NCBI RefSeq assembly: GCF_006345805.1
Contig: NC_043018.1
Span: 20,894,001 to 20,958,000 of the forward strand
Source: Octopus sinensis
Taxonomy: Eukaryota
Direction of reading: 5' to 3'
DNA length: 64,000 bases
The position numbers were made by a program, and so were the translations under genes. The notes below the pieces were generated by a model that was not told where the DNA came from, made no database searches, and worked only from the letters and a program-made list of their open reading frames with translations. Of this stretch, positions 1 to 64,000 are shown one piece after another. Each line of letters starts with the position of its first letter. Positions within the stretch are counted from its first letter, which is position 1.

Positions 1-369
1 GGACAGACAAACAGATTAAGTTGATTATATTGACCCCAGTGCATAACTGGTCCTTAATTTATCGACCCCAAAAGGATGAAAGGCAAAGTCGACCTCAGCG
101 GAATTTGAACTCAGAACGTAACGGCAGACGAAATACCTATTTCTTTACTACCCACAAGGGGCTAAACACAGGGGGGACAAACAAGGACAGACAAACGGAT
201 TAAGTCAATTATATCGACCCCAGTGCGTAACTGGTCCTTAATTTATCGACCCCGAAAGGATGAAAGGCAAAGTGGACCTCGGCGGAATTTGAACTCAGAA
301 CGCAGTGGCAGACGAAATACCGCTACGCATTTCGCCCGGCGTGCTAACGAGTCTGCCAGCTCGCCGCCT
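1..369 (-). mobile_element. tRNA-derived SINE family B with internal tandem duplication
   Basis: A-box/B-box head (GGCGGCGAGCTGGCAG...GAGTTCAAATTCC) at the 369 end; body present twice. Confidence 0.85.
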
Positions 370-510
370 TGACACACACACATATATTATCATCATCACC
401 ATTGTTTTAACATCCACTTTTCCATATTCACAGAACCCTAAATCACAAGGTTCCGAAACAAACTTCTTCACCACACATCCATGCCTGGGCCTATATATTA
501 CCCTGTTTAT

Positions 511-925
511 AGGTGGCAAACTGGCAGAAACGTTAGCACGCCGGGCGAAATGCTTAGCAGTATTTCGTCTGTCGTTACGTTCTGAGTTCAAATTCCACCG
601 AGGTCGACTTTGCCTTTCATCCTTTCGGGGTCGATAAATAAAGTACCAGTTTCGCACTGGGGTCAATGTAATCAACTTAGTCATTTTGTCTGTCCTTGTT
701 TGTCCCCTCTGTGTTTAGCCCATTGTGGGTAGTAAAGAAATAGGTATTTCGTCTACGGCTACGTTCTGAGTTTAAATTCCGGCGAGCTAGACTTTGCCTT
801 TCATCCTTTCGGGGTCGATAAATAAAGTACCAATTTCGCACTGGGGTCAATGTAATCGACTTAATCCTTTTGTCTGTCCTTGTTTGTCCCCTCTGTGTTT
901 AGCCCCTTGTGGGCAGTAAAGAAAT
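511..925 (+). mobile_element. tRNA-derived SINE family B with internal tandem duplication
   Basis: Inverted relative to 1-369; same head, body duplicated at the GAAATA|GGTATTTC junction. Confidence 0.85.
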
Positions 926-1252
926 ATATATATATATTACCCTGTGTGAAAAGGGTTTTCAGGACTGTATCATGTCCCAGTGTCTGCTTTGGCATGGTTT
1001 CTACAGCTGGATGCTCTTCTTGATGCCAACCACTTCACAGAGTGTACCGGGTGATTTTTTTTTGTGTTACCAACACGCGCATTCACACACACACACACAC
1101 ATACATGCACAAATGGGTTAGATAGGTGCTAGAGAAGGAGCAAAAAAAGCTCATGAAATATGGCATATACACTCATTACCTACAACAATGGTGTTTTTCA
1201 GTATGACCACAGCTTTAAAGCTGGAACAAGTTAAAGATTTTTAAATAAAAGT

Positions 1253-1659
1253 GCAGGTGTAGCTGTGTGGTAAGAAGCTTGCTTCCCAACCACATGGTTC
1301 GGGGTTCAGTCCCACTGCGTGGCACCTTGGGCAAGTGTCTTCTACTATAGCCTCGGGCCAACCAAAACTTTGTGAATGTATTTGGTAGACAGAAACTGAA
1401 AGAAGCCCGTCGTATATATGTGTATATATATATACATGTATGTTTGTGTATATGTTTGTGTGTCAATGTTTGTCCCCCCAACATCGCTTGACAATCGATG
1501 GTGGTGTGTTTGCATCCCCATAACTTAGCGGTTCGGCAAAAGAGACCGATAGAATAAGTACTAGGCTTACAAAGAATAAGTCCTAGGGTCGATTTCCTCG
1601 ACTAAAAAAGGTGGTGCTCCAGCATGGTCGCAGTCAAATGACTGAAACGAGTAAAAGAG
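1253..1659 (+). mobile_element. tRNA-derived SINE family A (about 400 bp, most abundant repeat here)
   Basis: Head with A/B-box-like motifs (CTGTGTGGTAAG, GGTTCAGTCCC), internal (TA/TG)n, tail GACTGAAACRAGTAAAAGAG; more than 20 full or partial copies in the window. Confidence 0.9.
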
Positions 1660-1752
1660 TATAACAACCATGCTGGTTCCTTTTACATTACATAGAATAT
1701 ATTTTATACTTTCACAAATAATTATTCTGTAATGAAACTCAAAAGCATTTAC

Positions 1753-1892
1753 CTTGCTGCTGTTTTGTTTAGCGCTAATGCCACAGCCCACAATGCATCA
1801 TATGCAAGAGGAGATTCTGGGTATCCGGTGACTTGGCTTGTGTCAGAGACATTTAGCTTGGAGTCAAGACGTTCTTTATATCTTTGCGATGT
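1753..1892 (-). CDS. GABBR1: GABBR1 coding exon 7 (absent from the ORF track); gene continues beyond the left edge
   Basis: tttcag|TSQRYKERLDSKLNVSDTSQVTGYPESPLAYDALWAVALALNKTAA+AG|gtaaat; 140 nt, phase 0-2; matches human TSQEF...EAPLAYDAIWALALALNKT. Confidence 0.96.
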
Positions 1893-2049
1893 CTGAAATG
1901 TAAAATGAGAAAGATAAAGAAATTTAAAATAATACAGTTATTCTGAAAGATTCGTTATTTTATAAGGATCAAAACGACCTTTCATAAAGGTTGTCTTGTA
2001 ATTCTTACATTGAAGCATTTTGTTTACAATCATAAATGGTTGTTGTACT

Positions 2050-2279
2050 TTAACCCTTTAGTGTTCGCATTATTCTACCAAAATTAATGCTTTTTTCATC
2101 CACATTGTCTTGAATTAATCATGCATTATCTTGTAGCTATGAAATTTTGATGAGGTAGCTGTTAATTTTTAAAATGATATTGTAGGGTTGGTCTGAGAGA
2201 CCAGATCTGGCCAGTTTGAACATAAAACAGGCAGAATACTTTTGGCCAGATTTGGCCGGTTTAAATGTTAAAGGGTTAA
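2050..2279. mobile_element. piggyBac-type MITE P1, more diverged copy
   Basis: TTAACCCTTTAG...AAAGGGTTAA; body homologous to 11061-11287. Confidence 0.8.
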
Positions 2280-2647
2280 ATGAGTCTCTGCTGAGACAAT
2301 CTTTGATTTTATTAGACAAGAATGAGTATTCTTATTACATAAAAAAAAAAAATCCATTAGTGATTTAAAAAAAAGAGCATTTTGCACCAAAAGTCAGTAC
2401 GAGAGTTTCTCTCATAATATCTACTACAGTATAGTCTATTCTAACTGACCATCCACATTAATACCTCTTGGTATTAGCACTGCCTCTGTTGCTAATATAT
2501 ATACACAATAGTCTTCTTTCAGTTTCTGACCACCAAATCCACTTACAAGGATTTTTCAACCTGAGAACTAAACAGTGGTTAAGAGCACAAGCTACTAACC
2601 CCAAGATTCTGAGTTTGATTCCAGGCATAATAATAATAATAATAATA

Positions 2648-2695
<48 letters not shown>

Positions 2696-2697
<2 letters not shown>

Positions 2698-2850
2698 TCG
2701 AAAAATACCTTAGGAATGAGAACTCAGGTTCAAAATTTTCCCCAAGACACCTGATGAAGGGTGGAGAGTATATTAGCCGAAACATTGTGTTAACAACAAA
2801 CAAGATGAGGGACAAATATCCGTCAAATGTAAATAATGTAAATAATGCTG
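2696..2850 (+). mobile_element. Short Penelope-like repeat with decayed hammerhead motif, following a (TAA)n tract
   Basis: GACAC CTGATGA A GGGTG..TAGCC GAAA CATT GTGTT at 2746-2791. Homologous copies at about 42117-42205 and 47247-47625. Confidence 0.55.
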
Positions 2851-2997
2851 AGAACTAAAGTCAAAGACACACTTGCCAAAAATGTCACACATAGGAACTG
2901 AACTCATATTCACATGGTTAGAAAGCAAACTTCTCAACCACACTGCCAAGTCTGCACATTTTTTCAATATTTTAAATAAAAGAGAACATAATTCTAC

Positions 2998-3189
2998 CAT
3001 ATTTGCCAAAGTCTTTGTAGGTTGTTGGTTCAAGATCATGGCTTCTGTTGTAAAATGGCCTTCAAGAGCTTCCTTCAGTTGATCGACCGTGCAGTTGATA
3101 GATTTGTCTTCGGCCATGTACCAGTTGTCTGGATACCAACCAATGATGAACCAAACATACTTCTTGCCATACAGTTTCTCTTTGTAAGC
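2998..3189 (-). CDS. GABBR1: GABBR1 coding exon 6
   Basis: ttacag|AYKEKLYGKKYVWFIIGWYPDNWYMAEDKSINCTVDQLKEALEGHFTTEAMILNQQPTKTLANM|gtagaa; 192 nt, phase 0-0. Confidence 0.95.
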
Positions 3190-4512
3190 CTGTAAAAAAA
3201 AAAAAAGGGCAATAAAAAGAAAAAAAATTCTATGAATTTCTCTCCTCTAAATGTGAGCAGCCATGTAGCCCCTCGACAACAACAACAGCAACAACAACCT
3301 GCTCTGCTGCACCAAACCCTTCTTTCATACAACTGCCTCCACCCAAAACTTGATGGGACATTCAAATAAACACACCAGGTTGTTCATTTACAAAATCAAA
3401 TACAATTATGTGAAAGGGCTGGAGAAGTACATACATCAACCCCCAGTGATCCACTGGTAGTTATTTTATTGACCCCAAAAGGATGGAAGGCAAAGCTGAC
3501 CATTGCAGAATTTGAACTCAGAACATATAGAGAGATGAAATACCACTAAGCCTTTTGTCCAGCGTGCTAACGTCTATGCCAGCTTGCTCCCTTCTTAATA
3601 ATAATGATAATAATAATAATAATAATATAATAATAATAATAATAATAGTAATAATAATAATAATAATAATAACAACTTTCATTACTCCTAAGCCCTCATG
3701 TCACACAGTTGTTAATGTTTATTTCAGTTGGGTCACACCCTTCCAACTGCTATAGACTTGTAATGCATCTTACGGCTGTGCTTGTCACCTGGATGGTGAG
3801 GAATCCTACATTGGAAGTGGTAACAACTAGGGTAGGGTAGTTGACTGCTTATTGTGATCATTCGTCTTTTGGTTTCCTGTAGTTTTGCTCTCTTTTACAA
3901 ACCCAGTGAACATATATTTCCTATTTCAAAAAAATTCAAACAATAGATATAAGACCCAAGTTAAAAAGATTCTCAACAATTCAACTTCTCTGGTTGACAT
4001 TAAGATGCCCACCCCCAACTCTCACATTAACTCTCACATTTTAGAGCTCCATGACCTCCATTTTTCAGGAGCAAAATCCTTTTAACAGGTTCTATAAGAC
4101 TGGAATTTTGGAATATGCGCATAAAAATCAGTAGTATGGGATACATGTGGCACGATTACAATTTTGTTTGGGAGTGTAAAGAGGGAAATAACCCTCATCT
4201 GCAATTTTGATGAAATTCAAAACATAGGTATTCCAGTTCATTGCAGAAAATATAACAGAAAAGTCTAATTCTTCAATTGTATGTAACTCGGGCAAAGACC
4301 GGGTAACTCTGCTAGTAAAAATAATAATAATAATGAGAAAAGCAATGTCATAAAAACCACCCATGTAATTTTTGCAAAACTTGTGGGTCCAAGGGGCATG
4401 CAACGTCAACTATATAGAGCACTTATTATTATTATTTTATTGTCTTTGCACAGCTTCTATTGCAAGAGATGTACTAAATTATTAGTTTAAATTATACATA
4501 ATCTTTACATAC

Positions 4513-4578
4513 TTGACAGAAGACTCTTCTGGCCATATCTTCATAAAAAACTCCAACGATGATACGAGCATCCTGCCT
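4513..4578 (-). CDS. GABBR1: GABBR1 coding exon 5 (absent from the ORF track)
   Basis: ttacag|[22 protein letters not shown]|gtatgt; 66 nt, phase 0-0; matches human [22 protein letters not shown]. Confidence 0.96.
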
Positions 4579-4707
4579 CTGTAATAGAGAAAAATGGAAT
4601 AACTAGAACTATATATACATAGATGAAGGAGTGGTTGTATATATATATATGTGTATATAGATAAATGAAAGAATGGAGTCGAACGACGATTTAACAAAAT
4701 TCCTTTA

Positions 4708-4790
4708 TTCTCGACATATGTTTCGAAGACTGCATATTCTTAATTCCGAAGGAATAAAGGGTGCATTATGCCGTCTTCTCATCAGGAAAG
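4708..4790 (-). ncRNA. Type I hammerhead ribozyme motif with intact core (repeat-borne), sense within GABBR1 intron 4
   Basis: CUUUC CUGAUGA GAAGAC..GUCUUC GAAA CAUAUG UC GAGAA: core CUGAUGA/GAAA/GUC, 6-bp stem II extended by GCAUA/UAUGC, palindromic ACAUAUGU stem III, 4-bp stem I. Confidence 0.75.
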
Positions 4791-4868
4791 ACAAGGAACT
4801 TATGTCAGCATCATGACGAACAAACACTTTTAGATGACTGCCCACACGGAGTTCATAGTGATAATGTG

Positions 4869-4899
<31 letters not shown>

Positions 4900-5639
4900 A
4901 TGCATGTATGTATGTATGTATATACTTTGGTAAATGGAAAAGAAGCACTTACTTTTAAGTGTTATCAATTACTTAAAATTAATTGAAACAAACAGAAGTA
5001 TGATAAGTAAAAGGTTGAAGTGATCTAAATCAAAGCTCCCCATCAAAATTTCACGTTAATTTATGTTTAAAACACTAGCTTCATCAAGACAAAGTTATTT
5101 TACCAAATTCTTCCTTATTTTCAAAATCAATGCTAACAAAGAAAGTACATTTCAATAGAAACCTTGTAACAAATGGATTAAAGCAAATGTCTTTTATAGA
5201 CAGACATTTATAAATAACACCTTCTTAACAGTGAAATAGAAAAGATATCTTTTTTAACCCAATATGAATAACAGAGACATAAAGAGTTAAATAACTTGTC
5301 TAAGGACAAGCGGTGATTCTGGTAACAGACATAACATTTGGATGATGCTGTGGTGTTACTACTGATGGTGACTTCACAAATGACGGCACCAGAGCTTGCC
5401 ACAATCAAAACTTTCAGCAATGGTTTAACATTCGTTGTTTTATGTTTGAAATAGTTGCTACTTTTTAGTCACATTTCATATCACACTTCATGTCTAGTCT
5501 CAACCCCTCTCGGTTGTGACCATCCTGTGAGTTTCTTCTCTGGGAAAGTTTCTCACCAAGGTACAAGTACTTAACGAGGTTATTTGTGGAAAACAGGCTG
5601 TTGCCCATAGCAGCCAGCACTATTCCACAGCAAACAATG

Positions 5640-6190
5640 TTGAGCAAGAAGTTCCCAAGCAGATTGTTCTAAGTTACACATTAACAAGGTAATCTTCAGA
5701 GTGACTTTGTATCTTCTCTTTAATCCGCCACATGACCAAGGCCTAACTACTAATACACCAAAGAAAATCTGTTTAGGAGTCTGGAGTCAGGCATACACAT
5801 TACACGTCCACTCTATTGCAGCTGCAACTTACTTAGCAGAGCATACATATTTGACATATTAGCTCTCCCAAGCATAGGAGGAAAATTAGGAATTTTACCT
5901 GGCCATCTGCTCTTGTGAATTTTGGGCTAAGTTTTTTTTGCATGCCTCTAGTAACCTGTCCAGGTTTCTCATCCATAAATTAATCTAGTAACTACAACAG
6001 CTTTGTATATATAGAGTTTCGTTTTCATAGTCAAGCCAGGTCTTACCCAAAACATTGGGATGGAAACATCCAAAGGCAGAGATAAGGCTTTTGCTATCCT
6101 TGTGTTCACTTCACCATCAATCTGAACATTCTTTGAACACTCATCCCTCATAAGGCAATATTTCCATTGCACTCTCAGACTCATGTATGA
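5640..6190 (-). mobile_element. Decayed RTE (BovB-like) LINE RT C-terminal fragment in GABBR1 intron 4
   Basis: IDGEVNTRIAKA...TKLYIYKAVVVTRLIYG-ETW, CMPDSRL, GGLKRRYKVTLK across frameshifts. Confidence 0.75.
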
Positions 6191-6286
6191 AATGTTAATT
6201 GCCTTGTGCTCCCATATTAAGCTATCAATAGTTAACTTTGATATTAAAAAAATCATCATCATTGTCGTCATCATCACCATCATTAC

Positions 6287-6388
6287 CTTTAAATTTTTAA
6301 CGGCGTTCGTTGGATCAGTCAAAAAACTTTGACGTACAGCAATGTCGATATTGGCTTCCTTGACTTTTCTCTCTAAATCGTCGATTGT
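6287..6388 (-). CDS. GABBR1: GABBR1 coding exon 4
   Basis: tttcag|TIDDLERKVKEANIDIAVRQSFLTDPTNAVKNLK|gtaatg; 102 nt, phase 0-0. Confidence 0.97.
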
Positions 6389-6684
6389 CTGAAATGACAA
6401 ATATTGACAATGTTTACAGTTTATGTGTATATATATATAAAGAATGAACAAGCGAAACATGTGGTATCACTTTAAAGCATGTAATTTATAATATAAGCAT
6501 AATTGCAGAGTAGTTAGAGTAAACAAGGGATTAAGAAATAAGGCATAAAGTCTCCTACAGCCGTTTCTACAACAGCTGTGCATAAAATGCATAGATCATT
6601 AAGCAAAGATTTCCATGTTCCATCTTCAGAGAGGAAGAATTAAGGAATATCCTTAATGAAGGATATTAATAGTTAACAGTTTCA

Positions 6685-7045
6685 TCATTCTATCAATTGA
6701 CTACAGCCATGCTGGAGCACCACCTTGAAGAGTTTTAGTCGAACAAATCCACCCCAGGACTTATTTCTTAAGCCTGGGACTTATTTTATCGGTCACTTTT
6801 ACCAAACTGCTACATTTACAGGTACCTAAATACACTGACACCAGTTGTCGAGCAGTGATGGGAGGACAAAGACAGACACAAAGACAAACACATACACACA
6901 TATACATATGATGGGCTTCTTTCAGTTTCTGTCTACCAAATCCACTGACAAAGCTTTGGTCTGCCTAAGATTATAGTAGAAAACACTTGCCCAAGGTGCC
7001 ACACAGTGGGACTGAACCTGGAACCATGTGGCTGGTAAGCAAGTT

Positions 7046-7048
<3 letters not shown>
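6685..7048 (-). mobile_element. SINE family A
   Basis: Reverse-complement match to 1253-1659; diverged. Confidence 0.85.
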
Positions 7049-7074
<26 letters not shown>

Positions 7075-7081
<7 letters not shown>

Positions 7082-7885
7082 TAGGTTTTCTGTTTGTAAT
7101 TATGTAAGTGCAGGAGTGGCTGTGTGGTAAGTGGCTTGCTTCCCAACCACATGGTTCCATGTTCAGTCCCACTGCATGGCACCTGGGTAAGTGTCTTTTA
7201 CTATAGCCTCGGGCCGACCAAAGCCTTGTGAGTGGATTTGGTAGATGGAGTCTGAAAGAAGCCCATCGTATATGTGTGTGTGTGATAGACAGATGGATAG
7301 ATAAACAGATATAGATGTATACTTCTTAGTTTCTGTCTACTAAATCCACTCACAGGATGCCATGCAGTGAGACTGAACCTGGGACCATGTTGTTGAGAAG
7401 CAAGCTTCTTATCACACAGCCATGCCTGTACCTATATATATATGTATGTATGTATATGTATATATATATATATATAATATATATATATATAATATATATA
7501 TATAAATTAGGTTTTCTGTTTGTAATTATGTAAGTGCAGGAGTGGCTGTGTGGTAAGTGGCTTGCTTCCCAACCACATGGTTCCATGTTCAGTCCCACTG
7601 CATGGCACCTTGGGTAAGTGTCTTTTACTATAGCCTCGGGCCGACCAAAGCCTTGTGAGTGGATTTGGTAGATGGAGTCTGAAAGAAGCCCATCGTATAT
7701 GTGTGTGTGTGATAGACAGATGGATAGATAAACAGATATAGATGTATACTTCTTAGTTTCTGTCTACTAAATCCACTCACAGGATGCCATGCAGTGAGAC
7801 TGAACCTGGGACCATGTTGTTGAGAAGCAAGCTTCTTATCACACAGCCATGCCTGTACCTATATATATATGTATGTATGTATATG

Positions 7886-7950
<65 letters not shown>
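7075..7950. repeat. Near-perfect tandem duplication of about 430 bp bounded by (TA)n
   Basis: 7075-7500 is repeated at 7501-7950; one indel seen outside the microsatellites. Confidence 0.9.
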
Positions 7951-7956
<6 letters not shown>

Positions 7957-8204
7957 CGAAGAGATGGTGTTGTGGATTTCCACTTCGGCATCCGAAACTC
8001 AAATTTTTATCTTGGCTATTGAATAATTGTCACATATTATTTTACAGATAAATTTCCTCTATTTGCATAATATTGAGGTCTCTTTCTTTCTTTTGTTATC
8101 TTACCGTTTTTACCAATATATATATACACATACACACAAACATACATACATACATATATATGTTCATATATATACATATCTGTATATATGTATATACATA
8201 TATG

Positions 8205-8252
<48 letters not shown>

Positions 8253-8793
8253 TACACACACACATATTATTTCATGGTTGATGTCTGAATTTTTAAAAAA
8301 AACTTTATTTTCGCGAATCTTTGTTAAATACCAAAGCCGCTCACATTTAACCTGTTTATTCAAAAAACAATCCCTTTCAGCATAAATTGTAAATCAAACA
8401 ACTCACAAAGCCTCCCTTTGTCACACAGTCCTGACTTATGAAAATACCTGAGCAAGTATTCTCAATACAAGGAAGGTCACCACACTAACCCACCCTAGTC
8501 ACTGTCCTACTGCTTAAGCAGTTACTGTTCTTATTGCTATTTATATCCCAGAAGTGATTGAAACAGGTGAAAATAACTACTTCCTCCTTCATTTAGACTT
8601 TGTTTCACACATCAGTGATCGCCAACGCAATTTCCCATAGAACCAGATTGAATGGAGACTTATTCTCATTATATAACCTGCAAACAGACACTCACTTTTC
8701 AGAAGCTCAATTCTTGTCAATAACAATCATGTCAACAGGGACACCTTCAAACTAAATGTGTGTATGTGGATTCCTGTATTATGCTGTTTGTAT

Positions 8794-9209
8794 ACTCTTT
8801 ACTCTTTACTCTTTTACTCGTTTCAGTCATTTGACTGCGGCCATGCTGGAGCACCGCCTTTAGTCGAGCAACTCGACCCCGGGACTTATTCTTTGTAAGC
8901 CCAGTACTTATTCTATCGGTCTCTTTTTGCTGAACCGCTAAGTGACAGGGATGTCAACACACCAGCATCGGTTGTCATGCAATGCTAGGGGGACAAATAC
9001 AGACACACAAATATATTCACACACATGCATATATATATATACATATATACGACGGGCTTCTTTCAGTTTCCGTCTACCAAATCCACTCACAAGGCATTGG
9101 TCGGCTCGGGGCTATAGCAGAAGACACTTGCCCAAGATGCCATGCAGTAGGACTGAACCCAGAACCATGTGGTTGGTAAGCAAGCTACTTACCACACAGC
9201 CACTCCTGC
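8794..9209 (-). mobile_element. SINE family A, full length
   Basis: Reverse-complement match with (CTTTTA)n tail. Confidence 0.9.
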
Positions 9210-10383
9210 GCCTATCTGTATCATTTTCCCCCTTCTCACTCTATCTTAAGTCGTCAGGTTGAGTAATGAGGTGAAGTGAGGAGGTTTATTATTCTCAACA
9301 ACAAACAACAGAAAATATGAATGGTATGACAACACCACCACCCCACTCCACCACACTAACTCAAGGTTATTTTTCGAGACATATTTGCTGAAAAAGAATT
9401 CATCTTATATAGTGTCAAATATGGTAACATGTTAGCAACCACACAACCTCCCAGAGGGTCGTAGTGATATGTTTGCAAGAAACACCAACCCCTTCAGTGA
9501 GTTATCTCATTATTTCTTATCTATGAGACTTTGGGAGCTGTCCCTTGCTTAGATATGTGATTGTGTGCACTAGAATATTGGTGGGTTTTTATCATCATCA
9601 TCATTTAGCGTCCGCTTTCCATGCTGGCATGGGTTGGACGGTTCAACTGGGGTCTGTGAAGCTGGAAGGCTTTGTCAGGCCCAGTCAGATCTAGCAGTGT
9701 TTCTACAGCTGGATGCCCTTCCTAACGCCAACCACTCCATGAGTGTAGTGGGTGCTTTTTACGTGCCACCCGCACAGGTGCCAGACAGGGCTGGCAAACG
9801 GCCACGAACGGATGGTGCTTTTACGTGTCACCGGCACGGGGGCCAGGCGAGGCTGGCAACGGACGTATTTTATAAATTAAAAAAGAAAAAATTTTTTTCT
9901 GATTTCCCCATTTACATCATACAGAGTTTCACTGTGTAATGAGGTGAAAACAGAAGACTGAGAAAACAGAAATTAGCTGAAACAGAAGGTACCAAATGAT
10001 ATGCCAATGGAACATCATCATCATCATCATCATCATTATCATTTAACAACTGTTTTCCATGTTGGCATGGGTTGGACAGTTTAACAAAAGCTGGCAAGAC
10101 AGAGAGCTGCATCAATTGTCAGCTTTAGCCAGGATTCTACAGCTGGATGGCCTTCCTAATGCCAACGACTTTACAGAGTGTACTTGGTGCTTTTATGTGG
10201 CACCAGCACCGGTGCCTTTTACATAGCACCAGCATGATGGCAAAAAAAAACCCACCATGATCCTCACCTCACATATGATAGAGTGGAAAAATATTATAAT
10301 ACTCATATCAAAATTAAGTTTTTTTTTCTAATGGTGGTGCTCAAAGCAGATAAAGCTATGAAGAATTGCTTGAAAATATTGGT

Positions 10384-10610
10384 TTAACCCTTTAGTATTT
10401 AAACCGGCCATATCCGGCCAAAATAGTTAATCTGTTTTATGTTCAAACTGACCAGATCCAGGCTCTCACACCTACCCTACAATGTTATTCTACATTAAGT
10501 AATTACACCATCAAGATCTTGAGGATATGAGATAATGCATGATTAATTCAAATCAATGGGAATCAATAAGCATTATATTTGATTGAATAATCTGAACACT
10601 AAAGGGTTAA
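10384..10610. mobile_element. piggyBac-type MITE family P1
   Basis: TTAA|CCCTTTAGT...ACTAAAGGG|TTAA. Confidence 0.85.
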
Positions 10611-10838
10611 AAAAATCTTTTGGCTACACATTTTCTGTAAACATGACAGATGGTCTACCATTATACCAGATTAATCGTTCTAAGTTTATTGTTACCACTT
10701 TATACAAAGTTTATTATGTTACTTACATAAGAATTTACAAACTTTGAGAGAACATGAAATTTTTTTTTAAAACTCAACTTACAATGAAAGTAAACAAACA
10801 AAATTTGCTTTAGAAGCGTTGAGATGTATTGAAAGATG

Positions 10839-11437
10839 CAGAAATAATATATTCTCAAATGCATGATAATGCTAATATAATAGCATGAACAGGAAAAACT
10901 ATCCATGTATTGCAGACTAAAATCATTACCAGCCAGCCATGAGACTCGAACTCACATCCCTGTGATTACGTGCCAAGTGCTTTACCTTTAAGCTAAACTG
11001 CCCAGTAACAAATTTATAAATCCCAAAATTGCAGAGCAATTCGTTACTTGGCAGTTTAGCTTAACCCTTTAGTGTTCAGATTATTCTATGAAACATAATG
11101 CTTATTGATTCCCATTGATTTGAATTAATCATGCATTATCTCATATCCTCAAGATCTTGATGGTGTAATTACTTAATGTAGAATAACATTGTAGGGTAGG
11201 TGTGAGAGCCTGGATCTGGTCAGTTTGAACATAAAACAGATTAACTATTTTGGCCGGATATGGCCGGTTGAAATACTAAAGGGTTAAAGGTAAAGCACTT
11301 GACATGTAATCACAGGGATGTGAGTTTGAGTCTCATGGCTGGCTTGTAACAAATTTTTTTCTGCAATATATAGATAATTTATCCTGTTCATGCTATTGTA
11401 TTAGCATTATCATGCGTTTGAGAATAAATTATTTCTG
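10839..11437. repeat. Palindromic element with tRNA-like inner ends (arms 10839-11009 and 11043-11437)
   Basis: The arms are reverse complements once the MITE at 11061-11287 is removed; 33-bp spacer. Confidence 0.85.
11061..11287. mobile_element. piggyBac-type MITE P1, inverted relative to 10384-10610
   Basis: TTAA duplication shown by the empty site in the opposite arm of the host palindrome (10988-10991). Confidence 0.9.
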
Positions 11438-11440
11438 TAC

Positions 11441-11646
11441 TCTTTTTTTACTCTTTTTTACTTGTTTCAGTCATTTGACTGCGGCCATGCTGGAGCACCG
11501 CCTTTAATCGAGCAACTCGACCTCGGGACTTATTCTTTTGTAAGCCCAGTACTTATTCTATCGGTCTCTTTTGCCGAACCGCTAAGTAACGGGGACATAA
11601 ACACACCAGCATCGGTTGTCAAGCAATGCTAGGGGGACAAACATAG

Positions 11647-11685
<39 letters not shown>

Positions 11686-11987
11686 CGACGGGCCTGTTTC
11701 AGTTTCCATCTACCAAATCCACTCACAAGGCTTTGGTCGGCCCGAGGCTATAGTAGAAGACATTTGCCCAAGGTGCCATTCAGTGGGACTGAACCCGGAA
11801 CCATGTGGTTGGTAAACAAGCTACTTACCACACAGCCACTCCTGCACCTAAACTCTTTTATGAAACTCTTTTACTTGTTTCAGTCATTTGACTGCAGCCA
11901 TGCTGGAGCACCACCTCCAGTCGAGCAAATTGACCCCGTGACTTATTCTTTGTAAGCCCAGTACTTATTCTATCGGTCTCTTTTGCC
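11441..11987 (-). mobile_element. SINE family A, full copy plus adjacent partial copy
   Basis: Full copy 11441-11846; 3' fragment 11867-11987. Confidence 0.88.
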
Positions 11988-12226
11988 GATCTTTTTTATT
12001 TTTATTTTTTTTATTAATGGCAGATCTCAAAGCGAATAAAACAATATATAAATAGCATGGAAATGTTGGGTTGAAAAAACCCTTTCATGGAAAAAGTTGA
12101 AAGGTGCTCATATGAACTTGGGATAAGCTGGAAAACGAAGCTGAGGAGCCAATGTTTTGAAATAAATTTGGAATGCATGCAACTTTATTGTTTTGTGAAA
12201 AAAAGAAATTGTAAATTAAAACTTAC

Positions 12227-12397
12227 GGAAGTAAATACTTCAAGGGACACTTGGATGGTAGCGATTCGTTTCCATTTATATCGCTGGAATAACTTGACTC
12301 GTGTCGGATTATGCAGCGTAGCTGAAGGATGAGTCCGAAAGAATGTCGGAAATCGATCTCGATTGGACAAAGCTGGGGAACTGGCACCATAAGCAAG
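12227..12397 (-). CDS. GABBR1: GABBR1 coding exon 3
   Basis: ccgcag|[57 protein letters not shown]|gtaagt; 171 nt, phase 0-0. Confidence 0.98.
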
Positions 12398-12448
12398 CTG
12401 CGGATATTGGAAAAAGTAAGAAGCAATGAAAGCAGCAAACAAACAAGA

Positions 12449-12480
<32 letters not shown>

Positions 12481-12698
12481 ATGTGAGTGTGAGAGAGAGA
12501 GAGAGACAGATAGACAGACAGAGAGCGTAGTTTCCAACTGTTACACATGAATTCAGAAAAAGCTAAGTATGGAAGTTTCTAGAAATGTAACAAATTATTG
12601 TGTAGCAATAATAATAATGATCAAGAGGTTTTCAACCATTTTTTTCATCTATGGACCCCTCTGGTTACTATTTTATTCTGGTGGACTCCCAAAGCCAT

Positions 12699-12926
12699 TT
12701 AACCCTTTTGTTACTGTATTTATTTTGAGATGCTCTGTATTTCTTTCAATTACTTTAAATATAACAAAGAATTTAGTAAAATAACTTAGTTACCATTAAG
12801 GTAGTGTTCAGAACATAAACTGTGACTAAGTTTTGGTGGAAGATTTTAATTCAAAATTTATGAAAACAAGACATTTGTACTCAGAGCCAGAGCTGGTTTC
12901 AGCCGGGTTGGTAACAAAAGGGTTAA
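12699..12926. mobile_element. piggyBac-type MITE family P2
   Basis: TTAA|CCCTTTTGTTAC...GTAACAAAAGGG|TTAA; an inverted homolog lies at 61573-61801. Confidence 0.85.
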
Positions 12927-13143
12927 TATTTAAAATCTAGTTTTATAGAAATTTCTTTCAAAATTCCTATTTTGTTTCCCCACATGTTCACTCATGTAGG
13001 ACGAACCAAGTAAAATGGTAGAGAAAGAAACTTAGCTGTTTCTTGCAATACATACACCTAAAGCAAGATTTTTTTTTTAGGGGCCCTTAAAATACTATTG
13101 TGGATCCTCAATTAACTATTTTGTTGCATGGGCCTCCAAAAAC

Positions 13144-13354
13144 CTGAAGAAAATTCTAACTGGGCCCCACCTGCAAGGTCATGCATTGTTTCTCTTGATA
13201 TGAGATCACCATGTCGATCACATATGGTTGTGATGCATGTGCCTGGTGTACCCTTATCAGACTGGTGGTCATGGTGGGTATATTGGGCTTTGTATATTTG
13301 TATTCCAGTGTGACTTTGATGGCATGCATTGTTCTTTTACTCTACAACAATAAC

Positions 13355-13400
<46 letters not shown>

Positions 13401-13960
13401 CCCTGATGCAGTACCAAGGTGTGGTTCTCATGGCTTCTGATCTTAACCGATTGGAAGTGTTATCATGTACATTGTTTTGTCTTGGTATAAAAGATGGGCT
13501 ACAGCAAAGATTCTGCTCAATACCACAGATTTGTTTGTCAGTTGTTTGACCTTAACCAGTTGAGCATGTCCCTTAGTGGCTGACGATATGTGCATCTCTG
13601 ATCATGAGCAGAAGTAGTGGGGGAGCATCATAGCCGTGTGTTGAAAGGAATTCTCTGGGTTTGGATAATTCACCTTTGGAAACATGGGTGTTTCATTCAA
13701 CATCCTTAAACAACCCTTATTCAGGGACCTTTTGAGCAGGCTACAGAAGAAAATTCTAACTGGGCCCCACCTGCAAGGTCATGCACTGTTTATCTTGATA
13801 TGAGATCACCATGTCGCACACATATGATTGTGATGCATGTGCCTGGTGTACCCTTATAATGATGGGTATACTGGGTAGTCATGATGGGTATACTGGGCTT
13901 TGTATATTTTACCCCAGTGTCACTTTGATGGCATGCACTGTGCTCTCACTCAAGAATAAC
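13144..13960 (+). mobile_element. (AAT)n-associated repeat: 3' fragment plus longer copy in tandem
   Basis: 13144-13345 is repeated at 13745-13950. The two copies are separated by (AAT)n at 13347-13397. Confidence 0.65.
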
Positions 13961-14180
13961 AATTCTTTTTACTATAAGCAAAAGGCTTAAAATTTTGGTG
14001 GGAAGGGACTAGTTAATTTCATCGACCCCAGTGCTCAACAGGTACTTATTTTATTACTCCCAAAAGGATTAAAGGCAAAATCGACATTTATGGTGTTCAT
14101 ATCAATTAACAGGTAGTTCTTGTTTATTTGTTTGTTTGTTTTGTTTTTTATAGTAATTACAAGTTTCATTATTTCAGTCC

Positions 14181-14236
<56 letters not shown>

Positions 14237-14264
14237 ATAAAGTGGTAGCAAAGTTAAAACTTAC

Positions 14265-14399
14265 AACAACAAGGTTCCACATTTTGGCAGCTTCTGCTAC
14301 AAACGTTGAAACAATGCTACAGCCGGTTAAAACCAGAATTTTGGTTGGTGGATTGTAGAGCAACTCATAGAGAACTTTAGTTCCAAGACCAGGCATACA
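14265..14399 (-). CDS. GABBR1: GABBR1 coding exon 2
   Basis: ttttag|[45 protein letters not shown]|gtaagt; 135 nt, phase 0-0; matches human [20 protein letters not shown]...WNLIV. Confidence 0.97.
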
Positions 14400-15207
14400 C
14401 TAAAAGAAAAATAAACAAAATTTATTGTAAATTCAATAGAATAGGAATGCAACAATATTCCTGGAGTCTGCTGCTACCAAGCATTCATCTTGTCAATAAT
14501 TACTGTATTTGATGGCCCATAAAATGCACCTTTTTTATCCAAAAATGGCTTTAAAAATCCCCCTATGTCCAATGCACTCAATGTAGGTTCAAAACTCACT
14601 CAAAACAGTATGTACATCTACAAAACGTGTGCCGCCATCTATTGGTGAACAATCACCTACGGTATGTTTATATCGAATGTGGTTGCAATAAGTTGCTTAT
14701 AATTACCAGTAATAACATAAAATTATACAGGTAAGTGGAGGAATTAAAACATTATTTTAGTGGTAATTTATCTTACAAAAAGTATAGCCTAGGCTGGGGT
14801 GCATCCTATTCACTCGTGCGTCTTGTAGGCCATCAAATACGGTAAAATATTCTTTAAGTCTTTTAGCTGCTTTCATCATAAGATTGTGGCCATGCTGGGG
14901 TATTACCTTGAAGGGTTTTTTTTTTTTAGTTTTCATATCAACTCTGGTACTTATATATGTACTAGCCTAAAATCCACACTCCCTGCAGACTTTTAAGCTA
15001 GCTCCTGTGGAGGGCTAATTAGGCCAAAACTAAAGAAAGCAATAATAATAAGGCATTTATTGGTACCCTACCAATATGGTCTTACCTTACCAATATGATC
15101 ACTCAGCCAATTTGACCCAAGTAAAAATCCTTGTCTCACTTCAAATGTGATTCTTCAAGCTTTTTTTCTTTGACCATTTACTTCTTTTTTTTTTTCATTC
15201 ATTTACA

Positions 15208-15360
15208 TATGGCTGTGTGGTAAGAAGCTTGCTTCCTAACCACATGGTTCTGGGTTCAGTATCAATGTGTGACACGTTGAGCAAGTGTCTTCTACTATAG
15301 CCTCAAGTCAACCAAGCCTTGTGAGTGGATTTATTAGATGGAAACTGAAAGAAGGCCGTC

Positions 15361-15456
<96 letters not shown>

Positions 15457-16080
15457 CTAGCTGTTGGACCCAGCATTGCTCATGTTTTCTGTGCTGAGGT
15501 TAAGCCCACTTCTGACCTTGTATTGAATAAGCATTTCCTTAGAGACTCTTCAATCGACTTTGTTGAAATTTTACACGTGAAAAAATGCAAAAGCTGGAGG
15601 AAAAATAACATCGTTATGGGAATTTCCATTCAAACGCACGACTGAGCTCGCAAAAATCAATGCCAACTGAGCATTATCAAGTTTTCAAAAAATTCCAGCT
15701 TTATTTGAACTTCATGGCATGTCATCTCCCTATGTGCCAAAAATCATTAAAATCGGTTCGGACGGTGTGGGAGGAGTTAGAGTAACCCCAAACACACACA
15801 CACACACAGACTGACACCATATATATAGATATATGTATGTATATATCTATAAGCCGTGTCCGTGTGTCTATGTTTGTCCCCCCCCCCCCCATCACAACTT
15901 GATAATTGGTGTTGGTATGTTTACATCCCCACAACTTAGCAGTTCAGCAAAAGAGACCGACAGAATAAGTGCTAGGCTTAAAAATAAGTCCTGAGGTCAA
16001 TTTGTTCAACTAAAATCCATCAGGACAGTGCTCCAGTATGGCCGCAGTCAAATGACTGAAACAAGTAAAAGAATAAAAGA
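15208..16080 (+). mobile_element. SINE family A split by a Helitron-like insertion in its internal (TA)n
   Basis: 5' half at 15208-15362 and 3' half at about 15835-16080 flank the element at 15457-15829. Confidence 0.75.
15457..15829 (-). mobile_element. Helitron-like element, third family
   Basis: On the minus strand: A|TCTATATATAT start, GAGCAATGCTGGG hairpin remnant, CTAG|T end. Confidence 0.65.
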
Positions 16081-16250
16081 ATACATCTCCTGGATGATGA
16101 AACTCTACATCTACAAGACGTCGGCTCTCTTCATACTCCTCTATGGAGCAGGAACTTGGACCTTCTCAAAGACCCCAGCAAAGAGGATCAATAGCTTCGA
16201 TAGCAGAGCCCTGAGAACCATTGAGATCATCACATGGTACCATCATGTTC
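16081..16250 (+). mobile_element. RTE LINE fragment
   Basis: KLYIYKTSALFILLYGAGTWTFSKTPAKRINSFDSRALRTIE. Confidence 0.7.
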
Positions 16251-16251
16251 T

Positions 16252-16627
16252 GTGGAGGCGCAATGGCCCAGTGGTTAGGGCAGCGGACTCGCGGTCGTAG
16301 GATTGCGGTTTCGATTCCCAGAGTGAGTGTTTATTGAGCGAAAACACCTAAAGCTCCACGAGGCTCCAGCAGGGGGTGGTGGCGACCCCTGCTGTACTCT
16401 TTCACCACAACTTTCTCTCACTCTTACTTCCTGTTTCTGTTGTATCTGTAATTCAAAGGGCCAGCCTTGTCACATTCTGTGTCATGCTGAATATCCCCGA
16501 GAACTACATTAAGGGTACACGTGTCTGTCCAGTGCTCAGCCACTTACACGTTAATTTCATGAGCAGGCTGTTCCGTTGATCGGATCAACCGGAACCCTCA
16601 TCGTCGTAACCGACGGAGTGCTTCCAC
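16252..16627 (+). mobile_element. tRNA-derived SINE family C
   Basis: Head TGGCCCAGTGGTTAGGGCAGCGGACTC...GTTTCGATTCCC. Other copies at 44788-45175 (+) and 45382-45765 (-). Confidence 0.85.
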
Positions 16628-17249
16628 CATCATGTTTCTAACAAAGAACTACGTGTACACACACATCACATCACAGCCTCCTACCTCATAGGTAGTGGTG
16701 GTATTGGTGGTGGTGGTGGTGGCAGAGGTGATTATGGTGGTAGTGACAATGTTGATGATGGTGGTGGTGGTGACAATATTGATGATGGTGGTTGTGGTGA
16801 TGGTGATGACGATGATGATGTTGATAATATTGATTGTTTTCCTGCCATGAAAAAAAATTTTCCAAGTAAAGCTCAGCAAAATATATTTCCAAGATTAAGA
16901 TAATCATCTCAGTTTTAAAAGTCACACAGATAACAATTAAATGGATCTTCTTAACATTTTATTAATTCTTTTTATCTCGTTCCTATCCAAATCAAAACAT
17001 AATTTCTACACTTGTCATTCCTAAATGTCTTCAGTCGACGTTTAGAAACAACATTTGCTTCTCAGGAATTTCTTTTTTTTCTCTTTAGTAGCATTTTTTT
17101 TCATTTTTCTTTTTGTTTTCGTTTCGTTTCGTCTCACTTTGTGGGAGGAAATCTGACAAGTTGGATTAAAGTCTGACGGAGGGAAAGAAAAAAAAGATCA
17201 GTACGTGACATTAATGCTTATATAGATCCTTAAGATAATAGACAACAGG

Positions 17250-18465
17250 TGATGGTGGCAGTGGTGGAGGTGGTGGTGGTGGTCTTGGTGGTAGTGGTGG
17301 TGTAGCAGAGGAGCAGGGATGGGGAAGGAGGGAGGGGATGCGGTGTGGCGGAAGAATAGGAGGGTGATGAAGAGGGGAGGAATATGAGGCTGATGATGAG
17401 GAGGGTGAGAAGGAGGAGGAGGATGAGGAAGAAGAAGAAGAAGAAGAGGAGGAGGAGGAGGAGGAGGAAGAAGAAGAGGAGGAGGAGGGGAGGAGGAGGG
17501 GAGGAGGAGGAAGTGGAGGAGGAGGATGTGGAGGAGGAGGAAGAAAAAGAGGGTGAGGAGAGGAGGAGGAGGGTGAGGAGATGAGGAGGAGGAAGAGGAG
17601 GGTGAGGAAGATGAGGAGGAGGAAGAGAGGGGTGAGAAGAGGAGGAGGAGGAGGAAGAAGAAGAAGAAGAAGGAAGAGGAGGAGGAGGAAGACGAAGAAG
17701 AGGAGAAGAGGAGGAGGGGAGGGTTGATTGAAGAGGAGGAGGTGGAGGAGGAGGAAGAAGAAGAGGAGCAGAAGAGGAGGAGAGAGAGAAGAAGAAGAAG
17801 AGGAGAGGAGGAGGAGGGTGATGAAGAGGAGGAGGTGGAGAGGAGGAGGAGAAGAAGAGGAAGCAGAAGAGGAAGGAGGAAAGAAGAGAAGAAGAAGAGG
17901 AGGAGGAGGAGGTGATGAAGAGGAGGAGGTGGAGGAGGAGGAAGAAGAAGAGGAAGCAGAAGAGGAGGAGAGAGAAGAAGAAGAAGAAGAAGAGGAGGAG
18001 GAGGAGGGTGATGAAGAGGAGGAGGTGGAGGAGGAGGAAGAAGAAGAGGAAGCAGAGAGAGGGGAGAGGAGAGAGAGAAGAAGAAGAAGGAGGAGGCGGG
18101 AGGAAGGAGGAGGAGAGGAGGGTTGTGGGTGAGAGAAAAGAGAGAGGAGGAGGTGGAGGAGGAGGAAGGAAGAAGAGGGGAGGAAAAAGAAGAGAAGGAA
18201 GAAGAGCAGTAAGAGAGGAAGGGAAGAAGAAGAAGAAAGAGAAGAAGAAGAAGGAAGAAGAGAAGAGAGGAGGGAAGAAAGAAGAAGAAGAAAGAAAAAG
18301 AAGAAAGAAAGAGGAAGGGGAAGAGAAAAGAAGAAGAAGAGAAAAGAAGAAGAAGAAGAAGAAGAAGAGAGAAGAAGAAGAGGAGGGAAGGAGGAGGAGG
18401 AGGAGGAGGAAGAAGAAGAAGAAGAAGAAGAAGAAGAAGAGGTGGAAGAAGAGGAGGAATGGTTA
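17250..18465. repeat. About 1.2-kb polypurine (GAG/GAA)n low-complexity tract
   Basis: Almost pure A/G on the plus strand; a higher-order unit GGTGATGAAGAGGAGGAGGTGGAG recurs at 17810-18060. Confidence 0.95.
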
Positions 18466-18779
18466 AGCAGCCTCTCCTAGCTGTATTCTCCAGCCTACAG
18501 AGAGAAACTGAAAGCAATCCCATTTTCCTCAAATCACACTGCTTGCCCACTTTTCAAAAGGTTAACTACAGAACATCACTTCCCTCTCTGCTCCTCTCAC
18601 CTTCTTGTTTCATTAAAATGGGATTTGAAGACAATGATGAGGTCTTGGCTGTAAGGAAAAGGTCTGTCTGCAGTACCTTCAGTCATGTCTACCACATATC
18701 TTTTGCCATAGACACTAGAATGAAGAAAATTCTCCCCTTGCTAACCAAAAGAAAATGATGGGCAACGATCTTCCTGGTG

Positions 18780-19940
18780 GAATCAGCTGATGACCAGATC
18801 TGCTTAACATGTGACAACAGCCATTTGACAGAACTCCATAAGTTAGTAATGTTCTGACACTGAACAAGTTTGGGCAAAATTGAACAAGTTCATGGGATGC
18901 TACAAAGGTCCCTATGGCTGTAAAGATCAATTATTGATCAATAAATTCATAACCAAAGAGTGTAGAAGAAGAAAGAAAGATCAGAACATGACATGGATTG
19001 ATTACCGGAAGGTTTTGGCAATATTTCCTGCACATGGATCCTGGAAACATAAGCCATGAGTAGCTAGTGCCAACAATAAAGTGATACATTAAACACATTA
19101 TCAGTAAATGGTAAAGAATCCTGCCAATACAGATGAAAGGAGGGAATATCAAAAACTATTCCCTTGGAATATTCATCTTATAGATGAATATTCCAAGGGA
19201 ACTTCCTCTCTCCTTTTTAGCCAGGTGCTAACATCTTTAACCATTTTAATACCAACCCACCTGAGATCACCACTTTTTCTATGATACAAACCTACTTGAT
19301 GACGATGGTGGTGGTTATGGCGGTGGTGGTTATGGTGGTAAGGATGATTCTTTTACTGCCATTAAAAAATTCCAATAAAGCTAACCAAAATCTAAATGAC
19401 ATTCTTCTATCAAAATTCCATGTCATATGTCCCAAACACCTGCTTAATAATGACAAATTTATTTCACTAAATTCTTCGTTATTCTAAAAATTAATTAAAA
19501 CAAAAGTAGTGGATTTCACTGAAAATAAACAAGCAAAAGGGTTAAAGCAAATTTAAAAGTGTTAAATTTGTAATTGAAGGCAATTTTATGAGAAGAAAGT
19601 CAGCTTCCTTTTGTATATGGATTATCTCATATGGACTATATGGATTATTACTGCAGATGATAAACAACTAGAAACACTTCCACAAACAGTACATGGACCT
19701 ACTGAAAGAATTTATATAGGATTTGAATAAATAAAATGTACCAAGAAAAGCTTGAAAAGAAGGAAATTAATTAAGAGCATGAATACCTGTTCAGGAAAGA
19801 AACTGAGATGATTCACTTTGAGCAAACACAGACTTTCAAATACTTAGGAATCAATGAATTAAACAGAGAACAGCAGATACAAATGAAAAAAAAAGGATTA
19901 GGAAGGAATATTACAGGCTTGTAAGATTAATACTTTAAAA
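18780..19940 (+). mobile_element. Decayed R4/Dong-like (RLE-type) non-LTR retrotransposon RT fragments
   Basis: GPYGCKDQLLINKFITKECRRRKKDQNMTWIDYRK (18883-19017) and EQTQTFKYLGINE...IRKEYYRLVRLIL (19820-19940). Confidence 0.75.
19237..19545. mobile_element. piggyBac-type MITE (P2-related) inserted in an R4/Dong-like remnant
   Basis: TTAACCATTT...AAAAGGGTTAA; lies between the two RT fragments. Confidence 0.6.
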
Positions 19941-21299
19941 TGACAATGGGATTATACCTAGAAAGTTACCTTCCAAGAAACAAGTTGGGCAAGGTTGTTT
20001 ATGGAAGACCAGCAGTCACCTATGCATACCAGCCTCCCCTATCCATGCCACTGATGTTATCCAAGGGAGACGAAAAGGGGCCGACACAGTTTGGCATCAG
20101 TGATGTTGGAACTCATTTCTACAGCTGAGTGAACTGGAGCAGCGTGAAATAAAGTGTCTTGCTCAAGAACACAACACGCAGCCTGGTCCAGGAATGAAAT
20201 TCACTGTATCACGACTGTGAACCAACCTGATGTTCTAACGACCGAGTCATGCGCCTTCACAATGGTCACCTGCTAAATTCCTTGCTGAACTCATTACCAA
20301 TTCTAACTCTGCTGACTGCATCTTTGTATATGTCTAGTGTGGTTCTCACAAACCATTCACCATCATCATCATCATTACCATCATTTTAATGTTCATGTTT
20401 CCATGTTTCTGTGATTGGACAGATTTTATTGAAGCAGATTTTCTACAACCTGATGCCCTTCCTGTTGCCAACCCTTATCACTTTCAAGGCTAAAGTAATA
20501 TTTCCCCCTAGTTAGGTATGCTTTTTGCAGACTACTGGAAATGAAAGACACTGCTTATATAACCATGACTCTCCTTTACAACAGTCATGTGATGTCAAGA
20601 CACACACAACAGGCTTCTTTCAGTTTCCATCCTTCAAATCCACTCACCTCACAAGGCTTTTCTCAGAGCAGTGCCATAGAAGACACTTGCCCAAGATGCC
20701 ACTCAGTGGAACTGAACCCAGAACCACATGGTTGGGAAGTAAAGTTCATAATCACACAGCCATGCCTGAATTTTCACACGGGTTTTCTTAATGACCACCA
20801 GATTACAAAACACTATGTCCAGTCAAAGGACTTCACCAGATCAACAAAAGCTAGTACAGTGAAATTCTCCCATGATTATTTCAGTAGCAAGATGGTATCA
20901 GCCATGCCCTGCCTTGACACAAAGCATCATAACTAAGTTAAACCATCCATCCAGCTTCTGCCCCCGACTATTCCTAGCAGGGTTGTGGGGTAGAGTCCTC
21001 AGGCACCTCCTCCATAGGGTCCTATCAGCAAAAACTGTCGTTACACTTCTGGCTGGGTTCCCAAGCATGACCAACTGAGACTTTTGCCTTTTCTTTTACT
21101 TGTTTCAGTCATTTGACTGTGGCCATGCTGCAGCACCACCCTGAAGAGTTTTAGTCAAGCAAATTGACCCCAAGGCTTTTTTTTTTTAAGCCTAGTATTT
21201 ATTCTAATGGTCTCTTTTGCTGAACCACTAAGCTATGGGGATATAAACATACCAGCACTGATTGTCAAGCAGTAGTTGGGGACAAACACACACACACAC

Positions 21300-21340
<41 letters not shown>

Positions 21341-21644
21341 AACCACATGTGAATCGTTGGCGATTTTTTTTCCTCCGTCTTCCTTTTCTGTTGGACTTTC
21401 CTCCGTCTACTGTTTCTAATGAAGAGCTTTGCTCAAAATGTAAACCCTTTCTTTCCTTCCCTGAGCGTCATCTGCTAATTCTTTGCAAGTACCCCGTCTT
21501 CACATTTTTTCTTGTTTGTACTTTGTTTTTTGGGTTCGGTCCCACTGCGTGGCACCTTGGGCAAGTGTCTTCTGCTATAGCCTCAGGCCGGCCAAAGCCT
21601 TGTGAGTGGATTTGGTAGAAGGAAACTGAAAGAAGCCCGTCGTA

Positions 21645-21688
<44 letters not shown>

Positions 21689-22011
21689 GATATTATTGTT
21701 TATGATAATATCAGTGGCTTAGCATGCGTAAAAACCCATAACGGTAAAAATTCTTTAAGTGAAAATTTGTGGTTTTGTCATTTTGACTGCTATATTTAGC
21801 TTGCCGGTACTGCTTGTTAGTACTCTTAATTATTAATATATATTATATATATATATATATACGACGGGTGTCTTTCAGTTTCCGTCTACCAAATCCACTC
21901 ACAAGGCTTTGGTCGGTCCAAGGCTATAGTAGGTGCCATGCAGTGGGAGTGAACTCAGCACCATGTGGTAGGGAAGCAAGCTTCTTACCACACAGTCATG
22001 CCTGTGTCTAC

Positions 22012-22285
22012 AGATGTTATCCAACCATCTTGTTTTTGGTCTACCCCTAAGTCTCATACCAGTTAGCTTAACCTGATGAATCCATCTTGTGATTCATTTC
22101 TGCAACATCCTAATCACATGTCCGTAGCGACTTCTTTATACGGACAAACTGTGACCCCCTGGTCTCCGAGCTTCACATCCAGAAAAGGGTGATGTTACTC
22201 CAGAGATCTTTCAGAGGTACCCCATCTCGTCCGCTTGTATTCGCGATCATACCCTATGAGTCATTACCCGATATTCACGGCTAAG
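22012..22285 (-). mobile_element. RTE LINE fragment
   Basis: SWVMTHRV*SRIQADEMG, RYGHVIRM, KLTGMRLRGRPKTRWLDN across frameshifts. Confidence 0.7.
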
Positions 22286-22294
22286 TTAATTCTC

Positions 22295-22733
22295 GGATCT
22301 TTTCGGTTTGAACGGCAGTTTTTTTCTAGCGGTGTCATATGAAATTGTCACCCATAATTATGACCCTAGTATCGATCTATTGCATTTCAATCTGTTTTAG
22401 GGTTAGGGTTAGTTAGAGTTAGTTAGGGTTAGATGTGGGGGGAAGGGTACCTTTTTTTATTCATAAATGTAAATAAACCCAATCTGTTTCTTAAACGAGT
22501 GACATATTCATACGGCACAGAATGTTTTCACCTCAATAGACGTCATTGATTGGTTGAAATTGCAGAAATTGAAGAAGAAAAAAGCAACAAATTCTTACAA
22601 ACTATAGAATTTTCTCAATAAAGCCAAAAGAAAAAGATGTTTTATAAACACATTCTACCAGTATACGAAGTTTAAAATTTTTTAGTTACCTAGAAATTAT
22701 TTTAAAAAACTGCCGTTCAAACCGAAAAGATCC
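22295..22733. mobile_element. MITE with about 30-bp GG-starting TIRs and 8-bp TSD (Merlin-like)
   Basis: TIR GGATCTTTTCGGTTTGAACGGCAGTTTTTT; TSD TAATTCTC at 22287-22294 and 22734-22741. Confidence 0.85.
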
Positions 22734-23334
22734 TAATTCTCTACTTAATCTATTGTGTCCTTTTTTTTCCTTCCGTTACGGTTCATAAAAAATTGTCCGT
22801 CCGTCAATTCGACACCTCTATAATTACTTCTTCCAACTGCATCTTCTTCTTGACCCTTGCTGCAATCAACTTGTAATACAGCGTTGCCATTCATTACCTG
22901 TAACACCTACCTGTAAAACTACCTACCTGACTGGCAAGGTGAGTGACTCGCACGTCCTGTCTGCAAAGCCAGCTATTTCCAGCATCTCAGCAATTATTTC
23001 TGGTGACACAGCTAATTCCCCTACCTTCATACGAATTATTTAATCACGCATTTGACCGTAAAACTGTCAACTCGTTTGTTTATCCTACAGCAGTCCTTCT
23101 CTCTCTCTGCCTGTCTCCCTCCCATGTATGTATTCTCTTCAATAATATTTCCAAGGCAACATTTCATAATTTTTTTCTTTTTTTTTTAAATCTCTCTTCC
23201 TGACCTCAAAGGGGATGGACACGTCGTTGTCATTCTCCAACACCGACGTCGTCATGATTCACACAAAATCAATAATAAAATTAATTTTGATGGTTAAGTT
23301 TTGAATAAACTTTTATATATAATATAATATCACA

Positions 23335-23406
<72 letters not shown>

Positions 23407-23494
23407 AATATAATATATTGGTTCTTTGGCTGCTATTTCTAAACTTCGGTATGTGGTAAAGCAAATCTTTGCTGAACCCCAATTATAAAGTATA

Positions 23495-23525
<31 letters not shown>

Positions 23526-23851
23526 GTATGTATGTGTGTGTGAGAATGTGTTTGTGTATGTATGTATGTGTGTGTGTGTGAGTGTGTATGTATGTATGTA
23601 TGTATGTGTGAGTGTGTATATGTAGTATGTATGTATGTATGTATGTATGTATGTATGTATGTATGTGTGTGTATGTATGTATGTGTGTGTATGTATGTAT
23701 GTGTGTGTGAGTGTGTATGTATGTGTGTGTGTGTATGTATGTATGTATATGTGTGAGTGTGTGTATGTATGTATGTATGTGTGTGTGTATGTATGTATGT
23801 GTGTGTGTGTATGTATGTATGTGTGTGTGTGTGAGTGTGTATGTATGTATG

Positions 23852-23885
<34 letters not shown>

Positions 23886-23890
23886 CATAT
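23335..23890. repeat. Compound (TA)n/(TATG)n/(TG)n microsatellite
   Basis: Seen directly in the sequence. Confidence 0.95.
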
Positions 23891-24450
23891 AGATTTAGCT
23901 TTCCTCTGTGAAATAATATGACTTTGAATATTGATTTAAAATCGATAACTAAATAAGAAAGTAATATAGCATATTCATACACCTTCACAAAACTACGCAA
24001 AGCAATTAAGAGAACGTTGGGGGGGGGGGCGGTTGTACAACCAGAGGTCAATCTTGATGAAAGCAGACCTATGATCAAAGGCATTTCAGCCGTGACCATT
24101 CCATCTTTTTCCTAGATACAAATGCACTCAGGACCATAATTATGCAGTGTATTTCCTCCTTCCATTTTCTAAGACGGTGACGATATGATTTTTAAGATTT
24201 CGCTGCTATTTCGAGCAAATCGATGGACCTCATAGAAGCTTGTTGTATATAATAATGAGAAATGTATATTTTTTATAAAGAAATCATTAGAAACACCATG
24301 ACCGATAAAATAAATATATATATTCAATCAAAGGTTAATTGATGAAGTATTGTGATGAGGTATTTTTCGTTTTATTGTATTTAATTTTTAAAAAGTGAGT
24401 CGAGAAATAAATATATAATCCAAAGATAGAAATGTCTGTTGGGGTCTTAC

Positions 24451-24708
24451 CTGGCTATCTTTGTAGTCCATCTCTAAGTTATAATCAGGAAGAACATCAT
24501 GTCTTTTATTAATGTCGTCCAAAGCCATCTTCACCGCTGGAAGACAGGCTTTACCACCGGCCCAGCCTCCAGTCATAGGGAAAATCGTACCAATTGTAAG
24601 ATTCTTATGTTTCAAAGCCGTTGTTGGAGGCATAGTTACCAAAGATAGTAACAGAATTATGGTCAACGTATAGGATGACATGAGTAACCAACGTAAAGAA
24701 CAGTACAT
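24451..24708 (-). CDS. GABBR1: GABA-B receptor subunit 1, coding exon 1 (signal peptide + start of Venus flytrap domain)
   Basis: MYCSLRWLLMSSYTLTIILLLSLVTMPPTTALKHKNLTIGTIFPMTGGWAGGKACLPAVKMALDDINKRHDVLPDYNLEMDYKDSQ, then GTAAGA donor. GGWxGGxACxPAVxMAL is the R1-type motif. An alternative ATG lies at 24681. Confidence 0.93.
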
Positions 24709-25672
24709 ATTCGAATTAGTAAGCAAAAGATGCTGAGGTTTTTTTCTTCTTCTTCTTTAGAATGTGTTGTTTAAAATAAGAACGAAGATGTCCAATATCT
24801 ATTTTGGTTTCATAGTTGTTATGGAATTACAGCATCAGGTGTGAAAAGCAACAGAAAGAATTGATAATAGGGCTAGCTGTGCTGTCTTCATAGATGACAC
24901 TTTGGTTCAAAGTAGAATAATGGTGAGGTAGTTCCAACCACTTTAAAATGCGGTCAGCAACACCTGGTTATTTCTTTGACATCTTAATTCGCAATCATAT
25001 TTGGATTTTCTTTTCTTTTTTTTAGTTTTCTTTTTAATTGCACTAATTAATTAGTCTTCTGCTTTGCTTTTCATGCAACATCTAAATTTACCTGGCCGGT
25101 CTGGCCTCCTGTCTAATTACATATCATCATAAATTGCCTTAATTACTATAAATAATAAATTATAGAAATACACGAACTACTGAGTCAAAACATCTTCGAG
25201 AAATCAATCACAATATATTCATCTGTTTTAGGTTTTGTTCTTCTGTTGTTATTTTTCGTTAAACATCTTTACAATATAAACATGATTGCCATCAGATCAC
25301 AGAAACCTGTCTCTATATTTATTTACCTGCAGGAAATTGATTTTTTGCGTAGCATTCTCTCATTAGATGAAGAAAAAAAAATATTTAAAATATCGGATTA
25401 TCTCTTACAAAAAAAAAAAAAAAGGCGTATTTCTTAATTGATCCATAATTAGGTTTTTAAAAAGAAAAACATGTCATTATAATATCCAAACAAAGAAAGG
25501 ATATTTTTCGCATTGTTTTGACCATTAATAGTTTTGCGTCACGGTTCAAAAAATCTTCTGCAACAACCAATGGTTGGTCGCTGCTACTTTCCTTCTCTCT
25601 CTCCCTCTCTGTTGCTTCTGTTCATTGATGTATTTACTTATTACAAGATTTCCTTCGCTGCGATTCTTATAT

Positions 25673-25722
<50 letters not shown>

Positions 25723-27048
25723 TAATAATAATGATAATGATAATGATGATGAAGATGATGATGGTGATGATGATCACAGCATCCAATATCTTATTTCTTC
25801 CATTTCACCGATTCCGTTAAGACACAAGGCTTCCTTATTTTACATCACGTTTGAACATAAACATATATCTGCGACGGATTAATTAATTCAGTGATCGCAC
25901 TTTAACCATCATCGATGTAGAATTTATTGAGAAACAACATCCCTATCACACACACACACACACACACATACACAATAATTGTATCCATTTGGTTATTATG
26001 ATCGATCTTCATCTCAATCTGTTGTTGTGATTTATTTATTCTATTTTAATTTTAAGAAAAATTATAGGATTTTTTTGAAAAAGGGCGGCTGCTGAAAGAT
26101 TATTTTTCTCTCTCTTTCCCACTTTTAATGTGTCCTAATTTCATTATCAGTTGGGGCATACCTACACTTTAGGGCCTCACCTGTTTCTTTATAATTTTAT
26201 AAGAAAGTATATTTTTTTAAAGGAATTTTGAAGAAATAGTATTCCGAGGGTGTAGACTCCTATTCTTAATTTGATCTAAATATCGGAGTTTTAGATTATT
26301 TGGCTACACTCCACTCCTGATTTCGCTTCCTCGTAACTCTCTTTAAAATGTAAGTTTTTAAATGGCATTCTGTACAAAAATTATTTCGAGGGTGTAGGTT
26401 ACCATTAAATTGATAAAATGTACAAAAAAAAATTGGGAGAGTTTTGAATCGATCTTTCTTGCCCTCCTGACCAATTTCTGTAACTTCAGAAATTTTAAAT
26501 TTTTATTCCCAGATTTCAATGTTTCGAACATCAAAATTGCATACACTACATTCCAATAAACGTATTTCTGAAAAATGTAACTTTAAAAATATACTCGTTT
26601 TTTTTGTTTGTTTGTTTTTTTTGAAAAAGATAGATATGAGGAAACAAAGTCGAGAAGAATGATTCCAAAACTCCTTCAAAAACTTATTTTTATTTTATGT
26701 TTCAATTATGCCTAAAAGATTAATCTTTTAATCTTTTAGGCTTAATTGAAACAGCTGTAAAAGGATATGTTGGATTCTTGCAGATAATAAATTATATTAA
26801 TGCTATATCTCCATTTTATGAATTTCCATTTATATATATATATATATATATACATGGCCGATGCCAGTGCCGCTTGACTGGTTCCCATGCCAGTAGCATG
26901 TAAAAGCATCCACTACAGTCTCAGGTGGTTGGCGTTAGGAAGAGTATCCAGCTGTAGAAGCCTTATCAAAACAAGATTGGAGCTTGGTGCAGCCTCCCAG
27001 ATTGCCAATTCTCAGTCAAACTGTCCAACCCATGTCAGCAAACGTTAA

Positions 27049-27080
<32 letters not shown>

Positions 27081-27135
27081 GGAGGTGGTGGTGGTGGTGG
27101 TGGTGGTGGTGGTGGTGGTGATGGTGATGATGATA

Positions 27136-27174
<39 letters not shown>

Positions 27175-28139
27175 TTGTTGTTGTTGTTGTTGTTGTTGTT
27201 GTATTTATAGATGATTACCTGTTACTGCCAGTCAGAGAATGACCTTTGGTTTCACACCTATAAAAATTGCTTAGCTGTATAGCCAACTTGTCAGGCTCAA
27301 GTCAGGTGTGAAACCAATGGTCACTCTCTGTCCAGAAATAACAGTTAACCTTCTGTAAAACTATTTACTACCCTAATGTTTTAGAGTGCAAATCTTTGTG
27401 GGACATATAAACTACTGATAATATATATACATATAAAGGGAAAAGGGTAAAGAACCCCTTCATTCATGAATGACCATGGGATTACACCTAAAAAGTTCCC
27501 CTACAAGGATCAAGTCTGGGCAAGATCCCACCAAAGTTATCTAAGGGAAAGGCAAAGGGGCTGATACAATTTGAGACCAGTGACGTCGCAACTCATTTCT
27601 ACAGCCGAGTGAACTGGAGCAACGTGAAAATAAAGTGTCTTGCTCAAGAACACAATACACAGCTCAGTCCAGGAATCGAACTCACTACTTCGTGATTGTG
27701 AGCCTGATGCTCTAACCACTGAGCCATTATGCACCTTCACTATAGTATCATCATCATCATCATCATCATCATCATTTAACGTCTATTGTCCATGCTGGCA
27801 TGGGTTGGACAGTTTGACTGGACTGGCACACTGGAAGACCGCACCAGACTCCAATCTGATTTGGCATGGCTTTCTATGGCTGGATGCCCTTCCTAATGCC
27901 AACTACTCCAAGAGTATAATGAGTGCTTTTACGTGCCATCGGCATGGGGCCATCTGTAGGACACTTGGCTGCCTTTACGTGCCATTTGCATAACACATAT
28001 ATCTGTATGTATATAAAATATATATAAGAACATAGGCGGAAAACATCAAAGATATCTTCTATTTTTCCTGAGTGTCAAACTAATACACCCTGTTGTTCTT
28101 TAACCTGTCTGTTTTTTTTATGCTTTTGTATAATTTTGA

Positions 28140-28273
28140 ACCACACACACACATACACGTGTATGTGTATATATGTATATGAGTGTGTGTATATATATAT
28201 ATACGTATATGTGTGTGTGTGTATGTGTGTATGTGTGTATATATATATGTGTGTGTATATATGTGTGTGTGTG

Positions 28274-28304
<31 letters not shown>

Positions 28305-28682
28305 GTATGTATATATATGTGTTTATATGTACATTAATACAATTGTTCGTTTGTTTTCCACCTGCCTTCGTCTTTTGTTTATATACATATATATATATAC
28401 GTATATATATATGTCTATATGTATATATATATGTGTGTGTATATGTACATATACATATATATATATATACGCATATATATATATGTCTATATGCATGTAT
28501 ATATATGTATATATATGTGTGTATATATATATATAATGCATATATATATATATCTATGTATATATATATGTATATATAACATGTGTATAATATATATATA
28601 TGTATATATATTATATATTATATAATATATTTATATAAGCATACATGTGTGTGTGCATGTATATATATATATACACACACAC
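28140..28682. repeat. Compound (TA)n/(TG)n microsatellite
   Basis: Seen directly in the sequence. Confidence 0.95.
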
Positions 28683-29237
28683 AAACCAGAAGATAATTGA
28701 ATAAATAAGAATAACGCAATAAAAACTTGTTCACAAAATGTGAAAAAAAATAAAGAAAGAAATTAAGTCAAATTAAATTCAGGAAAAATATTTTTATTCA
28801 GGGAAATTTAGATATTCAACAAACTAAATATTAGTGGCGGTGGTGGTGGTGGTGGTGGGGGGTACATATGTAACTGGGCGAGGGGGAGGGATGAAGGAAA
28901 GAAAGAAAGAAAGAACAAGATGGCTGCATGGAAAGCCTCTTGTGTGAAGATAAATGATATGGCCAGACTTCAAGTAGAACTATTCTTACAACTTGTGGAA
29001 TTATAATAGCAATAAATGTCAAGTTAGCTTGTTATGATTGGAGTAATGTTATTTAGTAACCACTAACAAGATAAATATTCGTACTATTTATTCTGTATCT
29101 TCTGACCATCTCCCAGCATTTTATCTTCTGTTGCAATTCAGCTTTCCTTTTCTTCTTATTATAAGAAGAAGAATAACAATAATGGAAGAAAAATTATTTT
29201 TCTGGCCATGTTTTTCTCCTCCAGCTTTCAATCTTAA

Positions 29238-29635
29238 TCTTTATATATAAAAGAGAGGTTGTGTGTCTGTCTGTCTCCTACGATTTAGATTCCTAACTAC
29301 TGCCACATTTTGCGGTGCAGTTTAACCAAAACCGGGGGTATTTATAGTCGTGATTCATATCGAGCCCTTCGGGGTATTAGCGCGCGTCTACGATGAGTCT
29401 ACGATTTTTAAAAAAATTTACCATCAATTTTCCCCTTTTTAATGCATTTTTGGCATATATAAGGGAGTAACTCTCTAAAAATTATTATTAAATCTCAGAA
29501 CGTAAAAAGCTACAGTAACACCCCCCCCCCTTTGTGGTTAGCCATATTGAGATGGCTATTATACTTTACATCTCTAAAAATGCTTATATAGTTATTTCCC
29601 TTACAAACCCGAACAACGCCGGGCGATACTGCTAG
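29238..29635 (+). mobile_element. Non-autonomous Helitron-like element, family H1
   Basis: A|TC start, subterminal CCCG..CGGG hairpin, CTAG|T end. Confidence 0.85.
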
Positions 29636-29859
29636 TATAATATAAAAATTTCTTTGTGTTCTCTGTCTGTTTTTAAAATAAACACATCTGCAAAGAATCT
29701 CTCTTGTTTTTAAGTATTTATACTGTGGTTGTGTATTTGGGAACTTTACAACCCAGTAGCATGGTTTCTGCTTCAGCCCCAATGCACCGTCACCTCAAGT
29801 AATTATCGTCCATAGCCAACGGTCAACTAAGGCTTTTAAGGCTTTGTGAAGGAAGCCTG

Positions 29860-29913
29860 TGTGTGTGTGTGTGTGTGTGTGCAGATAGATAGATACATAG
29901 GTAGGTAGGTAGG

Positions 29914-29952
<39 letters not shown>

Positions 29953-29972
29953 CTATAGATAGATAGATAGCT

Positions 29973-30049
<77 letters not shown>

Positions 30050-30094
30050 GAGATAGCGATAGATAGATAGATAAATAGCGATAGATAGATAGAT
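29860..30094. repeat. (TG)n + (GATA)n microsatellite
   Basis: Seen directly in the sequence. Confidence 0.95.
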
Positions 30095-30297
30095 CAAAAC
30101 GTGCTGGTACTACATAAAAAATGCCCATGCTAGTGCCATGTAAAAGGCAGCCAGTACACTCTGTAAAGTGGTTTCCATTAAGAAGAGCATCCAGTCACAG
30201 AAACCATTCCAGAACATACAAAACCTGATGCAGCTCTCTGACTAGCCAGCTCCTATCAAATCATCCAACCCATGCCAGCATAGAAAACAAACATTAA

Positions 30298-30332
<35 letters not shown>

Positions 30333-30625
30333 ATATCAAAACAGCAGACCAGAAAAATTGTGAATTTTTAAAAATATATTCTTAATTCCATGTCTTTTCC
30401 CAGTTTTCTGTTTCGATATGTAATTACTACAAATTCCAATTGTTATGTATATATCTCATCCAAAATTGCATTTGGTGAAATTTGGTGAGGCAGAATGTCT
30501 GCAACTGGATGTCCTTCCTGTCACTAACCCTCGACTGTTTTCAAGCAAGGTAATATTTCCCCATGGCCAGACATTCCTTTTTTCCTAGAAGACTGCAAAA
30601 GCAAACATCATTTGTATGACAATAC

Positions 30626-30981
30626 TCTTACTCTTTACTCTTTTACTCTTTTACTCTTTTACTCTTTTACTTGTTTCAGTCAGTTGACTGCGGCCATGCT
30701 GGAGCACCGCCTTGAGTCGAGCAAATCGACCCCAAGACTTATTCTTTGTAAGCCCAGTACTTATTCTATCAGTCTCTTTTGCCGAACTGCTAAGTGACGG
30801 AGACATAAACACACCAGCATCGGTTGTCAAACAATGCTAGGGGGACAAACACAGACACTCAAACATACACACACACATATATATACATATATACATGTAT
30901 ACGACGGGCTTCTTTCAGTTTCCGTCTACCAAATCCACTCACAAGGCTTTGGTCGGCCTGAGGCTATAGTAGAAGACACTT
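30626..30981 (-). mobile_element. SINE family A
   Basis: Reverse-complement match; head truncated. Confidence 0.85.
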
Positions 30982-32565
30982 GATGCACATTTTTAACAAT
31001 CACCCCAAACAACTTAGAATAAAAAGTGTGGAGTGCAAAAATCTTGTAAGCAAAATACTGGTTTAAAATCTTGGCACAAGGCCAGCAAATTTGAGGGTGG
31101 GGTTAAGTCAATTACATCAACCCCCAGCAGTCAAATGGTACTTCCTTCGTCAACTCTCCCCCCAACAGCGGTCAAATGGCACTTCGATCAAATTCCACCA
31201 AAGCCAATTTTGCCTTTCATCCTTTCAGGAACAATATCCCCTCCTACTGAAATTTCAGGTCCTGTGTATTTAGTAGAAAGGATATTTAGAGTTTTGATAA
31301 AATATTAAAATTCTGTATTTTGGTAGAAGAAAGAAACAAACTTGTTTTGTTCTTCTATTTGTTTCAGTCATTTAATAATTAACCCAGCGCATTCTGTGTT
31401 CTCCCTTATCCTTGTCAACAATGGGGGCCAATTTAGTCAACTCAGACCCTCCTCTGAAATTGATAGCCTAATGCCAAAATCTGAAACCATTATTTACAGA
31501 ATTAGCCTGAGAACTTTTTGATAGCACCTTGTAGAGCTGCATCTAATTTGAGTTCTGCCATTAAAAATAATTTATTTCATGTCTCACAAAGATTTTAAAT
31601 TCCTATAATGTAAACATCTTATTCTCACTGGTAAGAAAAAAGCTTCTAAAATCGATGGTGAAAATTCGAAGTGTTACTTTGGTATAATTTTTAGCATGTC
31701 AGTCACGTTTACAGATGTAGTTTCGAGCTGTGGACAGCCTTCTACATTTTTTCACATCCAAGGAGGCATGCTTTTCTAAGTCAATATTCTACACACTTAT
31801 TTATTGCTTTATTTCCCTCTCAAGTTTTACCTTAAAAATAATTTACTTCATATCTCTTTAAGTGTCTGAATTCTTAGTGTAAATAAACGATTTACAATTT
31901 TCAGTTAAAAGAATAAAGTTTCTTAAATGGCTGACAATAAATCAAAAGATTTCTTTGGTCAAATGGTTTGCATGTTTACAGCAGATGTAAGTTCAGATTT
32001 CATAGGCAGCCTTCTAAATTTTTCTCCATCCAGTGGTGGAATAGGGTCTTTTTTTTAAAAACTTAATTTTCTACATGCTATCTCTCAATTTTCCTAAATC
32101 TCTCAAATTTCTCTCAATTTTCCTAAAGATTTTATTGTGTCTAGGGAAGGTCATTATGCCAATATTATTAACACATGCACTGGTTCTATTTCACTTCTTT
32201 ATTCAATGAAAAAGTTTCAAGTAGCAACAAAAGTTTTGACAAACAAAAACGACTTACTGTTTAACCAAATTAAACAAACAATTGATTAACCAGTTGGGTA
32301 TTTAAACAATTGACCAACAATAAAAGAGTGGAATTGAACCGGTGCGTGTGTTAATATTGGTATAATGACTCTCCCTAGATATAACAAAATTTGTTTCAAC
32401 GCACGAATTCACATAAAGAATCCTTGCAAACCGAAGTGCAATATTCATTCGCATAAATGGCATTGATCAACAACAGATAAAATAAGCATGAACAGTGGAA
32501 TTCAGTATGAACGTCTGTTAAGAAATAGTAAAGGAGTTTTATTACATATATAACATGTATGTATA

Positions 32566-32963
32566 TCTTTATATATAAAAGTGAAGTTGTGTGTCTGTCT
32601 CCTATGATTTAGATTCCTAACTACTCCCACATTTTGCGGTGCAGTTTAACCAAAACCGGGTATCTTATAGTCATGATTCATATCGAGCCCTTCTGGGTAT
32701 TAGCGCGCGTCTACGATGAGTGTACGATTTTTAAAAAAATTTGCCATCATTTTTTTCCATTTTAATGCATTTTTTCGCTATTATATAAGGGAAGTAACTC
32801 TCTAAAAATGTCTACGATGAGTCAACGATTTTTAAAAATTTACTATCATTTTTTTCCCATTTTTAATGCATTTTTTTTGCTACTTTTTGGCTATAACTCT
32901 CTAAAAATGCTTATGTAGTTATTTCCCTTACAAATCCCGAGCAACGCCGGGCGATACTGCTAG
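32566..32963 (+). mobile_element. Helitron-like element H1
   Basis: Same termini and body as 29238-29635. Confidence 0.85.
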
Positions 32964-34489
32964 TATGATATATAAATAATACAAAACCACATTATACAGA
33001 GGTAAATATGTATGAAGTAAAATATCCGTAAGTATGCATATGTAAGCTTGCATTTGTGTGTATAAACTCAGAACGAAAGACGAGAGTGTTTGGTATAAAC
33101 TACACAAGTATATCCTCCGTCCCAGCCAACTTTGGAAAATTATAAATTTTATTTTTAAAAAAATATTCATTTAACAAACTTCAGAAGGAAAATGGTAAAA
33201 CTGTCAAGGACGGCGCAAGGAAGTTTGGGGCCCAATTAGAGAATTGTCAATGGGGCCCTCGACTCTACAAAAGTTGAAGGTTGATGTTTTATGCTTCGTG
33301 TAGTACGCTAGTCCCGGCCAAAATGCGTTGAGGACTCGAGGTTCCAACATCATCCACAATGTTGTACTAAAAGTTCATCAGATGGTCCTCCACTCGAGCG
33401 TGCGGGCCCAGTTTGAACAAATCTGTCTAATTAGCTTAAAACTGGCCCTGGGAATATTTCTGGAAATTAATTGTTCTTTTCTTGTTTGTTTGTTTGTGTA
33501 CTTTTTTCTTTTTGCAACAATTTATTCTACATCAAAACATATGAGGAAACAAAGTCAAAGTGCATGAAATATCTGCTAACCTCTCCCCATTTTATTTCTC
33601 TTTTCACATTAAATTCCAATTTAATCGGAATCTATACCATGCGAAAGGTATTTATAGAAAGATTTATATTAAAAAAAAATACCCCTTTTTTAAAGCTATG
33701 AGGAAATGAAATCAAGGCATGTGAATTATCTAAAATTCCTCTATCCACCTTTCTGGAAAAGCATTTTCTCGTTAAATTCTGATATAATCGTAAACTACAC
33801 CATTTGAAAGATATTTGTAGAAAATTACTCTAAGAAAAAACATTTTTAAGAAAGTCATGAGTAAAGAAATATGGAGAGTGGCAGACTTGTAAAGGTATAC
33901 CAAATGTTCTTCGTTTTTTGTGTCCAAAGTTGTTTGTAAGAGAAAGAATTGTGAGATGGGTGAGAGAAAATTCTTTTCACAGCATTCAAGTTGGCTATAA
34001 AGCCCTCCCATGTTATGACAATCTATTAAGAAGATGATAAAACCAGGTTATTTATTAAGTTTAAATATGACGGAAAGAAATGCGCACAGAGGTGTGAAAA
34101 GTAACCATTCTCTTGGCTGAAAACAAAATGATCTCAACTATATCTCTGGGCATAACTACAGAAGTGTGCCCTCTCCCTGTGTTTCTCTGGGCATAACTAC
34201 AGAAGTGTGCCCTCTCCCTAATTGTGTTTCTCCATAACTTTCAGAAAAATGGACATTTTTTTTTTTCTAATGAAATTTTCTACAATTGTCTTTCGGGTAA
34301 TGTAGATTCTAATTTTATTGGAATTTATGGTGGAAAACTTTTTCAGGGGCGGGGTAAAGAGAAGAGTTTCGAATAACTAAATTTGCCTTAACTTTGTGTC
34401 TTCGTAACTCCCAGAAAATCGGTATTTTTCAATGAAATTTTCTTAAATACTTTTCGGATGGTGTAGCTTATAATTATATTGGAATTTAA

Positions 34490-34515
34490 TGTGTGTGTGT
34501 GTATATACATACATA

Positions 34516-34594
<79 letters not shown>

Positions 34595-34869
34595 GGTCTT
34601 CTAAATGTTTCACGTTCTTGTCCCAGTTTGTATTTTTTTACATATATATATATATATATCATCATCGTTTAACGTCCGCTTTCCATGCTAGCATGGGTTA
34701 TATATATATATATATATACATACATATATACATACATATATTCATACATATATACATACATACATATACATACATACATACATGCATATATACATACATA
34801 CATACATATATTCATACATATATACATGCATACATACATACCACACATATACGTACATATATACATACA

Positions 34870-34903
<34 letters not shown>

Positions 34904-35004
34904 CATACATATATACATACATACATATATACATTCATACATATATACATACATATATACATACATACATACATACATACACACACATACATACATACAT
35001 ACAT

Positions 35005-35035
<31 letters not shown>

Positions 35036-35130
35036 TACATACATACATACATATACATACATACATACATACATACATACATACAACATACATACATACA
35101 TACATATACATACATATATTGGGTGTATAC
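34490..35130. repeat. Compound (TA)n/(TACA)n microsatellite
   Basis: Seen directly in the sequence. Confidence 0.95.
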
Positions 35131-36748
35131 ATACATACTGACACATCACATAATTTTTTTTCAAAATTTCAAGTTTCTTATAAAATATTAAATATGGGGT
35201 GCTTACGCTTTATCCCCACCACACACACAAATAAATATATATATATATATAATATATGAATGAGAACAAGAAGAAAATATAGAAATTGGCATGAAGACAT
35301 CAGTTTATTCAAAGATATTCAAATCCATATAATGAAATTTCTGTCCTGCAGCTGTTTTCATTTCCAATTAGTTCAATTAGTACAAAAAATTAATTTCAAT
35401 TAACTCAATTTAAATTTTCATAATGAAACTAGTTAATTGGGTATTTCATCAGGGAAGAATTTTCCCCAGAAGAGAGTTACATTTCAACGTGTTGGTTGAA
35501 AAGATTTATGTGTGTCAGTCTGCATTTTTTTCTCCCACACATTGAATTCCGACATAATCGTAATCTGCACCATTTGAAAGGTATCTGAAGAAAATTTCAT
35601 CAGAAAATATCATTTTTTCTGAAAGTTATGAGGAAACAAAGTCAGTAGGGGTTATAATTCTGTATGTATGCCTGAGTGTGACTCAAGGGGGTCCTTTTAA
35701 TTGGTGTATAATCCATCACTTATGGTTTGAAGGAAATTCCAGTTTTTAAATGAAGATATAAGATATAGATAGAAGTCATTGACTGCTACAGGTAGCTTAT
35801 AAATGGAATTTGAATTTCATACTTAAAAATGGAAAAAGTTTTTTAATTATTGCAGAAAAACCGGCATCTTTGTTAATATATCGATTTTTGTTTACAAATC
35901 AATTGACCAGTAATTTATTTATTTTACAATTACAAAACACATAAATAAATAAAAGTTCGGCGGAAATTTTTGGAAATTCTGTCCTTCGAAATCCCACACA
36001 GCACAAGAAAGGGAAACAGTCTTTTGAGGAAGGGGTAACTTTTTCCCCACACCCTCTCCTCATTTATTTATGTGGTGTGGAGAGCCCCCAGACCCACAGT
36101 TTAATGTTCCCTTATTTTCAAACACAGGAATTACAGTTTTAGAAAATACTATTTCCCCAAAATTCCAAAACTCTGCTGAAAGTTCCATCGCATCTGAAAC
36201 AAACATAAACTTTCAAATTCTTTCATAGGTTTTGAGTTTTTTTTTTTTGCCCCCACTTGTTGTATTTGCTTTTGTTTGTTATTTCACAGCCTCACACTGT
36301 AATTAGCTGGCACTAATTATTAGGTGCGATCATTGTTTCTAATTTAGTCCTTTTTAAAGACTTAATCTTTAAGTCTGTCTCTTTTGTGATGCTATTTTCA
36401 GATTAGTATATTTAAAGTGGATATAAATAAAACTAAATTAGCATGGATATAACTAAATTGATGGCACAAAAGATGCACGGAGATATAAGACATATCCGAA
36501 AGTTAGCAACACATATTAAGGTGGTAAAAAAAAGTTTTTAAGTACATTAAAGTATGTAATATCAGCTCAACTTTACATAAAGGACGGACACGAGGTGGGT
36601 TTTTTTTGAGACATTGTTTGGGGGAACAACGTCTTATAAACCATCAAATTCGATAACTGATTTAGTTATAAACTCTAGTTTATTACGATTGATAAATGGT
36701 AAACTGTTTTGAGCTTAAAAAAGGAAACAAAACAACATACCCCAGTTT

Positions 36749-37615
36749 TCAAACAAGAAAGATGATGAGAAGGGCAAAAAGACCCGAATAAAATAAAAGC
36801 GCAAAAATGATTCCAACGATGTATAAAACTGTAGCTATCCGAGCGGACTTTTTCGCCTTTTCAGGGTAGTTTTCTCTGAAGAGATGATCGGAATTTGTCA
36901 TATAATATACTCCAGGACAACAACAGAGATAAAAGAAAATTAAGCACGGACACCACAGAGCAGAGTGGATTTTGTAATTGAGATCATTGAAAGGATTTTC
37001 CAAAATTTTGGTCGTAGAAGTAGTTGAAGTGGTTGAAGTGTCTGAAATTTCCGATTCTAATCGTTTAAATTTCGACCCCTCGACAAATACATCGTCTTCA
37101 AAAGAACTTGATGTCGCTTGTGCCAATGGTACATGACGGTTACTTTGACAAGACATAGATCTCTCAATTTGATAATCGTTTGAAATCGATTCCGAATGTT
37201 TTCGAACTGTTTCGGTGTTAGATTCCCTGGGCTCGTAGCGGTTCTTATAGAATCGGTAAGAATCCAGTCTATCTCTTTGAATAGCCACATGATAGTTACC
37301 CTTAACGCTTTTGTTCATCGAAGTGTTTCTTGCTTTCCGTATTGGGATACGTTCAGCTTCTTCAGAATTCATTCTTTCTAAAATAGGGATTTCGTTACTG
37401 GAATTCGATGTACCCGAAGGTATTTTCAAAATAACTTCGTCTTTCTGTGATAAGGAAGACTGTTTTCGATCTAATCCTGGTAAACTGGTAGAAGATTCTC
37501 CAACCTGTTGAGCGGAATTGGTAAATGATTCCGTCTTTCGGTTATCCTTTGGTTCTTGATAATTTTTTTGTTCCTCATTTTTCTTTGTATTACTTTCTTC
37601 TTCTTTTCTTTCCAT
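36749..37615 (-). CDS. Intronless 288-aa protein: long low-complexity N-terminus plus C-terminal two-hydrophobic-segment CD225/dispanin-like domain
   Basis: 867-nt open frame from ATG to TGA in AT-rich DNA. The C-terminus NPFNDLNYKIHSALWCPCLIFFYLCCCPGVYY...EKAKKSARIATVLYIVGIIFALLFYSGLFALLIIFLV resembles the PRRT/SynDIG/IFITM layout. Family call made by eye. Confidence 0.75.
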   Translation of the reverse strand: MERKEEESNTKKNEEQKNYQEPKDNRKTESFTNSAQQVGESSTSLPGLDRKQSSLSQKDEVILKIPSGTSNSSNEIPILERMNSEEAERIPIRKARNTSMNKSVKGNYHVAIQRDRLDSYRFYKNRYEPRESNTETVRKHSESISNDYQIERSMSCQSNRHVPLAQATSSSFEDDVFVEGSKFKRLESEISDTSTTSTTSTTKILENPFNDLNYKIHSALWCPCLIFFYLCCCPGVYYMTNSDHLFRENYPEKAKKSARIATVLYIVGIIFALLFYSGLFALLIIFLV

Positions 37616-38334
37616 ATTAAAACGATACTTTCTTCACCTTTATTTACTCCTTATTCATGTAAAGAAAATCACGACCCAACTTTTGGATCTTTTTATTCCT
37701 TTTCCTATTCTTAAGAAACGGAACTTTTTCCAAAAGGGCAGGCAGAGTTGTTTAATGTAGTAACCAAAAATTTGTTTAACTTGACTTAAGTCCTTCCCTT
37801 TAATATATATATATATATATAAATATATTTATTTATTTATTTATCTATAAATATACACGTAAACGTCTAATCCAATTACTTATTACTTCATGACCGAACA
37901 ACAAAAGAAAAGGCTTGGCTATTTTCTGATCGTTCAACAACCGTCTAAGTTTACACACCAGAAATGTAAGGATGTACAATGACGTACAAAGATATATCAT
38001 ACCAAACGGCCTCGTTTACACGGGAGTTATTTATGCCCACCTTTCTACATACAAAGCTTCATTTCCATACTTAAAGCACACAACACACACAGGTATTTCA
38101 AGTTACATTTACATACACAGACACATGCGTTTCAGGTTACACACATTTACATACACACAAACGTAATTGCAATGGACACCTGCTAGCTTCTTTATACCCC
38201 CTCTTCTCTCCCCTTTCTCTCTCTCTCCTTTCTCTCTCTCTCCCCCTTTCTCTCTCTGTCTTTCTCTCTCTCGTTCTCTCTCACTTTTTCTCTCTCTCCC
38301 CCTTTCTCTCGTTCTCTCTCCCTTTCTCTCTTTT

Positions 38335-38379
<45 letters not shown>

Positions 38380-39144
38380 ATTTATCTTTCCCTGTCTCAC
38401 CAAGTTCTTCAAATGACAAATATAATTCACTGGTTCAATCCTGCTTTAAATAATCCTTCCTTTACTAACCACCGAGGGTTCATACAAAAGATTGGGCACG
38501 ATACAGGACAATAATGATAACGATGATGATCATCATCATTTCTTTATTAACCACAAAGGGTTTACATTAAGAAAAGCGTTATGGATAGTACAGGACAAAA
38601 CAAAGAATGTGTGTGTGTGTGTGTTAAAGAAAAATAATAATAATTGTCAATTTAGTGATTCTGACAGTCGTCTGTTCAGATTAGATCTAGGCTGTGACAT
38701 TCTTTTCTTAGATGGCTGACGTTAAGATTTAAGATGATGTGAGTTATGGAGTGTTGACGTAAGTATCTAGTCAAGTCACCCATCCTTGATAAATTTTGCT
38801 GTCAACGCCCAAAGGCGACATAACTTTAATTACAAAAACACCCATGGTTTCACGTGTGCGTATGCGTGTGTATATATACATACATATATGAATAAAGTTA
38901 GATAAGGCCGGTTTTAGGTCCATAGAACGTGTAGCTTTACGCCATATTATCAGATACCAAAATCTCTTTGGTAAAGGCCTATATATACGGTAAAGGCCTA
39001 TATATATATATATAGTTGAAATTTACAGAAAAACAAAAGATGAAGACAGGTGTATGAACAACAAATAGGTATATTAGTTTGACGCTCGGGGAAAGTGAGA
39101 AAGTCTTTTACGCTTCGAGCCTATGCTCTTCAACAGAAAGGAAT

Positions 39145-39584
39145 ATATATATATATATATATATATAAACGGCAGTTTGTCTGTCTGTGTGTCTGTCAGG
39201 TTGTACCCTCACCCTGACCACGGCTTTCAACCGATTCTGATGAAACTTAACACACACATAGCCCAATGTCATAATTCAAAACTGACGCAGCGAAAATTTT
39301 GAAAAGTTCCCCCAGTTCTGAAAAAATTGATAAATTCGACATGGGGTCGAGAATCTAAGCTTTTTATATGCAACACATTTTCTGTCTAGGGGACACAACT
39401 CGACCTTTTTATCGCCCAAAGGGACAGCTAGGAACATCGTATACACAGAAGTATTCGAGTGAAGAGAAGACATTGCAACCTACACATGCGCCTTTGTTCC
39501 CTAGAGAGAAAGGACCCGATTGGGATTAGCCGTTGGCTACTAGGGGCTCTTACATACCCGGGCAACGCCGGACTATGCTGCTAG
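39145..39584 (+). mobile_element. Helitron-like element, second family
   Basis: (TA)n-rich 5' end (start uncertain), 3' CCCGGGCAACGCCGG hairpin and CTAG|T. Confidence 0.7.
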
Positions 39585-39652
39585 TATATATATATAAGTA
39601 AATATATCATCGTAATTGTTATAATGTCTTGTTGTTGAGATAGGCTCTCTTT

Positions 39653-39735
39653 CTTTCCTGATGAGAAGATTGCATTTTACACCGTTTATTCCTTTCGAAT
39701 AAAACCAATGTTGTCTTCGAAACATATGTCGAAAG
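39653..39735 (+). ncRNA. Type I hammerhead ribozyme motif with intact core, second copy of the same repeat
   Basis: CUUUC CUGAUGA GAAGAU..GUCUUC GAAA CAUAUG UC GAAAG: perfect 5-bp stem I, inner hairpin UUUAUUC/GAAUAAA. Confidence 0.78.
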
Positions 39736-39964
39736 TAAAAGAATTTTAATAACATCTTCGTTCAACTCCATTTATTTACTTATACTACACAAATTACTAC
39801 ACATTAACCCGGAGTTTCTACCTTTGAATAGGTCGCTTCATCCATGTTACTTGAGTGAATTTTGCTGCCCTGGTAACTGTTTATTGAATTTTTCATGTTA
39901 ACGGTAAACAAAGGATAATTCATTCATCCATTTAAATATATATATATATATTCAGATGAATATA

Positions 39965-40388
39965 TATTTATCTTTTTATATGTGGTTGAAACATGGGCTA
40001 CCACAAAGAGAGAAGAGCAAAGACTGATAATGGCTCAAAGAGCCATGGAAAGGTCAATGCTTGGTATCTCGTTGAGAGAGCACATAAATAGCAACATCAT
40101 CAGAAAGAAGTCCGGCGTGAGAGATGTCATCGCAGAGTATACTCGCAGCAAGTATAGATGGGCTGGACACGTCGCCCGGCTCACCAATAATCGGTGGACG
40201 CACGCAGTTGTCGAGTGGTACCTGCGTGAGCGGAAAAGACCTCCACGACGGTGGAGTGACGATTTCAAGAGGACGATTGGGATCACGTGGATGAGAAAGG
40301 CGTGATCCAGAGAGGAGCGGATAGCGTGCTGTGACCAGCGGTGTCAAATGGATGCCTGACGGACTGGTCGGTCAAAGTGATCAAAGTG
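39965..40388 (+). mobile_element. 5'-truncated RTE LINE with 17-bp TSD
   Basis: ETWATTKREEQRLIMAQRAMERSMLGISLREH...RWAGHVAR...RWSDD; (CAAAGTGAT)2 tail; TSD ATATTCAGATGAATATA at 39948-39964 and 40389-40405. Confidence 0.92.
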
Positions 40389-40665
40389 ATATTCAGATGA
40401 ATATAGTACTTAAGTTGAAGGCACCAAAATTCAGTATGGTATCATCCATACAATTTAAAATAAGGTGCCACTTCATGAAGAGTTATAGAGTCATGAAGTG
40501 GCACATGCCATTTTAAATTCTTCTGAATTTTGTAATTCATGTATTCACTTGATGAAAACAGTTTTTTCTAACGATTTAATGTCTCCATTAATTAGTTAAA
40601 AATACATTGGAAACAGCTATAGTGGATTGACACATTGTCCATCTGTTGTTATTCATATATATATA

Positions 40666-41053
40666 GGTGTGGGAGTGGCTGTGTGGTAAGTAGCTTGCTT
40701 ACGAACCACATGGTTCCGGTTCAGTCCCACTGCATGGCACCTTGGGCAAGTGTCTCCTACTATAGCCTCGGGCCAACCAAAGCCTTGTGAGTGGATTTGG
40801 TAGATAGAAACTGAAAGAAGCCTGTCGTATATATGTGTGTGTATGTTTGTGTATCTGTGTTTGTCCCCCCAACAAACATTGACAACCAATGGTGGTGTGT
40901 TTACGTCCCCGTAACTTAGCAGTTTGGTAAAAGAGACTGATAAAATAAGTACTAGGCTTACAAAGAATAAGTCCTGGGGTCAATTTGCTCGACTAAATGC
41001 GGTGCTCCAGCATGGCCACAGTCAAATGACTGAAACAAGTAAAAGAGTAAAGA
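40666..41053 (+). mobile_element. SINE family A, full length
   Basis: Direct match to 1253-1659. Confidence 0.88.
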
Positions 41054-41072
41054 GTATACACACGCACATATA

Positions 41073-41110
<38 letters not shown>

Positions 41111-41383
41111 AAATGAGAAAATGGAGAAATATATCTAAATCAATCATCAACTATCAGATAATACCGAATCAATACTTTATTAAAACACTACACAATAGCA
41201 ATGATATTATACATTAATATAGTACAAATATAACAAGACATAGAAATACATTAATACAGTAAATGAATTAATTGCATCGCAATTTTTAACATTTATGTAT
41301 TAGCTTTGTTGGGTACTTCTCTAGCAGTATATTGGATATATGTTATCCCATGGAGGGTTGAATTTACAACCCCTATCTCATTT

Positions 41384-41414
<31 letters not shown>

Positions 41415-41533
41415 ATATATATATATATATGACTGGCCTGGTACAGCCTTCGGACTCCCCAGACCCCAGTTGAACCGTTTAAACCCATGCTAGCATGGAA
41501 AGCGGACGTTAAATGATGATGATGATGATGATG

Positions 41534-41566
<33 letters not shown>

Positions 41567-41573
41567 ATAATAT

Positions 41574-41651
<78 letters not shown>

Positions 41652-44067
41652 TATATATGAATTTCAACCATCAATGTTTTGGTTTGGGCATATGAAAAAT
41701 AAGAGAAGCAAACCAGTGGACTTTTCAAAGCATATGCTATGATAAGAATCAAGAATATGTTCTTGCTGGGAAAGCACCTCCACACACTTTTGTAAACTAC
41801 TGTGTTGCTTATAAGCTTTTATGAAATCCCACTTGACTCATTTCTCTTTACTAAAAACCCCTCCTTCCCACCAGATACCACAATTTCCTTTATGAAATTT
41901 CTCGTTGACAAAGGCTGAAAAGCACAAATACTTGTTCAAATATTATCATTGTCATTGTCTTCTACACTGGCATTGGTTGGACAGATCAACAGGATCTTGT
42001 ACGAGGACTGTGTCATGATCCTATATCTGTTTTGGCATGGTTCCTACAAATAGACACTCTTCCTGATGCCAACCACTTTACAGAGTGTATTGGGTGCTTT
42101 TTTTTTCTTGGCACTAGCACCTGATGAAAGCTGGAGGGTATATCAACTGAAACATGTTAACAGCAAACAAGATGAGGACAAATATCCGTCAAATGTAAAT
42201 AATGAAAATGTTTTAATTACTGTAATTTAATTCTTTGAGAAAAATCGCAACAGCTACAAGAGAATATGCTGGATTTTTGCAGTTAATAAATTATATTAAT
42301 GCTGCATCTCCATTTTCTGAATTTTAATTTGAATAATTATAAACTAAGATTTATACTTAAACTTATTATTTTTTATAAATATTACTCTTTTACTTGTTTC
42401 AGTCATTTGACTGCGGCCATGCTGGAGCACCACCTTTTAGTCGAGTAAATCGACCCCAGGACTTATTCTTTGTAAGCCTAATACTTATTCTATCGGTCTC
42501 TTTTGCTGAACTGCTAAGTTATGGGGATGTAAACACACCACCATCGATTATCAAGCAATGGTGGGGGAACAAACACAGACACACAAACGTATACACACAT
42601 ACATATATACGGCGGGCTTCTTCCAGTTCCCGTCTACCAAGTAACTCACAAAACAAGACTCCTTGATTGAGCAATGCCGTAGTGCTGAAGGAGTGGGCTC
42701 TATACTAGGTGTTGAGAGGTTAAGGTATGATAGGGGGACAGGAACACTGAAGAGGAAATATATGGTTACGCCATCTAGAAAGAGAGAAAAGAGATTGTGG
42801 TGATAAGGGATCAGAGCATACCCACAGGTTACAAGAAGGTGACACAAGCAGACAGACAGAATAGGGACAGAGGATCAGAAAGAATGGGTAGATGGGTAAG
42901 TTTGAATACAGGTAGAGGTGTAGTCAGTGAGGAATATCAGTTCTGAGTGGGGAGACAGTAGAAGAAATAGGAGTGGGTCAGGAAGGAAAAGGGAGAGGAG
43001 AAGAAGGCTGTAAGTTTCAGTACAAAATGAAGCCAATAAGGTGGAGAGTAACAACATAACAAAATTATCTATTTAAAGTCTTGAAAACTTTTAGTTTAAT
43101 TTAACTTAAAACTCTTTACAAAAAAAGGACTTGAACCTTTTCCTTAAAGATCAAAACTTTATATGCCCATACACCAATTATCAATTTATAAAATATATAT
43201 CATAAAAATTTATATATTGTTTATAAATTTCATTTATAAAAGTCGTTAGTTTAATAAAAATATTTAAATTACACAGAATATTTTAATGATGCTTATCTTA
43301 CTTTATAAACATCAATTTTTTCAAAACCAATGGAGATTTCATGTGATTGTCTTATTATATAAATTATTGTGACAGAGATGGAGGTCTGAGGAATGTAGGG
43401 ATGAAAATAGCAAGTGACAAACAAAGATGGAGGGTTTGTCGAGGGCAGATATGAGGGTATGCCCAGAGGGAAGGTGTTCAGTGAAAAATTAAGTGGTAAG
43501 AGATAATATTGAGAATAGATAATTTATTGATTTCAAATTTTGGCTCAAGTCCTAGAGAGGTGTTAAGTCACTTATTTTATCAACCCCCTTAAATGATGAT
43601 TGAGAAAATGTAAGAACTATGGTTCAAATCTTTGCCAGGTTCTTGCCACACTGTCTCTAATGTTGATTGAAAGCTTCAAATTCCTAAAACTTTTGCTTTA
43701 AAAAAAATCAGTTTTAGCTGGGTGCTCATGGTTTGCGTATTTTTAAGTTTTTACTCGTTTGTTTTGCTAATTCAAGGAAAATCAAGTTAGATTTTTATAT
43801 TTCCCATTGTCACACCCTAATTTCAATAACATTACCGATAAATTTTAGGGAATAGGAAAAAGAGTCAACAAGCCTATGTGACTGGAAGTTGTAACTGAAA
43901 TGCTTGCAACTAGGCGTGGCTATGTGGTAAGTAGCTTACTTCCCAACCACATGGTTCTGGGTTTGGTCCCATTGTGTGACACCTTGGGCCAACAAAAGCC
44001 TCGTGAGTGGATTTGGTAGATGGGAACTGAAAGATATATATATATATCTGTGTATATGTCTACGTGT

Positions 44068-44400
44068 GAAGGCGCATGGCTCAGTGGTTAGAGCATCGAG
44101 CTTACGATCGGGAGGTTGTGAGCTCGAATCCCGGACCGGACTGCGTGTTGTGTTCTTGAGCAAGACACTTTATTTCACGTTGCTCCAGTTTACTCAGCTG
44201 TAGAAATTAGTTGCGACGTCACAGGTGCCAAGCTGTATCGGCCCTTGCCTTTCCCTTGGGTAACATTGGTGGTGTGGAGAGGGGAGGTTGGTATGCATGG
44301 GCGACTGCTGGTCTTCCATAAACAATCATGCCCAGACTTGTGACTAGGAGGGTAACTTTCTAGGTGCAATCCCATGGTCAGTGTCGTGACCGAAGGGGGT
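44068..44400 (+). mobile_element. tRNA-derived SINE family D
   Basis: Head TGGCTCAGTGGTTAGAGC, core TTGAGCAAGACACTTTATTTCAC. Other copies at 19940-20265 (-), 27455-27740 (-), 48292-48526 (+) and 54365-54700 (+). Confidence 0.85.
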
Positions 44401-44787
44401 CCCGGATCCCTGGATATCCACGTGTGTGCGTCTTTGTTTTTGAGTTTGTCACTTCATCACCTCTTGACAACTAGTGTTGATGAGTTTAGGTATTTCCACT
44501 CAATAAACACTCACAATGCCCAGTCTGGAAATCGAAACTGCGACCCTATGACTACAAGTCCGCTGCCCTAACCACTGGGCCGTTGCGCCTCCACATTTGT
44601 TGTTGACAAAAATCAACATGATACACCACTGGCAAGAAATTAGGTAACTGTGATTTTGTGATACCATGGTTTCATGGTATCAACCAAACTCTTGGATCTT
44701 GGGAACCTCTGGAACACGAGAGAACATTCTATAATATGGGGCGATATTTGTTAAAAAGTTGGTTGGTTGATATTTGTCAACAACAAA

Positions 44788-45765
44788 TGTGGAGGCACAA
44801 TGGCCCAGTGGTTAGGGCAGCGGACTCATAGTCATAGGGTCGCAGTTTCGATTCCCAGACTGGGCATTGTAAGTGTTTATTGAGCAAAAACACTTAAAGC
44901 TGTACGAAGCTCAGGTAAAGGGCATGGCGGACCCTGCTGTACTCTATCACCACAACTTTCTCTCACTCTTTATTCCTGTTTCTGTTGTACCTGTATTTCA
45001 AAGGGCCAGCCTTGTCACACTCTGTGTCATGCTGAATTTCCTTGAGAACTACATTAAGGGTTACGCATGTCTGTGGAGTACTCAGCCACTTGCACGTTAA
45101 TTTCATGAGCAGATTGTTCCATTGATCGGATCAACTGGAACCCTCGTCATCACAACCGATGGAGTGCCACGCAATCCATCTTCCCTACTTATTATTCCCA
45201 GTGAGGTGATGGGGGAAAAGTCAAGTCCTCAGGCCCTTCTTCCATGGTGTCATATCAGAAGGAACTGTTGTTATTTCTTCCAACTGACACCATGGATATT
45301 ATTCAACCATCTCATCAAGGAATGCGTTTAGATCTTACATAGAAGGCCCGTGGCTTAGTGGTTAGGGTGGATGTGGAATGTGGAAGCACTCCGTCAGTTA
45401 CGACGACGAGGGTTCCGGTTGATCCAAATCAACGAAACAGCCTGCTCATGAAATTAACGTGTAAGTGGCTGAGCACTCCACAGACACGTGTACCCTTAAC
45501 GTAGTTCTCGGGGATATTCAGCGTGACACAGTGAGTGACAAAGCCGACCCTTTGAAATACAGGTACAACAGAAACAGGAAGTAAGAATGAGAGAAAGTTG
45601 TGGTGAAAGAGTACAGCAGGGATCACCACCATCCCCTGCCGGAGCCTCGTGGAGCTTTAGGTGTTTTCGCTCAATAAACACTCATAACGCCCGGTCTGGG
45701 AATCGAAACCGCGATCCTACGACCGTGAGTCCGCTGCCCTAACCACTGGGCCATTGCACCTCCAT
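44788..45765. mobile_element. Two SINE family C copies in tail-to-tail inverted orientation
   Basis: 44788-45175 (+) and 45382-45765 (-). Confidence 0.85.
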
Positions 45766-46026
45766 GGTGGTTAGATTATTCAGCTCATGATCATAAGGTC
45801 CTGAGTTCGATTCCTGGTGATGCATTGTATCCTTGAGCAAGACACTTTATTTCACATTGCTTCATCCCACTCAGCTGCCAAAAAACAAGTTGTACATGTA
45901 ATTGAAAGGGGCCAGCCGTATCACATTCTGCATCACGCTGAATCTCCCTCGTAACTACATTAAGGGTACGCATGTCTGTGGAGTACTCAGCCACTTGCAT
46001 GTTAATTTCATGAGCAGGTTGTTCCC

Positions 46027-46413
46027 TTTACTCTTTTACTTGTTTCAGTCATTTGACTGCAGCCATGCTGGAGCACCGCCTTTAGTCGAGCAAATCGACC
46101 CCGGGACTTATTCTTTTGTAAGCCCAGTACTTATTCTATCGGTCTCTTTTGCTGAACCACTAAGTGACGGGGACGTAAGCACACCAGCATCGGTTGTCAA
46201 GCAATGCTAGGGGGACAAACACAGACACACACACACATATATATATACATATATATGACAGGCTTCTTTCAGTTTCCGTCTACCAAATCCACTCACAAGG
46301 CATTGGTCGGCCCGGGGCTATAGCAGAAGACACTTGCCCAAGGTGCCACGCAGTGGGACTGAACCCGGAACCATGTGGCTGGTTAGCAAGCTACTTACCA
46401 CACAGCCACTCCT
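46027..46413 (-). mobile_element. SINE family A, full length
   Basis: Reverse-complement match. Confidence 0.88.
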
Positions 46414-46748
46414 GATAAACTGGTAGACTTGTTGTCATTACCAACAGTGTGCCAAAAGGTCATTTAAAAATTATATATTGCAGTCTCCACCCAATGTCAA
46501 TATAACCAACAATAGTAAGACAGCAACCTATTCTGGAAGCCACAGGGTGTAACTAAATAAACTCAAATTTTATTTAAAAGTTAATGGTTATAGCAGCTAC
46601 AATTCCTATACCTACTTTAATTATGGCCGGAGTTTTTTTTCATTTATTCTTTTTTGTGTTCCAGTTATTTGACTAGGGCCATACTGGAGCACTGCCTTTA
46701 GCCGAACAAATCAACCCCCAGGACTTATTCTTTGTAAGCCTAGTACTT

Positions 46749-46866
46749 AAGTTAAGTTAATTTTTTGGCTCAAAAAGCAAAAAGCAAGGCCATGTAGGGG
46801 TACATGGAGTTATGTACAGGGGTGTTCATGCAAAGAGTTCAGGCCATTTCTGGTCAAGAGACTTTA
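46749..46866 (-). mobile_element. Short LINE-like 3' tail with (AACTT)n end, inserted in a SINE A copy
   Basis: Interrupts the SINE at AGTACTTA; TACTTA appears on both sides. Confidence 0.5.
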
Positions 46867-47263
46867 CTTATTCTATTGGTCTCTTTTGCTGAACTGCTAA
46901 GTTATGGGGGACGTAAACACACCAACATCAGTTGTCAAGCAGTGGGAGGGGGGACAAACACAGAAACACAAACATATACATACACACACACCCATACATA
47001 TATAAGATGGGCTTCTTTCAGTTTCTATCTACCAAATCCACTCACAAGGCTTTGGTCAGCCTTAGATGGAGTCGCTGCTATAACTGATTATAGCAGCAAC
47101 TCTATCTAAGAATATCTGAAGAAGGAATTTTATTCTGAAATATTATCAGACTATGGATGACTAAATTAAAACAGGTAAATAACCATTGTTTGTATTATAG
47201 TGCATTGTTGTACCATTCAAAACTTTTTATTCTTTAATAATAATAATAATATTGAAAAATACC

Positions 47264-47483
47264 TATTTCTTTATTACCCACAAGGGGCTAAACACAGAGG
47301 GGACAAACATAGGTATTAAGTCGATTACATCGACCCCAGTGCGTATCTGGTACTTAATTTATCGACCCCAAAAGATGAAAGGCAAAGTCGACCTAGGTGG
47401 AATTTGAACTCACAACGTAACACAGACGAAATACCGCTAAGCATTTCGCCCGGCGTGCTAATGTTTCTGCCAGCTCGCCGCCT
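47264..47483 (-). mobile_element. SINE family B, full length, with 17-bp TSD
   Basis: TAATATTGAAAAATACC flanks both sides (47247-47263 and 47484-47500). The empty site is seen in the homologous repeat at about 2700. Confidence 0.9.
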
Positions 47484-47784
47484 TAATATTGAAAAATACC
47501 TTAGGAATGACAATTCAGGTTCGAAATTTCCCAAAGACACCTGATGAAGGCTAGAGGGTATATCAACTGAAACATGTTAACAGCAAACAAGGTGAGGACA
47601 AATATCCGTCAAATGTAAATAATGAAAATGTTTTAATTACTGTAATTTAATTCTTTGAGAAAAATCATAACAGCTACAAGAGAATATGCTGGATTTTTGC
47701 AGTTAATAAATTATATTGATGCTGCATCTCCATTTTCTGAATTTTAATTTGAATATTTATAAACTTATTATTTTTTATAAATAT

Positions 47785-48170
47785 TACTCTTTTACATGTT
47801 TCAGTCATTTGACTGCGGCCATGCTGGAGCACCGCCTTTTAGTCGAGTAAATCGACCCCAGGACTTATTCTTTGTGAGCCTAGTACTTATTCTATCAGTC
47901 TCTTTTGCTGAACCGCTAAATTACGGGGACGTAAACACACCACCATCGGTTTTCAAGCAATGGTGGGGGGACAAACACAGACACACAAACATATACACAC
48001 ATACATATATATGACGGGCTTCTTCCAGTTTCTGTCTACCAAATCCACTCACAAGGCTTTGGTCGGCCCGAGGCTATAGTAGAAGACACTTGCCCAAGGT
48101 GCCACACAGTGGGAACGAACCCAGAACCATGTGGTTGGTTAGCAAGCTACTTACCACACAGCCACTCCTG
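47785..48170 (-). mobile_element. SINE family A, full length
   Basis: Reverse-complement match; part of the block shared with 42120-42640. Confidence 0.88.
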
Positions 48171-49619
48171 TGTAAAAAAATAATAGGCTATTCACAAAAA
48201 AATAATAGGCAATGAACTAGTAAATTTATTGGATATCTTTATCCTTTAATGAGGTTATTTTAGCATATATGTGTGTGTGTGTGTGTGTGTGGAGGCGCAA
48301 TGGCCCAGTGGTTAGAGCGTCAGGCTTACATCATGAGGTAGTGAGTTTGATTTCCATATTGGGCTGTGTGCTGTCTTGAGCAAGACACTTTATTTCACAT
48401 TGCTCCAGTTCACTCAGCAGTAGAAATGAGTTGTGACATCACTGGTGCCAGGCTGTATCGGCCCCTTTGCCTTTCCCTTGGATAACATCGGTGGCATGGA
48501 GAGGGAAGCTTGGTATGCATGGGTGACTGCTGTACTCTATCACCACAACTTTCTCTCACTCTTTATTCCTGTTTCTGTTGTACCTGTATTTCAAAGGGCC
48601 AGCCTTGTCACACTCTGTGTCATGCTTAATTTCCTTGAGAACTACATTAAGGGTTACGCATGTCTGTGGAGTGCTCAGCCACTTGCACATTAATTTCACG
48701 AGCAGATTGTTCCATTGATCGGATCAACTGGAACCCTCATCATCACAACCGATGGAGTGCCACGCAATCCATCTTCCCTACTTATTATTCCCAGTGAGGT
48801 GATGGGGGAAAGTCAAGTCCTCAGGCCTTTCTTCCATGGGGTCATATCAGAAGGAACTGTTGTTATTTCTTCCAACTGAGACCATGGATATTATTCAACC
48901 ATCTCATCAAGGAATGCATTTATAAACAACCTTGCGAGGACTAGTGTCATAGAAGATAACCCAAGTGCAATCCTATGATCAATCATTACTGAAGAGGGTT
49001 TTTATTTCTCTTACCTTTACAGGTAAAAGTGGTTGGTTGTGCTTCAGCATTTGGGCATTTACAAGTCTGGGGAGCGATTATTTTTGTACTCAAGCACCAA
49101 CTTGATAACCTGGCCAGGTATCCTGTTTACTGTTTCTTTAAGTTTTAAGTATTTTGTATCATAAATCATGACAGAAATAGCATGGCAAGTTTTGCAGATG
49201 TCAATATTTGAATCATGCATCAAGGTTGGTCTTTGTTTTTTTTGAAACTCATATAGATATTGTTAGCTTTGTGATGGTGTCTGATATGGTCGGGTGATTG
49301 CGTGACATGTTTGAATTTTTGACGTGTTTTTTTTTGAATGATTGTTTGAATTTGTGACGTGATTCGCAGAGATGACTACGTAAGTTGGTGATGTTTTCTT
49401 TTGTCCGTTTATTTGTTTCAGCCATTGGTCTGTGGCCATGCTGGGGCACCACCTCGACGGGTGTAGCCAAACAGACTAATCCCTGTAATTTATCTTGCTT
49501 TAAGTCTAGAATTGATTCTATCAATCTCTTTTGCCAAGCTACATACTTACAGGAACATAAACAGACTAACAGCAGTTGTCCATCCACCATTCAACACACA
49601 CACACACACATAGCAGCAG

Positions 49620-50150
49620 GGGTTGATGCTCTGAGAGCGTAGCTGCTAGAATAAGAATATTCTCTGGGCAAAGTTCAGAGAGCTTCTACTTCTGCTGGTA
49701 ACAAAGGGTCTCTCGCTCAGAGTGAAAGGTAGACTGTATGATGCTTGTGTGTGAACAGCCATGCTACACAGCAGTGAAACATGGGCCACGGCTGCCGAGG
49801 ACATGCATAGGCTCAAAAGAAATGAAGCTAGTATGCTCCACTGTATGCGTAATGTCAGTGTGCATACACAACAAAGTGTAAGCGCCCTGAGAGAAACGTT
49901 GGACATAAGAAGCATCAGATGTGGTGCGCAAGAGAGATGACTGTGCTGGTGTGGTCATGTGCTACATATGGATGAGGACAGCTGTGTGAAAAAGTGTCAC
50001 ACCATAACAGTGGATTGAACCTGTGGTAGAGGTAGACCTGGGATGAGATAGTGAAGTACGACCTTCGAACGTTGGGCCTAGCAGAGGCAATGACAAGGGG
50101 CTGACCTTTGGAGACATGCTGTGCTTGAGAAGACCCAGCTAGCCAAGAGA
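49620..50150 (+). mobile_element. RTE LINE 3' fragment
   Basis: WAKFRELLLLLVTKGLSLRVKGRLYDACV*TAMLHSSETWA...LRETLDIRSIRCG...WCGHVLHMDEDSCVKKC...WDEIVKYDLRTLGL. Confidence 0.85.
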
Positions 50151-50305
50151 GATCATATCCGTGGCCGGAAGTTGTTGTTCGCAAACAATAGCAGTAATTT
50201 TCTTCAGCTGAATACACGTCATTGATTGGTTGAAATTACCCAAATACGACAAATTTGACACGAAATAACTTCTAAAATACAAACTTTTTTCAAAAATGCT
50301 AAGAA

Positions 50306-50658
50306 GTAGCTTGCTAACCAACCACATGGTTCCGGGTTCAGTCCCACTGCGTGGCATCTTGGGCAAGTGTCTTCTGCTATAGCCCCAGGCCGACCAATGC
50401 CTTGTGAGTGGATTTGGTAGACAGAAACTGAAAGAAGCCTGTCGTATATATGTATGTGTGTGTGTGTTTGTCCCCCTAGCATTGCTTGACAACCGATGCT
50501 GGTGTGTTTACATCCCCGTCACTTAGCGGTTCGGCAAAAGAGACTGATAGAATAAGTACTGGGCTTACAAAGAATAAGTCCCGGAGTCGATTTGCTCGAC
50601 TAAAAGGCGGTGCTCCAGCATGGCCAGTCAAATGACTGAAACAAGTAAAAGAGTAAAA
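50306..50658 (+). mobile_element. SINE family A inserted in a Merlin-like MITE remnant
   Basis: Flanks (50215-50305, 50660-50757) resemble the interior and end of the 22295-22733 element. Confidence 0.75.
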
Positions 50659-51971
50659 ACTGTTCTATATGACACATTCTACTAGTATCCGAAGTTTAAA
50701 AATGTTTAGTTAAAGAAAATGAATTATTGAGTGTGGAAACTAGATTGAAAAGATCTGTAAAAGGACATTCACTGTGTCATTCATTTCCAGTCTTCCATGG
50801 AAAGTGCCTCTTTCTGAAGCAGTGTTGTGCTGTCTATGTAGAAAGACATACAAAAACACACACAACCAACCAAAATAAAAGATTTGCCCTTAAAATTTCT
50901 GCATTTTTAATCAAAACTTGTTACTTGCTATGGTAACAACACTACCTATATGTCTAAATATATTTCTCACACACACACACATACACGTACAGCATTTCTC
51001 TTTCAACGTTTTCTCCTCTCCTTCTAAAAATAGATTGTGATGTACATTTGGATTCCTCCTCTTCTTCCCTCCCTCTACAGATGGAGATCCACTTCACATT
51101 TATGATATAAGATTATCAAAAACAGATCTCACTTGATTTACCTAATCTCAATTTGCATGGAGCAAATCCATGATATAAATTAAGGAACAACTACTCAGAA
51201 ATACAGTGGCCACATTTTTCATTCCTTCGCATATACATACACACACTATTAAAGTCTGGAAGAATTTCCACAAGCTCTTGCTTTTGAGGGCTCCAAATTC
51301 TAGCAGTTTCCTTTGATCACTCTCATCTTAGAGTTAATAATCCAGCCCAAGCATCCAAGAACCATCGGTTGGCACGGCTAGAATTAATTAATGGGGAAAT
51401 GATAAGCTGCAGGGATGTATCAAGCTCCAATGTCTGGGGTTAAGCAGAATGACAAATTAAAAAGGCAGTAAGCTGGCGGAATTGTTAGCACACCTGGCAA
51501 AATACTTAGCGATATTTTGATCTTGGCATGGTTTCTACACTCAGATGCCTCTGCTAACACCAGCCACTTTACAGAGTGTACTGTTTTTTTCCCACTGGCT
51601 CTTTTTTTTTCCAGCCGTAGAAACATTGCCAGATCAGACTGGGCCTGGTGCAGCCTTCTGGCTTCCCAGACCCCAGTTGAACCATCCAACCCATGCTAGC
51701 ATGGAAAGCGGACGCTAAACGATGATGATGACGATGGCTCCAGTGAGATTTCCATGTGACTTGCAGAAATAAAAAGAAAAAGTTCTCACAACTAAGAAAA
51801 CGAATTTCGGAAGGAAAGATGGAGATGAGTGGGTGTATATACCAGGTGTTGAAAGACTTAAGTATGAATGATGAACAATCACAGACGTCTTGCTATTGAG
51901 AAGATTTACGACTGAAGGAGACAAGAGAAAGAAATTGAATAAAAAAACCAAAATCTATACACTAACATTGG

Positions 51972-51977
51972 TTTATT
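51972..51977 (-). terminator. Candidate polyadenylation signal (AATAAA) of ATP5MK
   Basis: First AATAAA on the minus strand, about 95 nt after the stop codon. Confidence 0.55.
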
Positions 51978-52069
51978 TTAAATAAAACATTCCTCAGTGA
52001 AGTGTGTTTATAATTGTTTTATTATATAATGAGGCCTAATTATACACATGCTAATGCTGAGGGTTTATA

Positions 52070-52162
52070 TTAATCACATTTCACTTCGGCTGGCTTCTTC
52101 TTTTTTGTCATTTTCTTCAAGAGAACAGCTCCAACAATGGTACCATAAACAGCAGCAACACA
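52070..52162 (-). CDS. ATP5MK: ATP5MK last coding exon
   Basis: 116-nt intron, then ttgtag|CVAAVYGTIVGAVLLKKMTKKKKPAEVKCD*. Human is CVLATYGSIALIVLYFKLRSKKTPAVKAT. Total 60 aa. Confidence 0.92.
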   Translation of the reverse strand, partial: CVAAVYGTIVGAVLLKKMTKKKKPAEVKCD

Positions 52163-52278
52163 CTACAAAGAAGAAAAGAAAGAAAGAAAGAAACGATGAA
52201 CCCAAGGCATTTCAGTGAGGAGGGGTGGGCGGAGGATGGATGTATAACAGCGAAGGGGAGAGAACTCCATTTACTTAC

Positions 52279-52368
52279 ATTGAAACGTCCTCGACGGGTG
52301 TAAGAATTGAAATAGTATTTCATGCCGGTAAACCCGGTTTCGGCCTCTGAGAGAAATCCGCCAGCCAT
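52279..52368 (-). CDS. ATP5MK: ATP synthase membrane subunit K (USMG5/DAPIT), first coding exon
   Basis: Acceptor ttttggaag| at 52378, 9 nt of UTR, then MAGGFLSEAETGFTGMKYYFNSYTRRGRFN|gtaagt. Human is MAGPESDAQYQFTGIKKYFNSYTLTGRMN. Confidence 0.93.
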
Positions 52369-52414
52369 TGTAGTAACCTTCCAAAAAAAAAAAAGAGTAA
52401 GAAAATATAAATAG

Positions 52415-52800
52415 GCGCAGGAGTGGCTGTGTGGTAAGTAGCTTGCTAACCAACCACATGGTTCTGGGTTCAGTCCCACTGCGTGGCATCTTGGGCAAGT
52501 GTCTTCTGCTATAACCCTGGGCCGACCAATGCCTTGAGAGTGGATTTGGTAGACGGAAACTGAAAGAAGCCTGTCGTATATATGTATATGTTTGTGTGTC
52601 TGTGTTTGTTCCCCTAGCATTGCTTGACAACCGATGCTGGTGTGTTTACGTCCCCGTCACTTAGCGGTTCAGCAAAAGAGACCGATAGAATAAGTACTGG
52701 GCTTACAAAGAATAAGTCCCGGGGTCGATTTGCTCGACTAAAAAAAGGCGGTGCTCCAGCATGGCCGCAGTCAAATGACTGAAACAAGTAAAAGAGAGAG
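52415..52800 (+). mobile_element. SINE family A immediately upstream of the ATP5MK acceptor
   Basis: Full copy; its head lies about 36 nt from the AG at 52378. Confidence 0.88.
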
Positions 52801-55059
52801 TATAGCAAATGAATAAACTGAAAAATATGTTTTATTTTGGTATTTGGTTTGCAAGATTTTTTATATGAACACGTGTTGAAACAAGTTTTGTTGTATCTTG
52901 GAAGGTCATTACACCAGCAATAAACACACACACACGCACAGGTTTAACTTGCCTTCGTTTATTCATTTAGCATTTAGCGTCCACTCTCCATGCTTGCATG
53001 GGTTGGACAGTTTGACATGGAGCCGGCTAGCAGGGAGATGTCCAGGCTCCAGCTATCTGTTGTAGCATGGTTTCTACAGCTGGATTCCCTTCCTAACGCC
53101 AACCACTCAACAGAGTGTGCTGGGTGCTTTTTATGTGCCACCAGCACTGGTGCCTTTTAAGTGGCACCGACACCTGAAAGGAGAAACCTGTATATGTGGA
53201 AAACAGTGATTTTACTTAGCTTGATGCCTGGCGCAGCCTTCTGGCTTCCCAGACCCCAGTTGAACCGTCCAACCCATGCTAGCATGGAAAACGGACGTTA
53301 AACGATGATGATGATGCGTCTTATCAAGTACAGCAAATCGTCGTATCCCCTGGTCCCCTTATCATTTCTTCACTGAGGCCCAGCATCTGGAGATCTTTTC
53401 TCACCACTTCGTCCCTGTTATTTAACTGAACAACAAATTGATCCCTTGCTTAATCTGTGGATTAATCAATCAGTTGCCTGTCCAAGTCCTTTCCTTACCA
53501 TTCACAACCTCAGCAATAACATGCCCTCTCTTCTCCATAGACGAGGTTGTGAACGGTGATAAAAAGGGCTTTGACTGACAACTGATTGATTGTTTAATCT
53601 ACTGATTAAGTAAACAACTGACCAGTTGGTTGGTTAACTAATAACCAATTAACTAGTAATAAAGACTGGGAGGTGTGGCGATTTGCTGTACTTAATGTCT
53701 AAGTAAAATCGCTGTCTTCCACACATACAGGACTGTCTTTCAGGTACCAGTGCCACTTGAAAAGCATCCATGCTGGTGCTATGTAAACGCTCCCGTGCTG
53801 GTGGCACATAAAAGGCACCCAGCACACTTAAGTGGTTGGTGTTAGGAAGGGCACCAGCTGTAGAAATCATGTCACAACAGACAGTTGGAGTCTGAACAGC
53901 TCCATGTCAAACCATCCAACCCATGCCAGCATGGAGACTGGACATTAAACAATGATGATGATGATAATGAAAGAAGTGAAACTGAATCAGTGCATGTGTT
54001 TATTATTGGCGTAATGACCCAAGATAAAACAAAATAAGAAAGAAATAAAGTTTCTTTTTCTAAATGTAATCTTCCTCCTCGCCTACCATCTTACTAGCTT
54101 ACTTCTCCAAGGCACCATCCTACAGCATTTCTGTCTCCCCCAATCTGATTCTGCTACTTCCCATATCTCCCCTCCCAAAACACCTTCCTTCCTTCAGACA
54201 TGACTGCAAGCTGTGTGACCCTCTTGTTCTGTCATCCTTCACTACACCCAACTTACATTCTTTGCCTGCTCTCACTCCAACTGTAATACCTGGTCTTTCA
54301 TCAACCAACAGCTATCTGCACAAAAAAAAATCGATTTTTTTCTCAAAACTATTGTAAGATGATGAAGGCACATGGCTCAGTGGTTAGAGCATCGAACTTA
54401 CAATCATGAGGTTGTGAGTTCAATTCCTGGACCAGGCTGTATATTGTGGTCTTGAGTAAGACACTTTATTTTCCCATTGCTCTAGTTCACTCATCTGTAG
54501 AAATGAGTTTTGGCATCACTGGCGCCAAGCCGTACTGGCCTTTACCTTTCTCTTGAACAACATCGATGGCATGACGAGGGGAGGCTGGTATGCTTGGGCG
54601 ACTGCTAGTCTTTCACAAACAATCTTGCTCGGACTTGTGCCTAGGAAGGGAACTTTCTAGGTGCAATCCCTTGGTCATTCATGACTGAAGCGGGGGTTCT
54701 TTACTTTCACCCTAAGATAAATTGCTGGTGTGCACGACAAGTACATAGACCTTAAATTAGAGCAACAATTCAAACTGTATGCATGAACATACCTACAAAC
54801 TATTCTATATAAACTCAGGGTTTCTATAGCTGGAAGCCATTTCTAACATCAACCAGTACACGGAGTGTACTGGGTACTTTTTTTTTTTTACCACACTGGC
54901 TCTAATGAGATCTCCATGGAACTACAACCCCTTGACTGAGTGGGTCTACAGTGGAGAAGGAGTTAATGTATAGAGGGACAGGCAGAGGTGTCTTTCTGTA
55001 GAGGCAATAAGTGGCCACCCCATATTATAAAAAGTGGGTAGGAGTAGCTGGAAAGAAGA

Positions 55060-55260
55060 CAGTGATGAGATGTCAAAGCGTACTCTCAATAAATGTAAGT
55101 AAAAGAGAGAATAGGGACCACGACTGAGAGAGGGCAGGTAAATAAGTTCATTAGAGTGTGAGCGGAGAGTGACAGATGGCTAGTGATGAGGGGTAGGAGT
55201 GGTCCATATTCTCTCTTTTACTTACATTTATTGTGAGTACGCTTTGACATCTCATCACTG
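55060..55260. repeat. 62-bp inverted repeat with 77-bp spacer
   Basis: 55060-55121 is the reverse complement of 55199-55260 with few mismatches. Confidence 0.85.
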
Positions 55261-57789
55261 CCTTTGCATTAATGGCAGCACTTGCAATGCCACTGGTTCT
55301 ACACTGTATCAGCCTTTGCTTTTCTCATGAACAACATCGGTAGCGTGAAGAAGGAAGGCTGGTGTGCATGGGTGACTGCTGGTCTTCCATAAACAACCTT
55401 GTCCAGACTTGTACCTTGGAGGGTAACTTTTTAGGTGCAATCTCATGGTCATTCATGATCGAAGGGCGTCTCCTCTCTAGTGGGGGGCATTCAAGAAGTA
55501 TTTAAAAATTATGAAAGGTCACGATTACAAAAGTTTGTAAGAAACAATATTTGAAGGGGACCAGGAATTTTGTTTTTTTCTCTCTCTCGCAAAAAACCCA
55601 CTCAGCTAATGAAACAGAGTACCAGGTTATATATTATACTAAATAAACAGTGAATGACAAATTATTTGCATCTCCAAAGCATTTTCATAAGTCTGTCCTA
55701 AACATCCACACTTGTTTCATACATTTAGTGTAATAAAAAGCTTTCCTTTCATGGGTCCCAAGTTACTCTGGTCATTGAGAAAAAATTGGGAATGTGTATC
55801 ATATATGATGCATGGATGCCAGGGATACATGTCCTCTGTGTCACAAATGATATACAGGAGAGGCAAGGGGTTTAAGAGGTTCTGTAAGAAGAAGAAGCAG
55901 TTTTTGTGTGACATTGGTGAGTTATGTTAAACAAAACATGTCTTTGTTGAAAGGCTATCTGTGATATTAGCTCTTTGCTTACCCAAAGCATTCTCATATG
56001 TTAGTCCTAAACATCTGTGCTTGTTTTCAGATATTTAGTTAGACCTTGCTTCTAAGTAATATAAAGCTTTCCTTTCATAAGTCCCAAGTTATTCTGGTGT
56101 TTAAGAAAAAATTGGGACTGTATTATATATGATCCATAGATGCCAGAGAAAATGTCCTGTGCATCACGTCACACACAGGACAGACAAAACAACAGACATA
56201 CATGACGTGAGGAATAATTAAGAGAATGTGCATCCCTGTTTTGAGGACTTATTTACAGGTTTTTTTCTTTTTTTCCCCCTCCCTTCTTACTGTTTACTTT
56301 TAGAAATGTCAATGAACTTTGACATTAACCCTGTTATGTGAAGAATTAAGTGAATTCAAAGATCAATTCAGTTTTTCTTTTCTTTTTTTCCCCCCTGAAT
56401 TATTGCAAATACCTTTTCACGAATAGACTTTTTTTAAAAAAATACACCTGGTGAGAACTGAAGGCGAGCTAAAAGCACTTGACCCTTTTCGCAAGTTCTA
56501 AACGTCTATTACCTGTTTTCGAACATTTCATCAACCCTTGTTTCATACGTCCTGAATAATATAAAGCTTTTTCTTTTCATGAATCCCAAATTACTTGGGA
56601 ATGTGTATCGAATATGATGCATGGACACCAGAGAACAGATCTTGTGGAGCACATATGATACACAAGACGAGCAAAGGGTTAATAAGTACGTTATGACATT
56701 TCGGGAAATTTTAACGGGGTTATCATTGCGTCTTTTTTTTTTTTTTAGAAGACGGTAGAATGTGATTCGGGGGATATTTTACTTCTATTCGTATCAGGTT
56801 TAATAATTGCAAAGCGGCTTCTTTGTCGGTTCGTTTGAAGGTTACGTTAAGGATACTACAAGTGTCTGCGGAATTCTCAACCAATAACACTATTTATTCA
56901 ACGAGTAACTTATCCTGGCGATCGAATAACTGAATATTTACTCGCTGGATTTATTTACTTCTAAATAAAAAAATAATGTAACATATAAAACGATTACATG
57001 TGATGTTACGAATTCAACAGTCGAGTTTGCGCCACCCCAAAAAACATTTCAAGAATTATAAAAGAAAATTATTCCTGTAAACTTGAATCTGAATTTTCAG
57101 ATCATACCATTCCCGTTTTGGCAAGACCTTAAATCAAAATAAAGTCGGTTATATTTGATGAGGGAGAGAGAAGAAACGATGGCAGGTGCCCTTCAAGTTT
57201 TCCTGTTCAGAAATGTCCTCTAAATAACATTTTAATTAAGGGAATATAAGTAATAAATGTGCATTGCAAAATATATGAAAACGTAAGCATAATATAGAAG
57301 GAAACCAATATACATATGCATTTAAGTTTTGCCATAAATGATGGTAATTTTATAAGTATTCTAGACGTACCTTGAAACAATTTGTCTTCAATTAAAGGAG
57401 CAGCGACCTGGAGACTTGGCTTCTATATCTGCTGTACGAAACTACGAAATGATTATAGTCATTAAAAAAGTTGTTATTGTTATTTATCATATTTGTAATT
57501 TAGTAATTTATTAATAACAATCTTAAAAAACATTAATTTGTATAAATAAATTTAATGAGTTGATTAAAAAAAAAATAGCAAAAATTCGAAAGTATTGTGT
57601 TGTAACTCAACACGCTTTCCGTATATTTTGTATAAAAAGCTCTTTTACGTAACAGTGACAGGATGTTGTCTCAGTTTTTAGATGCAGCAAATGATTTTAG
57701 CCCAAATACAGGCGATTTATTGGTTAAAATTCGAAAAATTAAACTACGTTAAACAAACAAATTACAAATTTATCAAGAAAGCCATGTGA

Positions 57790-58471
57790 AAATAATGTTT
57801 TCTTTTGATACATTCTACCAGTATACGAAGTTTTAAAGTGTTTAGTTAACTAGAAATTGTGTTGAAAACTGCCGTTCAAAAGGAAAAGATCTTTTCAACA
57901 CAATATCTAGTTAACTTAAACACTTTAAAACTTCGTGTACTGGTAGAATGTGTGAAAAGAAAACATTATTTTCGGATCTTTTCCTTTTGAACGGCAGTTT
58001 TCAACACAATTTCTAGTTAACTAAACACTTTAAAACTTCGTATACTGGTAGAATGTGTCAAAAGAAAACATTATTTTCACTTAATGTTTTCTTTTGACAC
58101 ATTCTACCAGTATACGAAGTTTTAAAGTGTTTAGTTAACTAGAAATTGTGTTGAAAATTGCCATTCAAAAGGAAAAGATCCCATAAAAATTGTTATTTTG
58201 CTATAATTGCATTTTAGAAGTTTGTTAATAACTGTCTTGAAAATATCAATATTTAAATAAACTTAATGATTTAATTAGATAACATCTGAAATTCGAAAAT
58301 ATTAATTGTGTACTAACTCAATAGGAAAAGATCCCATAAAAATTGTTATTTTGCTATAATTGCATTTTAGTAGTTTGTTAATAACTGTCTGAAAATATCA
58401 ATGTTTAAATAAACTTAATGATTTAATTAGTTAACATCTGAAATTCGAAAATATTTGTTGTGTACTAACTC
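57790..58471. repeat. Alternating inverted copies of a MITE terminus followed by a tandem duplication of about 150 bp
   Basis: A unit of about 100 bp in F-R-R-F order (57790-58181), then 58170-58320 repeated at 58323-58471. Confidence 0.85.
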
Positions 58472-58473
58472 AG

Positions 58474-58562
58474 CACGTGAATTAGAACCGGAAGCAGGAA
58501 GGCAGCAATTTACACCACATGTTCAGTGGAACCAAACAGTGACGAACGATGTATGAACAGGT
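58474..58562 (+). promoter_or_regulatory. Candidate PDCD11 promoter / first exon
   Basis: CACGTG (58474), ACCGGAAG ETS-like motif (58487) and a CAG|GTATTG donor at 58560/61, in non-repeat DNA between the divergent genes. Motif-only support. Confidence 0.3.
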
Positions 58563-58630
58563 ATTGTGATGGTTTTAATCAGTTATTTTACTTATAAATT
58601 GTTGTCATTCGGAGTAATAATCATGTTTTT

Positions 58631-59050
58631 GGCGATCTTTCGTCTCTAGTAGACCTTTCCGTCGATTTCCGTAAAATATTTTTTTTTTACATATGGGCTT
58701 GCGGGAACTTTTGAAGTAATAGACATACATATACACATACACCGAGTAAAAAATTTCAGTTATCTCTTTCTTTCACACATTACTCTGTCTCTTCACACAC
58801 ACTAACAGAAGCACTTCACTTACACAACATAATGTCTATCTCCCACACTCCATCAAACACACACACACACACATGTACATCAATGCTTCCCCTGGACGGT
58901 AACTTCAAAAGAACTTCCCTCGTCATACAATCGCTTTCTCTTAGTCTCTTTCGCTCTCATTACTTCAAAAGTTCCCGCAAGCCCATATGTAAAAAAAAAA
59001 ATTTTTTTACGGAAATCGACGGAAAGGTCTACTAGAGACGAAAGATCGCC
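58631..59050. mobile_element. MITE with about 85-bp TIRs and 9-bp TSD (Merlin- or MULE-like)
   Basis: TIR GGCGATCTTTCGTCTCTAGTAGACC...; TSD CATGTTTTT / CATATTTTT (1 mismatch). Confidence 0.85.
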
Positions 59051-59179
59051 CATATTTTTAAAGATCCTATTGTTTATGAAATATTGAAAGATTATTTTTT
59101 AATGATTTGATATGTAAAAAATAGATTTAAAATATCCAATGTTACAACGTGTTTGCATTAGTTTAATAATAATAATAAT

Positions 59180-59515
59180 GAAATTATTGTATACAGTGCT
59201 CAGGTGCCCCACAACTTGTCAGAAAGAGCGTATAAAGTCTGGAAAGCGTACATGCTTGTTGTGTGTGTATGGAGGGGAGAAGATCAGGTGTAGTGTTGGC
59301 GAATCTCAGAAAGCATAGAAGTTTTGAAGGATGCAGTGCTCCGACAACTAACAACTGATGCCGGCAGTTTGTTCCATGCTTCAGCAACTCTCAGCGTGAA
59401 AAAAATGTTTCCTAAAGTCATGGGAGCTGTGCTGTTTTCTGACTTTGTATATATGTCCACGGGTGTTAGATGGGTGGAGTATGAAAAGGTGCTCAGAGTT
59501 ATTTATGCGACGTTA
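59180..59515 (-). mobile_element. CR1/L2-type LINE 3' end
   Basis: SNTRGHIYKVRKQHSSHDFRKHFF-LRVAEAWNKLPASVVSCRSTASFK. Confidence 0.8.
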
Positions 59516-59704
59516 AGTCGGGAGACAACGAAATCGGTTTCAGGAATCCACAAAGAAAATTGTCAGCATGCTAATTCATTATATACTGTCATCAGCCGTT
59601 CACCTGATGGATGAATGGTTGATGACAGTTTTAAAATATAGCAAAATACAATCAATACATAGGCCATCGTAATACTGTAAATGAATGGAAGATTCATTCA
59701 ATAT

Positions 59705-60053
59705 TTGATCGAACTTGGCACCCGGCAGATGCCAGGACCCCTGGACTGGTGGTACGTAAAAAGCACTATCCGACTCGTGGCCGATGCCAGCGCCGCCACG
59801 ACTGGCTTCTGTGCCGGTGGCACGTAAATTGCACCAATCCGACCGTGGCCGTTGCCAGCCTCGCCTGGCACGTAAAAAGCACCCACTACACTCACGGAGT
59901 GGTTGGTGTTAGGAAGGGCATCCAGCTGTAGAAACATTGCCAGATAAGACTGGAGCCTGGTGCAGCCTTCTGGCTTCCCAGATCCCCGGTCGAACCGTCC
60001 AACCCATGCTAGCATGGAGAACGGACGTTAAACGATGATGATGATGATGATGA
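59705..60053 (+). mobile_element. (GAT)n-tailed short interspersed repeat family E
   Basis: Ends CCAACCCATGCTAGCATGGARARCGGACGTTAAACGATGATG. About a dozen copies (e.g. 9590-9870 -, 10010-10240 -, 26855-27060 +, 27745-27990 -, 30095-30335 +, 51480-51735 +, 53740-53970 +). No clear tRNA head seen. Confidence 0.8.
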
Positions 60054-60060
60054 AGTTATA

Positions 60061-60195
60061 AGTGGTGAGAATGTCGTTGTTCAGATTGATGGATCTCTGT
60101 TTCTAAAATGCAAACATGATGTTGTTATGGAGCATTCGATTGTCAAAGTAGTTGGACACGCAATCGGAAAGGAAAGGGCCTTTTACCTTTCTTAG
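60061..60195 (+). pseudogene. Possible decayed Merlin (IS1016/IS1595-like) transposase fragment
   Basis: SGENVVVQIDGSLFLKCKH resembles the GxxVxIDESxFxKRKY first-Asp motif; short and degenerate. Confidence 0.4.
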
Positions 60196-60965
60196 GGCCA
60201 CCTAGATTGACGAGATAAATGCCATGGTATTTGTAAACATTAACCAATGCCGTTAATGTTCCTCTTGAATATCTAAAACAAAACTTCCACAAAGTGGGGC
60301 TTCAAGAAGCCGGCGTTCGTTGTGGTGAGTGCAGGGTGGGTTTCAACGTGGAGTTGATGTGAGGAAAAACGAGCTAATCGGGGAAACCTGGGTAGAGATT
60401 GTATGAACCAAGCCGTGGATCAGAGGCTATTATAACAGTGGGAGTAAAAGCAAAGAGAGGAGACTGCACCTCTAGGCCAAAAGTAGGAGTGTGTCTCTGG
60501 ATGTGGTCTAGGATATTTGTCTGTGGAGCAGGAGCTGTATCCTAAAGGTGAGAGCAACATTTCGTTATGGACCTCACTTGAGCTTTGTAGAGAAACAGTA
60601 ATTGCTGGCATAGAAGCGTCTTTTGGCCCTAAAGAGGGGGTTAGTCAGGTTACTAATTGAGTGTGTGTGTATGTGAGGAAGTTCATTTGGGCGACAGAAC
60701 CGAAAGACCCTCACAAAGCATCAGCGGTGAGTTCAGGAGACACCCAAACAGAGACAGAATAGATTTGATGATATGCGAAAATGAGCATCTGTCAGTCTCA
60801 GGAGTCACCTGAGCATAGAATACATCAATTCACAAGTGCTTCCGTCCCACAGACTCAGGAGGTAATGATGTGCTTTTCAATTCAAATGCCTTCAATTTCC
60901 AGTGAGTCTTAGTTTTGCTGTAACCCTCAACAAATCGCAAGGACAAATGCTTTTGGTTAAGAGTT

Positions 60966-61186
60966 TATGAGGGGGTGCTGAAAAGTTCCTGGCTTTGGGT
61001 AAAAGAAACTACATGAGGAGCAGATTACTATGATTTTATTTAACATATTCCCCTCTCAGATTCACACGCTTATTGCAGCAGTCCTTCAGTTTTTCTAAAC
61101 CCTACAAAAGAACGCAGAAGGTTGGACCTCCAGCCAGGCCTTTCACGATACCCTTACAGCCAGGAACTTTTCAGCATTCTCTCTTA
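60966..61186. mobile_element. Mariner-type MITE
   Basis: TA + TGAGGGGGTGCTGAAAAGTTCCTGGCT ... AGCCAGGAACTTTTCAGCA(ttctctct)TA. Confidence 0.75.
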
Positions 61187-61572
61187 CACCTTGAAGAGCC
61201 CTGCTTCGCCCATGGTCACCTCTATGTTGGACGTTTAAAATAAGAAGTAAGAAAAATCTTTACATCGGTGGTGCCCCAGCATGGCCGCGGCCTTCGGGCT
61301 AAAACATTTTTAAGGATTTAAGGATCTCTGCGTCAAATGGAAAAACAAAACCACTTTATAAATTTCCCCAAATAATGCAGAAACCCATCCTGATCCAGAG
61401 GCTTATCCATTGTGGAAGACATGGTCCGACATGGAATCATCAATAATATTAATTTTGGAGGTGTCTTCAGCTCTGGTGTTGAATGCATATCTTCTTTCTT
61501 CTGTTCCCTGGCCTCTTTGATGTAGTGTCAATGAGTGTCAGCAGGCGACTGCTTGTCTTGTCAAATTTCCCT

Positions 61573-61801
61573 TTAACCCTTTCGTTACCAACCCGGCTGA
61601 AACCGGCTCTGGCTCTGTTGTACAAATGTCTTGTTTTCTTAAGTTTTGAATTAAAATCTTCCACCAAACCTTAGTCACAATTCATGTTCCTAACATTAGC
61701 TTAATGATAACAAAGTTATTTTACTAAATTCTTTGTTATATTTAAAGTAATTGAAAGAAACACAGAGCATCTCAAAATAAATACAGTAATGAAAGGGTTA
61801 A
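61573..61801. mobile_element. piggyBac-type MITE P2
   Basis: TTAA|CCCTTTCGTTAC...GTAATGAAAGGG|TTAA. Confidence 0.85.
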
Positions 61802-61802
61802 A

Positions 61803-62189
61803 TCTTTATATATAAAAATCAAGTTGTGTGTCTGTCTCCTACGATTTAGATTCCTAACTACTCCCACATTTTGCGGTGCAGTTTAACCAAAACCGGGTAT
61901 CTTATAGTCGTGATTCATATCGAGCCCTTCTGGGTATTAGCGCGCGTCTACAATTTTAAAAATAATTTACCATCATTTTTTTCCATTTTAATGCATTTTT
62001 TCGCTATTATATAAGGGAAGTAACTCTCTAAAAATGTCTATGATGAGTCAACGATTTAAAAAAAAAATTTACCATCTTTTTTTTCCATTTTTAATGCATT
62101 TTTTTGCTATTTTTGGGCTATAACTCTCTAAAAATGCTTACATAGTTATTTCCCTTACAAACCCGAGCAATGCTGGGCGATACTGCTAG
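61803..62189 (+). mobile_element. Helitron-like element H1
   Basis: Same termini; abuts the end of the piggyBac-like MITE at 61801. Confidence 0.85.
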
Positions 62190-62655
62190 TACATACTATT
62201 TAGAGTTTTCTTTGTGGGAGCTGTCAGTGTCCATGTTACCAAACCACAAACTGAAATTCGCTCAGTTGCAATCTCTGAGGAAATCTATTTTAATCTTTCA
62301 TGGAAGATTAGATTTCCATATCTTATCCAAACTGTGTTACTAATCCTGGTTTCCAAATTCACTCTTGAATTTGGAGATTTGACTTCCAAAATATTTGTAA
62401 TTATCTACTTTCTTGAAGTATATCTATATCCAAGGAATCTAATGCTCTTAGCTTAGTTTTTCCTTGGGGCTGGCCGGATTGGACCAATCTCAAGATTAAT
62501 CAGCCGAAATTGTGAAGATAATCTGGTGCTTGACTGAAGAAAGAAAACTTCGAATGGCCCGTTCTTGTTTTCTTTGTATCGTCAACCTGGATGTTTTGCG
62601 TTCTTGTCCCATTTTGTATTTATATATATATATATATATTTTTTTTTTCATTTAG

Positions 62656-62835
62656 TTGTTGACGGAAGGTCTGTTGACATACGGCTATGTTACTAATGCA
62701 GAGAACGTGAACTTGGAAATAGCATTGCCAAAAGGTTTAACAGGAATCGTAAATGCTACGAACATATCTCCAGCCTACACAAGTTATCTGAAATCTCTTG
62801 TTGAAAATGACAACAAAAAACATTTTGCCCAACTG
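62656..62835 (+). CDS. PDCD11: RRP5/PDCD11 rRNA biogenesis protein, exon encoding part of the first S1 domain
   Basis: tttttcatttag|LLTEGLLTYGYVTNAENVNLEIALPKGLTGIVNATNISPAYTSYLKSLVENDNKKHFAQL|gtaaga; 180 nt, phase 0-0. Aligns with human [49 protein letters not shown]. Confidence 0.85.
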
Positions 62836-63060
62836 GTAAGATTTGCTTATATTTTACTTCTACAGATTGTTTTTGTTTTGTTTTCTTGTGTTTTTAGTTT
62901 TCCTCCGTTAATCCGTCACCACCCTCCACTTTGTTTCTTTTAGCGCCTATGGCTGTTTTTTTTTCATCTTTCTTTGTAAGTGTTTCTATTACTTCTTTTT
63001 GTCTCTTCAAATAAATTATACCAATTTTAAGAAACGGCATCCATTTTCTTTTTGGGGATA

Positions 63061-63437
63061 CTCTTTTACTTGTTTCAGTCATTTGACTGCGGCCATGCTG
63101 GAGCACCGCCTTTAATCGAGCAACTTGACCCCGGCACATTCTTTTGTAAGCCCAGTACTTATACTATCGGTCTCTTTTGCCGAACCGCTAAGTAACGGGG
63201 ACATAAACACACCAGCATCGGTTGTCAAGCAATGCTAAGGGGACAAACACACGCATATATATATATATACATATATACGACGGGCTTCGTTCAGTTTCCG
63301 TCTACCAAATCCACTCACAAGGCTTTGGTCGGCCCGAGGCTATAGTAGAAGACACTTGCCCAAGGTGCCATGCAGTGGGACTGAACCTGGAACCATGTAG
63401 TTGGTAAACAAGCTACTTACCACACAGCCACTCCTAC
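63061..63437 (-). mobile_element. SINE family A in a PDCD11 intron
   Basis: Reverse-complement match. Confidence 0.88.
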
Positions 63438-64000
63438 GGGATGGTCATAATTTTTCGCCAATTAACCACAAGCACTATATATTCGTTCTTCAGTTCAGCT
63501 TCTTTATTATTCTCACCAGTTGGTCCCGTGCCATCAAAAATGGCAGTTAATTGTAGTATTTTATATATAAATATGAAAGATGAATCAAATTAATACACTT
63601 GTCAATGTTCACACACACTCACATATTTCCCTTGTACACGCACACACATACACACATGTTCGCCATCCTTCACCCCTTCCTTCCTTATTCATCTATCACC
63701 CCTTCCTTCTTCATTCATATGTTGTGACAGAGAAAAACACAAGAGTATTATTATAGTAGATTTTAGTGTCCTTTGTCTGAAATCTTTCGTCACACATCCC
63801 TGTGACCTCTTCAGTAACTCTCCATCCCTAGTGTCTCCTCCTGTTCTGTTTAGTCCATTCTGTCTTTCTGTAGTGCATATTCTTATCTGCACAAGTATTT
63901 GCAACTGTGTGTGTGTGTGTGTCCATGTGTATATGCATGTCTATGTGCTTGCTATGTGTGTTTCCTTACTACACAGTCTGTTCCTGTGTCTTTAGGTTGT

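What the first reader, a model, noticed from the sequence alone, without database searches (positions are those of the whole stretch)
4708..4790. Intact hammerhead ribozyme motif in the sense strand of GABBR1 intron 4
Seen: the minus strand reads CUUUC-CUGAUGA-GAAGAC G GCAUA (30 nt) UAUGC A GUCUUC-GAAA-CAUAUG-UC^GAGAA. All conserved core positions are present: C3-A9, G12-A15.1, G10.1-C11.1 and a GUC triplet. Stem III is the 8-nt palindrome ACAUAUGU. The predicted cut (4713/4712) is 134 nt upstream of the exon 5 acceptor, on the transcribed strand. Established: minimal hammerheads with short palindromic stem III are associated with Penelope-like retroelements and can cleave as dimers; intronic hammerheads are known in amniote genes such as RECK. 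Inference: a retroelement-derived self-cleaving RNA in a neurotransmitter-receptor pre-mRNA. It could cut the intron co-transcriptionally and, if dimerisation is needed, respond to transcript concentration or to trans partners from other genomic copies.
Basis: partly seen in the sequence, partly recalled or inferred. Interest (0 to 1): 0.8.

Follow-up and report, generated by a model that had tools for sequence, protein, structure and literature searches.

The report
Retroelement hammerhead motif in octopus intron
The sequence really is a complete hammerhead-ribozyme motif on the transcribed strand of an octopus GABA-B receptor intron, but it belongs to a short mobile element that landed there recently, so it is an ordinary transposon relic and not a conserved gene regulator.

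Summary
Window 4790-4708 (minus strand) carries every conserved hammerhead core position. Helices I, II and III are all present. The predicted cut at 4713/4712 lies 134 nt upstream of coding exon 5 (4578-4513) of a GABA-B receptor subunit 1 gene. The window is identical to Octopus sinensis over 21.7 kb.

The motif is not chance: a strict descriptor found 2 hits in the window and none in 300 shuffles.

It is part of a repeat of about 180 nt. A second copy lies at 39626-39794 on the opposite strand, 76% identical, with the catalytic boxes 100% conserved and two compensatory pair changes.

The intronic copy sits inside a 324-nt insertion (4960-4637). That insertion is present in O. sinensis and O. 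vulgaris. O. bimaculoides has a clean empty site, and Argonauta hians has no copy in the intron. Between O. sinensis and O. vulgaris the motif diverges at the neutral intron rate (2/85 against 35/1705).

Related copies occur as head-to-head 5'-truncated pairs, as described for Penelope-like elements.

Helix III is only 2 bp plus a tetraloop. The predicted dimer Kd is tens of micromolar. No Rfam hammerhead model matches. Efficient cleavage, or concentration sensing by the pre-mRNA, is therefore unlikely.

Verdict: a real motif, a new member of a known kind, of low interest.

The parts
4708..4790 (-). Type I hammerhead motif, copy A. Helix I 5' strand 4790-4786, extendable to 4800. CUGAUGA 4785-4779. 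Helix II 4778-4725: 6 bp, a G.A mismatch, 5 bp, then a distal hairpin. GAAA 4724-4721. Helix III palindrome ACAUAUGU 4721-4714. C17 at 4713, cut 4713/4712. Helix I 3' strand 4712-4708, extendable to 4698.
4652..4832 (-). Repeat unit of about 180 nt that carries the hammerhead. It is homologous to copy B and to copies in O. vulgaris and O. bimaculoides.
4637..4960 (-). Lineage-specific 324-nt insertion. It consists of a 128-nt 5' part with an internal (CA)n(TA)n, whose first ~35 nt resemble the unit's own 3' end; then the 180-nt unit; then a (TA)n tail. O. bimaculoides has an exact empty site, GATAAC|AACCAC.
4513..4578 (-). GABBR1 coding exon 5 ([22 protein letters not shown]). The acceptor AG is at 4580-4579.
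6287..6388 (-). GABBR1 coding exon 4. Intron 4 is 6286-4579.
39626..39794 (+). Copy B of the same repeat, on the opposite strand and about 15 kb upstream of the GABBR1 ATG exon. Its hammerhead has C3 at 39658 and C17 at 39730, a 5-bp helix I, and an intact core.

Best explanation
The motif is the hammerhead ribozyme of a short (about 180 nt), non-coding, AT-rich retroelement family of Octopus. The family looks like a non-autonomous derivative of Penelope-like elements, or a monomer of a non-LTR retrozyme.

One copy inserted, as part of a 324-nt insertion, 58 nt upstream of the exon 5 acceptor of GABBR1. This happened in the common ancestor of O. sinensis and O. vulgaris, after the split from O. 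bimaculoides.

The ribozyme served the element's own RNA processing, and that is why its core is conserved among divergent copies. In the intron it is a passenger. The catalytic core is intact. However, helix III is only 2 bp closed by an AUAU loop, and there is no recognisable loop-loop tertiary contact. As a lone monomer it should therefore cleave slowly or not at all. Nothing indicates an effect on GABBR1 splicing.

Shown: the motif, the repeat family, the insertion polymorphism between species, and neutral divergence. Inferred: the element class, weak catalysis, and neutrality.
For: - Motif and gene context.
- Not chance: 0 of 300 shuffles against 2 observed.
- Second copy, 76% identical over 173 nt (E 8e-31). 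The blocks TCTTTCCTGATGAGAAGA and GTCTTCGAAACATATGTCGA are 38/38 identical. By my arithmetic, 0.76^38 is about 3e-5, a post hoc figure.
- 94% of cells are paired, against 38-47% when the partners are slid. There are two compensatory double changes, C-G to U-A in helix I and A-U to U-A in helix II.
- A third full copy in O. bimaculoides (L006 37444-37334) turns the helix II mismatch into a U-A pair and changes two further pairs on both sides.
- Orthologous site: the window is identical to O. sinensis over 21,711 nt. The element is present in O. vulgaris with an intact core. The window's joined flanks align without a gap to O. bimaculoides. The covariance model finds nothing in intron 4 of O. 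bimaculoides or Argonauta.
- Divergence between O. sinensis and O. vulgaris: intron 35/1705 = 2.05%, insert 6/324, motif 2/85.
- Penelope-like hallmarks: head-to-head 5'-truncated copies (L004 47527-47740, L005 45224-45353), and an inverted truncated copy abutting a full copy in L006. Such arrangements are described for these elements in PMC8557442 and PMC4209133.
- The architecture (helix II of at least 6 bp, helix I of 4-5 bp, short palindromic helix III) fits the Penelope and metazoan type I descriptions, and those motifs have low in vitro activity (PMC4209133).
- Intronic monomers are commonplace: 42-44% of Xenopus retrozyme copies overlap introns (bioRxiv 10.64898/2026.07.22.740005).
- Folding: helices I+II form in 10% (A) and 69% (B) of the ensemble. 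With helix III added, the fractions are 0.15% and 1%.
Against: - No autonomous Penelope-like ORF (RT plus GIY-YIG) was found in the window or the fetched loci. No tandem array was seen. The element class is therefore inferred from arrangement only.
- Invertebrate type I hammerheads with a 2-bp helix III plus tetraloop are reported to cleave efficiently (PMC7229834), so monomer activity cannot be excluded.
- Nearest-neighbour folding ignores tertiary structure.
- Neutral divergence over only 85 nt has little power.
- Only about 220 kb of Octopus DNA could be searched, so copy number and orientation bias are unknown.
Confidence: 0.75

Rival explanations
1. The motif is a domesticated intronic ribozyme. 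It cleaves GABBR1 pre-mRNA co-transcriptionally and tunes splicing or expression, possibly by dimerising with other transcripts.
For: - Sense orientation, 134 nt upstream of the acceptor, with an intact core.
- The core is retained in both O. sinensis and O. vulgaris.
- Conserved intronic hammerheads exist in amniotes (PMC6155905).
- The homodimer fold of copy B gives exactly the double-hammerhead with an 8-bp helix III.
Against: - Absent from the orthologous intron of O. bimaculoides (exact empty site) and of Argonauta.
- Divergence equals the neutral intron rate.
- The dimer free energy of about -6 kcal/mol implies a Kd of tens of micromolar.
- No second sense copy with a core lies in the gene.
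- No Rfam hammerhead, HH9 or HH10 match.
- From my own knowledge, not checked here: Dye et al. 2006 and Fong et al. 2009 reported that slow hammerheads placed in introns do not disturb splicing.
Confidence: 0.05
2. The element is a SINE-like retroposon, mobilised by a LINE or driven by pol III, that happens to carry a hammerhead, like Sm-alpha of Schistosoma. On this reading it is not a Penelope-dependent element or retrozyme.
For: - Defined unit of about 180 nt with a shared 3' end and a (TA)n tail that is part of the insertion.
- A B-box-like GTTCGACTCC at 4678-4669.
- The O. vulgaris genome holds hundreds of unclassified SINE families (PMC13282606).
- A LINE RT tail lies next to copy B.
Against: - No A box and no tRNA-like head. 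The Rfam tRNA hits lie elsewhere.
- Head-to-head 5'-truncated copies are a Penelope hallmark (PMC8557442).
- Animal type I hammerheads are linked to Penelope-like elements (PMC4209133, bioRxiv 10.64898/2026.07.22.740005).
Confidence: 0.2
3. The resemblance to the hammerhead consensus is a chance match in AT-rich intron sequence.
For: No Rfam hammerhead model matches. A relaxed descriptor gives about 0.11 chance hits per window.
Against: - The strict descriptor gives 0 of 300 shuffles against 2 observed.
- The two sites are homologous, with perfectly conserved catalytic boxes and compensatory changes.
- Further copies exist in other Octopus genomes.
Confidence: 0.01

Closest known systems
Minimal or atypical type I hammerheads of Penelope-like elements (Cervera & De la Pena 2014, PMC4209133)
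   Same: - Conserved core with G10.1-C11.1.
- Long helix II (at least 6 bp) and short helix I (4-5 bp) with an ill-defined loop 1.
- Short palindromic helix III, which suggests action as a dimer.
- Mostly solitary dispersed copies.
- Pairs on opposite strands close together.
   Different: [quoted passage not shown]
- Helix II is far longer: 54 nt between G10.1 and C11.1, in three paired segments.
- No RT/GIY-YIG ORF or terminal repeat was seen near any copy.
Metazoan non-LTR retrozymes (Cervera & De la Pena 2020, PMC7229834; Li, Clavereau & Pollet 2026, bioRxiv 10.64898/2026.07.22.740005)
   Same: - Type I hammerhead.
- Unit size within the 170-400 nt range.
- Low GC (33-37% in the motif).
- Helix III of 2 bp plus a tetraloop, as in invertebrate and Amex2 motifs.
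- Dispersed monomers, many of them in introns.
   Different: - No tandem repeat was observed in about 220 kb.
- Circular RNA was not tested.
- Copies share defined ends and a (TA)n tail, and are not permuted.
Conserved intronic hammerheads of amniotes (HH9 in RECK, HH10; De la Pena & Garcia-Robles 2010, cited in PMC6155905)
   Same: A type I hammerhead in the sense strand of an intron, thought to derive from retroelements.
   Different: - Those are conserved across birds and mammals and have canonical loop-loop contacts.
- This one is absent from a congeneric species, evolves neutrally, and matches no Rfam model.
Sm-alpha SINE-like element of Schistosoma mansoni
   Same: A short non-autonomous retroelement carrying a type I hammerhead.
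   Different: Sm-alpha has a pol III promoter and a fast canonical ribozyme with tertiary contacts. Neither is evident here.

Membership tests
Hammerhead ribozyme, type I | Conserved core: C3-U4-G5-A6-N7-G8-A9, G12-A13-A14, the A15.1-U16.1 pair, the G10.1-C11.1 pair, and H17 not G | tested here: met
   All are present in copies A and B and in the O. vulgaris orthologue.
Hammerhead ribozyme, type I | Three helices around the core, with helix I open-ended | tested here: met
   Helix I is 4 bp in A and 5 bp in B, with an extension. Helix II is 6+5+7 bp. Helix III is 2 bp plus AUAU. 94% of cells are paired and there are 2 compensatory changes. With only 2-3 independent sequences the statistics are weak (139 of 500 shuffles).
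Hammerhead ribozyme, type I | Match to a curated covariance model (Rfam Hammerhead_1, _3, _II, HH9, HH10) | tested here: not met
   No hit at gathering score or at E<=10 on 201-301 nt around either copy. The 54-nt helix II and minimal helix III probably explain this, but that was not tested.
Hammerhead ribozyme, type I | Mg2+-dependent self-cleavage 3' of position 17, giving 2',3'-cyclic phosphate and 5'-OH ends | not testable with these tools
   Needs in vitro transcription or end mapping.
Penelope-like element hammerhead | Location in the terminal repeats of an element encoding RT plus GIY-YIG endonuclease | tested here: not met
   There is no such ORF in the window. The fetched loci show the short copies without any long element around them. 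A genome-wide search was not possible.
Penelope-like element hammerhead | Insertion signatures: inverted 5'-truncated copies, partial tandems, microsatellite association | tested here: met
   Head-to-head truncated pairs occur in L004, L005 and L006. There is a possible partial tandem at the 5' end of the insert (p=0.004). A (TA)n tail lies inside the insert.
Penelope-like element hammerhead | [quoted passage not shown] | tested here: not met
   CUGAUGA is followed directly by G10.1, which pairs with C11.1.
Non-LTR retrozyme | Head-to-tail tandem repeats of 170-400 nt, each with a type I hammerhead | tested here: not met
   The covariance-model search of the window and four loci finds only solitary or inverted copies. 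Unit size and GC do fit.
Non-LTR retrozyme | Expression as linear and circular RNA of unit length | not testable with these tools
   No transcript data are available here.
Conserved (domesticated) intronic hammerhead | Presence at the orthologous intron position across species, under purifying selection | tested here: not met
   O. bimaculoides has an empty site. Argonauta has none. Divergence is neutral between O. sinensis and O. vulgaris.

The most novel reading that the evidence does not exclude
The insertion gave the O. vulgaris/O. sinensis lineage a catalytically active, sense-strand ribozyme 134 nt upstream of a GABBR1 acceptor. It cuts a fraction of nascent transcripts, perhaps helped by abundant trans RNAs from other copies of the family. 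It thereby changes splicing or output of a neurotransmitter-receptor gene in a species-specific way.
Probability: 0.04. Interest if true: 0.6.

Novelty: new member of a known kind. Interest (0 to 1): 0.2.

Why it matters
Hammerhead motifs in animal retroelements number in the thousands per genome, and many lie in introns. One more such copy does not change what is known.

Three modest points are of value:
- Octopus genomes carry a hammerhead-bearing short element family with an unusually long helix II that the Rfam models miss. Ribozyme censuses of cephalopods would therefore undercount it.
- The GABBR1 copy is a cleanly dated presence/absence polymorphism between Octopus species. It offers a natural test of whether a sense-strand intronic hammerhead affects splicing.
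- The head-to-head truncated copies link the family to Penelope-type insertion.

Tried and rejected
- Rfam at gathering score and at E<=10: no hammerhead hit.
- Searching the protein database with antisense ORFs that overlap the element, to fish other copies: no candidates.
- Exact-pattern scans of metagenome contigs and viral contigs: nothing, apart from three hits in one unrelated repeat that has no helix II complementarity. These are chance matches.
- A covariance model built from the two copies and run over the whole window with filters off: only the two copies. The other hits are plain hairpins such as 58033-58122.
- A third relaxed-descriptor hit at 35452-35366 (helices of 4, 3 and 4 bp) is at chance level.
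- Pfam scan of long open frames for a Penelope RT or GIY-YIG domain: none.
- A tRNA-derived SINE head was considered because of a B-box-like GTTCGACTCC. There is no A box and no tRNA-like fold, so this was kept only as a minor rival.
- The idea that the element targeted a pre-existing (TA)n was rejected. The empty site in O. bimaculoides has no TA repeat, so the (TA)n belongs to the insert.

Full report
**1. Observation**

Read on the minus strand, window 4790-4708 is cuuuc-CUGAUGA-GAAGAC-g-GCAUA-(30 nt)-UAUGC-a-GUCUUC-GAAA-CAUAUG-UC^GAGAA. Every invariant hammerhead position is present:
- C3-A9 at 4785-4779.
- G10.1 and C11.1 closing a 6-bp helix II.
- G12-A14 and A15.1 at 4724-4721.
- U16.1 at 4714 and C17 at 4713.

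Helix I is 4 bp (C-G, U-A, U-G, U-A). After a 3x3 internal loop it continues for 8 more pairs, 4800-4793 with 4705-4698. Helix II continues beyond a G.A mismatch with 5 bp and then a distal hairpin, so 54 nt lie between G10.1 and C11.1. Helix III is A-U and C-G closed by AUAU, that is, the 8-nt palindrome ACAUAUGU.

**2. Gene context**

Stop-free frames on the minus strand contain GABA-B-receptor-like peptides. The exon next to the motif matches human GABBR1 residues 192-213, with E 8.8e-6 against 0.4 for GABBR2.

Six phase-0 exons with GT-AG borders lie at 24708-24451 (ATG and signal peptide), 14399-14265, 12397-12227, 6388-6287, 4578-4513 and 3189-2998. Spliced, they give 308 aa that are 100% identical to an 891-aa 'gamma-aminobutyric acid type B receptor subunit 1-like' protein of O. 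vulgaris/O. sinensis.

The window is base-for-base identical to O. sinensis GCA_006345805.1 over 21,711 nt. 'Intron 4, exon 5, sense strand, 134 nt' is therefore correct for coding exons.

**3. More than chance**

A descriptor at the observed stringency gives 2 hits in the window and none in 300 dinucleotide shuffles. A relaxed version gives 3 hits against a mean of 0.11. Rfam finds no hammerhead at any threshold. The long helix II and minimal helix III are the likely reason, but I could not test that.

**4. It is a repeat**

The second descriptor hit is at 39658-39730 on the plus strand. blastn aligns 4817-4647(-) with 39626-39794(+) at 76% identity over 173 nt, E 8e-31.

The blocks TCTTTCCTGATGAGAAGA and GTCTTCGAAACATATGTCGA are identical in both copies, 38 of 38 positions. 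At 76% identity that has a probability of about 3e-5 (my arithmetic, post hoc). This implies that the ribozyme was under selection in the lineages of source elements.

Pair by pair, 94% of cells are standard pairs, against 38-47% when the partners are slid. Two pairs changed on both sides: C-G/U-A in distal helix I and A-U/U-A in helix II. Three pairs changed on one side and kept pairing. With two sequences this is not statistically decisive.

A covariance model built from the two copies finds no further true copy in the window.

**5. Orthologous introns**

The protein cluster gave loci for O. sinensis (L004), O. vulgaris (L005), O. bimaculoides (L006) and Argonauta hians (L007). All six exons map in each locus.
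- O. sinensis: the model scores 122.7 bits, identical to the window.
- O. vulgaris: 117.2 bits, with an intact core and two changes in the distal hairpin of helix II.
- O. bimaculoides and Argonauta: nothing in intron 4, even with filters off.

Joining the window's flanks across 4960-4637 gives a sequence that aligns without a gap to O. bimaculoides...GTAATTGATAAC|AACCACTC.... The motif therefore arrived in a 324-nt insertion after the O. bimaculoides split. That split is cited as 13-33 Myr ago in PMC13282606.

Between O. sinensis and O. vulgaris:

| Region | Differences | Rate |
|---|---|---|
| Intron 4 | 35/1705 | 2.05% |
| Insert | 6/324 | 1.9% |
| Motif | 2/85 | 2.4% |

There is no sign of constraint, although the power is low.

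**6. What kind of element**

The unit is about 180 nt (4832-4652), non-coding, with 33-37% GC in the motif. All copies share the 3' end ...CTCCATT..TTTAT followed by (TA)n. That (TA)n is part of the insert, because the empty site has none.

Other copies show a characteristic arrangement:
- L004 47527-47740, and its O. vulgaris orthologue, consist of two 5'-truncated copies joined head to head at the GCAUAAUGC palindrome of helix II.
- In O. bimaculoides L006 37560-37300, an inverted truncated copy directly abuts a full copy. Its core is CUGAAGA...GAAA...GUU and its helix II is a continuous 9-bp stem.

Inverted 5'-truncated copies, partial tandems and solitary dispersed hammerheads are described for Penelope-like elements (PMC8557442; PMC4209133). 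The first ~35 nt of the 324-nt insert resemble the unit's own 3' end plus tail, p = 0.004. This hints at a partial tandem.

O. vulgaris has many Penelope families. No RT/GIY-YIG ORF and no direct tandem array was seen in the roughly 220 kb available. I therefore call it a Penelope-type non-autonomous element, or a retrozyme monomer, by arrangement only. A SINE-like alternative stays open.

**7. How it likely works**

In the element's own transcripts the hammerhead would process multimeric or read-through RNA. That is the role proposed for Penelope and retrozyme hammerheads (PMC4209133, PMC7229834).

In the GABBR1 pre-mRNA only one sense copy with a core exists. Copy B is antisense and upstream of the ATG exon. 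The 3' copies lack the CUGAUGA box.

Folding gives helices I+II in 10% (A) and 69% (B) of the ensemble. All three helices form in only 0.15% and 1%.

The homodimer ensemble is about 6 kcal/mol more stable than two monomers, which corresponds to a Kd of tens of micromolar. One pre-mRNA per nucleus is in the picomolar range (my estimate). Self-dimerisation of GABBR1 transcripts is therefore implausible, and only abundant trans RNAs of the family could act as partners.

Penelope-type motifs cleaved poorly in vitro. Some invertebrate motifs with a 2-bp helix III are efficient when loop-loop contacts exist. No conserved contact is evident here: the helix II mismatch is G.A, U.U or a U-A pair in the three copies. 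I expect slow or no cleavage and no effect on splicing. This is inference, not a result.

**8. Comparison and verdict**

The motif works like, and is built like, the known type I hammerheads of animal retroelements. It fails the tests for a domesticated intronic ribozyme of the RECK kind (for that class).

In Xenopus, 42-44% of retrozyme copies overlap introns, so the location is unremarkable.

It is a real feature and a new member of a known kind. The long helix II is a minor variation, and the presence/absence difference between species is useful. Interest is low.

Noticed in passing
L004 47527-47740; L005 45224-45353; L006 37300-37560: Head-to-head inverted 5'-truncated copies of the hammerhead element, joined at the GCAUAAUGC palindrome of helix II. 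In O. bimaculoides an inverted truncated copy abuts a full copy whose core is CUGAAGA with H17 = U.
   Followed up: partly
window 4833-4960 (minus strand): The 5' part of the 324-nt insert starts with about 35 nt resembling the unit's own 3' end, followed by (CATA)n(CA)n(TA)n. This may be a partial tandem (p=0.004 against shuffles, but the sequence is low-complexity).
   Followed up: partly
window 52120-52656 (minus strand): A stop-free frame with a Pfam ATP_synth_reg (PF14960) match, E 4.5e-7. It looks like a DAPIT/USMG5-like exon upstream of GABBR1, so copy B lies between two genes.
   Followed up: no
window 10931-11002 (-) and 43116-43183 (-): Rfam tRNA matches just above the gathering score (31.0 and 30.8 bits against 29). 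They may be tRNA-derived SINE heads and not tRNA genes.
   Followed up: no
window 39990-40302 (+): An open frame resembling the C-terminal tail of a non-LTR (LINE) reverse transcriptase (...RWAGHVARL...RW...), about 200 nt downstream of copy B. It has no Pfam hit.
   Followed up: no
window 7353-7763, 20499-20933, 40656-40979, 50142-50507, 52120-52656 and others: A highly repeated element recognisable by frames such as EDTCPRCHAVGLNPEPCGW and SRRHLPKMPRSGTEPRTMWL, present at ten or more places on both strands.
   Followed up: no
window 17201-18553: A 1.3-kb CT/GA-rich low-complexity tract that is open in several frames on both strands.
   Followed up: no
window 58033-58122: A near-perfect hairpin of about 90 nt. 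It scores on both strands with the structure model but has no hammerhead core.
   Followed up: no
window 4669-4678 (minus strand): GTTCGACTCC in the 3' part of the element resembles a pol III B box. No A box was found.
   Followed up: partly
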